A DNA stretch of 64,000 bases from Ostrea edulis (GCF_947568905.1 NC_079165.1:105648001-105712000); one strand, 5' to 3'; shown: positions 1-64,000, counted from the stretch's first letter. Numbers and translations: made by a program. Notes: generated by a model from the sequence alone, not told the origin.

Positions 1-1
1 T

Positions 2-955
2 AAAATGTGTAAATGGGGTCACAATACATGTTGGAGAATTTCAAACTGTGATACTGAAATTAAATTGCTGAAAAGTACATCACAAGATCATCGTTATGCA
101 TACATGATATTAAAATTTATATCTGAAACAATATTCTCGGGATATATTCAGGATGGTAGTATTCCAACAACCTATGAGATTAAGATGGTTGTTTTGCATC
201 ATATAAACACTTGCATAAACACTTGCAAGATGTGTGCTTTGCCCACCTGCATTCAAAGACTTCTACATGATTTGGCTACCAGTTTTTCACAACAGTCTCT
301 GTCACATTTTGTCAATGGATCCAATTTGCTACAAGGAAACACACGGGGAAAGCTACCGGTGCAAAATAACTCATGGCATAGAAATAGATGTTTAGTTGTC
401 TCAGAATGTTTTTACTTTATTCTTAAACTACTGGGTACCAAGGAACAGTATACTGGGAAAACCTGTATGAAACTATTGAAATATATTGGTAAAACATTTC
501 ATCTTGCTTGGTCTCAGACAGAAGTTGATCCAGTTTATAGCGTTGATCAAGAAAAATTAAAATCTTCCATTACAACCATGTTGACCAAGTTGCACAGTGC
601 AGATCAGGATGATGAAAGTGACTTTTTAAGTGATGCTAACTTTTCATCTTTAATCATAAAGCAGTCTTCTCCCATAAAACATTGGACAAGTGATATTAAG
701 GTGTGGGAATATGAAGGTGTTCGCGAGATGTATCAGAGACATCATTATGAATGCCCTGACCCACCTGGAAAAAGTGTCACACCAGAGGAAAAAATTTTAA
801 TAGAGGCACAGATGTCTTGTGGTTTCCATTCTTGGTCTCATGAAGAGCAAGAAAAATGGAAAACCAAGCTTACTAACAGTGAAGATCCAAATAATATTGT
901 GACTGCATTGAGAGCAGTAGATATGTATTATATGGATATAAAAAAAGAAAACTAA
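2..955 (+). CDS. Mab-21/cGAS-like receptor (cGLR) family protein, C-terminal part; ORF open at the left window edge
   Basis: Motifs in Mab-21 C-lobe order: WRISxxxxE (cf. WRLSFSxxE), YMILKFI (cf. xxLLKxL), TTYEIKMVVLHH (cf. SSYHLKTxLFH), CIQRLLHDL, LSHFVNGSNLL (cf. LPHYFxPxxNLL), then ~205 aa of unrecognised extension. Stop TAA at 953-955. The catalytic N-lobe is outside the window. Confidence 0.8.
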   Translation, partial: KMCKWGHNTCWRISNCDTEIKLLKSTSQDHRYAYMILKFISETIFSGYIQDGSIPTTYEIKMVVLHHINTCINTCKMCALPTCIQRLLHDLATSFSQQSLSHFVNGSNLLQGNTRGKLPVQNNSWHRNRCLVVSECFYFILKLLGTKEQYTGKTCMKLLKYIGKTFHLAWSQTEVDPVYSVDQEKLKSSITTMLTKLHSADQDDESDFLSDANFSSLIIKQSSPIKHWTSDIKVWEYEGVREMYQRHHYECPDPPGKSVTPEEKILIEAQMSCGFHSWSHEEQEKWKTKLTNSEDPNNIVTALRAVDMYYMDIKKEN

Positions 956-1070
956 AAGGGATGACATTTAGGGAGAGTGATCTATATGACATAAACAGAC
1001 ATTCTGTGTAATTCTATGTACCTTGCAAGGTCCAGCTTTGGAACCAGATGATAACTATTTTGAGGATTAA

Positions 1071-1577
1071 AGGGACTGATTCACGATTTCCCCTCAAATT
1101 TTGTTTTTCACTTTAAATGATCAAAATCTATAGTCTAATATGTTTAGAAGGTTTCACAAAAAAAATTAAGGTTATTCATCAAGACAGAAGCTCATTATAG
1201 AGAGTTTATTATTTGTTTTGAAAACAAAGATTGAAGTGTGTTATTGTTTACGAAGTTTTCAAAATAAAGGGATATTGATCCAAGTTTATTAGATATATCA
1301 CATTTCAAGTAAAAAGTATCATTTAAAAGGTAAAATTTGTGATTGTACAAAATGAAGATGGTTTAAATTACAAAAATTAATGTTTCACCGGTTTGTTTGT
1401 TTACATAAAAAGACTCGAGTCTTTGTTTACATAACACAGAACCAAAGCTAAGATACTGCTCTTATCCTTGCATTCAGACGGTCCAAATTTTGGTTGTCAA
1501 CAATAAATGAGTTATATTTTTAATTTTTAACATAAAAAATGATAAACATTTCTTTCAAAAATCGTGAACCAGTCCCT
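1071..1577. mobile_element. Non-autonomous TIR element (MITE) with TTAA target duplication, Kolobok/piggyBac-type
   Basis: TIR AGGGACTGATTCACGATTT vs reverse complement of AAATCGTGAACCAGTCCCT (18/19). TTAA at 1067-1070 and 1578-1581. Confidence 0.85.
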
Positions 1578-2674
1578 TTAAATGAGCTGAATTACAAAAA
1601 AAATTGATGTTCTGTATTTCCGATCATAATTCATGTTGAAGACATTGATCTGAATAAGATCTAGGTATACAGTATCAGTCTGGGAGTCAGAATGTCATTC
1701 GTATTTAAAGGTCAGGAAATAATGGAGAATTTGATCAGTAAATGTCAGCTGAATTAGGCATGTAAACAGTGATGATTAAACATAAACAGGCCTCCAGTTT
1801 ATTGTCTACCTGGTAATTTAGGGTGTAGATTTAACTTTCATTCATCTAACATGGAAAAGATACCCCTACTCAAAACAAAATAGATTGTTTAAAATCATAT
1901 TTATTTATTTCTATAGTATCTCCCTTCGTAGTATTTTTCTTGTGCTTTAGTGTATGTTCAAACTAAAGACTTGGTATGTCACTATCTGACATTTTTGATC
2001 CAAAAAATATTTTGCTTATTTAGTATATGTACATGCAAGTCAGAGGGGAAACAAACCAAATTTTAGTTAGGCTTAGCACTCAAATACTCTTGATGATATC
2101 TTGCATTATTATTGATTACCAAATTATTTTTATATTTCATTTTATGAAATTATACAATTTGCATGCAGATTGCAACAAATTCATAAAGGAGTTATTTTGA
2201 TCATACAAAAATATGAGTCTTTTTTAAAAAAAGATTTCATAAATTGATACTAATGGGAAGCAAACAATATTTTGATTTAGACCAGAGATTTCAATTTCTA
2301 TTGACATTATATTATTTTGTCATGTTTCAATACATGTACTTCACTTCCTAGCTATTTCAATGCTTTACTTTGTGATGGCATTTGATTTGCATGCTATATA
2401 TAATAAATTATTACTAAGGCTATTATGAATGTATGAAGAATTTGTTTTTTAAAATATCTTGTATAATTTGATAGGGACAGTTAGTAAACAGGGTAAAGAT
2501 ACAGTAAATGTAAATATTGCACAAGTCAAATTAGATGCATATCTAGATGTTGTAAATAACAAATGTTTTGAAACAAGAGGTAAAATGTATCTCCCAGTAA
2601 GGCTACCCACGCATAGTGATATTCTGACATATTTGATGATCTTGATTGTATATCCATGTGTTAGGTTCTCCTAG

Positions 2675-2808
2675 GAAAGGTCTGAGTGCAGCTACAGACC
2701 ATGAGGAACCCAGTGACAACAAATCACGCCATGAGGCAATCCCCATAGAGGTCAGCAACGCTAAGCTGGTTCTGTCTGGAGGAGAGGGATATGTGGACTT
2801 CAGAATAG
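2675..2808 (+). CDS. MAPK8IP3: JNK-interacting protein 3/4 (JIP3/SPAG9, Sunday driver/UNC-16), penultimate coding exon
   Basis: Acceptor ttctcctag|G and donor ATAG|gtcaga. Translates KGLSAATDHEEPSDNKSRHEAIPIEVSNAKLVLSGGEGYVDFRI(G), matching the JIP3/4 hallmark LVxSGGEGYIDFRIG. Confidence 0.9.
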
Positions 2809-3368
2809 GTCAGATCTGAATTACAATGATAGTAAACGAGTACATACACTAATGATGCATTTCAAATCAGCAATTTATCTTTTGCACACCGATATAGCAC
2901 TTGTGTTTATTTTAGTATACCGTATGTTGTGTCCTATCTGTTAAAGATGTGTATCGAAGTGGAAATTTATGTGTCAGCATAATCTAAACTTTACATTCAA
3001 TTACCCAGTACATCTATTGGGTATTTGATTTAGATATAGCCTCTAGTTCTAATTATGACTGTGTAGGAGGAATTTGTTGGAGTATACCCCCTTGGTCTCA
3101 AGACTTTTTTGGAAAATAAAAACTGAAACCAAAGGGTTATTCCACAACAATTTCTACAAGTTGATTATTTTCATTCTACTATGGTGATGTTTGTATCATG
3201 TGCAAAGTACAGTTCTTAATTAGAAGACTTGCAGCCATTATATATGTCAAGGTATAAAGTCTCCAATAAACCTCTTGACACGATGATTTTTTGACAACAA
3301 GGGGTTGATGGAAAATTGAACACTGGTGAACTATTGCAGAATATTTCAAATGTGTAATTCTGTTCTAG

Positions 3369-3472
3369 GTGATGGGGATGATGATAACCCAGAAGAGGAA
3401 GAGAAGAAGTTGTCACTTAGCAAAGGAGACAAGAGCCACCTCATTGTATGGGAAGTGAACCACAGCAAATAG
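3369..3472 (+). CDS. MAPK8IP3: JIP3/4 terminal coding exon
   Basis: Acceptor tctgttctag|GT, phase 1, compatible with the previous exon. Translates (G)DGDDDNPEEEEKKLSLSKGDKSHLIVWEVNHSK*, cf. the vertebrate JIP3 end DGEDDE...LSKAERSHIIVWQV. Confidence 0.9.
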
Positions 3473-4441
3473 TCTCATAGAATCCAGGCCACAAGGTCAA
3501 GGACAATGTACTCCTCAAATGTCAATGTATTACAAATGCTCTATGTATGCATACATTATCAATGAATGTATCATGCTTTAGGTCATATGCTTGACCTTAA
3601 TGGAAAATGCTGTTAAGTGCATATTCTTACAGCTGCTATACATGTAAATATATTACTACCTGATTCTTTGAGGTGGTATGAAAGACCAGGCTTTGTGAAG
3701 AATGCAAATATGTACGAATGTGTCAGTACATCAAAAGTAACTGTTATTGTTGTTTTGTAAGTGGTTTTGTTACCAGCAAAAGCATTGATTTATCTTAAGA
3801 AATATGATATTTCTTGGACTCTTATTATTTACCCATGTAAAAGTTAGAGGACTTCGAAAAAAATAAATAGAATATATGGCATTTCTGTTTATTTCATACT
3901 TAGTTCAATCCTTATATCTCTCATTCATGTGCAATATATATCTTGTTGACCTTTCAAATTTTATTTATCGCAATTTTTAATGTTACATGTGTTTATTTAT
4001 TAATCAATCCCATAGAAAATGTAACCAGAAAGGAATTTTCTTCTTAAAATAGGAAGTTGATGTCTGATTATGTAAATCCTCACTGTTTTAATGATTATGA
4101 CACATCCAGTTGAAGGCCAGCTTGTAGCAGTCTTTTGTAAGAAATCATTTTTATTTATTATTCTGTTCACATTTACACCTTGACAGCACCATTACTCTTA
4201 GTTTTTATTTTGTTGATTCTATGTCATGTTAAAGTGTACTAGATCCGAGTGTGCTGTTAAGTATAAGCACTGTTTGTTAGAACTGTGGTGATGTCATCTG
4301 TTCCTATTAAAAATTCAACAACAAAGCAGGAAACATATCAAATTTCTTTGGTACTGAGACATTAATTTTGAATACATGTATTTGTTTTGAAAACGTGTGT
4401 TTATTTTGAATACATACATTTATTTTGAATCAATTATTTTG

Positions 4442-4447
4442 AATAAA
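4442..4447 (+). terminator. Candidate poly(A) signal of JIP3/4 (alternative AATAAA at 3862-3867)
   Basis: AATAAA followed by a U/GU-rich tract, about 1 kb after the stop codon. Confidence 0.3.
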
Positions 4448-6409
4448 TTTGCATTTTAAATAAGTTGCAACAGTTGGTTATGTAATTTTTTTTCTGTGTT
4501 TTTTAAATACTATTTTATTCATTAAGTGTGATATTTCCAAGTTTCCTGTCTATATTTGAATAGAAAAAATTGTTAAGGAATTCAATAGTTATTGGATTTA
4601 AAATCAATGGAAATATTTTTCTTCGGATGGAGATGTTTAGTGAAGTCTGTAATGGTGTATTCATCAGGTATTAATTTTTTGACAGTGTCATTGTGGATAA
4701 GTTTTTTTTTTTACACAAATGGAACCCAACTTTGTTTTAAGTATATTTCCTTATTAATTAAGCAATGGAACACAAAACTCAATAGTCAAGTGGCTTAAAC
4801 TAGCTTTTGAAAGGTTTCTGGTTCAGATATCAGAACAGTCTCTTCATGTTTCATGTTGTTTACTTGGACAAGCTATTTATCTGCATTGTCCAAGCTGAAA
4901 GTGGATACCAGTTCTGACTAAAGGATTCATTTATGCTTGACTTTTGTCTTTCCAGGTGGCATTTATGAATCTCATCCACCTGTTATATTTATGGTCCTTA
5001 TGGCCAGGGGAAAAGTTAGTCTAGTGATAATAAGCAGTTTCATGAAGGAGTATTATGTTAAGCATAAATTGCACATTAAGTTACAACATTTAATGTGCAT
5101 TTCTTTTACAAAGTTGTATCATTAATGAAGAATATTAATGTGTGTATGTTGTCAGAGCATGTTTAAGATACTAAGCTTAATTTATGATAAACATGAATAA
5201 AGCTGCAAATTCATTGTTGGCGTTCATTGCATTGTTATTCATATATTTTCCCAATCCCTTCACAGTGATGACTGCAGAAAATACCCTATTAGAGAATGTC
5301 CTTAGACTGCTGAAGTTATTTTGGGCAGTGTAGCTTTCAATAAGTAAGAGTACAAATGTAGTTCTATTGTAAACTAAATGATTATTATGAACCTGTACTT
5401 GTGTATATTGCTTTAACTTTTCTTCCAAGTGACATTGTCATGCTGCTTCAACTTTTCTTCCTAGTGACATTGTCAAATGACCTAGGAACAGGGTCATGAC
5501 ACATAATTTTGATAGTTACATTGATGGAATGGTCTTGTTTCAACAGGGTCATGACAAACTTCTGATCATAAGCAATTAATGTTTGTGCTAAGTAGGTGCT
5601 TCTAATGTCTCTTCACTACAAAGTTTTGGCTCTGACAGTTTATATGTTTTTACCCTTGACCTTGGTTTAGGATTAGCATAGAGTAAACCCATCTATGTGA
5701 TAAGTGACCTTGAGGCTTCTGCAATTGCTCCTGCATTTCAAAGTCATCCTAAGTACAGATGGTTAAAAAGATATATTGAGAAAGAATACTATTCTTAGTT
5801 ATGTCACATTGCTGAATTGTGGAAGTAGGCATGTAAAACTTTTCTTCAATAAGTTGCATTTACTTTCAACATTTTGGGAAACAGTTTGGTTAAGACTGTT
5901 AAAGAAAATTGTAATGGAAAAAGGCAAGAATGAATTAATGGTAGTTTTTGACATGAAACATTTCCTCCTTTTGTAGAGTTATAAAAAGTTTCTTCAACCA
6001 TTCATATGTTGCTTGTAAAGCAACGATTGGCCAATGAAAATCACTGAACATTTATTTGGCTGTCATATAATTATGATAGTTTAATTCATGTAGTATGGTA
6101 TCTTTTCAAAAGCAAAAATATAGAACTAGACCTACACAACCTAGTCAAAAACGCCAAAACTAGCAGTAAGATTTGATACTTTGTCTCGAGGTCCTTTTCA
6201 AAAAGGGATATTGATCTCTTGACCTTGAACCTAAGTGACTTGAGCGACTTCAGTACTGAATTTTTTATAAAGATATTGCATTACCTAACACCCCCACCCC
6301 CATTTCCCATGAAACTGACAACAGCTGTTCGTCAACTTAATTCACTTAGTACCCGTTTCTCGAATGGAGTAGCGAAGTAGTCTTATTATCAGAGATAAGC
6401 AACCCTTAC

Positions 6410-6796
6410 CAGTGGCTGATTTAAGGGAGGCGCAGCAAGCCAGTGCCCCCCACCCCCCTAAAATTTTCAGATTTAAGGTAAATCGTGATCTGAACGGTAA
6501 AAGAAGCAAGAATTTCTTTCACTCTCAAAGAAATAAATTACAGAATCTTTTGATTAATTGAATTACTTTTATCGGGAGAACTTGCATTTTTTCCAAAAAC
6601 CCTTAAAATTTGCGTCATCTTATTAATTTCACCTTATTAAAAATGACAGAAAATAGTAAAAATGACTACATAGGAGACATATTTCAAGCTCTGTAAAATC
6701 CGGGGCTTCGCCCCATGGGCCCCCATCAGGGCTAAGCCCCAGACTCCCTGCCTCATAAGGTTGCCCTCCCACCCGCTATTCCTGGATCCGCCCCTG
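6410..6796. mobile_element. Non-autonomous DNA element with CAG...CTG imperfect terminal inverted repeats
   Basis: Left CAGTGGCTGATTTAAGG vs reverse complement of right CCTGGATCCGCCCCTG. GC-rich ends in AT-rich DNA. No TSD seen. Confidence 0.55.
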
Positions 6797-8375
6797 CCTG
6801 CGGCGGTATAGTTTCCGCCTAAAATATGTGACGGTGCATGCTGATTTTTAAATTGATGTTGATTTTTTAAAGTTGATTTGATTCCTATCATAAAATGGAA
6901 TCGATTGTATTAAGTTTTGAAATGATTTGATGATCAACAAATATAGGCCTACTAGCTATTAACAAATTATTAACAAATCGTACACATTTCCTGAAATATC
7001 ACCGATTTTTCCTAGTTCGGGTCACATGCTGATTTTTGAAACTTCACATTCATTTTACTTTGAAGTGAAACATCAAGAATTATTGTATTTTGAATATTTT
7101 TGTGATAGGATTTGGAAGGTTTGAACTTTATATCGTGTATTATTAAGGTAGAGCTTAGGCCTAGACGTAATTTAATTCAGAGTGCATTTTTACCGAAAAC
7201 AGGGGATCGCAACTAGCCTAAGGGAATACTAGGGCCAAGTTTTACTGAAGTTGTATACTAAAGACGTACACGTAATAAATAATTTTAAAAAAAAACAACA
7301 ACATTGTATTAGGCCTATATAGATCTATAGGCCTTATACTGCACACGTATGTTGCATATAACCTAGATAACTTAGTAGAGACATTACTATTTCAACCTCC
7401 TCTCGTAAACAGACATGCATGACAGTAAAATAAATCAAGCCCCCCCCCCCCCCCCCCCAAACACACACAGACACACCACCACCCGCAACAACAAAAACAA
7501 CCCAATATATTCCTACTAAATGCAGAAATTCGTACTCAGTCAGAGAAGCCAGTAACAATGTAATTTTGGGCAAAGTGAAGTTCTGTAAATGGACGTTTTA
7601 TTTGTTTTCTCTCATTGTATTCGTGTCTTTACATAAATCAACATGTGCTAGGCGAGCTAAAAGTCAGAACGAATACCACACAGACCTTAAAGGCATATCG
7701 GGCAAAGAGGTCAAAATCCACATCGTGTGGTTAAAATTAGAATGGATATATATTTATAGCAACAAAATTTATTTCAATGGGAGGTAACATTTGTACACCT
7801 CGCAAGATTGTTTTCGTTGGTTATGCTGTTTGTTTTAAGAAAAATGTAATGGGTTACTGTGATTCATCGATGCGACAGAATATTTATACGTGATTTGTGG
7901 CGAATTTTATCTGTTGTTTCGTAAATTGAAGCTTTGTTGTTCGTCATAATCGAGTGCGCCTACACTGGATACAGCTTCGTGCACATTGATTGTAAAATCG
8001 AGTCCGTCCACATTGCATTGTGACCTTGTTCCGCTTATGTTGAGACAACTCTACATGACCCTATCCATGCAGAAGAAAAAAAAAACCGTTTATTTATACA
8101 AGTCTTGGTGAATGGTATTAACGAGTTTCGATGTATACACAGGTAGTTTGGATTAATTATTAATGGCTTTCAAATACCGGCCTTTACGAACTCTTGGTAA
8201 ACACACACACACTCGATCTCATTCATCGACATAACTCGTAGCGCCGCTGAGCCAACAACACGGAAAATATAGGCAAATATATTATTGTAGGAAGGTGTCG
8301 GACAATAAGTCATGATGCGGATTATATACCTCCGACATGTGAAAGCTCGCCTCTTCTGATTTGTAGATGTAGGTA

Positions 8376-8513
8376 ATGAACACGGACTGTGCAGTTCTTG
8401 ACGAGCAACGAAATAAAAAGAAAGAAAAGAAAAAAAATGGATCGCAGCGGGCACCTGCCATAGAACACTCGAAAGGAAGTGTTTATTGTACATGTTCTTG
8501 GAATTCTGGATAA
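8376..8513 (+). promoter_or_regulatory. Upstream ORFs in the presumed ADCY9 5' leader (45-aa in-frame uORF 8376-8513; 8-aa uORF 8437-8463)
   Basis: ATG 8376 to TAA 8511-8513, then AAA and the main ATG. A nested ATG at 8437 in AAAATGG context ends at TAG 8461-8463. The TSS is unknown. Confidence 0.45.
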
Positions 8514-8516
8514 AAA

Positions 8517-9990
8517 ATGGCAAGTAACGGGAATACAAAGGGAGGAGATAATCTCTACCTTACCACCATGGACACAATTGATCCCAAAACTGTATGTTTG
8601 GATTTAGAAGGGGAAGAAAATGACATGAATGGGTCCGACAAACAGACGTGGGTCAAGTGGCCTATTCTGTTTGAGAGAGCTTCAGGTAGCTGGTGGAATC
8701 CGAAATTTGACTCGCATATTTTAGAACGAGAACAGTGGGAAAAGTCATTCCCTCAGACTCGTCGGAGATTTCGTGATATCCTGTTCATCATTCTAGTGTC
8801 TTGTCTAGCATGGAGTGTTTTCTTTGGAATAAGGCAGAATGCACATTGGTTAGATTTTTTGATAGGCAGTCTCATTCTCCTGTTTTTAATAGCATTAATT
8901 CTAGGCTTTACATTTACCAAATTCTATAAGAGATTTTATCTACTGACCTCAATAGTTCTGTCAGTGCTGTTATGTGGGGGGATCCTAGCCCAGTTTTTGT
9001 ACAGTAACTCTTTAGTGTCCACTGTCGGGACTTTCACTGCCTCCATTGAAGTCTTATTTATGATGTATACTGTGATACCAATGCCACTGTTTATGTCCAT
9101 TGGACTTGGGGTCACACATTCCATATTATATGAGGTACTAGTTGCAGTGAGAAATGAGCACATGCAGCAACCAATATTCATAATTGGGAAAGCTCTCTTG
9201 CACCTGTGTGTCCATGTAATGGGTATCCATATCTTCTTGATGTCTCAAGTGGGTCAGAGGAGTACGTTCTGGAAAATTGGTCAATCTGTGATGGCTCAGA
9301 GAGAATTGAAAAATGAAAAGAGAATTAAAGAGAAGATGATCCACTCCCTCATGCCTCCCTCTGTTGCACAAGAAGTGATGGCTTCACGACAGGATAAAGA
9401 GCAAAATCCCGATGAGGACTCGAGATCCAAAAAACGTAACTCGAGGTCCAAAAATGTAAAAGGAGAAATCATATTTCGTCCCTTCAACATGAACACCATG
9501 GACAATGTTAGTATATTATTTGCAGACATAGTAGGCTTTACTAAAATGAGCTCAAACAAAACTGCAGCTCATTTAGTAGGTTTGTTGAATGACTTGTTTG
9601 GAAGGTTCGATTCTCTGTGCACAAATTCAGGATGCGAGAAGATAAGTACCCTCGGGGACTGTTACTACTGTGTGTCTGGATGTCCCCAGTCACGAGAGGA
9701 CCATGCAACATGCTGTGTGGAGATGGGGCTGGGTATGATCACCGCCATTAAAGAGTTTGACAGAGACAACAATGAGTCGGTGAACATGAGGGTAGGTGTT
9801 CACACTGGTACTGTACTCTGTGGTATTGTTGGCAGACAGAGGTTCAAGTTTGATGTCTGGTCCAATGATGTCACACTAGCTAACACCATGGAGTCTAGTG
9901 GCCTCCCGGGAAAAGTGCATATTTCGGAGGCCTCCCTCAGCTTCCTCAATAGAGAGGATTATGACTTAGACGAGGGCCCAGATGTTCAGG
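8517..9990 (+). CDS. ADCY9: Adenylate cyclase type 9, coding exon 1 (N-terminus, M1 transmembrane cassette, C1a catalytic domain)
   Basis: AC9-type motifs WWNPKFDS, VSILFADIVGFTKMS, EKISTLGDCYYC, FDVWSNDV and six hydrophobic segments. Donor CAGG|gtgagt at 9991 (phase 1). In-frame TAA just upstream of the ATG. Confidence 0.96.
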
Positions 9991-12900
9991 GTGAGTATTT
10001 TACAATGTTTCATTGATACATGTACATGATTGCAGTTAAATTCCAGAGTTTTAAAAAGGTGCGATTCAGCAGACAAACTGGGATTGTCTGTGTCGGGCTT
10101 TCTGTGAGGCGATATTCGATACGTAGTTGATACGTAAGTTTAGAATACTAGTACCTGGTACATAGAGTATACATTATAACTGCACACCTTTTCTCCAGAT
10201 AATGGAATTTTGTCCCTCCTCATGGATAAAATTACATCTATATATACATTGCATAAAGTACATGTATATTGATTTATATCGGGTTATACAAAACTTAGAT
10301 ATGTCATTTGATATTTGCATTATGATAGAAAGGGCTTTTTTTTTTTGGTATTAAATTCTGATGGAAAGGTTCATGACTGCAATGTTGCACCTGCTTGAAA
10401 ACGAAATTAATGTCATCCTGATATTGAGTATGATGAGAGTAAAATTGTTATGGATGTACATTGTTATGTGAAAATATTAAATGAATATTAACACTTAGCA
10501 CCAGTCCAACATGTTTGATGTAATCTAATATCATTAGACAAACCAATGAATACTGAAAGCTGGTTTAGAGAAATTACTTTTGAAAGACAGTCTGATCTAA
10601 ATTGGGTTTTGAAATGACTTGGGAACAGTTGGGTATAATTAACTGCTGCATCCCTCTGTGGTATTTTCTAAGATAATGAGAAAATGGATTGAATATCTTC
10701 ATTCAAACCTAGGTCAGGGTTAACCTGATTAAAGCATGCCGTTACAAAAAAAAAAAAAAAACCTTCAAGATACCCATCCACTTATTAGCTTTTAAAATGT
10801 AATTACTTGAGTCGAAACTTGAATAACAGAGTCACCTAGGACAGCCATATATTGCACTTGTTAATAATAGCAAAGTGTTTGATTTCTCAAAGACATTACT
10901 AAGAACACAATGTGAAAAATGATTTATCGTGTCTATAGACAAGTTCGGTCATAAAAGAAAACAATCTTTCACACTCGCACACGAGTACTTCAAGGTACAT
11001 TATCATACAAATTGTTAAAAGCTTTTAAAGGATGCACCGTTTTTCAGCTTCTTAGAGACGGTGTAATTGGACAGTAAAGGTTCATATATATGCATGTGTT
11101 TTGGTGGATATCAGTTGTTTGTATATCAGGTTACAGTAACACATGCATGCACCAGACACTCTTAAATTCCATTGACTGTGAAATGGGGAAAAAACACATT
11201 TTTTTTTCTTTCTTATCTTTTGATTTTGGTCATTTACTTAACACCTGATCAGGTAAGAATTCAGAACACATGCAAATACACTCATTATCAATGTTTCATT
11301 GATTGGTTATAATTATAGATCAGTCGATGAATTGTTGGTTCAAATCAAGCACTTGTTAAATACTTTATAGAAAAGAAGTATGTTTCCGATCATCTGATGT
11401 TGATTTTCACTTTCAACCATAGTTTATTGTAGATTTATAAAAAAAAATACATGAGGAATTTATTTTGTGTAATTTACCAAGAAGCACCACTAGCATTTAG
11501 TAAACTTAACTCACTGACTTTTTTAAAATATGAAATACATGTAAAAACTCGTGATCAATATGTCTACTTGTGAATTCATGTTCTCATCATTTGAAGTGTA
11601 AGAGTTATTTTACAATATTAAGTACTGCATCAGATAAGGAATCTACAGTATTAGTGAGAATATTTTAGCCACAATTTGTCCATCTTGTCCTTAGCATAGA
11701 AAAGTTTACTGCAACAAGTGCAAGAACATTCCTATGCTCCATATACAGTATTTTAAGAATACAAAATAAAATGAAATAAGATCAAAACTAGATATCATAA
11801 GAATTAAGGAAACACATACATGATATAACAGAATAATAGTATTTCTACTGAACCTCTAGTTGGCTGGAATAAGAAAAGATCATATACACCTGTACACTAT
11901 AAACACATGTCTGACATAAAAAAGCCAGACCAAAAAAAAACCAATGCTTTACTTATACTATGTTTAAAGAATTGCACACAAAACACAAAAATACCCAAAT
12001 CATATGATATGAAGGAGGAATCAATTTTTTACTGTTTAATCAATTGATACTATTTTCAGGTTTCTGGCAAGTCTTGATAATATGAATATGATTGGCAATT
12101 AGATAAAATGAGAGAGAACCAAAGTTCTATCATAGATTTATATAAGATTCCATCTGATTTCTATCCTTAGCACTCTATAAAGACTTGCAACAATTTTTTT
12201 GTCAACACTGTGGATAACTTTGCTGCATCATGATTAATGTTCTCTATACACTATGGAACTGTTTTGGTCTTGTGAGCTACTTGGGACAGGGGCAGATGAT
12301 TAATTTAGTAGCTTGATGAATGTGTAAGGTGAAACTGTCTCTGAACTTGACTCCATACAGAAGCATGTTGACAGGGGCCCCACATTATTCTGAAGTCTTT
12401 TTCGTTGATGGTCACAGCTTGTATGCATAAAACCAGATTTTTTTTAAATATTGATGTGCAAACTTGAGTAAAAAGAAAATGAATTCTATAGGTTGTAGTG
12501 AAGAATGTATTTCATTTCTTACACAAGCTGTCTAGCAAACATATTGTACATAATTATCTTATACATGAAAATTACCCTCAATATGCATGAGTCTTAAGCT
12601 GCATCAAACTGATTATTGAACATTCTTACTGAGATGGAGGACCATTTTAAACAATGGGATTAAGAATGTGTTTATTCTGTGTTCTTTGTGTCATTGACCA
12701 GTGGAATTAAGTAGATTAAGATAGGTATTTGTTTCCATATGGCCTCTCTAGACAAGAACAGAAATTTCAGGTTAAGGGATACTCCTGACAACATTTAAAA
12801 TCAATATTCATTACTCACTGAACCATTGATTCTCATTTAGTCTAATTCCCCATGTCCGACTGGATCTAAATTCACATTTCTCATGAATATTGGTAATCAT

Positions 12901-13079
12901 GGCGATTGAGCTCAATGAAGTAAATTTCTGCATTAGCTATAAAGACAGTCAATAAAAGTGTACAATACTTAACAGAGCTTATGTGGTTTTGCATGATAGC
13001 AATCTTGTTAAGTAAAAGTCCAAGTTCATGAAATGGATGGCCACATTTTAATTAGGGTTATTAAAGCGTTTATTAGTGA

Positions 13080-13275
13080 TTGATTGAATGATTTATTGTT
13101 AAGTGTCCCCTCCCCTTCCTCAGAGAATTTTTTTCGTTCTCATTTATAGACATCAGTAGTTTTACATGTAGTGCTACAGATTTAGATCTAGGTGCATTGG
13201 ACCATTTATCATTTAGGGTTCTTTATTGTGTCACACTCATCATGACAAAGGACTTCAGCTGTTTTAAGGTCTCTG
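13080..13275 (-). mobile_element. Degenerate SINE copy, same family as 46324-46563
   Basis: Reverse complement of segments resembles GTGGCACGATAAAGATCCC and ATGAGTGAAAAATTCTC, and there is a (TGAT)n tail. Confidence 0.45.
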
Positions 13276-13897
13276 CAGGAAAATGAAATATCATATTATT
13301 AACAAGATTTGTCAGCACACAACCAGGTTAGCTTAACAAGTGATCTCTTCTTGCTATCAGAAATAATATTTTTAGGAAATTGCTGCTTTGAAGATAATTT
13401 ATTGGGGAGTCAAAAGACAAGAGAAATCTAGACATTGTTAATTTGGCATTCCTTAGTATAACAATGTTGATTTAGAAAACACTGTGTAGGCTTTAGACTC
13501 CAAGAGATGTGTGTTTAATGGAGACGCACTGGAAGCCACAACTTATGAGTGTATTTCATGTGGCACAAACTTCCTCTTAAAAAAGTAACCCTGATAATTA
13601 AGGAGGAAAATCACTGACACCAGAGAAAATTGTTATGGATGAAAAGATGAGAGTAATATTTTGAAAACTTGAAAACTTTGCCTTAATTAGTGAAAAAATA
13701 CCAGTCTAAGAAGATACTCATCTGGAAAAAAAATAATAAAAATTCAGTATTAGTATGAGATTCAAACACATGATCTACAGATATGTCAGATCGGCAGATT
13801 TGTAAGCTACCCGGCTTGGCAAGGACAAGGAATATATTTAACACTGATGTTTATTTCCCCATTTGGTGTTTTGAAAGGAGGTGAACCATTATGATTA

Positions 13898-14108
13898 GGC
13901 CATCATTAAAAATATTATTGTTTGATGTACTCCGACCCACATTTTTCAAGGTGGGTCGGTAGGTAGGTGTTTTTGTTTGTTTGTTTTTTAATGTCATGAA
14001 ATTTTTTAATATTTAGTTTTAAAGTAAGGAGAATTTTCTATTATCAGGTAGGAGCAAATTTGACCGGTCGGTCGGAGTACATCAAACAAATCATTTTTAT
14101 TTTTGGCC
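13898..14108. mobile_element. 211-bp MITE with TTA target duplication, PIF/Harbinger-like
   Basis: ~40-bp TIR (GGCC...TTGTTTGATGTACTCCGACC / GGTCGGAGTACATCAAACAA...GGCC). TTA at 13895-13897 and 14109-14111. Confidence 0.8.
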
Positions 14109-16319
14109 TTAGATGAGACAGTTAGCAAAAAGTACTTCAACACATGTGCCACCAACTGGTGTTTGCCTGAAATGGTGTCTTTGGTGATGAATTGACCTTT
14201 AGGGATATTAGGTTTACAAGTTGGCTTTGCAATTTTGGAAAATCTATGAATTTTAGTTGATTACTTGGACTTTAGTTTGCAATGTTTTGTGTGGGATTTA
14301 ATTAATAGATGGTGATATTTTCGAGATGGATGGATGTACCAAATAAGTGGCTAAATCTCCTTTATCATTGCATCAATCATCATCATCTGGCCATTGTCAA
14401 AAGTGTATGGCGATCATCAGAAGAAAATTTGTTTAGTTAGAAGGAGACACAATTTCGCTGGTCAACAGCAATATTGAGCCTATGACTGAAAAAGTTTTGT
14501 TTAATTTCAATGCATGATATTAAAAGGTAAAAGCGATGTAGACTTCCTGGTGTTAAATGGTGTCACTGATCTTGGCATTGTTGGAAAGGACTTTACACTA
14601 TATAGTTTTGGCCAAGGTTAAGTAATGGACAGACAGATAAACAGGCAAGCCAAAAACATATATATATGTCTTGATCTATTATTTTGTGAGGATACAAGTA
14701 ATTTCATTCTGTACGGAATTTTATGTTCATTAATGAATTTATGAATGCGGAATGTAGTCATAGAATTAGTGATCACAGAGAAACCTCCTCATCAACAGCT
14801 GTTTTCTTTACTGAGCAGATAAAATGTGTATTAACAATTGTGCAAACTGCAAGACACTCAGATTCAATATCTTTACCCTATACATTTAAATTGAAAGACT
14901 CATAATATGTTTAGCAGGGTTAGTTCTTACAGGCAGAACCCTTAATCAGAATTTTAAAAAACTGTTTGTGCAGAGGATTTGTTTTGATTTTTTTTTTTTT
15001 TTTGGTCCACGTGATTGATATATGCCCTGATAGCCAAATGGGAGAAAGAAAATTCTCTCTTGATGTTAAAGTAAATTCCATCCATTTTAAATTAGAATTT
15101 TGACAAGTCTTTTCAGTGGCACTTGAATACTTGATTTGCTTTAAATAGCAACATTCTTTCATTCAAATATTGATTCAGGAAAGATTTGTAAATAAAAGTA
15201 GGCCTTAGGTGCCTTTGCAAATTTGCCATTGCAAAAATTCACCAAAAATTACTAAGGAGAATTAATTGACAGTTCATTCATGGAATTTTGTATTGGGCTG
15301 TATAAAACAGTGGCAATGAACAATATTCAGGTGATGAAACATTGCTATAAAGCTCTTAACAAACACAGTATTTGCTTTTTGGAAATCTTTAAAAAATTAT
15401 TTCTAAGGTTCTGGAGAAATAGCAGTCAATCTACCTAGCCAGAAATAAATTTCAAAAGATGAAATTTGCAGGGTTTGTTTGAATAGTGGCAAGCACATAA
15501 TGCCCAAAAGCTAAGATGTGTTCCTTTGATGGCTAAGAATAAAGAATAGCATATTTTACTAGAGGAAATCAATGTTATTCAGATGTAGAGTGATAAATGT
15601 TGAAGGGGTATTTATAGGATGACAATAATTCTAACCTTTTGTCAGAAGATGCTAGATAATAGGATTTCACCCTAGTTTATGAGCAGGCATGGGTAATATT
15701 GCCGTGAATTCCTTCAGGATACATGGCACATAAACTTGTCTGCTATTATATGGATGGAGTTACATTAAGGACAGTATTTGAAGAACAACTTGTTAAGATC
15801 TGTGAATTTTCTTTGCAGAATGTTTACTCCCATGCTGATGTGATATATACTATATATGCAAATGCAATAATCACTCTCTACCTCCTAAGTAGGACTAGCT
15901 GTACATCATTTGTTCATTATTACAGAAATATATAACCTAATGATTTTGTTATTACCCATAAATGAACATGTGAGGTCTGTGATGTCATTTGGGGTCATTG
16001 GGATCATGTCCTTTAAGACTCGTATAACGTACACTTAATTAAAAGAGATCTGTTCAGAGACTGTAGCTCTCATCTGCAGATGAAATAACATGCATTCAGG
16101 AGTACTGTCTTGTTACGAGATAACGAGAGTTCTTACAGCAGTTTACATGATGTGTTGAGGATGCTCACACACAAAGGAAGCAAGCAGTTTGCAGTCTTGT
16201 TCGTGAAAGTGAATCATTTTACATCAAGATGAACAAAACATTCTTGATTTAAAAAAAGGATTATAATAATGCGTTTGTATAAAAGATTAAGTGCTTTTTC
16301 TTGTCACCATGCTAGACTC

Positions 16320-16412
16320 ACACATGCACACACATACAAACAAACACACACACACCCAAACACTTGCACACCCAAACACTCACACACCTGAAAACACACA
16401 CACACACACCCA
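16320..16412. repeat. Degenerate (CA)n/(CAAA)n microsatellite
   Basis: Interrupted CA runs. Confidence 0.7.
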
Positions 16413-18761
16413 AACATGAAATAAAACCTTTTGAAGTAATTAATTTCCAATGGTTTTATGTTGTGTATCTAGGACTTGCTCTGAGTTCATTGGCAGATAT
16501 TTCTACTCAGCAAATAAGACTTCCTCCTTTTTAATGAGTAAAACTGGTGCAATTTTCCACAGATCCGAGGAACACAGGGATATGGTTGTTGTCTGGCATA
16601 TTAATAAAGACTGGGTCGATGCAATCCTTAGCTTATGTGCTCAATAAAATTGGGTGTGTCTCCATTTACACGGAAGTATGGCGTGTATACATTATTTTTA
16701 TAACATGTTTCCTTAACTTCCATACTACAAAATGAAAAAATTACAAGCTGATTAAGGAGAATGCATTATGTTGCTCTTTTATTAATTATTTTTTTTTCAT
16801 TTAAAAGATATGTGCATGTCTTTACTCTTCAGAAGTAACAGATCAGATGTTTTTAGTACATAGATTTACTCACAGAAACCATGTCATTAACTATAAAACA
16901 ATTGCTGAATATTTTTTTTAATGATTATATGTTTAAATCTGGGGGTTGGCTGTCTTATCTCTGCCAATGCTTGCTTTCTTGATGCTATATACCAAATAAC
17001 ATAGGAGGGCTGGCAATGAATTGCCTTGCTACTAGGTTCACTACTATAGTGGGTTTTTTTTTTTTTAGGTCAAATGTTGCTAATCACATTTCGTGGGCAG
17101 ATCCTGCAGGGGAATAGAGAGATTTGGCCCCCCTGGAATTTCCCTCTAAAAATATTTATCAGTAGAAAATTACAAAAATAATTTTTCCTCTGCCAGGGAT
17201 TCACTGTAATACATGTACTACATTGTATATTAATCTCTTTTCAAGCTATATTTTCCAGGGCTTTTGCCACCTTTAAACATAACACTAATTTACAATTTAA
17301 CATTTATTCTTAAGTTTTGCAAGTAGACAAGTTTGTTGGCCATTGCTGGTGTTTAAAACTTGTAAAAGTTGTACACAGGTACCCAATGCCTGGCCATTCC
17401 CTCCAATGTGTCGTGTGCACTCTCTATATACACATGATGGAGGCAGTTGGCCACGAGTTTGGTGTCAATGATGATTTACACAAATACATGTAAAAGGACC
17501 TCAGGTTCTAACATTTACATTCCTCATTACATGATCACATGACTGGCATGTGTCCCCTACAGCACAAATATAAACATGTAAGACATATAATAGATGAGCT
17601 TGCTTTTTTTTATCATCCCCTCACAAGAAGGAGAGTGAGTGGAATATTAAATGCTGCTGTAAAGTGTAAATATGTTAGTATGTGGGTGGGGTACCTTATG
17701 TGCATTAGATTTAAAGAAAACAGTATCACTGGAGGTGAGCAAACTTTGCAGGAACTTGCTCCCCATGGTGAGAAGTCCAACACTATATTTTCAAGGTCAT
17801 GAGTGAAAATTGTCACATTAGTTTGTATATAGTCAATCGTTATTCAAAATATTCACAAGTGTAACTTGAAGATATTCTTACTGAAAAGTACAAATCTGTG
17901 AAAAAAATTCATGCATGTTTATTACACTTCATTTATTTTTATTTTTTAATTGAGGGCCATGCTAATATTAAAACTCCCTGAAAGACTTTGTCAAAGTGTA
18001 GCACAATTTCCCCATGAAAATCAAGAGCTCTACTAATATGCATTGTTACTACATATCAAAAGAAGCTCTTAGCAAAAATAAATGTATCTATAATTGTTCT
18101 GAAAATTCAAGGTGCAAAAGGAAATTTGCTGGAACCAGAAATTATCTGGGCCATTTTATGAATGAAATAGACCTAGCTCTTTTTAAGATTTGCAGATTAA
18201 AAAGAACACATATCACAATGGTTTTTAATCTGTCAGGATGTTCCAACTTTAGCTCTCTGCAAGTGACAGACTCCCATGCTGTGGATATTAATCTCTAGAA
18301 TTTTCAGGAATTAGTTAGAACAGGAGATGACTTGCTGTCATGTAGAACTTTATTACTTGAAGCTCTGCACAGAAGTGTTGAAATCGTTTTGCTGACATTT
18401 GACATTTTCCGCATTTATTATACATATGATTGGAGAAAGAGACTCAATATGCAGCAGGAAGACTATTATTTATGAATGTTTTTATGAGGAAGATATATGA
18501 CAGGACTCCAACATATTGGATGCTATGTAGAGAGATACCATTTGGAATTTTATGTAAAGAGTACAAGGAATGGTGTAACATAGAAAGCTTCTGTTGAGAA
18601 TCAAATCCACTGGGACATCTAGCATGTTACAATCTGATGCTCTACTGATCAAGCATAAAGGTTAATTCCCCAGCCAGAGCAGGTAGAAAGGCCATGTTTC
18701 TAAACACAGTCTTATTGTTGTTTACCAGAAGGCATTCCCACTCTCTAGAGTTCCAACGCTA

Positions 18762-19003
18762 GTGGGGCGAAGTTCTGGAGTCAGATACTCACCCGCCAGA
18801 AAGTAAGTAAGTCTCATTGGCTTGTGGGGCGAAGTTCTGGGGTCAGTTACTCACCCACCAGAGAGTAAGTAAGTCTCATTGGCTTGCGGGTAGAAGTTCT
18901 GGGGTTAAATACTCGCCCACCAGAAAGCAAGTCTCATTGGCTTGTGGGGCAAAGTTCTGGGGTCAGTCACGTAACCCACCAGAAAGAAAGTCTCATCATT
19001 GGC
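18762..19003. repeat. Four tandem ~58-62-bp units next to a tRNA-derived head
   Basis: Unit GTGGGGCGAAGTTCTGGGGTCAGTTACTCACCCACCAGAAAGTAAG(TAAG)TCTCATTGGCTT x4. The reverse complement of ~19030-19107 has a B-box-like GTTCGAATC. Confidence 0.8.
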
Positions 19004-19559
19004 ACCAAATGTAACAGACAGTATTTACCTCTGCAGAGATTCGAACACTGGAACTCTGACGCAGCAATCCAGTGCTCAGGTCGTCTATTTATCTAACACT
19101 AGTGCTGTACTGCTCAAGACATTGAAAAGTGCGTACTGTCAGCCCCAAAATATTAGGATTATGGTAGAAATTTCAAGAAGTTGTGAATTGCAAAATGAAG
19201 ATACAAAGTACAAAGAGTTTAATCAGAGCATTTCTCCCACAAAATAGTCATTAATACCATTTATGTAAAATACACCATATTTATTTTGAAATGGATAGCA
19301 AACAGGTTATTGCATGGTAGTTTTTCAACAAGAAAATAAAAAGCATTGAGCAAAAAAAAGGCACTTGCATATACATATCATTTAAATGGAAGTTTTAGCG
19401 AGACGCAAATTTTGCGATTTTTTCATAAAAATGGGTATGTATATTTAGTGAGAGCTAATTTTACTAGGGACTTTATAATTTCAGGAAAGGTAACTATTAC
19501 ATGTACCTCCGATATGGAATAGATTATTAGCGACATTCAATTTTAGCGACCTCACATCA

Positions 19560-19622
19560 TTATATATATATATGTATATATATATATTTTTTTTTTTATT
19601 TATATATATATATATATATACA
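19560..19622. repeat. (TA)n microsatellite with T-run
   Basis: Direct inspection. Confidence 0.8.
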
Positions 19623-22600
19623 CATGTATATATTAAGTCCTTGTACTCGCCTGTTGTAACAACAGAACTATCTAATCCAGCCATTCCGTGAATTTTACCC
19701 GCATTCTAGGGCCATAGAAATGTAATGAATTAAAGAAAGCAATGAGTACCCATTTATGTAGAAATTTTTAGGAACTGAATGGCGTTTATAAGGAAATATT
19801 ACTTAGAAACAGGGAAACTTTAAAATGCTATAATGTTTCCTTTGTTACTGCATGAAGTGATTATTTAAGAGATTTTTAGATACTCCTTTCCTTGGTTAAA
19901 TTTTCACCAGGTCACAGACTTCTCATATCAAAGTGCAAATAGAATTAAAAAATAATCAATTTAGGTGATTATCTGCAGATTCTATAGATTTTCCTCTTTT
20001 GTATACATGAAATTAATGTTGATTGCAAGCATTTTTTGAGGTTTCCAAAGTGAAATGGAATACCTTGTAGTTTGATTTAAATGGTAGAGAAACGATCTAA
20101 ATGGTAGAGAATTAATGTAGTAAATGTGATTCCTAGTATTGCATGCTGTGGCAACCTGACCAGGTATCGACCTATAGCTTCATACAACGGATAGATTTTC
20201 AAAAAATGCAATGTCTAACTTTTAAAGTATCGCTACGCACCATCATTCCTGGAATGCAAATTAATACATGTTTTACAAAGAAATAAAACAGACATAAATT
20301 TTGAAGTGATACTGCTTAACTTGACAGATGACTCCATTTCTGTTTTTAGACTTCCACACATACATATATATCAAACGGAGATATTAGTGAATGCAAAAAA
20401 ACAACCCAAAAACTGAATGTACTTTGTTAAAAAGTAGAATATTTAAAAAAAAGAAAAAATTATTATTATTATGTAATTGTGTGTTTTGTATAAACATATA
20501 TTCATAAAAGGATTTATTCAAAATTAGATCCTTTGATGGGCTCAATAGGTCGCTACCATGTGAGCTGATTAGGGAATCAAATTGTATTACATGTACTACT
20601 CCTGAGGAAGTTGGGAAGAGTTTATGTTCAATCATTTTCCCTAAGAGTTATATACATAAGCCTTATCTAAACCGAATTTGCTTGGAAGTTGCATCTAAGG
20701 ATGTTCTTTGAATTACTTCTCTAGAGCTTCATTCGTTGAATTTGGTTACCATTATATACCAAATCACAAACAATGTATATATTCATACTGTATATACTAA
20801 ACATATAAAAAAGATAGACTTGTTGGAGTTTTTTTTATCAATCATCAAAGTAACATGGGATATACAATTGATTTTTCATGTCTCTTTAAGTCATTGAACC
20901 ACTGTCTTTTCTGTCTGTTACATCTTAAAATTTTCCTTTGTGCTCTATTGTACAGATTTTAGTAATGATTAATTAACTTTTTACAGAAATTACCCCGATA
21001 TGGCTTGGAGCATAAAACACCTACATATTTCTCGGAATTTCTTAAGCCCATGCAGAATTGGGCAGTATTGACGTGAGCAAGAAATAAATGTTCCTAATAT
21101 AATTTCACAACAATACCAATCTATAATATTAAGTCCTTCCTCTCAATAAATTTTCTCCGTCTTTCGAATTCGTCATTGATTGTACAGCAAAGTGAGTAAT
21201 GGGAATGCAGCCTCCTTTTTGCAAGAAATATTTTTAATTAAAACAAGATTATAATGTGCCACAAAAGGGGCAGCAATCCCCCCCCCCCCCCCCCCTCCCT
21301 TAACCCATGCGCTTTGACTGTACTTGGAGTAAGATATTACTGTTTCACAAATATGTATTCATCAAGATATGAAAAAAATATTATCATGGCATACTTACAT
21401 TTATTGAAGGTGCTGTGTTTCACTGGTAGGGAGCACATGCCACAGTCATGTGATCATGTAATGAGGAATGTGAATGCTTTTACATGTATCAATGGCCATC
21501 ATCGATGTTAACCATGTGGATTCTTTTTTATTCATTTCTTCTTTTTGTGCTTGTATTAAATTTTGAGATAGTTGTTGTTAAGAGATTACTTCATTATGGT
21601 GTATATCTCAATGAAAGACAATGATATTCTTTTTCATTAAAAAACTACTTTCCGTACTGTTCTTTGTACAGTTCTGTAAATCCAGAGTACTGGTAGCCCT
21701 TCCTTTCTATGACTTACATGTAACCATGGTAACTGCCGTTCTCAGACTATGATACCTTTGGTGTTTTTACAGGAATTCTTTTTGAAATTTTATGTTGTTG
21801 CTGGTTTAGTCTGAATCCTAATACGTATATCAAGACTGTCTGTGTAAACATGTCAAAGAATCAATTTTCCATCCCTTCATGCAGTTTGTTTAGTTGTATA
21901 GCTTTGTTGTGGATTAGGTTCCATATCTGATTAGCAGTACATGTATTATGACTAAGACAGCAAGAAAAGGCCGTTTTGATTTGATATCAGATTCTGTATA
22001 TAGATATTGATGTTTTGTTGAGACTAGTTATACATTACTTTTGTTCATTGACTGAAGAGAAGGACAAAGCTGTACATGAACTGTCACTTCTAAAAGCACT
22101 GTCAGCACATCTGTGTCTTGTGTCACTTTTATGCTTCTCAGTCTGAGGCCATTTTTGAACAATATTCTTCTGCATTGATTGCCCTCTCTGGAGGTTTTCC
22201 ACTGTTTGCTTGAGGATTCTAGATACATTATGGCAAATAACTTTGTCTTCCATGGAACTGTTTCTTGTCTTATCGATTGGGCATAAAAAAATTAATAATC
22301 AAGAAACCAAGTTTGCTATTTAATGTATTTTTGAAGCCAGAAAATTGATTCACTTTTACGTCTTAATTATGTCATTTAATTTTATACCTCTTGGAAACAG
22401 TGCATTCCCAATACAATGGAACACCCATCTTTCAACTTATACTAAACTCTACAAATTTTGAAATGGTGAATAAGATCAATCCTTTATTTGTTTGCTTATT
22501 AGTTTTACATTATTTTGAGAACTTTTCACTCATTGTGAGATGTCATCATTTGCCACAAAATCAGATATAATACATAACACTCACTTTCATTGCAAGGAGT

Positions 22601-25600
22601 CTGCCAGGGTTCCTTAAAGTTGTATGGTTCGAATTTCCATATTTATCCACCGTGTGAAAATGCTGTTAAATCATCGCACATATGTATTTATGAGGTTCTA
22701 CAACATGTCATACATCATTTCACTTGTCTTAACCAGAATTATTTGATTTTAAATTGTGTTTACAAACAACTGTCACTCGGCCATTTCATGTGAGAGTCAC
22801 ATGTCCAGTTCAGGCTTTCAGATTATCGGTGGTCTTATCTGTGAAAAACTATGTGTCTTTTTACAACAGTACCATGCCATAAGTTTAAAAGAAATAAAAA
22901 TATCAAATGCCTCTTAGTAATTCGTTGTTTTGTGCACTATCAGCTATAAAGTTAGAGAGTTGCGTCTGAGTTATATACATCATGTTGGGATTCCTCTGAT
23001 GTGAGTGGGGCTATTTATAGACGCCTAACAGACAATGTATAATTTTTGCATACCCACTATATTTACATTTAATATTATTAAATCTTCTCTCTGTTTTCTT
23101 TCACATGCAAATGTTTTCAAGCATGTACTTAAGGGAAAGTTAATAATTTTAAAAACTAATTAATCTGCTCTAAAGTAATTATGTTTAAAAAATGATACAT
23201 GAACACTGGATCATACAGCTTTAATGTGCTATATACTGGCAGTGTGAGTTAATCTAAATCCATTTAGTTAATAATAGGAGTTACCTGCCCTGTCTAAAAT
23301 ATAAGGGGGGGGGGGGGGTAGTATGCAAATTTTTTCATGAAATCCTTCTAGTTGTTGAAGAATTAGTTTTCCCCACAGGTATCGATGCAAACTTTATTGA
23401 GCAATGTTTCGTAAGAGGATTATCATTTTGAAACCCATTAGGTTGTTCCATTGTTGAAGTGAAGTCTAAAGTTCCTAAATACCTTAAAGAGGCATTAGCT
23501 GCCTAAGCTATTACTTTGCTGATTATTGCCAAACTGTCTGTAACAGCTTTAGATTGCATAAGAATTGCGATATATCCTTCAACCTTTGTTACAAATTCTG
23601 ACTTAGAACCTCATTTCTTGATAATAGAAACAATGACCAAAATATTTCTGTATGGGACTGAATAATTCAGTGCGGGATTTCTTGACATAATATTCACAAA
23701 ATTCTATGAAAAGGTCACTTTTTTATTCTGAAATTAATATCTTGACTTTAAAAATATTCCTGCATTTTATATTATCCATGGTTCGGAATTTGAAAAGTTG
23801 CCATTTTAAGTGTTTTGTGTTAAAATTTAGGTGCAATTGTAGTTTCATTCAACCAGACACTTGCCTGTTTCCATAAACTACAACAAATGAGAGTTTGGTA
23901 AAGATTTGCTATAACAGTTAATTATGACCAGTTTGGTTTGATTTAAATTATGACAAAAAATATTAAAATTAGAGGCACATATGCATTATAAATCATGAAA
24001 CTGTCTATAGATTTTCTATTCTTAATCTGTTTTTGATTAACACTGCAGAAGATGCGACGATAATAAAGGAATTGTGATGGAGCTCTGTAGCCTACTTTCA
24101 CTAAATGGTCTCCGAAAGCAATTTTTAAAAATCGGTGTACAGGACAGTCTTTTTACATCTTTACCCATTAGGGTAGCACTGCAAAATATCTTTCCTGTCA
24201 ACTATACTTGTTGAACAGTTGACCTTTAGTTCTTCGAGTTTGAAAAGTAAATTCAAGTATTTTGGAGATGTGGTCTTATTAAATAAGCCAATCAGATTCA
24301 ATACCAGAATTCTGCTAAGCCTCATTCTGACAACACAACTGTAACATCTTGAATCTTTCCCAGACACTTGCTCATTGGAGTTTATGGAAGTAGCCAAACA
24401 TCTTGTGGAAGGAGACTAGTGACACGGACAGTTCATATTTTAGCCATTTTAATTGTAGTGTCACATGGTACATATCCAGTCAAAGCATTTCCATATTGTG
24501 CAAAAGAAATTCAAATGAGTATGGTGAAACAAACCAGATAATAAAATATGTGTTTTAGGCAATGCTTCTATGCTTGAAAAAAATCTGATGGTGACAGAAT
24601 TTAAGGAGTGAGGACCCAGAGAACTAATGGGGACGTGATTCATAGTAACAAACTTCTCACACTCCCAATATTTACGACTTAACATTACAGAAAGAAATTG
24701 ATAGATTCTGGTGTTGCTGCTGCTGACATGGGATGTTTTTTCTCCTCATTTTATGGTGTTGGTGGTAATGTTCTGCATTAACTGATTTAGGCTTAGAACC
24801 AGTCTGGTGTATGTAGACAGAATGATATTGAGTTGATGCCGTAGTAGCATCAGTGATATATATGTAGTCTTTTATGCGTTATTACTTTCTCTTGGAAATT
24901 CTTTCATGCAAGTAACAAGATTGTTTAGGTACATGTACCTAGACATTATCTATTTGATTGGTGTATATGTGCTTTTATTTTTTTTGGTGTGGTACAGATT
25001 TCCGCAATGTTAGCAGTCTTGGAAAATGTGCGTTTGGGTCACGGTCACTTGCAAGTTTAAGCAAAATTACCATTTTTAAAAAAGACCAGCTTTCCAGTGA
25101 ATGTTGATGGAGTGTAGGGTGTACCATATTGAAAATAGATCTTATATAGAAATATAAAGTAGAGTTGGATGATTAGGTAGATGATTTGAATTCACTGACA
25201 AATTAAATTCCCCTGAGTATTTCAACCCAGCTTTACATTTAATGTACATGTATAATTGATGACCTGTTTTGATGATAGATGAGTTTATGTTTATTTTTGT
25301 TTTCCTCCCTTCCTCCATCCCTCAAATCTTTTTGAAAATATGACTTGACATGAAATGTAGATTTGAATACCATGAAATTTAGATTTGAATAGCCATATTT
25401 CAACTAGAAGATGGGTTTTGCAATGGTCGGTAAGGGTATTGAGTAAAGAATTATATATATACAATGTATGTGTGGTCCATGTAATTATTGCACATGTACA
25501 TGTATATTGATATCTCCGGAACATGAATTGTTGTACATGTATCCCAATGACTTAGTAGTTATAATAATGAATAGGGAGGCTATTTTGGAGTTAACAGTGA

Positions 25601-26467
25601 AAGCAGTTCATACAAGTTTAAAATTGCCCATGGTAATGCAGTTCAAGCAGAACTCTGAGCAATACTGAGCAGTGATATACTGCTTCATAGAAATAGTATG
25701 ATGAAATATTAAATTGAAAATAATTATTTTCATCACAGATAAATCTTCAGGGTGATAAACCTGTGGGCTATATTGGAAACATAAATCCACAGAATTATGA
25801 CCCAGCAGAAGAAACTACATCTTCTATACTCGTGTATCTGCACCAATGCAGAAATTTATGCACATTGCTATTAAAATTAGAAATATTATCAATGTTTTTG
25901 TTTTATGGTTGCAAAATGAAATGCATCAATCTTCAGGAACCATCAGAGTGCTTTCTTTTCTTACATTTATCGTTATATCAGAATTATTATTTTGTGATTG
26001 TTTAGTCATCTTGGAGATGAATTTTGCTTTATTGCCAATGTATTAAAGCTTATATTCCCTTCAACCATGTTCGTACCATTGTTAGCATTTAGATAAGGAC
26101 AAGTGGCCTCTCAATTAACTGGTATGAGTTTGGGAAATCAAGGTTAAACTGTATTTTTTTCCATAATGTGATCTATGTTACACAAAAGTACACCAAAGAT
26201 ATTCTGGTTAGCCATTCAAGATGGTGACATGTTCTTATAATTATCTTCATGATGTCATTTATCACTTCACCCTTGAGTTATGTTAGCACCTGGGAAAAAT
26301 GTCAGATCTAGCAATCACTGTTCAATGGGTAATTAATATGCACCTGCTTGACACGAAACATTCCAGGTTGAACTTGGGACTGTCAGTTCTACAAAGACAA
26401 ATGATAGATCTCCTGGAAGTGGTATTTTGAAAACTTAATATAAATATTTGTCTTTGATTCTTTGCAG

Positions 26468-26551
26468 ACAACAGGACCTATAAAGTCCTGATAGAGGAGT
26501 ATGATACCAGTAAATCTACCTATGCAGTCAGACACACCGAGGAACAGAAAG
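26468..26551 (+). CDS. ADCY9: ADCY9 exon 2 (84 nt, phase 1-1)
   Basis: ttctttgcag|AC...AAAG|gttggt. Open reading (D)NRTYKVLIEEYDTSKSTYAVRHTEEQK. Phases fit exons 1 and 3. Confidence 0.65.
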
Positions 26552-27276
26552 GTTGGTCCTCTTAAATCGATACCAGGGAAATAAAAAGGTCAGCCATTGA
26601 CTATTAACCCCAGGCTCATCTGCATTAGTATAAATAAGGAGAGTTGGATTTCATAATAAAAATGTATCGGCGATTCCATTAGGAACTGGTTGCTTTAAAG
26701 CAGTCGCTTCCAAATCATTATAAAATTTTGCAGATCAATATATGGTAATGTTTATAAGACACTGGAGATGGTTAAAAGCCATCATTTTCACTGTGTCCAT
26801 TTTGTTTGGTTCATTTTAGGGTCATTTGCCCCGTCTTAAATTCTGTTTTGTTTGCTTACATTGTTTTAAAAAAAAAACAACTGATGATAATAAACTAATT
26901 ATGCACTGTCTGTAGGAAAAATGGTCCAAGACTAATGTCTTCTAGTAATTCTAAAAGACTAAAAGGAAAATGGTATTTGGCAGCATTAGCTTCAGAGAAT
27001 TAATTGTAAACCATTTTCATTTGTGTATGAAAAATATCTGCAAGATGAACAACTTGCTGCCCTATAAGCTGTAAGGGCAGACTTCACATGCTCAATAAAT
27101 GTCATCTATATCCTTGGGAATGGATTTTCAACAGCCCTCTAATAAAGGAAGATGTGATGGTTGTTGACTTTCAGTAATCTCCAGTATGGTGACTGCTATG
27201 CTATAATAGATTAAGAAGTTGATGCATTTGCAGCTGACCAAATAAAATACTGATAAAGATTTCACAATTTCTGTAG

Positions 27277-27454
27277 TAATCAAGACTTATTTCATCAATG
27301 GATACAAGAATGAGACAACCAAAGAGGACGATGAAGGAGTGGATCCAACTTCTAGTAATCAGCCGGGAGCAGACAGTGGTACAGGGCATGCAGAGGGAAA
27401 TCCAGACGACTTGGATGAGGTGGAACACATTGAAATCAAGATTCAATTACATGC
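27277..27454 (+). CDS. ADCY9: ADCY9 exon 3 (end of C1a, start of C1b)
   Basis: tttctgtag|TA. Translates (V)IKTYFINGYKNETTKEDDEG..., where IKTYFING matches the conserved xKTYLIxG motif. Donor uncertain: GC|gtaaaa at 27455, or GAG|gtggaa at ~27420. Confidence 0.85.
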
Positions 27455-29556
27455 GTAAAAATTGTAATGGGTTTGGCTAATACGCAGTTTAAGCATTGCA
27501 AAGTTTTAACCAAATATTAATTCTTCCCATTGTTATAATCTAGTTATGATAATTTCAGGCATTATTAACAATCATTCGGAAAATTTATGAAACTTAATGA
27601 AAATTCTGTAACATTGATAAATCCATCTTGATAAAATTAGGTATGTAAAAGTGATTGATGATGATGCATATAAAAAAAAAGATGACTGCAGTCTATGGAT
27701 ACAAGGAAGTGTGGAGTCTTTCTGAAGCTCTTAAATACAGTGGGCTCTTTTTTCGTTCAAACTGAGTGTCATTTATACCTATACATAGATGAAGGATGAG
27801 TGTTCAAGTTTTAGCATCAGTATGATATTAACAGCTGGAAAATGAAGGAGTGAGCATCTTGACAGCTCTGCTGTTTAAATTTGAATTAATTACAATAAAC
27901 CACGTTATGACATCATCCTAACATAACATTTATCACTATCTACCTCGTAAGTGCAGAAAGGTCATCTGCAAAACTTTAGCTCTGTGGAAATAAATTTGGC
28001 TATCTAAAATATTATCCAGAGAGCTACAGTTCTGCAGCTTCAGCTATGTTGAACAGGCCTGAGGGGACTACACACACCAAAACATGGTGGTGTATTGCAT
28101 ATATATCAATTTTGTCTACTCATCTTTAAACAATGCGGGTTTCTCGTGAAAAGTTGTCTTGAAAAATGTGTTTCAATAATCAGGACCAGAGTGGTTTATG
28201 GCTACCATTACAACAGATTGCAAAACTAGTTGTGGAGTCCTGTTGGTTTTATCATAAATGAAATTCCTATAAGACATTGTGTTGTTCCTTCCTGTGGTTA
28301 CCCATATCTCATGCAGATTAAGAAATTATTCAGAGCAATTAATGTAAAAATTGAAAATTGATGATAATTTTCCTTGGAAAAAATGTCTTTTCTTTCGGAG
28401 ATATGCATGATAACATGTCTTTATACCATATTGTAATAGATATGGACCGTCTGATACAAAACAAAAACAAAAATTACACCTGTTTGGTCATTAGTTTAAT
28501 TTTGATTACACTGGAATTATTCATATGGAAATTACAACAATTTCATGTTCAGAGATATGCCATACTTCAATAATATCAGTTTCACATGAAAGTATTGTTG
28601 AGTAGTCCTAAAAGAGAGAAAAACTTGCATGACAGACTCCATTAAATTTCACTGATAAGGAAATAAACCAATGATGGGGCTCTCATGAGATGAGTCTGCC
28701 CCAAATATTCCAACAAATATATCTCTGCAGATTGCTTTTACTCAGGGCTTGCAAAACCAATGTTTGATGTATGTGCAAATTATTTGGACGAAATGGTCTT
28801 GGATTGCTGGAAATTTGATTTTAGGTCTGATACTGAAACAAAGAATGGTAATTATTCCGAGTTCAGAATAAAAAAATTTATGCTCACTTGTAACTTGGTA
28901 CAGACAGAATAGCTGCTAGTGGGGAAATTGGTTTGAGCTGTGTAGCATTTGATTGCTTTCTAATTGTGAGAAGTCATTTAGGTAGAATGAAGCATGTGAG
29001 GAAAAGGAGGACTTTGATGTTGAACATAGCCTGGTGGATAGATCAATTAGGACCGATAGTTTGAGTATTAATTGAAAGTTGACGAAGCACGTAGAGAAGT
29101 CCCAGAACATGCTGTGTCTTTATGTTCACAGGAAGTCTGATTGTTATCTTGTGAAGTGTTCATCTATCTGTTCATCACATTAATTCAGCCCCCTTCTCCA
29201 GGCAAATTTGAATCATTACTTACAAATTACTATAGAAACTTCAAAATGCCTTAATTGTCTCTCTGTTGCAAAAAGACTGTCTGTAATTTTATCTTCAGAT
29301 TTGCTTTTTGCAAGTACTCCTTAATTTATCTGTACACACTACCATACTGAAATTTATTGCAGGGTTTTTATTTTGTGTCAATTGTTTACAAAAACTGGTC
29401 ACTTTGTTTGAACAAGAGACCATTTTGCCGAATTTCAGATTTAATTTGGATTTTATATGTAGTCATGCCCTGCAGGCAAACTTGTTGAATTGATGTGTAA
29501 TCACATGTATGTGTTCTATATATGTACATCTTTATCGTGCTTGCAATCTCAACCAG

Positions 29557-29602
29557 CCCAGGGAAATTTGTCTCGCAACAAAGACAGGACAGACTTTCAA
29601 AT
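29557..29602 (+). CDS. ADCY9: ADCY9 putative exon 4 (46 nt)
   Basis: tctcaaccag|C...AAT|gtaact. Reads (A)PGKFVSQQRQDRLSN and converts phase 2 to phase 0 as needed to join exon 3 to exon 5. No homology support. Confidence 0.4.
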
Positions 29603-30541
29603 GTAACTCATGAAATCTTATGATGAAGGCTGATATGTAAATTTTGGAGTTGAACGTGAGGATATCGTGTCGGTATGGTGCTTCTCATTAGAGAAACTTT
29701 TCATGAGTTTTGCAAGCTGCTGAAACTGACAAAAATTTGTAGCTGAGACTTTTAAAATACATAGTCACATAAAACATGTTAAGGTTTTGTCAAAATTTCC
29801 ACCAAGGACTATTATGTATGGCTTGGGTATGGGTCTCTAAGTTGCAACACCCCACCCTTGAAAATAATCTAAAATCTTTTTAAACAAAGTTTACTTTAGT
29901 TTTATCGTGGGTGTGTACAACATGTACAACAAAATTGTTGGCAATCCTCAGATATGCTTGTCATAAATATTTTTGAAATAATGACGAAAGAGTGCATTTT
30001 TTTGGTATCATTTTCCTTTGCATAAATATACAGAGACTTTGTGCACTAGATTCGCATTACATTTCATTGATACTTCAGCAACAGAAACATCATTCTTGTT
30101 CATGAAGTTGATCTATTTTTGAAATCAAAATGAAGACTTCAAATTATGTTTTTGGTAAAAAAAAAAAAAAAAAAATTACAACAGACAATGAAATACCTAC
30201 CTCGATTTCTGACATTGTAAGACAAGAAATGAAAAAAAAAATGGCTAGTGAATATATTCATTGTTTAGTCACAAATCTTAAAGATTTCCTTTTGAAATTT
30301 CAGTATTTATGAAGGACATTGTCATTTTTTAAAAGTTAACATTGCTTTGGAAAATAATTTGAATTATGTAAAATCTAAATTATTGTCGTCACACTCTGTA
30401 GGACCCCCATGTGAAGGCTTAAATAGAAGGTGTTTATATTGTGAGTGAAAACTACTGTGTCAGATTTCCTGTGGAACCATTAGTTATCATCAAGCACAGC
30501 TCCACATAAGATAACTAATGTTTTTATTATTTACTTTGCAG

Positions 30542-30583
30542 ACATCAGAAAAGCACAGACTTTCCAACCACTTTGAATCCAAG
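30542..30583 (+). CDS. ADCY9: ADCY9 putative exon 5 (42 nt)
   Basis: Strong signals ttatttactttgcag|A...AAG|gtatgt. Phase 0 reading TSEKHRLSNHFESK. Confidence 0.6.
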
Positions 30584-30730
30584 GTATGTCCACATGCTAT
30601 GGTGAGTCTGTAAAATGGGTCAGTGTTATGTATTTAGCTAACTTACACAAATCGGTAACGATCAGCATCTGCAGTGATTTATTAGAAGCTTTGCTGTACC
30701 TCCGATTTTTATTTTTATGGAATTCCCACC

Positions 30731-30868
30731 AAAGATAGTACTTATGACTAACAAGTGATTAAATTTTGGGAGATATAAAGATAGTACTTATGACTAACAA
30801 GTGATTAAATTTTGGGAGATATAAAGATAGTACTTATGACTAACAAGTGATTAAATTTTGGGAGATAT
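30731..30868. repeat. Perfect 46-bp tandem triplication
   Basis: AAAGATAGTACTTATGACTAACAAGTGATTAAATTTTGGGAGATAT x3. Confidence 0.95.
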
Positions 30869-31423
30869 CTAATCATTGGATCCAAGGCTGCATTCAGGAT
30901 TATAGTGGATACACAAGGCTAGGAAATGCTAAAATATTAGGGGGGGGGGGGTATGTACATAAGATCTATACACACTATCCACACTTCAGGAGCCTGTGAT
31001 GAAATATAGTTTCGAAATGAACATATGAAAAATTCATATACATATGGACGACAGAAAATTACTAAAGAAACTTGATACACTGTATAACAGTGCGACTTTT
31101 TCCGGAAAATTGTTCTCCCCTGTAGGTCTTTTCTTTTGTTACCCTGAATTGTCTCCCTTATAGGTCTTTTCTTTTGTTACCCTGAATATATCCCTTGTCA
31201 CAGTAGTGTATCATTAGAGAGACATTGATACCAGACATCCTGCACCACTGAGTGGTTAATTGAACATTCTGTTTAATACAGCTAGAAATCTAGGACCTAG
31301 CGGCCAGCCTATCTGCTTCAATATTGATTGTATCCTAAGATTATTTGGAGGAGGGGAAGGGGGTTTGGAATGTGAAATACAAAGAGAGATAACTTCTGAA
31401 TTTTTTGTTGTTGACATTTTCAG

Positions 31424-31502
31424 TCTTCTGATGTGAACGGTATAACCCGTAACCTGCTGGGAAGAAGAAGTGTCAGCGATATTTCTCTGGAGCAGGATAA
31501 TG
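31424..31502 (+). CDS. ADCY9: ADCY9 putative exon 6 (79 nt)
   Basis: gacattttcag|TCT...AATG|gtaacg. Reads SSDVNGITRNLLGRRSVSDISLEQDN. Phase 0 to 1, matching the last exon. Confidence 0.6.
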
Positions 31503-32280
31503 GTAACGCTTGAGCTTCTAGCTTTGTCTCTCACTGCCAGTATCATTTCACTCCCATATATTCAGCTAACAGTTAAACATTGCTTAGTTCTGTTAATATG
31601 ATATGGCTATTGTTCACAGTGGGAGTTTACAATGCTGCGGTCTGCTGACAGTGCTTCAAGTTAATACATCTGAAATATCATAGATAATGATAGAGCACAA
31701 ACAGCAGTGTTATTACTGTAAGGAACAATGCACCTGTTACTATGTAATTATACAGTAGGCATACATTGCTGATCCGGTGGAAGAAGCCGAGACAAGACAG
31801 CAATATATTGATAAGGCTACATTACAGTAATAGATGAAGACTATGAAAAGTGATAGCAATCAGGATTTCAACCTTTGGCAACTTAAGCTTCATGTCTTCA
31901 TGATTATGTGAAAACATTGGTTGTAGGTTTTGAGGATGCATTACATGTCTTGGAATGCTACCTGAAAGCAACAGTGTGTTTGGGAAAAAACCAAGTGATG
32001 TGTTTTTGTCATAGTTTTATAAGGTGAGAGGGCATTTTTTAAGGGACCCTACATCAAAGTTATGGAAGCCTTATAGTAATGTCACCCGTCCTATACTTTC
32101 TGGATAGTAACCAGGTTATAGTTTTTACAGCAGATTAAATTGTTTTTAGTGTTCAGTTTTCAGGAATCTACTAATGTTTCTTGATTTAAACATGCATGGG
32201 TGTTGCATCTATGGAAACAAACAACCATATTTGATTCGGATGCTGCATCTGACCATTTTTTCTGTATCAATGACCAGGTT

Positions 32281-35200
32281 ATGGTGTTTACAACAGCTCC
32301 ATTCCCTATAGTGTTTACAACAGCTCCATTCCCTATAGTGTTTACAACAGCTCTATTCCTTATAGTGTTTACAACAGCTCTATTCCTTATAGTGTTTACA
32401 ACAGCTCCATTCTTTATGGTGTTTACAACAGCTCCATTCCTTATAGTGTTTATAACAGCTCTATTCCTTATAGTGTTTATAACAGCTCTATTCCTTATAG
32501 TGTTTACAACAGCTCTATTCTTTATAGTGTTTACAACAGCTCCATTCCCTATAGTGTTTACAACAGCTCTATTCCCTATAGTGTTTACAACAGCTCCATT
32601 CCTTATAGTGTTTACAACAGCTCTATTCTTTATAGTGTTTATAACAGCTCTATTCCTTATAGTGTTTATAACAGCTCTATTCCTTATAGTGTTTACAACA
32701 GCTCCATTCCCTATAGTGTTTACAACAGCTCCATTCCCTATAGTGTTTACAACAGCTCTATTCCCTATAGTGTTTACAACAGCTCCATTCCTTATAGTGT
32801 TTACAACAGCTCCATTCCTTATAGTGTTTACAACAGCTCTATTCTTTATAGTGTTTATAACAGCTCTATTCCCTATAGTGTTTACAACAGCTCTATTCTT
32901 TATAGTGTTTACAACAGCTCCATTCCCTATAGTGTTTACAACAGCTCCATTCCCTATAGTGTTTACAACAGCTCCATTCCTTATAGTGTTTACAACAGCT
33001 CCATTCCTTATAGTGTTTACAACAGCTCCATTCCCTATAGTGTTTACAACAGCTCTATTCCTTATAGTGTTTATAACAGCTCTATTCCTTATAGTGTTTA
33101 TAACAGCTCTATTCCTTATAGTGTTTACAACAGCTCTATTCTTTATAGTGTTTACAACAGCTCCATTCCTTATAGTGTTTACAACAGTTCCATTCCCTAT
33201 AGTGTTTACAACAGCTCTATTCTTTATAGTGTTTATAACAGCTCTATTCCTTATAGTGTTTACAACAGCTCTATTCTTTATAGTGTTTACAACAGCTCTA
33301 TTCTTTATAGTGTTTACAACAGCTCCATTCCTTATAGTGTTTACAACAGCTCTATTCTTTATAGTGTTTACAACAGCTCCATTCCCTATAGTGTTTACAA
33401 CAGCTCCATTCCCTATAGTGTTTACAACAGCTCCATTCCTTATAGTGTTTACAACAGCTCCATTCCTTATAGTGTTTACAACAGCTCCATTCCCTATAGT
33501 GTTTACAACAGCTCTATTCCTTATAGTGTTTATAACAGCTCTATTCCTTATAGTGTTTATAACAGCTCTATTCCTTATAGTGTTTACAACAGCTCTATTC
33601 TTTATAGTGTTTACAACAGCTCCATTCCTTATAGTGTTTACAACAGCTCCATTCCTTATAGTGTTTACAACAGCTCTATTCTTTATAGTGTTTATAACAG
33701 CTCTATTCCCTATAGTGTTTACAACAGCTCTATTCCTTATAGTGTTTACAACAGCTCCATTCCTTATAGTGTTTACAACAGCTCCATTCCTTATAGTGTT
33801 TACAACAGCTCCATTCCCTATAGTGTTTACAACAGCTCTATTCCTTATAGTGTTTATAACAGCTCTATTCCTTATAGTGTTTACAACAGCTCTATTCTTT
33901 ATAGTGTTTACAACAGCTCCATTCCTTATAGTGTTTACAACAGCTCCATTCTTTATGGTGTTTACAACAGCTCTATTCCTTATAGTGTTTATAACAGCTC
34001 TATTCCTTATAGTGTTTACAACAGCTCTATTCCTTATAGTGTTTATAACAGCTCTATTCCCTATAGTGTTTACAACAGCTCTATTCTTTATAGTGTTTAC
34101 AACAGCTCCATTCCCTATAGTGTTTACAACAGCTCCATTCCCTATAGTGTTTACAACAGCTCCATTCCTTATAGTGTTTACAACAGCTCCATTCCTTATA
34201 GTGTTTACAACAGCTCCATTCTTTATGGTGTTTACAACAGCTCTATTCCTTATAGTGTTTATAACAGCTCTATTCCCTATAGTGTTTACAACAGCTCTAT
34301 TCTTTATAGTGTTTACAACAGCTCCATTCCCTATAGTGTTTACAACAGCTCCATTCCCTATAGTGTTTACAACAGCTCCATTCCTTATAGTGTTTACAAC
34401 AGCTCCATTCCTTATAGTGTTTACAACAGCTCCATTCCCTATAGTGTTTACAACAGCTCTATTCCTTATAGTGTTTATAACAGCTCTATTCCTTATAGTG
34501 TTTATAACAGCTCTATTCCTTATAGTGTTTACAACAGCTCTATTCTTTATAGTGTTTACAACAGCTCCATTCCTTATAGTGTTTACAACAGTTCCATTCC
34601 CTATAGTGTTTACAACAGCTCCATTCCTTATAGTGTTTACAACAGCTCTATTCTTTATAGTGTTTATAACAGCTCTATTCCCTATAGTGTTTACAACAGC
34701 TCTATTCTTTATAGTGTTTATAACAGCTCTATTCCCTATAGTGTTTACAACAGCTCTATTCCTTATAGTGTTTACAACAGCTCCATTCCTTATAGTGTTT
34801 ACAACAGCTCCATTCCTTATAGTGTTTACAACAGCTCCATTCCCTATAGTGTTTACAACAGCTCTATTCCTTATAGTGTTTACAACAGCTCTATTCCTTA
34901 TAGTGTTTACAACAGCTCTATTCCTTATAGTGTTTATAACAGCTCTATTCCTTATAGTGTTTATAACAGCTCTATTCCCTATAGTGTTTACAACAGCTCC
35001 ATTCCTTATAGTGTTTACAACAGCTCTATTCTTTATAGTGTTTATAACAGCTCTATTCCTTATAGTGTTTATAACAGCTCTATTCCTTATAGTGTTTACA
35101 ACAGCTCCATTCCCTATAGTGTTTACAACAGCTCCATTCCCTATAGTGTTTACAACAGCTCTATTCCCTATAGTGTTTACAACAGCTCCATTCCTTATAG

Positions 35201-36922
35201 TGTTTACAACAGCTCCATTCCTTATAGTGTTTACAACAGCTCTATTCTTTATAGTGTTTATAACAGCTCTATTCCCTATAGTGTTTACAACAGCTCTATT
35301 CTTTATAGTGTTTACAACAGCTCCATTCCCTATAGTGTTTACAACAGCTCCATTCCCTATAGTGTTTACAACAGCTCCATTCCTTATAGTGTTTACAACA
35401 GCTCCATTCCTTATAGTGTTTACAACAGCTCCATTCCCTATAGTGTTTACAACAGCTCTATTCCTTATAGTGTTTATAACAGCTCTATTCCTTATAGTGT
35501 TTATAACAGCTCTATTCCTTATAGTGTTTACAACAGCTCTATTCTTTATAGTGTTTACAACAGCTCCATTCCTTATAGTGTTTACAACAGTTCCATTCCC
35601 TATAGTGTTTACAACAGCTCCATTCCTTATAGTGTTTACAACAGCTCTATTCTTTATAGTGTTTATAACAGCTCTATTCCCTATAGTGTTTACAACAGCT
35701 CTATTCTTTATAGTGTTTATAACAGCTCTATTCCCTATAGTGTTTACAACAGCTCTATTCCTTATAGTGTTTACAACAGCTCCATTCCTTATAGTGTTTA
35801 CAACAGCTCCATTCCTTATAGTGTTTACAACAGCTCCATTCCCTATAGTGTTTACAACAGCTCTATTCCTTATAGTGTTTATAACAGCTCTATTCCTTAT
35901 AGTGTTTACAACAGCTCTATTCTTTATAGTGTTTACAACAGCTCCATTCCTTATAGTGTTTACAACAGCTCCATTCTTTATGGTGTTTACAACAGCTCTA
36001 TTCCTTATAGTGTTTATAACAGCTCTATTCCTTATAGTGTTTACAACAGCTCTATTCCTTATAGTGTTTACAACAGCTCTATTCCTTATAGTGTTTATAA
36101 CAGCTCTATTCCTTATAGTGTTTATAACAGCTCTATTCCCTATAGTGTTTACAACAGCTCTATTCTTTATAGTGTTTATAACAGCTCTATTCTTTATAGT
36201 GTTTATAACAGCTCTATTCCTTATAGTGTTTACAACAGCTCTATTCTTTATAGTGTTTATAACAGCTCTATTCTTTATAGTGTTTACAACAGCTCTATTC
36301 CTTATAGTGTTTACAACAGCTCTATTCTTTATAGTGTTTATAACAGCTCTATTCCCTATAGTGTTTACAACAGCTCTATTCCTTATAGTGTTTACAACAG
36401 CTCTATTCCTTATAGTGTTTACAACAGCTCCATTCCCTATAGTGTTTACAACAGCTCCATTCCCTATAGTGTTTACAACAGCTCCATTCCCTATAGTGTT
36501 TATAACATCTCCATTCCTTATAGTGTTTACAACAGCTCCATTCCCTATAGTGTTTACAACAGCTCCATTCCCTATAGTGTTTACAACAGCTCCATTCCCT
36601 ATAGTGTTTACAACAGCTCCATTCCTTATAGTGTTTATAACAGTTCCATTCCTTATAGTGTTTACAACAGCTCCATTCCTTATAGTGTTTACAACAGCTC
36701 TATTCCTTATAGTGTTTATAACAGCTCTATTCCTTATAGTGTTTATAACAGCTCTATTCCTTATAGTGTTTACAACAGCTCTATTCCTTATAGTGTTTAC
36801 AACAGCTCCATTCCCTATAGTGTTTACAACAGCTCCATTCCTTATAGTGTTTATAACAGTTCCATTCCTTATAGTGTTTACAACAGCTCCATCCCTATAG
36901 TGTTTACAACAGCTCTATTCCT
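32281..36922. repeat. 27-bp minisatellite, ~172 units, in ADCY9 intron 6
   Basis: Unit ATAGTGTTTAYAACAGCTCYATTCYYT. Variants are almost all C/T. A single 1-bp deletion near 36890 ends the 1566-codon open frame. Confidence 0.98.
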
Positions 36923-38628
36923 CAGTAGCTTTTGTTCTGGCCTAATCTTGTGCTTCTATGGATACACATAACCATTCATCATTCAGACATTGCTTGTAAC
37001 TTGTATTTCTAAATAAGTTACACGATTGTCCTTTTTGGAGTAGGTTTATTCTAAAGCTTTTAAAATAGCTTCTCTTTGGTTTAGACTGTATGATTCTCAT
37101 TACAACTTCATAGAGTCCTTGTTATATGAAAATAAATAAATGATTCCATTCCCATTAAGAAGAACCTCATTGATAGGTTTTTTTTCTGGTAGACTCCTCT
37201 CATGAATTGGAACCTGCCCTGTGAGCTCTGTTGTCTTCTAACAACTCTTCTCACAAAATGTTGCACCTTTGAAATACAATGTGCAATATTATGATACTGG
37301 TACATATTTTTCTATTGGTTTTAAGGGCTTCTGGACTTCTGAGATCTACAGTCATATAAACACATTGAAGATACTCGTTTTTGCTTTGTCAGTTGTCAGT
37401 GCTTCTGATGCATTTTTTTAAAATGGAATGTAGATTGGTGGATTGCAAAATATGATTAAAAGATGTTGTATGTGTAGGAAGCTGTTGTGATATATTTCAC
37501 TCTGTATAAAAATATGTCAATCTCTACCAACAAGGGATAAAAAAGCCTTCAACCAATAGGTTATCAGTTACGAGTTCTTCTCTGTTGGAGGTATATTTAG
37601 TACAAGATCTGTCGGTCAAGAATGAACTTGAATGCATTTTGAAACTTGGGTATTAGGGCAGTCAAGTCTGCCGTCCATTAGCACTTTCCGAACAAAATCT
37701 GCAGTATTGCTAGCTCACCAGATGTAGTAGTGTTGACTCTCATTGACAGGACCAAGTTAAAGTTTTTGAAATGGCCCATTTCTTAAATTGTACTCACAAA
37801 ATGATCATGATTAATGTAAGATTATACAACAAGCTCCAGACTTTGTGCTTGTTTAAAACGATGGATTAAGGTACTGATATGAGGGTAAAAAATCAAGATC
37901 ACAGTAGTTCTTGCGATTGACTCTACTCGGGGGGGGGGGGGGGGGGGGGACTTGTCAATTATAGAGAACATTCTGAGGGTCAAAACTTCCATCAATCTCG
38001 TGAAGACAACTTTTTTGATTTGAATGACTTCCTGGCTAAATAAGGTAACAAATCATGCAAGTTTACCAATATACTGTGAATATTTAATGTGAGATATTCT
38101 CAGCTTCTGTCATCAGAAACATAGTCTGCTTTGCTAGTTAAGGTGTATGGGAGCCGTTGAGAAGCCTAATATACTCACAGCACCTGTGTGTAGTCTGAAA
38201 GATATAACCACTTTTCACACATTTAATCGCTTTTCATGGCCTTGGAAATAGGTAAATTTTATGACATTTTATGAGATGATTAAAAGGAAACTTGTACAAA
38301 TGTTGTAAAAATGATTTGACTGTCTTGAATTTCAAAATTTCATTAATTTCAATCTACTCAACTTTAGATCCTTCAATCCGCTTGCATTGTTTGCTAGACA
38401 AGATGTAGTGAACTCTAAGATTGAATCTCATTTTACAGCTCTATACTGTTAACAATATTACCCAATACAACAACACAAGTGAAGGAGGTATGCTACACCA
38501 GAAGTATTTGATGTGGATGAAAAGTGGAGGATATGTACAACAATATTTTGAAGTTGAAAATTTTCAAATTTACTTCATTTTGTCAAAAAATACAATTTTA
38601 GTAGAAGGTAATCTGAAAAAAAATTAAA

Positions 38629-38699
38629 ACCCCTGCTGGACTCGAACCTGTGACCTACAGTTCAGCAGTCGGCATTCTAACCTACTGAGCTACTTGGCT
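38629..38699 (-). pseudogene. tRNA-derived sequence inside a repeat that ends in a TTAA terminus (~38805)
   Basis: Reverse complement AGCCAAGTAGCTCAGTAGGTTAGAATGCCGACTGCTGAACTGTAGGTCACAGGTTCGAGTCCAGCAGGGG has A and B boxes, but the acceptor stem does not pair. Confidence 0.65.
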
Positions 38700-39673
38700 A
38701 GGTACTTTAATGGAAAAGGAAAAGTCAAATATTGCTGATATCGATTTTTTCATCCATGTTTTTATAGGAAGTCAGCCATTATGACGATGTAGAGTACTAC
38801 CTTAAGGTGATATAACACACCAAAAGTAATTAACCCATTAATCTGACCAGCTAGGTAACAAAATTTTAACTTGTCAAGGTATATGTGACGGATGTATATG
38901 TGACGGATCTATATATGCATTTTTAGTCAGCCTATATGGCAATGTGTTATTTTCCGAACTGCACAATAAATCAAAAGGGAGGCAACTCTTGTTTAACCAA
39001 CTACACATGTATGATATTTAGTGCTAGAAACGCTAGTCTTGCTAGTCCTTACTTATTTTTGCTTCCGTAAGTTTGAGAATTTTTAAAAACATATATTCAT
39101 GAATTCAGGAAACAGTTTTATATTAATTTAGATAACTACTGGTAAACACATGTTAGCAGCATTAGTACACAAAAAATTTTAAATTCTAAAATTTTCTTTG
39201 AAGAGAACTGTTTCGAATACGTGTCATTAAGGAAAGGTAATTGAGTGAATACTGTGTTTGTATGAATTAATGACATTGTAATTGCATTGGACAGGAAAAA
39301 TCGAAAGTTTAGTGATCGTTGATCCCAGTTTGCATATCAAAAATGGCTCTGCAGTTAGAACTGGAGATACAAAACTGACCAATGAAACGAAAGAAAGCAG
39401 CACCATTAAGTACAAAAAAGGTCACTAGCAGCAATGTATACATATTGTTTTTACATCTGTAAATGTCTTGTTAAAGTTCCTGCATTGTTGTTATTATATT
39501 TGGAATTTGTGCGCTATAATTTTTTTAAAATTTACATATTCCATTGCATGTAATGTTTACAATATTGTGGAATCAAAAATATGACTCAATGGTTTTAATA
39601 CATTTTCTTACTCACATGGTTGTTTTTTTCCCCTCACATACTCATTCATACACACTCCTATTTTTCAGAAATA

Positions 39674-40956
39674 CAGTGAAACTTCTCTAAACCGACCAGC
39701 TGTCGGACCAAAAAAACGGCCGGTTTAGAGGGGTGGCCGGTAAACTGAGAATTTAGCATTCAAAGATATTTCAGCTCAATTTGTATTAGATATTTCATTG
39801 ACATACCACAAACCATATAATATGGTGTTCAAGGACTATTATTTCACTATTGGAAATAAAACAAAATAATTTACTAACATGTTTATTTTCAATTTATAGC
39901 ACTAAAACTAATTAAATATGAATAAACATTTTTACATTGACATGCATAAATAATGGAAACATTCCGTTTAAATAAAACTGCATTTGATATATATGTATAG
40001 AAATCTGTAGACTAGCAGCATTTATGTAGAATTTCGGCTTCTGTTTTAATAAACAAAACAAACACATAGCCATTTGATTACTGCAATTAATACACAGAGT
40101 AGGTACTGCTCACTTTGACATGGGGATCTATGATCAATTATCGGTGGAGATCAAACTAGACCACTAGTACCTACAGGTAATTATTATGAGAAATAGTCTT
40201 GCTGCAATCATCTAATTTTAACCAAAAATTTATAACAGGATACATAAAGAAAACACAGAGGCCTATTATTGGAATTCCTCTTACCTATAAAAACTCTGTT
40301 TACGTCCATTGCTTATATCGTTAACAAATTTGTTTTGACATTTTTGAAAAGTATAGTAATTTTAATTTTGATGTTTCTTAGGAATTTTAAGTCTATGGAA
40401 ACCCCCCAAAAATCATTTATCTATTGAAAATTATCATTAACAGTCATGGGTTTGTTATTAATTAACTACCGCTTATATCCATGGTGCAACAATATGGCGT
40501 ATTGATTGTATTCATTCAATATGTGCATATCTGTTTATAACATTTCATACAGAAATTTGAAAGGGTCACTTGGATTAGCCAAGCACCAATTAACACCCTG
40601 GACAGCACAGGTAAACTATAGAACTTGTAGAGTCCACTTGTGTTTTTCACACCTCCAGTTGATAATTTCCCACCTGGCCAGTAGATCAGTCATTTTTCAC
40701 ACCTGGCCAGTCTTAATCACCACTCTGGCCAAAATTTTCTAGTATTCAAATTGTGACCTGTATTATAAGGGTAAATTACACATGTTTGTTAACAATTGTA
40801 CTTTAAAAACTGGCCGATGTCCGGTTTTCAGGGGTGGCCGGTTTTGTGAGACTTTCTTTGTAAGGAAATGTTAAGGTTTCTACTGGGACTTTGAAAATCG
40901 GCCGATATTCAGGGAGAACCGGTTTTCTGAGGGGCCGGTTTGGAGAAGTTTCACTG
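39674..40956. mobile_element. 1.28-kb non-autonomous Tc1/mariner (pogo/Tigger-like) element
   Basis: TIR CAGTGAAACTTCTCTAAACCGACC vs reverse complement of GGCCGGTTTGGAGAAGTTTCACTG. TA on both sides. Subterminal CCGGTTT repeats. No transposase ORF. Confidence 0.9.
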
Positions 40957-41488
40957 TACATAATACATAAATTCAACTTTTTTTTTTTTAATTTATTCAT
41001 TTTTGCTAAAACTTAAGAATGCTGTTTGGATTTACTTGACTTTTATAACAGTATCTATACCAAAGTTTCAGTGCTTCGTTTGCTGAAGAACAACTGATTT
41101 TCACATGTTTGATGATATAGGTCAATGACTCTTGCAGGGAATGATCACAGGGTTTTGTTAGGGTCTTATACTGATGTCACCTTGTCTGTCTTTCTGTCTG
41201 TTCTTTGACTGATGTGTCTTCTACAGTGTGCTTTAGATGAGACTGAATCAGGCTTTTACCTTACAATAGAAACATTCCTGGTTAGTTGGTTGTAACTAGA
41301 ATGACCTCTGTGTGTTTTCAGGCATTAGACATTTTTTGTATATTTTTACCTTGTGAAGTTCAAAGTTCCTGTCTTTTAACATATACTCTATAGTCATGAA
41401 GGTTCACAAAAAGGTCCATCAAGACAGTCAATTGACCTTGATGCACCAATCATCAATTTGTGCAGTGTCATTTGATTCAATAAGTGTA

Positions 41489-41880
41489 GACCCCTACTGA
41501 TGAAGTCGAAGGGGACTTTTAGGTTTGTGATCCGTCCGTTTTACTGTCCGTCCAGTTTTCTGCACTTTTTTTTCTCTGTTCTTGCAGATATTCATTTTAT
41601 ATTTGGTATGTTGCTTTGCCATAACATGTTATAGATCAAGTTCGAATTTCGTCTCGGTCTGTTGATTTTTTACTTAGTTATGGCCCTTGGACTTAGAAAA
41701 ATAGCATGAATAATCAGTTTTTCAGACTTTTTTTGGTTGTGCTGGCAGATATTCATTTGATATTTGGTACATTGCTTTGTCATAACAAGTTACATATCAA
41801 GTTCGAATTTCATCTTGTTTCGTTGATTTTCCATTAAGTTATGGCCCTTGGACTTAGAAAAATAGCATGAATTGTTAGTT
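41489..41880 (+). mobile_element. Non-autonomous Helentron-type element with two ~160-bp satellite-like units
   Basis: 5' hairpin (CCCCT...AGGGG), degenerate GTCC microsatellite, and two units (GCAGATATTCATT at 41584 and 41745). Confidence 0.7.
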
Positions 41881-42209
41881 TACATCCAAGTTTCTTATCT
41901 CTGTAGATAAGAATACTACACTCATTAAAACTTCTAGTATAGTAATACAACAATATAGCTAAATTATTCATGATCACCTGCATGTCACAGTTTATTGACT
42001 TGGTTAAAGACCTAAACCTAATTATAAATTTTGTCTTTTCTCTGGTCTAGTCTCTACTCGAATAGTAGTTGATTTCCAACCATTCTTATCCTGGTTCCCC
42101 AATTTTCGCTTTTACCATAACCTACATAATGAACTTTGAATATTGTTGTGGTACAGTAATTTTTGCAACTGGTAGGGGACTATGTATTGCCATGCAATAC
42201 TCTCAGAAT

Positions 42210-42520
42210 GCTTGTTTTTCTGGGAGTTATGCCCCTCTTGAACTTAGAATTTCAAGCCCATCTGTCCTGTTCCTGTCAGCGCAACTCTTCTGAGACCGCG
42301 CAACAGAATTTTGTGAAACTTTGTAGTTAATAAGGACACACTATGTAGATGTGCATATTCCCAGGAAATTGTGATTCAATAATTTTTCTGGGAGTTTAGA
42401 ACTTAGAATTTCGAGCCCGTCTGTCCTGTTCTTACAGTAATGCATAGCATTACCATTCATTATATGAGGCACTGTAAAGCAATGTTGGAGCATGGGGTGT
42501 GTGAGCTACCTTTCTTTCAA
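42210..42520 (+). mobile_element. Helentron-type fragment with Cg170-like unit
   Basis: CAGCGCAACTCTTCTGAGACCGCGCAACAGAATTTTGTGAAACTTTGTAG core and a duplicated GAACTTAGAATTTC...CTGTCCTGTTC segment. Confidence 0.6.
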
Positions 42521-43389
42521 TAATTTTCTTTAAACTGTGTATGAGAAATTTATTGTACACATTTAGACATATAGTGATTGGCATTTGTCTCATCCTGCTT
42601 GTTAAGAAATTAATTCTCTTTGTACATTATGAAGTAAGGGACTTCTCTAGTGAAAAATAACTCGTATACATCTCAGAATTTGCATATTACAGTAACAATG
42701 ACCATGAGTATGTTTATTTCTCCTTTCCAGTACCATTGAATTGGACAATTAATCCTTGATGCAGGTTGTAATAGTTCTTTTTATGCAGCAGTAAAACTTG
42801 ACATTATTTGATTCCCGTAGAACTTGACATTATTTGATTCTCGATTTCCATGAAATAAAAATTCGTCATATCTAATGCATGGTTTTCCTTTATTAAAAGC
42901 AGCTCCATATTTGCATCATTAAAAACCAATAAAACTGGCATTTATATAGGTGTCTGACCAAAGAAGCAAAGGTGTCTATAAATAGCAGAACATAGTTATA
43001 ATAAAGATTGATTCTTCTAGTATTTATTGGATGCTTTGAGATGTTATATTTTGTCTGCAACAACTAGATAGAATGTATTCCTTTGACTCACAGAAATGTG
43101 GGTGTTGTGATTTTTTTGTTTTTGTGTGTCAAGGTCACACTTTTGAAATGAAAGAACCTAGAAATTCCATGAAGAGTGTACATAAAATCATATATACCTG
43201 TGATTTATTGCAAATTTTGTCTTAATTTGCAGCACAATTCCTATTTCTGTACATTTGCATAATAGAATTAATAAACACTAGTAAATTCAATAAGATATAT
43301 GGTAGTCTGAATTTCCTCTGATAATTTTAGATATTTGCACATTTGATGTTTATTTTTGGCATTCTTCTACTACATAGATTTTTTTGGAA

Positions 43390-43390
<1 letters not shown>

Positions 43391-43427
<37 letters not shown>

Positions 43428-44642
43428 CATTGATTTTACATTTTTAACTTCTTTTTGAAAACTAGTACAAGGCCAATACGCTGGTTTCGAGATGCGTCCG
43501 AGTTATTTCCCTTTGATGAACTCTCGTACTTAGTAAGGTGCAAAACAACTTGTTTACACGCGGGAGTGGGACAGATATTCATCACTGAATTAGTTAATCT
43601 GCTCAGTAAGTTTATCATATGCAGTTTTATCACCCATTTTCGACTGATACACAAACTAAGTAAATGATAAGTATTCAAGAAGTAATTAAATACTTAGGAT
43701 TCTTATTATATCACGTTATTTTGTTGCTCCTACCTATCATATCCAGGACATTGCTTGGAAATATTGCATTGTATTTATGTTTCTACTTTAGTAAAACATT
43801 TCTTTTGACAGTATTTTATATTTCTTACATCAAGTATTTAAAAAGAAGTCATTTCTTATACATTTTATCGTCTTTCTCATTGACTGTGGTACCACTCTGT
43901 CCCACCTAAGTATTCAAAGTTCCACTAAATACACCTCCTACACAGGAGAGCTCTAATCTCGAAACTGGCGTATTGTTATAACTTTTTATTTGAAGTATCT
44001 CTAGGATAAGAGGAAAATATAAAATTGTGAAATTTATTACTTTACCACCCCTGGGGCCTTATGGGTGGGGCCAAATATGCTAAAAACAGCCATACTTTAA
44101 AAAATCCTCTTTTCTACTCCCACACATGGGAGAAAAACTAAATGCATGCATGGTTATGATGTCCACGAAGCCCTCTATCAAAATTTCGAAATTCAAGGCC
44201 CCTGAGTCAAGGGTTCAGGCCTTAGGGTGGGGCCAATATGACCATGCATATATTGAAAATGTATTAAATCTTAGAAAATTTTCTCTACTCCCATATATAT
44301 TTGAGAAAATCTAAATGCATGATTATGATGTCCATGAATCTCTCTACCTAAATTGTGAAATTCGTGGCTCCTGGGTCAGGGATTTAGGCTCTAAGGTAGG
44401 GCCAAGCCAGTATGGCCACATAATAAAAATGTATTTTTTAAAAATTAGGTAATGTTAAAATGATTTATATGCTTCAAACTTCCATTTTTCCTTCTTTTGT
44501 AATTGAATAGGAATTGTATGCATTTTGAAAAATCATAAGCATGTGCACAAAAGATTTCATATTGAAGCTTGTATGCAAATATGAGACTCCCTGTGTGGGC
44601 TATGATACTCAGGTGACCATTAAGGCCCATGGGCCTCTTGTT
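43391..44642 (+). mobile_element. Non-autonomous Helentron-type element with ~170-bp units, interrupted by a MITE
   Basis: 5' TTTTTAGGTCACCTGAGTCACTCAGGTGACCT palindrome and 3' ACTCAGGTGACCATTAAGGCCCATGGGCCTCTTGTT end. Units start at ~44114 and ~44285. Confidence 0.8.
43479..43970. mobile_element. 492-bp MITE nested in the Helentron-type element
   Basis: TIR CGCTGGTTTCGAGAT / ATCTCGAAACTGGCG with TA on both sides. Confidence 0.7.
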
Positions 44643-44896
44643 ATATAATGACACCAGACCCTACTTTAGTGTTCAATGTTACAAATGTAAGTACGAGAGA
44701 GTGGTGTGACTGTATGACCCACATGATTCATAACTGAAGAAAATACACACACATATGGTGCATTTATTTGATTTATGACAAAAATCAATAAGGTTTGTTA
44801 GCAGTACCTTTGTTTACCTGTAGTAATATGTATGGGACATACATCTCATATATTAGCTTAGAGTCCACACATTTAGACATTCATGTAGAGTGTGGC

Positions 44897-45031
44897 CACA
44901 GGCACTCGACGTTTTAAATATCTATAATAAAAAAATTGTCTTAATGTAAACATAATATTCACATGAATATTATGTGTTTACAGGAAGACAATTTTTTTTA
45001 TTATAGATATTTAAAACGGCAAGTGCCTGTG
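44897..45031. repeat. 135-bp near-perfect palindrome
   Basis: Arms CACAGGCACTCGACGTTTTAAATATCTATAATAAAAAAATTGTCTT and its near-exact reverse complement, with an inner stem TGTAAACA..TAATATTCA/TGAATATTA..TGTTTACA. Confidence 0.9.
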
Positions 45032-45236
45032 TGTGTGCCCAAATGTAGCTCATCCACAAAGAGTACTAGAGTATAGTTTCCATTATTCCCATTTTTTAGG
45101 AATAAAAAATATGTCATATTTTGTTGGCATGATAAGCAGGTAAAACTTGTATCATTAAGACAGATAAATAGATGAATTATTGCTATTTTTATTCATTTAT
45201 TCACTTATCGGTATTGTAGAAAAATTATAACATTTT

Positions 45237-45470
45237 GCCTCTGTGGCCGAGTGGTTAGAGCATCGCACTCAAATTCACACGGCCTCTCACCTCTGGTCAG
45301 CACGGGTTCGAATCCCGCTCGCGCCGGTAAGTGAGAAAGTTTCCCAGTTTACTTTTGGAAGGTCGGTGGTCTCTTCCCAGGTACATTGTATCTGGGTTCT
45401 CTCTTCCACCAATAAAAACTGGGTGCCACCAGATAACTGAAAAATTGTTGAGTGTGGCGGAAAACATCTA
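45237..45470 (+). mobile_element. Full-length tRNA-derived SINE with 8-bp TSD
   Basis: A box TGGCCGAGTGG, B box GGTTCGAATCC. AACATTTT at 45229-45236 and 45471-45478. Related copies at 57965-58469 on the minus strand. Confidence 0.9.
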
Positions 45471-46323
45471 AACATTTTTAATGGTTTTGGAATGTACAGG
45501 CTTTACCAAGTGCTAATTTTTAACTCAAAACATACAGACTTATTTTTCCTGGCTTATAGTTATTTAGGATCCTGGCCCCCTTTTTAATGTCACATGCAAT
45601 GTTTCTGCCTTATTTTGTAAAACTAACAATCTATATAATCTATCTCCTCAATATGAAGAGTTCTTGTATGATTTCCAAAATAGGTTTAAATTGACCTGGT
45701 TTATATTGTAGTGAGATTAGTATGCTTTGTAATTGACCTGATTAGCTCAGTGGTCAGATCACCCAACTGGTATTGCAAAGGTTCAAGATTCGATTTCTGA
45801 TTGGTCCAATGATTTTTCTCCCATCTTTGCAATGTCCATGTGTACAATTATGTTTATATATACAACCTTCTGTAATATATACAAAATGACTTTCCATTTT
45901 TACTTAGCACAACCAGGAACTATCAAAATATGCTAACTCCTAAACAGACCTGGTGATTTGGTTTTGTAGAAACAAGATTGATATGATTGTATATTATTTA
46001 GAACCATCACATTTGCCCTTTAAATTACTAAAACAAACAAAAAATGTCAACACATTTTATTTAAACAGTATTTTATTAAGTATAACATAATAAGGATTAG
46101 GCCCCAGGCAGTGCCTTTATTATATAAGCCTTCTCCTTAAGGTACAAGGTAAAGGTAAATAACACATTGGAATGATCATCCACAATTTTGATTAAAAAAA
46201 AGAACTTGTGTTACATTTTCCATATAGTATCCTACTGTAGATCAAAGAAATTGTGGAATTGATTTTAAGATAAAAGAAAGGATTTAGGATTATCATTAGG
46301 ATTGTTAGTAAATTTCTGATGTA

Positions 46324-46563
46324 TCCGGGTTAGAATAGGTCCTCAGTACCCCTTTCTTGTTGTAAGAGGTGACTAAATGGGGCAGTCCTTCAGACCGAGG
46401 CCCCGTGTCACAGCAGGTGTGGCACGATAAAGATCCCTCCCTGCTCAAATGCTGTAAGTGCTGAACAAAGGCCAAAATTTTGCAGCCCTTCACCAGCAAT
46501 GGTGACGTTTCCACATGAGTGAAAAATTCTCGAGAGGAACTTTCAAACAATATACAATCAATC
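46324..46563 (+). mobile_element. 5'-truncated SINE of a second family
   Basis: Central GGTGTGGCACGATAAAGATCCC domain and (CAAT)n tail. A partial relative lies at 60731-60828. Confidence 0.75.
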
Positions 46564-46672
46564 TGTTGTGTGCCAAATTTATTAATACTTGAGATTCACA
46601 GAAAATTTTAGGCAAGTAGTGGACAAAGTAATTTTGCACAACCTACATTTCCACCACACTTCGGTTTCAACA

Positions 46673-46927
46673 TTTTTAGCTCACCTGAGCAAAAATAGGA
46701 TGGGGTCATTTGAAAATCTTATTCTCAAGAACCACTGGGCCAGAAGAGCTAAAATTTACATGAAAGCTTCCTGACATAGTGGAGATTAAGTTTGTAAAAA
46801 CCTTGACCCCCAGGGGTAGGTTGGAGCCACAATAGGGATCAAATTTTTACTGGTGAATATATGAGGAAAATCTTTAGATATGGGCCAAGGTGACTCAGGT
46901 GAGCAATGTGGCCTATGCGCCTACTGT
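46673..46927 (+). mobile_element. Short Helentron-type element with one Cg170-like satellite monomer
   Basis: Ends TTTTTAGCTCACCTGAGC and ACTCAGGTGAGCAATGTGGCCTATGCGCCT. Monomer contains the HindIII site AAGCTT. Confidence 0.8.
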
Positions 46928-47142
46928 ATTTACATCAGTTTGAGATGTGTTTAAGTATTATAAAAACAAACATACATCAGTGACCTTAGAAAGACTGGTT
47001 TCCCTGTATATTGAAAATTAGCACACACAGCACTTGAATATATCTGTACGCTGTGAACGTGAACGGTCAGTCAAGATAATTACAAGTATTTATTCTGTTT
47101 GTTATTATTTCATTTCATGGTTTTTTTTTTCTTTATTTATAG

Positions 47143-48785
47143 AAGAGGAGACCAGAGACAGTGAACATGGAAAATATATGAATGACAAACAGATCATTAA
47201 GCTGATTAATGAGGACAGCACCAACCAGGAGTTTTTCTACAAGCCTCCCATCAATGTCCTCACTCTGGCCTTCAGCATCCCTGGGATGGAGACAGATTAC
47301 CGTGACCACTACCTTGAGGACACCCAGAACCAGCACACAGTGTCCTCCCCCCGATACCAGGCTCTGCTGGAGATCATCGTCTCCTTCATCGTCTTTTTCA
47401 TCACCTCGTTATGCTGCTTTCTGATCTTCGAGAGACAGATCCCCTGGATTCTAGTCTTCTTGATTTCCTTTATATTGGAGGTGCTGTGTTTGGTCCAAGC
47501 ATTCACTGATGTCAAATACCAGGAGAAAAAGGGAGATGTCTGTCACAGCTGTACACATCTGATGTCGGGATGGTTCTTCAGGAACCTGACCGGAGCAGTG
47601 GTCACCAGTATCCCAGTGGTGGCTATCTATTCAAACCTGTCCTGTGAGATTGCAGTCAACAGATTTTCACAAGATCATTTCTTCTGCTACTGCATAGTAA
47701 TGGCTATTCTGCACTATTGTAACTTTACTATGATTAGTTCTTGGGTCAAGTCCATTGTGGCTTCACTTGCAGGGATTGTTATACTCGTCTTGTTGTACGT
47801 TCAGCTCTGCATTTTCGAAAGCACACCAGAAATGAATCCAATAATTAATGGTAGTTTTGGTTACTCCAACACAACAGATATTAGTATCACCACTATGGTT
47901 ACCACCTTGGCTGCAGGTGCCACGCAGGTGCCCCCACTGTTTTCTGGAAGCCATCCTCTACAGTTTGAGATCATTTTAGACATCATTATTTTGCTGATTC
48001 TGGTTTTCTTTCTGAACAGAGAATTTGAAATCAGCTACAGGTTGTCTTACCATGGAGACACACAGGCTTCAGCCAATAAACAGCAAATGCAACTGAACAA
48101 AGAGCAAGCTGATTGGCTCTTACACAACATCATCCCAAAGCATGTCTCTGAACAGCTAAAAGGAGAGAACTGTCAGTACTCCAAGAACCACAAAGACGTT
48201 GGCGTAATTTTTGCTGCCATTGTGAATTTTAATGAGTTCTATGATGAGTCTTATGAAGGTGGGAGGGAATATCTGAGAGTTTTAAATGAACTAGTAAGTG
48301 ACTATGAAGACTTGCTCAATCAATATAGATTCAAGGATGTGGAAAAAATAAAGACTATCACTAGCACCTTCATGGCAGCCTCAGGCCTCAACACACAATC
48401 TAGGATGGAAAACAAGCACCCTCACGCCCATCTCTTTGCTCTCTTGGAGTTCTCCATAGAGATGCAGGAGGTAGTGAAAAGATTCAATGAGAGTTTGTTT
48501 AACTTTGACTTCATTCTCAACATAGGGTACAATCATGGTGAAGTCACAGCTGGTGTCATAGGAACAACCAAACTGTTGTACGATATCTGGGGAGACACGG
48601 TTAACATCTCCAGCCGTATGTACTCCACAGGGGTGAAGGACAGAATCCAGGTCCCAGAGGCCTCCCTCCAGCTTCTAGAGGAGATGTTTGAGTTTGAATA
48701 TAGAGGAACCATTCAAGTCAAAGGAAAGGGAGATATGAAGACTTACCTTTTGAAAGGCAAGAAAGATGATGCCCATTGGGAATAG
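47143..48785 (+). CDS. ADCY9: ADCY9 terminal coding exon (end of C1b, whole M2 cassette, C2a catalytic domain)
   Basis: ctttatttatag|AA, phase 1. AC9 motifs FYKPPINVLTLAF, HNIIPKHV, EKIKTI, GTTKLLYDIWGDTVNISSRM, KGKGDMKTYL. Stop TAG at 48783-48785. The full model is 3546 nt, 1181 aa plus stop. Confidence 0.96.
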
Positions 48786-49844
48786 GCATTACAAAGGCAT
48801 TGGTGTTTACTACAGAGTTTCAATAATTCTGTTGGACGATGTAGTTTCTCTTTATTTTGATGAGAATTGTGTATATATGCAGGTTTTAGCAATCAGTGCA
48901 AGAGGTACCACTGAACTCAAATGAAAGCGTTTCATTTTTAATATATTGATAAATATTTATGATAAAAGCTTTTGATATTGAAAGAATTTCCAGAATCTGT
49001 CATTTCAACATTTGGCAGAATTTTCTACGGGTAGATAGCTGGTTGATCTCCATGAACAAATTGTTATGAAGTTGTGGCAACCCTTACCATATTATGTTTA
49101 CTTAATAGATTGAAACTTTATCCGACCTTCTCAAGTAAAGTGAATTTTACTGAGACAGATCAATATTGATGCATTTAAGAATTGGAAGACATGATGTTGA
49201 ATATCGTTTTCAAAAATTTTGATATAAATCATTTTAAAGATTAATCTTTTCCCCACATTTGACTTCTATGTATGAGAATCATTTTTAGGAATATGGTACA
49301 GAAATTGAAGAAGTCTGTTCTTGGCTACTTGTTGTAGCTGGGGGTTTGGGGTATTTTCAAAATATGTTATGCTGTTGTAATCTGATGTTCTAGTGAAATT
49401 TTTTCTGCTTTATCTGGTCTGATTAAAGTTTGTTTTTTTTTGCTGGGTTGTATTGCCATGTGAACTAATGACCACTTAATCAATTTAGGAGCCATGTGTT
49501 TTTATTCTATAAAGATTTGCTATTTTATTAATGTGTATTGTATTATGTTGTATTTTAAACCTATTAGAAGATTTCATAAACCAAACTAACTGTTTCAAAA
49601 CTGAAATATGTAGTCCAGCCTTCAAAACCATTATAGTACATATTCCATATATATTTTTTCTGGAGGAAAATACTTGCATTCACTATACGATATAACACTA
49701 GAAAAACCATTTATTCAGATATATTTATGTCAGATTCTGACCACTAAACCCAAGAGCCTTATCAACATACCAAAACCACTTTATATATTGTAGTACGTTT
49801 TATTTGAAATTGTCTGCTGAATATTTTTTTTTTTTTTTAATTTT

Positions 49845-50030
49845 GAGCTGATTTTTGATAAAATCAGTGGGGAAGTGCACAGTTTAGAAATGTTGTGCTT
49901 ATTTTTATTAAAATCAGTGGGGAAGCACACATTTTTAAAACTGCTTTTTTGTTAGTTAAAATCAGTGGGAAAGTACATATATTAAAATTCTGTGTTTATT
50001 TTTGTTAAAATCAGATGGGCAGTGTACATT
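49845..50030. repeat. Four degenerate ~49-bp tandem units in the probable ADCY9 3' UTR
   Basis: AAATCAG(T)GGG recurs at 49861, 49911, ~49958 and 50008. Confidence 0.75.
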
Positions 50031-51252
50031 TTCCATCACATGGGATGAATCTCATTAACATTATAAAAGATTAAAAAAAAAAAATAGCATTTAGTGCAAG
50101 TGCATAATACTTTCAACTAATTCTTAAACATGCTTTGAACTGAAATCTTCCCATTGTGGAATATTGCTCTCGTAGAATTCCTGTAGTAAGATAATTAATT
50201 GTCTGTTTTATTCATCTTTCATCTGTTGCCATAGAACTGTCTTGCCTGAGCTTCAACATCAACATATCCTAATTCTTGGTTTGCTGTGAGGAAAATATAT
50301 CCTATGTCACTAGTTTGAACAGGTTACATGGGACCACTATTTTGATTTATGGATTTTGCTTGTAAATATCTCAATGTCTAATAATATTTATATTTTTTGA
50401 AAGTGTCCTCAATTGACTTAGTTTCATTTTATATTCTGGAATTTAGAAATAATTCACGTTTCATTTTATATTCTAGAATTTAGAAATAATTCACATCTGC
50501 TGTTGCTGTCATACAGTGTAGTTTTCTAAATTAGAAAACTAGATATAAGAATTATTCAGTATTGGAATCAGCTCTACTTGTTACTGCTTTGTTTTAACAT
50601 AAATTTACAATTTTATGCTCCCCTCCCCCCAAACTTGGGGGGGGGGGGTGTTTGTGGTTCTTATTTCTGTCTCAGCACTGTACCTTTAACCTTTGGTCAT
50701 AGCATTTGAACAATGATATGTAGAAGAAACTGAGAGCTATATGACAAATTAGGATCATTCATGAAGGTCAAATTATCCACATTTGAACGTCATCAAACTC
50801 GAGGGCATATAAGTGTTACACAAAACAATTTTTGATTGATGGAGAAGTCATTGAGAGGCTATATTTGCTGATATGAAACATGGCAATGACTGTATTTGCT
50901 GATAAAAACATGGCAGTAGAGATTGATAAATGAAGATCCATAGTGTGGTAGTACACTGTACATTAAATTGATATATAAGATAGATATAGAGCTGAAAATA
51001 CAGTGATAGGTGCTGTGTGCTGGTGTTATAGAATTCTGTAACATTTCATCAACAATATACTAGGGTTTTGTTATAAAATTCTGTAACATTTCATCTACAG
51101 TATACCAGGGTTTAATATGTGCTTGGACTAATTCTGATGAAGGATGTTTAAGCACATTATACAATGTAGGATACTTATATTGTTTATTTTGGTTTTTATG
51201 TAAGAAATGAACAAAATTGCTAGGAGATAAATAAGAACTTATCCAGTCAAAA

Positions 51253-51376
51253 TTCCTGTGAAATTATTTCAAACACCAACTAAAAAAGTACAAAGTTCCT
51301 GTGAAATTATTTCAAACACCAACTAAAAAAGTACAAAGTTCCTGTGAAATTATTTCAAACACCAACTAAAAAAGTA
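51253..51376. repeat. 43-bp tandem repeat, ~2.9 identical copies
   Basis: TTCCTGTGAAATTATTTCAAACACCAACTAAAAAAGTACAAAG. Confidence 0.95.
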
Positions 51377-51671
51377 AAGCTACTTCGTCATATGACAGAA
51401 CTGTGTTATTTCAAGTTTATTGGTGTTGTTCCTTTCTGTTGTAAATTGTATTAGTCACATGGCCGATGGCAACCAAACGGTATACAGACTAGGTTTATCC
51501 TCTGTAAGTTTGTAATACATGCTGATACCATTCTAGTCACACTGTGTAGATATTACCGGGAACCAGTTTTATTACAGATCCAATCTATAGGAGAGATATA
51601 GGGATGAGAATGGAGAGATTGGACTTTAGCTGTTGTCAAGTGTTACTTTTGTTGGACAAAATATCTCTGTT

Positions 51672-51677
51672 AATAAA
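51672..51677 (+). terminator. Candidate ADCY9 poly(A) signal
   Basis: First clear AATAAA I found after the stop codon, followed by a U-rich tract. Confidence 0.3.
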
Positions 51678-52678
51678 GAAATTCATGTTTAATTTATTTA
51701 CTAGTATTGTGTTAGAGAATGCTTTGGAGGAGATCGAACTGGTTTAATATAAACAGTGTTTGTGATATCGCAGTACTCGGTAGTAAGATTTAAATGTATC
51801 CTGAATTTTACTGCTGGCTATTAGATAATTTTTAAGTTATTTTCAACATAATAGATGTGTATATGCCAAGGATTTAACTACAAAGTGTAAAACAACTGAA
51901 ATGTATATATACATGTGTACTTAATTTTATTTCCTGGTAACTTTGGGGAGAAATGTGTAACCTGAAACAGCAAATGTAAGCTGAGTGGAGATTTGATATA
52001 ACTTCATTAAAATTGTCCAATCTGGAAACTCTGCTTTCCAAAATCTTATTTAAATCACACATATTTTGGCACCAAAATTTGAATTACATTGAATATACTG
52101 GATTTAGTCTAATTTGAAAATTTTTCCTTGCACCAAATATGTCCAGATTAGACAATTTTCACTCTACAAATTTTGTACAAAACAGCATTACTTGATATAT
52201 TCCAGCAGAAAAAGGAACAATTTTATGAAGGGTTGAGATTTTAATCTGTAGTCTCATAACAGCACATGTTTGAAGTGACATCACACAATGTAGATTTTAT
52301 ATTGTTATGCTTCTGATAGGCTTTAGAATAAATTTTTAAAATGTACAAGAATTTTGTTTTATTGTTGACTCATCTAATCTTGAAGCCCAAGTGAGCTTTT
52401 TGGATGAAGTCAGTTTGTAATCTGTTTGACTCCTTCAATAAAAAACCACCCATTCATTTTCAGCCAAACTTTAGTGCAAAGAGTCCATAGGGAATTCGGT
52501 TTTTGATGGGCCACACCTGTTTTATAGCCCTATCTACTACATTCCTTCCTCCTTAATTCGTCTTTACTCTTGAAGACACACAACCCAGATTTTTTTTGAA
52601 AAAGATATATATGTTTACTAGGGAGGAAACCAGAACACGCCCTATTCATCCAATGAGCTGATTCACAATGTGTGATAT

Positions 52679-53838
52679 GGCACACTGATTTTGATTACAG
52701 ATTACTCCGTATACTGGATCAAGACATAGGGCTCACGATTATGGAGCGCCAAATTAACATAAACTCAAATAATTGAAGATATCTTCAATTATTTGAAGAT
52801 ATCATCAATTCAATTATTGCTCTCTTTAATTGAATTAATGCACGCATTAAATCAATTATTGCTCTCATCAAATGAATTAATGCGCGCTTCAATTCAATTA
52901 TTGCTCTCATCAATTGAATTAATGCACGCATCAATTGAATTAATGAGAGCAATAATTGATTTAATGCGCGCATTAATTCAATTATTGCTCTCTTCAATTC
53001 AATTGATGAGAGCATCAATTGAATTAATGAGAGCAATGATAGATTTGATGTGCGCATTAATTCAATTATTGCTCTCTTCAATTCAATTGATGAGAGCATT
53101 AATTTTGTAGAAATATTTCTTACAATAATTGATTTAAAGCTCGGTATAAATAATTTGATGATCTCTTTAATTCAATTGAAGATATCTTTAATTATTTACA
53201 ATGCTTTTGTATAAGGAATTAATGCGCGCATCAATTCTTTTAAAGAGAGCAACAATTCAATTAAAGAGATCATTAATTCAATTGTGGATATGTTGAATTG
53301 AAGATATCTTTAATTATTTAGTTGCTCTCTCTAAAAGAATTATTGCTCTCTTCAAATGAATTAAAGATATCATTAATTCAATTGAAGAGAGCAATAATTC
53401 AATTAATGCACACATTATATCAATTATTGCTCTCTTCAATTGAATTGTAGCGCGCATCAATTCAATTGTTGATATCATTAATTCATTTGAAGAGATCATT
53501 AATTCAATTAAAGCGTGCATCAATTCAGCAGAAGAATTAATGCTATCATCAATTCATTTAATGCGCGCAATAATTCAGAATTGAAGATATCATTAATTAT
53601 TTGAAGAGATCTTTAATTAAATTGTTGCGCGATATCTTCAATGATTTGAGTTTATGTTAATTTGGCGCTCCCATACACGATGGATGTGTACCGACCGGTC
53701 GACAGGGGATGCTTACTCCTCCTAGGCACCTGGTCCCACCTCTGATATGTCCAGGGGTGCATGTTTGCCCAACTCTTTATTTTGTATTCCATGTTGGAGA
53801 TGTGAGATTGATCTCTGTTCATTATCTTCACCTTTCAT
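52679..53838 (+). mobile_element. Solo Penelope-like (Naiad) terminal repeat (pseudo-LTR), split by an insertion
   Basis: Matches the post-RT repeat at 62430-62690 (GGCACACTGATTTTG...CAGGGGATGCTTACTCCTCCTAGGCACCTG...). Confidence 0.85.
52740..53675. mobile_element. 936-bp foldback-like non-autonomous DNA element with 6-bp TSD
   Basis: 44-bp TIR TATGGAGCGCCAAATTAACATAAACTCAAATAATTGAAGATATC. CACGAT at 52734-52739 and 53676-53681. Interior made of ~21-bp subrepeats in both orientations. Confidence 0.9.
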
Positions 53839-53889
53839 GACTATGATTGATTTTCAGGAAAAGGAAGGTAACTAATGCAAGCCAATTTA

Positions 53890-55380
53890 TAAAAGATTAG
53901 CAGCAAAGAATTTAGATATGGAAGGAAACTGATATGATGAGGGTGGCAAATAATCTTGAACATGACCAGACACAACTCCTTGACAGCTCAGTACATGACA
54001 CACCCATAAACAACCAAAGGACCACCTTTAAGGTCATCTGCCTCAACAACATCAGGAAGCAAGTGGATTTCCAGCAGGTTTAATTAGCCATGCTTGAACA
54101 GGGGGAACAAGTGGCGTTCAAGACAGAAGCAAATAGTCGTCGGTAAGTAAAATGCATTAGGCAGTGACAAGGACAGAGATTTGGGGATTTGTAGAAATCA
54201 ACCCAGCAGAAGTGTTAAAGAGCCTACAACTCTTTCGTGGCAGACATGGTGCTGGAAGACTCCAACAGCAAGAAACACTTCTCCTTCATCATGAATAAGA
54301 AATGTAACAGTTCTGGGATCGCTTCTCTCTGATCTGACGGAAACTTACATGGAGACCCTCAAGCCAAAGCCTCTCTACTGAAGCAACGGTTCTTGTCAAG
54401 TTGTCAGTATACACCTCAGAGGATACATCAGATATCCTAGATATAGGCACCAGCAGCATGTCAACGGCATCAGACATCAGAGTGTACTGAAATGCTTCTC
54501 AGGCCCCAACCCCAACAAGGCAGCTGGTCTGTACGAGATCTCCATCAACTTCCTGAAAGAGATGGTTTGTTTCGGTATAACAGCACTCGCAAGGATCTTC
54601 CAGGCATCCATCGACCAAGTCAAACACCAAAGGACTGAAGTCTACCATGTCTCACCGATATTCAAGACGAATGACAAAAGAAAGCTATAATTCAATTTAT
54701 CAACCAGTGTCCTTTACCTTTGTTGTAAAGTGGTAGAGCACTTCATCCACAGCCATCTTATGATTTCATTCAGCAGCACAACATCCTAACTGACAACCAG
54801 GTTTAGGAAGAAGTGATCTGAAATTATAACAGTCAATACTCCAGGACCTAGCTATGTGCATCAACAAGCATTTCACAGTTCCATATGTTCACCAAACTTC
54901 ATCATTATAGTGTACTAGACTGCCTGCTCAACTGAATCTGGTGTTTCCTGTCTGGGCAAACACAAGTACTGGTAGAGGCCCATGTTTCATCAACCACACC
55001 TGTCACATTTCGAGTGCTCCAAGAAATAGTCCTCACCCCCAAGGAATGGTCATTAGTCCACTACTCTCTTCCTGATCTAGCCACCAGTCTACTCCAGGGC
55101 CAGACTATTTGATGGTGACTGCCTTCCGTACTGAACCATCACCATTTTCTACCAGCCAATAATGAATCGGGGCCAAGGCCACTGTGATATACCATGTTAT
55201 TAACTCCCTAATTGCCGTCGAACTGCCTCCTTGATGTTGCCAAATACATGTAAGAGCAGCCATGAGAGGACACAATACAGGATCACATTCTGCAACATCA
55301 CAGTCTACGAGGAGGCAATCTTTCCATCCACCATCAGGATATGAAACCAGCTGCTAGAAAATCCTTGGAATCCCTTAAGA
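53890..55380 (+). mobile_element. Highly decayed CR1/L2-like LINE remnant (RT region)
   Basis: Fragments PNKAAGLYEI (54511-54540), YQPVSFT (~54698), degenerate KAFDxVP and LFADD-like segments in LINE order, with many stops and frameshifts. Confidence 0.65.
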
Positions 55381-55549
55381 CCAGCATCCAGGGATTTGCA
55401 GCACTGTAGAAGGAGACATTGTATGTTTTTCTTGGCACTTTAAATTGCATATAATTTCATAATTCTTCCTCTTGCAAATGCTTTTAATACAAAGTGAGAC
55501 AACAGAGGCAATACTGCAAGAACTGCCCTTTACTTTAAAAGAAGAGTGA

Positions 55550-56065
55550 AAAAGGTGAATATAATGAACAGTGATCAATCTCACAAATTCTTTAAAAGAA
55601 TACAAATTTGAGAGTAGGGCAAACATGAGCCCCTAGAAACATCCCATGTTGACCAGTCATATCCGCCGGGAGACCCCTATCTTGATCAGGTAAACAGAGT
55701 ATTCTATAGTCCACAATAGTATCTAAAGAACGGCGAACAATGGGTATGAAACATGTCAGACAGTGTTCTACTTAATGACAGGTTGTCTTTACAAATATGA
55801 TCATTATAACGAACATATGCTGACTTTAAACGAGAATGTTGAAATCTCTGAAACATCAATTTATTCGTCAGTAGCCCGTTTCGGTTTAAAAATTGATCTT
55901 ATGTAGAACATGTTCTCACGTATTGGATCAGTTGAGCGACATAAACACCATATGCAGGTGATAGTGGTTTATTGGGACATAAATGTGGGAAGTTGACAAT
56001 GGAGAAGCTGACGTTATCCCATTTATCATAAAGTTGCGTTTTTAGTTTATCATTGAAATGTGTGT
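55550..56065 (-). mobile_element. Naiad PLE 3' fragment (RT thumb plus pseudo-LTR), minus strand
   Basis: KLKTQLYDKWDNVSFSIVNFPHLCPNKPLSPAYGVYVAQLIQY plus the reverse complement of the terminal repeat. Confidence 0.85.
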
Positions 56066-56069
56066 ATAC

Positions 56070-56758
56070 GAAGAAAAAATCTCTTGCTGTGGCCTTTAAT
56101 TCGTCATGTAGATATATCGACGATGTATTATCTATTAACAACATATGTCGATTCAATGTATCCCAGTGAACCCGAAATAAAAGACACCACAGAGTCGTCC
56201 ACTTCTGCTTTATACTTTGATATTTTATTGAAAGTAGATATTAAAGGCAAACTAACAACTAAACTTTATGACAAACGGGATGATTTCAACTTCTCCATCG
56301 TCAACTTACCATTTTTATGTAGCAATATTCCATTATCACCTGCATACAGTGTTTACATCTCCAAACTGATTCGATACGCAAGCGCTTGTTCTGCGTATGG
56401 TCAGTTTTTAATCGAAACAGGCTACTGATAAACAAGTTGATGGTGCAGGGGTTCCAACAGTCGCGTTTAAAATCAACATTTCGCAAATAACGATCTAGTT
56501 TGCAAATACAACCTATCATTGGGTCAAATGCTGTCTGACGTGTTTCATGCCGATTGTTAGGCCGTTCTTGGCACACTGATTTTGACTACGGATAACTCCG
56601 TTTACCTGGTCAAGATATAGGGCGGTGTGACCGGTCGACAGGGGATGCTTACTCCCCCTAGGCACCTGATCCAACCTCTGGTATATCTAGGGGTCCGTGT
56701 TTGCCCAACTCTATATAGGAGTTATGAGATTGATCACTGTTCGTTATCTTCGCCTTTC
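56070..56758 (+). mobile_element. Naiad PLE 3' fragment (RT YIDD, thumb, pseudo-LTR)
   Basis: RYIDDVLSINN, KLYDKRDDFNFSIVNLPFLCSNIPLSPAY, then the terminal repeat. Confidence 0.9.
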
Positions 56759-57106
56759 AGTTAAGAAATAAGAAGTGGCATTTATAGTCGCACAGTAAGT
56801 TTAAAGTTTCTCCTCCACAGCTGTTAATATTTTCGCAAGGAGCAAAGATGGGGGCTTGGTAGAACATTTACTGGATCCAGAAATGTATCTTTGTTTGTAA
56901 GGGTTTTTATGAAGTTTAGGCATCCAGTATATTTATGGTAACTCATATTCATCCGACCCATTGACTGGGATATCAAGTGTGTCTAAAACTGAAGCATGGT
57001 TTTGAAGAATTTCGTCTTTTGAAAGGGTACTTGGAGTATAGGTACGATTACCAAAAGTGGAAGTAATGCCAAGTTCGTTTGAAGTACAGCTGTAATGATG
57101 AGCCTT

Positions 57107-57728
57107 CTACCATGGCTGCGTTGTTTTTCCTTTTATAAAAAGTGTACAATAACTGGAGATACACCAGTCGGCGGAACCATCATTTGCATATTTTTTAAAA
57201 CTGTGCTGTGTAAATAAATTATTGAACACCACCTAACAATTTCAACACATGGTGAAGTTCAAATTGTAGGCTCCCGGCCGTGTCGATATCCATTTTATCA
57301 TCTCACGAAATGTGTGATCCTTACATGCTTACAGTGAGAAAATCCTTATGTCATCATTGAATAAAAACTAAACCTAAATCGTGTAAATCGCCAATGATCA
57401 GAGTTGAGGTGGTCTGATCATACACATTCTGCACATCCGCTCTCACCAACTATCGGGCGATGAGCATGCATAGCGGGAAGAGGAAAATACTCAAGCGATC
57501 ACCTGACAAAAACTTTACTTTTCATTGGGGTAATTAAAAAAATCAGGCAATAACTACTGGTCACATGACAGATATTATATTTCTAATTGGTCATGATACA
57601 AGTAAGTTATTGAATATTTATTTCGGTGTATCTTGATTTATTTGGACGAAGGGCGGAGACTCGTGCTTCGCACTCTTCACCCTTCGTCCAAATCTAGATA
57701 CACCGAAATAAATATACAATAACTATTA
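57107..57728. mobile_element. 622-bp insertion with a 120-bp terminal hairpin (unclassified)
   Basis: Splits the Naiad VCK/AH codons and is flanked by CTT repeats. Hairpin at 57605-57724. Confidence 0.65.
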
Positions 57729-57964
57729 CTTACAAACAAAGACAATGTCGTTACAAGCTTTGTCAGCTGGAACCAAAACATATTCCTTATGTAAGCTATC
57801 TAATTCTTTTATCACCTCTGGTTTACTAAACACAGAGGGATAGATGGTACGTACTTTTGTTTCACTAGTGCGGGATTTTAATATTCCTCTTATAATTTTA
57901 ATCCATTCTGACAGTGTATCATATTCAGCCCATCGTTTGGCATAAAACACGACAGAATTCATAA

Positions 57965-58469
57965 TATTGATTGATTGATGTTTTCCGCCACACTCAACAA
58001 TTTTCAGTTATCTGGTGGCGCCCAGTTTTTATTGGTGGAAGAGAAAACCCAGATACAATGTACCTGGGAAGGGACTACCGACCTTACGAAAGTAAACTGG
58101 GAAACTTTCTCACTTACTCACTCAGTTCAAATCCCGCTCGCGCGACAGAGGTGAGGGGCCGTGTGATTTTGAGCTCGATGCTCTAACCACTCGGCCACGG
58201 AGGCCCTTTCTGGAGAAGAAGTCGAAAATGTAAAAAGTTTATAACAACAACAATGGACAATGGAAAAGTTTATAATTGAAAAGTTTGGATGCAAAAGTAA
58301 AAGTATATTTTAAATGATGGAAGAGAGAACCCAGATACAATGTACCTAGGAAGAGACCACTGACCTTCCGAAAGTAAACTGGGAAACTTTCTCACTTACC
58401 GGCGCGAGCGGAATTCGAACTCGCGCCGACAGAGGTGAGGGGACGTGTGATTTTGAGCGCGATGCCCCC
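57965..58469 (-). mobile_element. Composite SINE-spacer-SINE insertion with 10-bp TSD
   Basis: Two copies of the 45237 SINE family. GAATTCATAA at 57955-57964 and 58470-58479. Confidence 0.85.
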
Positions 58470-59374
58470 GAATTCATAAAAGAAATGAAGTTCTGTCGCC
58501 AATTGAAAGACCGAGGTTCTCTGTATTTAGGACCTTTTAGAATAAGTGATCTGAGGTCCTCATTTTCAACTATATCAACATCACTAGTAATGACATATCC
58601 AGCTGGACTATAGTTGAAAGAAGATGAAGAACAAGAACACGTAGGTGGATTAGCATAAGTTTAAGATGGTCTATATCTAGGACTGCAAAGTTTGTTTATA
58701 ATTATAAAGTTTGGATGAGTTTATAATTGAAAAGTTTGGATGCAATAGTAGAAGTATATTTGTAGGAAAGTGACTTTTTCAAAGTCAATTTAAAACTTAA
58801 GTTTAAAAAATTATTTTTAAAAACCGTTATTCATAATCCCAAGACCAGACGATGTTGATTAATGGCATTAACGAATGTCGGGGTCGGTTTCACTTTTCTC
58901 ACCCATGTCACCATCCTGAGACTGTTGAATTACCGTATCTGTTACGTAGAATTCATTTCTAGTGCGATTAAATTGTAATCTCGCATCCATTAAGGATGAA
59001 TTTCTCTTGCCGAAACGGGACCAAATGCAAGCCGTCCCTCCATAGAACCTCCTTAACGCCCTCGATTTTCTGACAATGTTATCTCTTCTCCCATTTTCCT
59101 CGATGCAACGGGAATAACCGGAGCATTTCCAGCCGCGGGTTGTGCACTTTCTCTGTAGGCTTTATACGTGTAACGGTACATGCATGTATCGATGCCGGTG
59201 TGATGGTCTTACCGTTGAGACTGTTGTTGATTTCACATACAAGAGAATGTAAAATGTTATTCTAGGGGGTAGCGAAAGAATTGTTTTCTTACAAGTGGTT
59301 CTGTTTCGTCTTTAGTGAATCACATTCCATCACAACGTAGTTCCAAGACAATCTAAGTACTTATCACCTTAACC

Positions 59375-60623
59375 CTTGTTTTCAGCTTTCGATGAGAGAT
59401 TTATCCCAGTTTTCAGCTTTCGATGAGAGATTTATCCTTGTTTTCAGCTTTCGATGAGAGATTTATCCCAGTTTTCAGCTTTCGATGGGAGTATTATTCC
59501 AGTTTTCAGATTTCGATGAGAGCATTATCACAGTTTTCAGATTTCGATGAAAGCATTATCCCAGTTTTCAGATTTCAATGAGAGCATTATTCCATTTTTC
59601 AGATTTCGATGAGAGCTTTATCCCAGTTTTCAGATTTCGATGAAAGCATTATCCCAGATTTCGATGAGAGCATTATCCCAGTTTTTGGATTTCGATGGTA
59701 GCATTATCCCAGTTTTCAGATTTCGATGAGTGCATTATCCTAGTTTTCAGATTTCGATGAGAGCTTTATCCTAGTTTTCAGATTTTGATGAGAGCTTTAT
59801 CTCACATTTCGGTAGGAGCATTATTCCAATTTTCAGATTTCGATGATTTATCCCAGTTTTCAGATTTCGATGAAAGCATTATCCCAGTTTTTAGATTTTG
59901 ATGAGAGCATTATCACTGTTTTCAGATTTCGATGGTAGCATTATCCCAGTTTTCAGATTTCGATGAGAGATTTATCCCAGTTTTCAGATTTCGAAGAGAG
60001 CTTTATCCTAGTTTTCAGATTTCGATGAGAGCTTTATCCCAGTTTTTAGATTTCGGTAGGAGCATTATTCCAATTTTCAGATTTCGATGAGAGCATTATC
60101 CCAGATTTCGATGAGAGCATTATCCCAGTTTTCAGATTTCGATGAGAGCTTTATCCTAGTTTTCAGATTTCGATGAGAGCTTTATCCCAGTTTTCAGATT
60201 TCGATGAGAGCATTATTCCAATTTTCAGATTTCGATGAGAGTTTATCCCAGTTTTCAGATTTCGATGAAAGCATTATCCCAGATTTCGATGAGAGCATTA
60301 TCCCAGTTTTTAGATTTTGATCAGAGCATTATCACAGTTTTCAGATTTTGATGAGAGCATTATCTCAGTTTTTAGATTTCGATGGGAGTATCATATCGGT
60401 TTTCAGATTTCGATGGGAGCATTATCCCAGTTTTCAGCTTTCGATGAGAGCATTATCTCGGTGGGAGCATTATCCCAGTTTTCATATTTCGATGAGAGCA
60501 TTATCCCAGTTTTCAGCTTTCGATGAGAGCATTATCTCGGTGGGAGCATTATCCCAGTTTTCAGATTTTGATGAGAGCTTTATCCCAGTTTTCAGATTTC
60601 GATGGTAGCATTATCCCAGTTTT
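59375..60623. repeat. 31-bp satellite, ~40 units
   Basis: Unit TTTCGATGAGAGCATTATCCCAGTTTTCAGA, with recurrent 23-bp deleted units. Confidence 0.95.
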
Positions 60624-61299
60624 AAGGTACTGGAAACGGGATAGTATTCCACCTGATTCGAGTTTTGTAAAGAGGCATCCTTCTTTAAAACTTTAAACTG
60701 TTCCAAACTATCTATCGTTCCATGGGAAATCCGTGTAAGATTAGGTCCTCCATACCCCATGCTTGTCGTAAGAAGCGACTAAATTGGGCGGTCCTTCGGA
60801 TGAGGCCTTAAAAACCGAGGCCCCGTGACTGAGAGAGATAGTTACATTGAAACTTTCTTACAAAAAGAAAGACGGCCAATTTGAAACCACATTCTGTCAG
60901 GTTCGGTCCCGAACTATCGCATTATTGACGGTAATTTTTTCGAAAAACTGTAGACAAAAAGGATGTTTGATTAACTCACCCTCATGCATATTTTCAGCTT
61001 CAGAGTGATGTACCAGTTCTCTTTACCGTAGAACTTTGTTATTGTGATCGAAGTTGGGAAATCGTCTATACACCTGTACACGCCTGCCACACACGCTCTT
61101 AAGAATCGTTGATTTTGTTCAAAAAGACATGGGCATGATCATTTGGACCCTGTCAAAAACAAACCTGATAGATTTCTCTGTTCGTCGACTTCGTACCAGG
61201 AAACCATTAAGAGTTTCCTTGAAACCAAAGAAGAACCATCCACGTATTTGAAATAAGCTTCATCACCCGTAATGTTTTTCAAGTAACTGAGATACATTG

Positions 61300-62690
61300 A
61301 CTACGGAATGCTCCGTTTACCTGATCAAGAGGATCAGTTAACAGGGGATGTTTACTCCTCCTACGCAGCTGATCCCACCTCCAGTATCTCAAGGTATCGT
61401 GTTTACCGTACTCTGTGTATTCAGTAAGCGCTCTACCAAGCCCCTATCTTTGCTCCTGATGAAAATATTAACAGCTGTGAAGGAGAAACTTCAAACTTAC
61501 TGTGCGACTACATATGCCATAAGTGGTGTTAATCAAATGTGGATTCTAAAAATTCTAAAGAACTTTTAGTAAACTTTAAATCGCAAAACTTTTCCCAAAT
61601 CAATAATATCAAAACCTATGACTTTTCAATACTATACACGACCATTCCTCACGATAAATTAAAGACTGCACTTTTTGACATCATAGACAGTTGCTTCTTC
61701 AACAAAAATGGAAAAGGGAAATATTCATATCTAGTAATCAGTCATCCAAACAACACTCTGATTCCTCGCACAAGTACCCTGAAGTTGAAATAAAATACAT
61801 GCTAGAGTTCCTCATTGACAATATATTCGTGGTATTTGGTGATCAAGTTTTCCAACAGTCTGTTGGAATTCCCATGGGCACGAATTGTGCTTCTTTGTTA
61901 GCTGATCTGTTTCTATATTCATATGAAGCAGAATTTATTCAAAAACTTCTACGCGAGAAGAAAAAAATCTCTTACTGTGGCATTCAATTGATATATCGAC
62001 GACGTTTTGTCTATTAACAATAATAACTTTCATTCATATATCAATTCGATATATCCCTGTGAGGTCGAAATAAGACACCACATAGTCGTCCACTTCTACT
62101 TCATACTTAGATATTTTATTGAAAGTAGACATTAACGGCAAACTGACAACTCAACTGTATGACAAACGGGATGATTTCAGCTTCTCTATCATCAACTTCC
62201 CATATCTATGTAGCAATATTCCATTATCACCTGCATGTGGTGTTTATATCTCTCAACAGATTTGATACGCAAGAGCTACTGACAAACAAGTTGATGGTAC
62301 AGGAGTTTCAACAGTCTCGATTGAAGTCAGCATTTCGCAAATTCTATGGTCGTTATAATGATCTAGGTCGTCAATACAACCTATCATTAGGTCAAATACT
62401 GTCTGACGTGTTTCATACCGATTGTTAGGCCGTTCTTGGCACACTGATTTTGACTACGGATAACTCCGTTTACCTGATCAGGATATAGGGCTCACGGCGG
62501 GTGTTACCGGTTGACAGGGGATGCTTGCTCCTCCTAGGCACCTGATCCCACCCCTGGTGTGTCCAGGGGTCCGTGTTTGTCCAGCTATTTTGTATTGCTT
62601 GTAGGAGTTATGAGATTGATCACTGTTCGTTATATTCACCTTTATAGGAGTTATGAGATTGATCACTTTTCGTTATCTTCGCCTTTCATT
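61300..62690 (+). mobile_element. Naiad PLE: degenerate pseudo-LTR, RT (frameshifted), pseudo-LTR
   Basis: KTYDFSILYTTIPHDKLK, QQSVGIPMGTNCASLLADLFLYSYE, YIDD, thumb ending SDVFHTDC* at 62428. No C-terminal endonuclease. Confidence 0.92.
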
Positions 62691-62969
62691 CATCAGATTG
62701 TTCACAGTTGTTACCTTCACTTTTTCGTTTATGAAATTTGTCACCGTTATATTCCACCCTTTTTTCATGTTACCATTGACCATGTATCTCTTCTGGTGGA
62801 AACTGTCCCGAGAATACTAGTACTGGATGCTCGATATATATTCTACCATGAATGGTATCAAGAATAACGATTCATACTGGTTGAATTGTATAAGGGCATA
62901 GGCCCTCACAGAATGGTTGGCGCCCCTCGGATTATCCTTCGGGATATCAAGGATTTTGCAGATGCATAG

Positions 62970-63975
62970 TCTTCAAATAACCAGTTTTGGGTACAAAAAT
63001 AAGAATTATATACCCAAATTAAAGAAAGCAAATGTTCCAGTGAGACATTTTATGATTCTTTCTCGGACTAAATTCTCTGTCATAAACTGTGAAACTTGTG
63101 ACATTTTGATAAATTTGAATTAATTTATTAGTAGTCTCACTGGACGAAGTTTCAATATCAAAACTTGGTAAATTTGACGGGTTGTAGAACTTCTAACGTT
63201 ATCTACGCAATTGAGTGTAGGTTTTGTTGACTAATTTACGTAGGGCGTACGTACGTGAGGCGTCACTAAATAAACGGATGTCAGGGCCATCTTTTTCATG
63301 AGGGTCAAAATTCTTAAACAATTTACCACCACTCTAACAACCATTTAATTACTCCTTCTGTGTACAAGGTACATGTAGATAGGCCACTCGATTAGAACAA
63401 TATTAAAGCACTGCTTTTCCATTAGGGCGCAGTAATTATGTAGAAATACAGGAATCTTGCAAGTCTACTTGGAAGTAATGTGAATACCCGGTATGGTGGG
63501 ACTTTTTCACAATACATAGAGACGTATGCATAGTCATACACATCATTCATACAAAAAATTGGCTCACTCCATTCCCCTTTACCTTAGTCAACAAACAATT
63601 AAGTCCACGTCACATTCGAATAAAAATTTACTCTGTTCCCTTGAAAGTTTAAAATAGGGTATCTGAAGAAGCCAAAGCAAGTCTCTACTTGGATTTTGAA
63701 CACCAGAATACAGAATGAATTCTGTGATTATGGAGGTTGCTTGCTTCATGCTCTTTAAATCACTTCAGATTACGGACGGAAATCCTTCCGAATCACCTTT
63801 CGGTTCCTCAACTTAAATTCACTAGCAAAGGAACAGATGCCACCAATATTACAAACATTTTTTAACATTAAAAAGTTCAGTCTTGCATTTCCTTATATCT
63901 GTAAATAAAAGTTCAATTCTATACCCTATATTTCCTACCGATATACTTCTACTATTGCATCCAAACTTTTCAAAA
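62970..63975 (+). mobile_element. Naiad PLE 5' half: N-terminal GIY-YIG endonuclease and linker (decayed)
   Basis: NCETCDIL, CRTSNVIYAIECRFC*LIYVG (63183-63245), SLNKRMSGH-like segment, and YRYTSTIASKLF, which matches the linker at 58715-58760. Confidence 0.8.
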
Positions 63976-64000
63976 ACAATCTTTATGTACAGTACCTAGA

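What the first reader, a model, noticed from the sequence alone, without database searches (positions are those of the whole stretch)
2..2674. cGAS-like receptor ORF apparently nested, same strand, in an intron of the conserved JIP3/4 gene
Seen: a 950-nt uninterrupted ORF with Mab-21 C-lobe motifs precedes the last two JIP3/4 exons, and I found no earlier JIP3/4 exon between them. Known: bivalves have large, fast-evolving cGLR expansions; cGLRs are nucleotidyltransferase pattern-recognition receptors making cyclic dinucleotides; the Tyr and Lys of the SYHxK motif are kept here as TYEIK. Inference: it is either a nested immune gene hosted by a housekeeping locus, or an alternative terminal exon giving a JIP scaffold-cGLR fusion. 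The CxxxCxxC cluster (HHINTCINTCKMC) and the ~205-aa C-terminal extension are not familiar to me.
Basis: partly seen in the sequence, partly recalled or inferred. Interest (0 to 1): 0.75.

Follow-up and report, generated by a model that had tools for sequence, protein, structure and literature searches.

The report
Divergent cGAS-like gene nested in JIP3/4 intron
The ORF is the 3' half of a complete, intronless, 590-residue cGAS-like (Mab-21 fold) gene that sits on the same strand inside one intron of the oyster JIP3/4 scaffold gene; it is a real, conserved but fairly ordinary nested gene, and it carries an unexplained C-terminal domain found only in a few bivalves.

Summary
Window 2-955 is the last 954 nt of a 1,773-nt intronless ORF that starts 817 nt left of the window (G000:C2:105647183-105648955, +).

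- **Protein:** it has the missing N-lobe, with invariant G55-S56, E76-F77-D78 and D239. It passes Pfam Mab-21_C narrowly. Its AlphaFold model matches cGAS (VIA Z 21.7) and an oyster cGLR (Z 20.9).
- **Nesting:** RNA contigs splice the JIP3/4 exon ending ...FFVSVPG, 209 nt upstream of the ATG, straight to window 2665, and then 2808 to 3369. The ORF therefore lies wholly inside a 3,691-nt intron.
- **Conservation:** contigs from three other oyster-like sources (57-62% protein identity) show the same nesting. The scallop orthologue is free-standing.
- **Selection:** dN/dS is about 0.2 in both the core and the extension.
- **Fusion:** an in-frame TAA two codons before the ATG and the absence of any splice joint into the ORF argue against a JIP-cGLR fusion.
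- **Expression:** independent transcription is suggested, not proven.
- **Extension:** the 205-residue C-terminal extension has no relatives outside this orthogroup among 1.84 billion representatives.
- **Cys cluster:** part of the "CxxxCxxC" cluster is a private 12-nt duplication.

Verdict: a divergent, single-copy cGLR-like variant, of moderate interest.

The parts
1..955 (+). 3' 954 nt (frame from base 2) of the 1,773-nt intronless cGLR-like ORF. The full ORF is G000:C2:105647183-105648955, so the ATG lies 817 nt left of the window. Stop TAA at 953-955.
167..349 (+). Mab-21_C (HhH/H2TH-like) domain match, residues 329-389, including the invariant Y331/K334 (TYEIK) and SLSHFVNGSNLL.
203..226 (+). 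INTC-INTC, a 12-nt tandem duplication (residues 341-348). It is absent from all orthologues and from the close relative's RNA contig (12 nt left out at L017:2203).
338..952 (+). C-terminal extension, residues 386-590. It is conserved and under purifying selection, with no Pfam family. Residues 393-472 are modelled as helices with confidence; the rest has low confidence.
1067..1581 (.). MITE-like repeat in the same intron. It has 23-nt terminal inverted repeats with TTAA at both outer ends, and at least 40 copies at 81-96% identity in the genome. It is not part of the gene.
1..2664 (+). In-window part of the 3,691-nt JIP3/4 intron (L017:974-4664, GT..AG) that hosts the ORF.
2665..2808 (+). Penultimate JIP3/4 coding exon (SPRKGLSAAT...GGEGYVDFRIG).
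3369..3472 (+). Last JIP3/4 coding exon (DGDDDNPEEEE...SHLIVWEVNHSK*). The 3' UTR continues beyond it.

Best explanation
This is an independent, intronless, protein-coding gene for a divergent cGAS-like receptor (Mab-21 fold nucleotidyltransferase). It is nested on the same strand inside the intron between the third-last and second-last coding exons of the JIP3/4 (JNK-interacting scaffold) gene. Shown here: the complete ORF; the cGAS/cGLR fold; the invariant G-S loop and the E76/D78/D239 acidic triad; purifying selection over the whole length; the position inside the intron; and conservation of that position in contigs from three other oyster-like sources. Inferred: the protein is an active nucleotidyltransferase that, on binding an unknown ligand, makes a cyclic di- or oligonucleotide read by one of the genome's STING homologues. 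Its near-neutral pI (6.6) argues against a long basic nucleic-acid groove. The Cys-rich insertion of about 70 extra residues within residues 84-232, or the orphan 205-residue C-terminal domain, may do the sensing or the regulation. It is probably transcribed from its own start in the ~210 nt between the JIP donor site and the ATG.
For: The ORF runs 590 aa from a conserved Met, preceded by an in-frame TAA. It passes Mab-21_C at 25.0 bits against a 24.1-bit cut-off.

Fold: the AF2 model has pLDDT 69.7 and pTM 0.71. Foldseek's top PDB hit is mouse cGAS at E 2.5e-10, followed by the Tribolium cGLR. VIA-align gives Z 21.7 (rmsd 3.6, 308 aligned) to cGAS and Z 20.9 to C. virginica cGLR1, 8gjw.

Motifs: G55, S56, E76, F77, D78, D239, K274, Y331 and K334 are invariant in 8 homologues down to 26% identity.

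Selection: dN/dS is 0.21 (own vs L025) and 0.22 (L021 vs L022), and is equal in the core and the extension.

Nesting: RNA contigs of two runs join L017:973 to 4665 and 4808 to 5369 with GT..AG ends. Contigs L021 and L022 keep the order JIP exon then ORF, and L024 keeps JIP exon - ORF - two JIP exons.

Expression: in run X1 every 200-nt bin across the ORF has depth (2.6-14). About 1.2 kb of the non-repeat intron (L017 1-400 and 3601-4400) has depth 0, although two intronic contigs, at 595-750 and 4538-4692, reach depth 5.7 and 10.3. RNA-Seq run X3 holds ORF nt 2664-2946.

Copy number and pathway: there is a single copy in the genome. STING ligand-binding domains occur at three loci.
Against: No PF03281 (Mab-21 NTase) hit for this protein. 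Only 2 of 8 relatives reach E 0.003. Profile-profile comparison with the genome's ordinary Mab-21 paralogues aligns only 51 columns. The gap from D78 to D239 is 160 residues, outside the X50-90 criterion used to curate cGLRs (PMC9980059). MiD51, which is not a cGLR, scores nearly as well structurally (Z 20.6), so the fold alone does not prove catalysis. I could not measure the triad geometry. In run X10 the ORF's depth (3.9-6) equals that of the surrounding intron (3-6.8). The X3 contig ends at an A-rich tract, which could be internal oligo-dT priming. No canonical AATAAA lies within 110 nt of the stop. A separate transcript is therefore not shown.
Confidence: 0.72

Rival explanations
1. It is a real nested gene, but the protein is a non-catalytic or non-cyclic-nucleotide Mab-21 protein. 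It would act as a scaffold or nucleotide-binding regulator, like MiD49/51 or MAB21L1/2, or like the crustacean Mab21 proteins reported to activate IKK-epsilon outside the canonical sensing paradigm.
For: MiD51 matches almost as well as cGAS (Z 20.6 vs 21.7). pI is 6.6, unlike the nucleic-acid-sensing cGLRs with pI above 8.5. The triad spacing falls outside the published criterion. The gene is single-copy and slowly evolving, unlike the expanded immune cGLRs. A precedent appears in the abstract of PMC12928593.
Against: MiD51 and MAB21L lack a full acidic triad (background knowledge). Here G-S, E-x-D and D are invariant across 8 sequences at 26-82% identity, which is hard to explain without catalysis.
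Confidence: 0.2
2. It is an alternative terminal exon. JIP3/4 exons would splice into the ORF, or read through into it, giving a JIP scaffold-cGLR fusion protein.
For: Same strand, and only 209 nt downstream of a JIP donor site. A promoter of its own has not been demonstrated.
Against: There is an in-frame TAA two codons before the ATG, and the frame is closed upstream. No joint ends inside the ORF in any of four runs, while the 973 to 4665 joint is carried by contigs of depth 120-146. The N-terminal helix starts at the conserved Met in all orthologues, including the free-standing scallop gene.
Confidence: 0.03
3. It is an untranscribed relic (a retrocopy or decaying insertion), and the RNA signal over it is only JIP3/4 pre-mRNA.
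For: The gene is intronless. In X10 the ORF depth equals the intron depth. A more distant homologue (L026) carries a frameshift.
Against: The 590-codon frame is intact in contigs from four further oyster-like sources (L021, L022/L023, L024, L025) and a scallop. dN/dS is about 0.2. Indels between close relatives are in frame, such as the 12-nt one. In X1 the coverage is enriched over the ORF.
Confidence: 0.05

Closest known systems
Animal cGAS-like receptors (cGLRs): mouse/human cGAS, Tribolium cGLR (7lt2), Crassostrea virginica Cv-cGLR1 (8gjw)
   Same: Bilobed Mab-21 fold (Z about 21). G-S activation loop. E-x-D plus a third Asp on the central sheet. The YLVPK...WRIS and Y-x-x-K C-lobe motifs. 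Intronless, like most Mab-21 genes of this genome.
   Different: Only 12-17% identity. No PF03281 hit. About 70 extra, Cys-rich residues lie between the second and third catalytic acids (a gap of 160 residues against 50-90). I saw no cGAS-type H-x5-CC-x6-C zinc ribbon, by eye and from my memory of the cGAS sequence. pI is near neutral. It has a 205-residue C-terminal domain with no relatives elsewhere. It is single-copy and conserved rather than expanded.
MiD49/MiD51 and MAB21L1/2/MB21D2 (other Mab-21 fold proteins)
   Same: Same fold (MiD51 Z 20.6). MB21D2 is the only PDB sequence-profile hit (E 0.35, C-lobe).
   Different: Here the full acidic triad and the G-S loop are invariant. There is no transmembrane anchor and no MID51-like_C match.
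Nested (intron-hosted) genes of animals
   Same: A short intronless gene lies inside an intron of a larger, conserved host gene. This is the commonest form of gene overlap (abstract of PMC5174743).
   Different: It is on the same strand as the host and fills most of the intron (1,875 of about 2,320 nt in L024). That leaves only about 120-210 nt for a promoter, so coupling to host transcription is possible.

Membership tests
cGLR (criteria of Li et al. 2023, PMC9980059) | Predicted structural homology to cGAS | tested here: met
   Foldseek E 2.5e-10 to 4k96_B. VIA Z 21.7, rmsd 3.6, 308 residues aligned; Z 20.9 to Cv-cGLR1.
cGLR (criteria of Li et al. 2023, PMC9980059) | G[S/G] activation-loop motif | tested here: met
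   G55-S56 are invariant in 8 homologues and sit directly after strand 48-54 of the model.
cGLR (criteria of Li et al. 2023, PMC9980059) | [E/D]h[E/D] ... X50-90 ... [E/D] catalytic triad | tested here: inconclusive
   E76-F77-D78 and D239 are invariant and lie on strands 73-83 and 233-246. The gap is 160 residues, not 50-90. I could not measure the three-dimensional proximity of the three acids.
cGLR (criteria of Li et al. 2023, PMC9980059) | Ligand-dependent synthesis of a nucleotide second messenger | not testable with these tools
   Needs biochemistry.
Pfam Mab-21 (PF03281 + PF20266) | Score over the gathering threshold | tested here: inconclusive
   PF20266 Mab-21_C scores 25.0 bits against a 24.1-bit cut-off, so it is met. 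PF03281 gives no hit for this protein, and the best E among relatives is 0.0027.
JIP3/4 (host gene) | JIP_LZII and C-terminal WD40_2 domains on one strand in one locus, with spliced transcripts | tested here: met
   JIP_LZII exons lie at C2:105617445-105619958, all over the cut-off, and this is the only such locus in the genome. A WD40_2 exon lies at 105639719-105639901. GT..AG joints appear in RNA contigs.
Nested gene | Whole coding sequence inside one intron of the host | tested here: met
   The intron is L017:974-4664 and the ORF is L017:1183-2955. The same order is seen in L021, L022 and L024.
Nested gene | Own transcript with its own start and poly(A) site | tested here: inconclusive
   In X1 every bin of the ORF has depth, while about 1.2 kb of the intron has none. 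In X10 there is no enrichment. Contigs cannot show ends or strand.

The most novel reading that the evidence does not exclude
The orthogroup would be a distinct, ancient (oyster-scallop), single-copy class of cGLR. Its sensing would be done not by a basic nucleic-acid groove but by the Cys-rich N-lobe insertion and/or the orphan 205-residue C-terminal domain, so it would recognise a non-nucleic-acid ligand or a host protein. In oysters its expression would be coupled to the JIP3/4 (JNK scaffold) host gene, because the gene nearly fills the intron and has almost no room for a promoter of its own.
Probability: 0.15. Interest if true: 0.6.

Novelty: new variant of a known kind. Interest (0 to 1): 0.38.

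Why it matters
Bivalves are known for very large, fast-evolving cGLR repertoires. This gene is the opposite: one copy, under purifying selection, shared by oysters and a scallop. It is so divergent that the standard Mab-21 NTase profile and the published spacing rule would miss it. It adds a conserved domain with no relatives elsewhere. That makes it a defined candidate for a cGLR with an unusual ligand or regulation, and a reminder that motif-spacing filters under-count the family. The nesting is a tidy case of a same-strand gene that almost fills an intron of a conserved scaffold gene. It is useful for annotation, because it warns against merged or missed gene models, but it is not surprising in itself.

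Tried and rejected
1. **Fusion or read-through with JIP3/4.** Rejected: there is an upstream in-frame TAA, and no joint enters the ORF.
2. **RIG-I C-terminal domain as a relative of the extension.** The PDB profile hit had E 0.37. In the alignment, RIG-I's CxxC (CRKC) falls opposite non-Cys residues of the query (vkqs). Rejected as chance.
3. **Extension folded alone.** pLDDT was 51.6, too poor for a fold search. The ESM-Atlas feature search of the extension gave only sub-threshold Mab-21_C clusters (0.76-0.79), which I did not use. The Atlas structure search with the full model covered residues 1-483 at most.
4. **Paralogues.** A protein search of the own genome found only the gene itself. 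hhalign against four ordinary Mab-21 paralogues aligned only 51 columns, so it gave no residue-level check of the triad.
5. **Mapping JIP exons by tblastx to the two other WD40_2 loci.** This was too weak. RNA joints and the orthologous contigs solved it instead.
6. **Shared synteny with the scallop.** The scallop gene lies next to an RFC1-like gene. RFC1 here is on another chromosome (C6), and there are no JIP exons within 10 kb on either side of the scallop gene.
7. **Transposable-element origin.** Rejected. Only window 1067-1500 (the end of the query) was repeated in the genome, and inverted repeats bound that element at 1067-1581. The ORF is unique.
8. **Literature.** I found no paper on a cGLR nested in JIP3/4.

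Full report
**Location and observation.** The window is G000:C2:105648001-105712000 (+) of an 895-Mb genome. Window 2-955 is an open frame of 317 codons ending in TAA. I fetched the 10 kb to the left. The frame continues to an ATG at C2:105647183, and a TAA lies two codons upstream of that ATG (TAA GAC ATG G; purine at -3, G at +4). The complete ORF is 1,773 nt, encodes 590 aa and has no intron (L001:683-2452, or L017:1183-2955).

**What the protein is.**
- **Pfam:** it matches Mab-21_C at 25.0 bits (cut-off 24.1) over residues 329-389. The window part alone scores 21.2 bits. It does not match the Mab-21 NTase model PF03281.
- **Homologues:** the word search found seven homologues. Four are full-length and oyster-like, at 57-81% identity. 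One is an Argopecten irradians protein at 34% identity with 95% coverage. Two are more distant, at 26-35%, and lack the C-terminal extension.
- **Fold:** an AlphaFold2 model built on this alignment has pLDDT 69.7 and pTM 0.71.
  - Foldseek's best PDB match is mouse cGAS (E 2.5e-10), followed by the Tribolium cGLR.
  - VIA-align gives Z 21.7 (rmsd 3.6 Å, 308 residues) to cGAS, Z 20.9 to the C. virginica cGLR1 structure and Z 20.6 to MiD51.
  - The ESM-Atlas structure search returns Mab-21 and bacterial CD-NTase clusters over residues 1-472.

The fold is therefore certain. The case for catalysis rests on the invariant G-S loop and acidic triad, which non-enzymatic Mab-21 proteins lack (the latter from background knowledge).

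**Where it departs from known cGLRs.**
- **Triad spacing:** the published curation rule is structural homology, G[S/G] and [E/D]h[E/D]-X50-90-[E/D] (PMC9980059). Here the gap between D78 and D239 is 160 residues.
- **Insertion:** residues 84-232 carry 11 cysteines and have pI 8.7. C176-x-x-C179 and C204 are invariant.
- **Charge:** the whole protein has pI 6.6. The nucleic-acid-sensing cGLRs of that paper have pI above 8.5.
- **Relation to the expansion:**
  - The genome holds at least 97 PF03281 matches, mostly intronless frames of about 700 aa clustered on C3. This ORF is not among them.
  - A whole-protein search of the genome finds only the ORF itself.
  - hhalign against four ordinary paralogues aligns only the 51-column LVPK...WRIS block.

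It is thus a separate, single-copy lineage and not part of the expansion.

**The Cys cluster.** HHINTCINTCKMC contains a 12-nt tandem duplication. All orthologues have a single copy (HHI-NTCKIC, HHIQNCETC). RNA contigs of a roughly 98%-identical relative (run X1) lack exactly 12 nt at L017:2203. Only H340, C348 and C356 are invariant, and all three lie inside the Mab-21_C match.

**The C-terminal extension (residues 386-590).**
- It is conserved in the oyster-like sequences, in the scallop and in a third lineage (P0010, 32% identity over residues 217-568).
- Its dN/dS equals that of the core: 0.22 against 0.20 for own vs L025, and 0.22 against 0.22 for L021 vs L022.
- In the full model, residues 393-472 form confident helices. 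The rest has low confidence, and the extension folded alone gives pLDDT 51.6.
- It matches no Pfam family. The only PDB sequence hit, the RIG-I CTD at E 0.37, places RIG-I's CxxC opposite non-Cys residues, and I reject it.
- A full HMMER scan of 1.84 billion representatives with the extension profile returns four proteins, all members or fragments of this same orthogroup.

It is a lineage-restricted domain of unknown fold and function.

**Nesting.**
- **Host gene:** JIP_LZII exons over the Pfam cut-off occur only at C2:105617445-105619958 (+). A WD40_2 exon lies at 105639719-105639901 (+). The host is therefore the JIP3/4 orthologue.
- **Splice joints:** I laid contigs of four runs on L017 (C2:105646001-105652000). 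Two runs (X10 and X1) carry exon-exon contigs of depth 120-160. The joints are 971 to 4663 (GT..AG with the cut moved +2, so exon end 973 and exon start 4665; 3,691 nt skipped) and 4805 to 5366 (cut +3, so 4808 to 5369).
- **Spliced translation:** it reads ...HGHRDAVKFFVSVPG|SPRKGLSAAT...GGEGYVDFRIG|DGDDD...SHLIVWEVNHSK*. The predicted ...FFVxVPG exon exists.
- **Conclusion for this genome:** the ORF (L017:1183-2955) lies wholly within one intron, on the same strand, with no JIP exon between it and window 2665.
- **Other species:**
  - L021 shows twelve JIP exons followed by the ORF, and L022 shows a JIP exon followed by the ORF.
  - L024 shows the JIP exon, the ORF 118 nt later, and then the two last JIP exons. 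Its intron is only about 2.3 kb, and the ORF fills 1,875 nt of it.
- **Scallop:** the orthologue is intronless and lies 3.4 kb from an RFC1-like gene on the other strand. No JIP exons lie within 10 kb on either side. RFC1 is on another chromosome here. The gene has changed place in one lineage; the direction is unknown.

**Is it expressed on its own?** This is only partly answered.
- **X10:** the ORF depth (3.9-6) is the same as the flanking intron (3-6.8), so this run is uninformative.
- **X1:** every 200-nt bin of the ORF has depth 2.6-14, and the listed contigs cover about 84% of it. About 1.2 kb of the non-repeat intron (L017 1-400 and 3601-4400) has depth 0. However, two intronic contigs, at 595-750 and 4538-4692, have depth 5.7 and 10.3, which is comparable to the ORF. 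The JIP exons are at about 120.
- **X3:** this small RNA-Seq run holds L017:2664-2946 without a mismatch. The contig stops at the A-rich tract before the stop codon, which could be internal oligo-dT priming.
- **Limits:** contigs show neither strand nor transcript ends. No canonical AATAAA lies within 110 nt of the stop.
- **Suggestive only:** two unrelated contigs of about 1.99 kb (L025, L026) span just the ORF plus about 100-200 nt.
- **Best evidence of function:** the intact frame in contigs from four further oyster-like sources and in a scallop, and dN/dS of about 0.2.

**Mechanism proposed.** The shown and inferred steps are kept apart in Best explanation. In short, this is a Pol-beta-type nucleotidyltransferase of the cGLR kind. 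Its triad would bind two metal ions and build a cyclic nucleotide signal for one of the three STING-LBD loci in this genome. An unknown ligand would activate it, sensed through the Cys-rich insertion or the C-terminal domain. The main rival is a non-catalytic Mab-21 regulator, on the model of MiD51 or the crustacean Mab21 proteins of PMC12928593.

**Verdict.** The observation and the nested-gene reading are correct. The fusion reading is not supported. The gene is a divergent variant of a known family in an ordinary kind of genomic arrangement. Interest is moderate. It rests on the orphan C-terminal domain, the atypical triad spacing, and the single-copy conservation that contrasts with the bivalve expansions.

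Noticed in passing
window 1067-1581: A MITE-like element of about 515 bp, with 23-nt terminal inverted repeats (96% complementary) and TTAA at both outer ends. The genome search listed 40 other copies at 81-96% identity. RNA and DNA contig depth over it runs into the thousands.
   Followed up: partly
G000:C1:67835643-67840966 (-) and G000:C2:106193879-106196745 (-): Two further loci with exons matching the JIP3/4 C-terminal WD40_2 domain (PF19056). Neither locus had a JIP_LZII hit; only the host locus has LZII. These may be WD40_2-only paralogues.
   Followed up: partly
G000:C3 (e.g. 19.6-20.0 Mb, 36.8-38.9 Mb, 41.5-44.7 Mb, 66.3-67.7 Mb, 71.3-71.7 Mb): At least 97 Mab-21 NTase (PF03281) matches in the genome. 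Most are uninterrupted frames of 670-730 aa clustered on contig C3. This is the large intronless cGLR expansion typical of bivalves.
   Followed up: partly
L026:181-1814: A more distant homologue (about 33% identity, Logan contig of 1,991 nt) changes frame between residues ~148 and ~159 of the query. Its similarity also runs past the called stop. This is either a pseudogene in that taxon or an assembly error.
   Followed up: partly
window 940 (L017:2940): The close relative's RNA contig (run X1) lacks 1 nt fifteen bases before the stop. This would change only the last few residues. The orthologues also differ in the length of their C-terminal tails.
   Followed up: no
P0001 residue 164 (outside the window, L017:1672-1674): The database cluster representative differs from this genome's translation by a single residue, V164G. 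It is presumably an allele.
   Followed up: no
L024:218-2537: In this oyster-like species the host intron is only about 2.3 kb and the nested ORF fills 1,875 nt of it, starting 118 nt after the JIP donor site. That is very little room for an independent promoter.
   Followed up: partly
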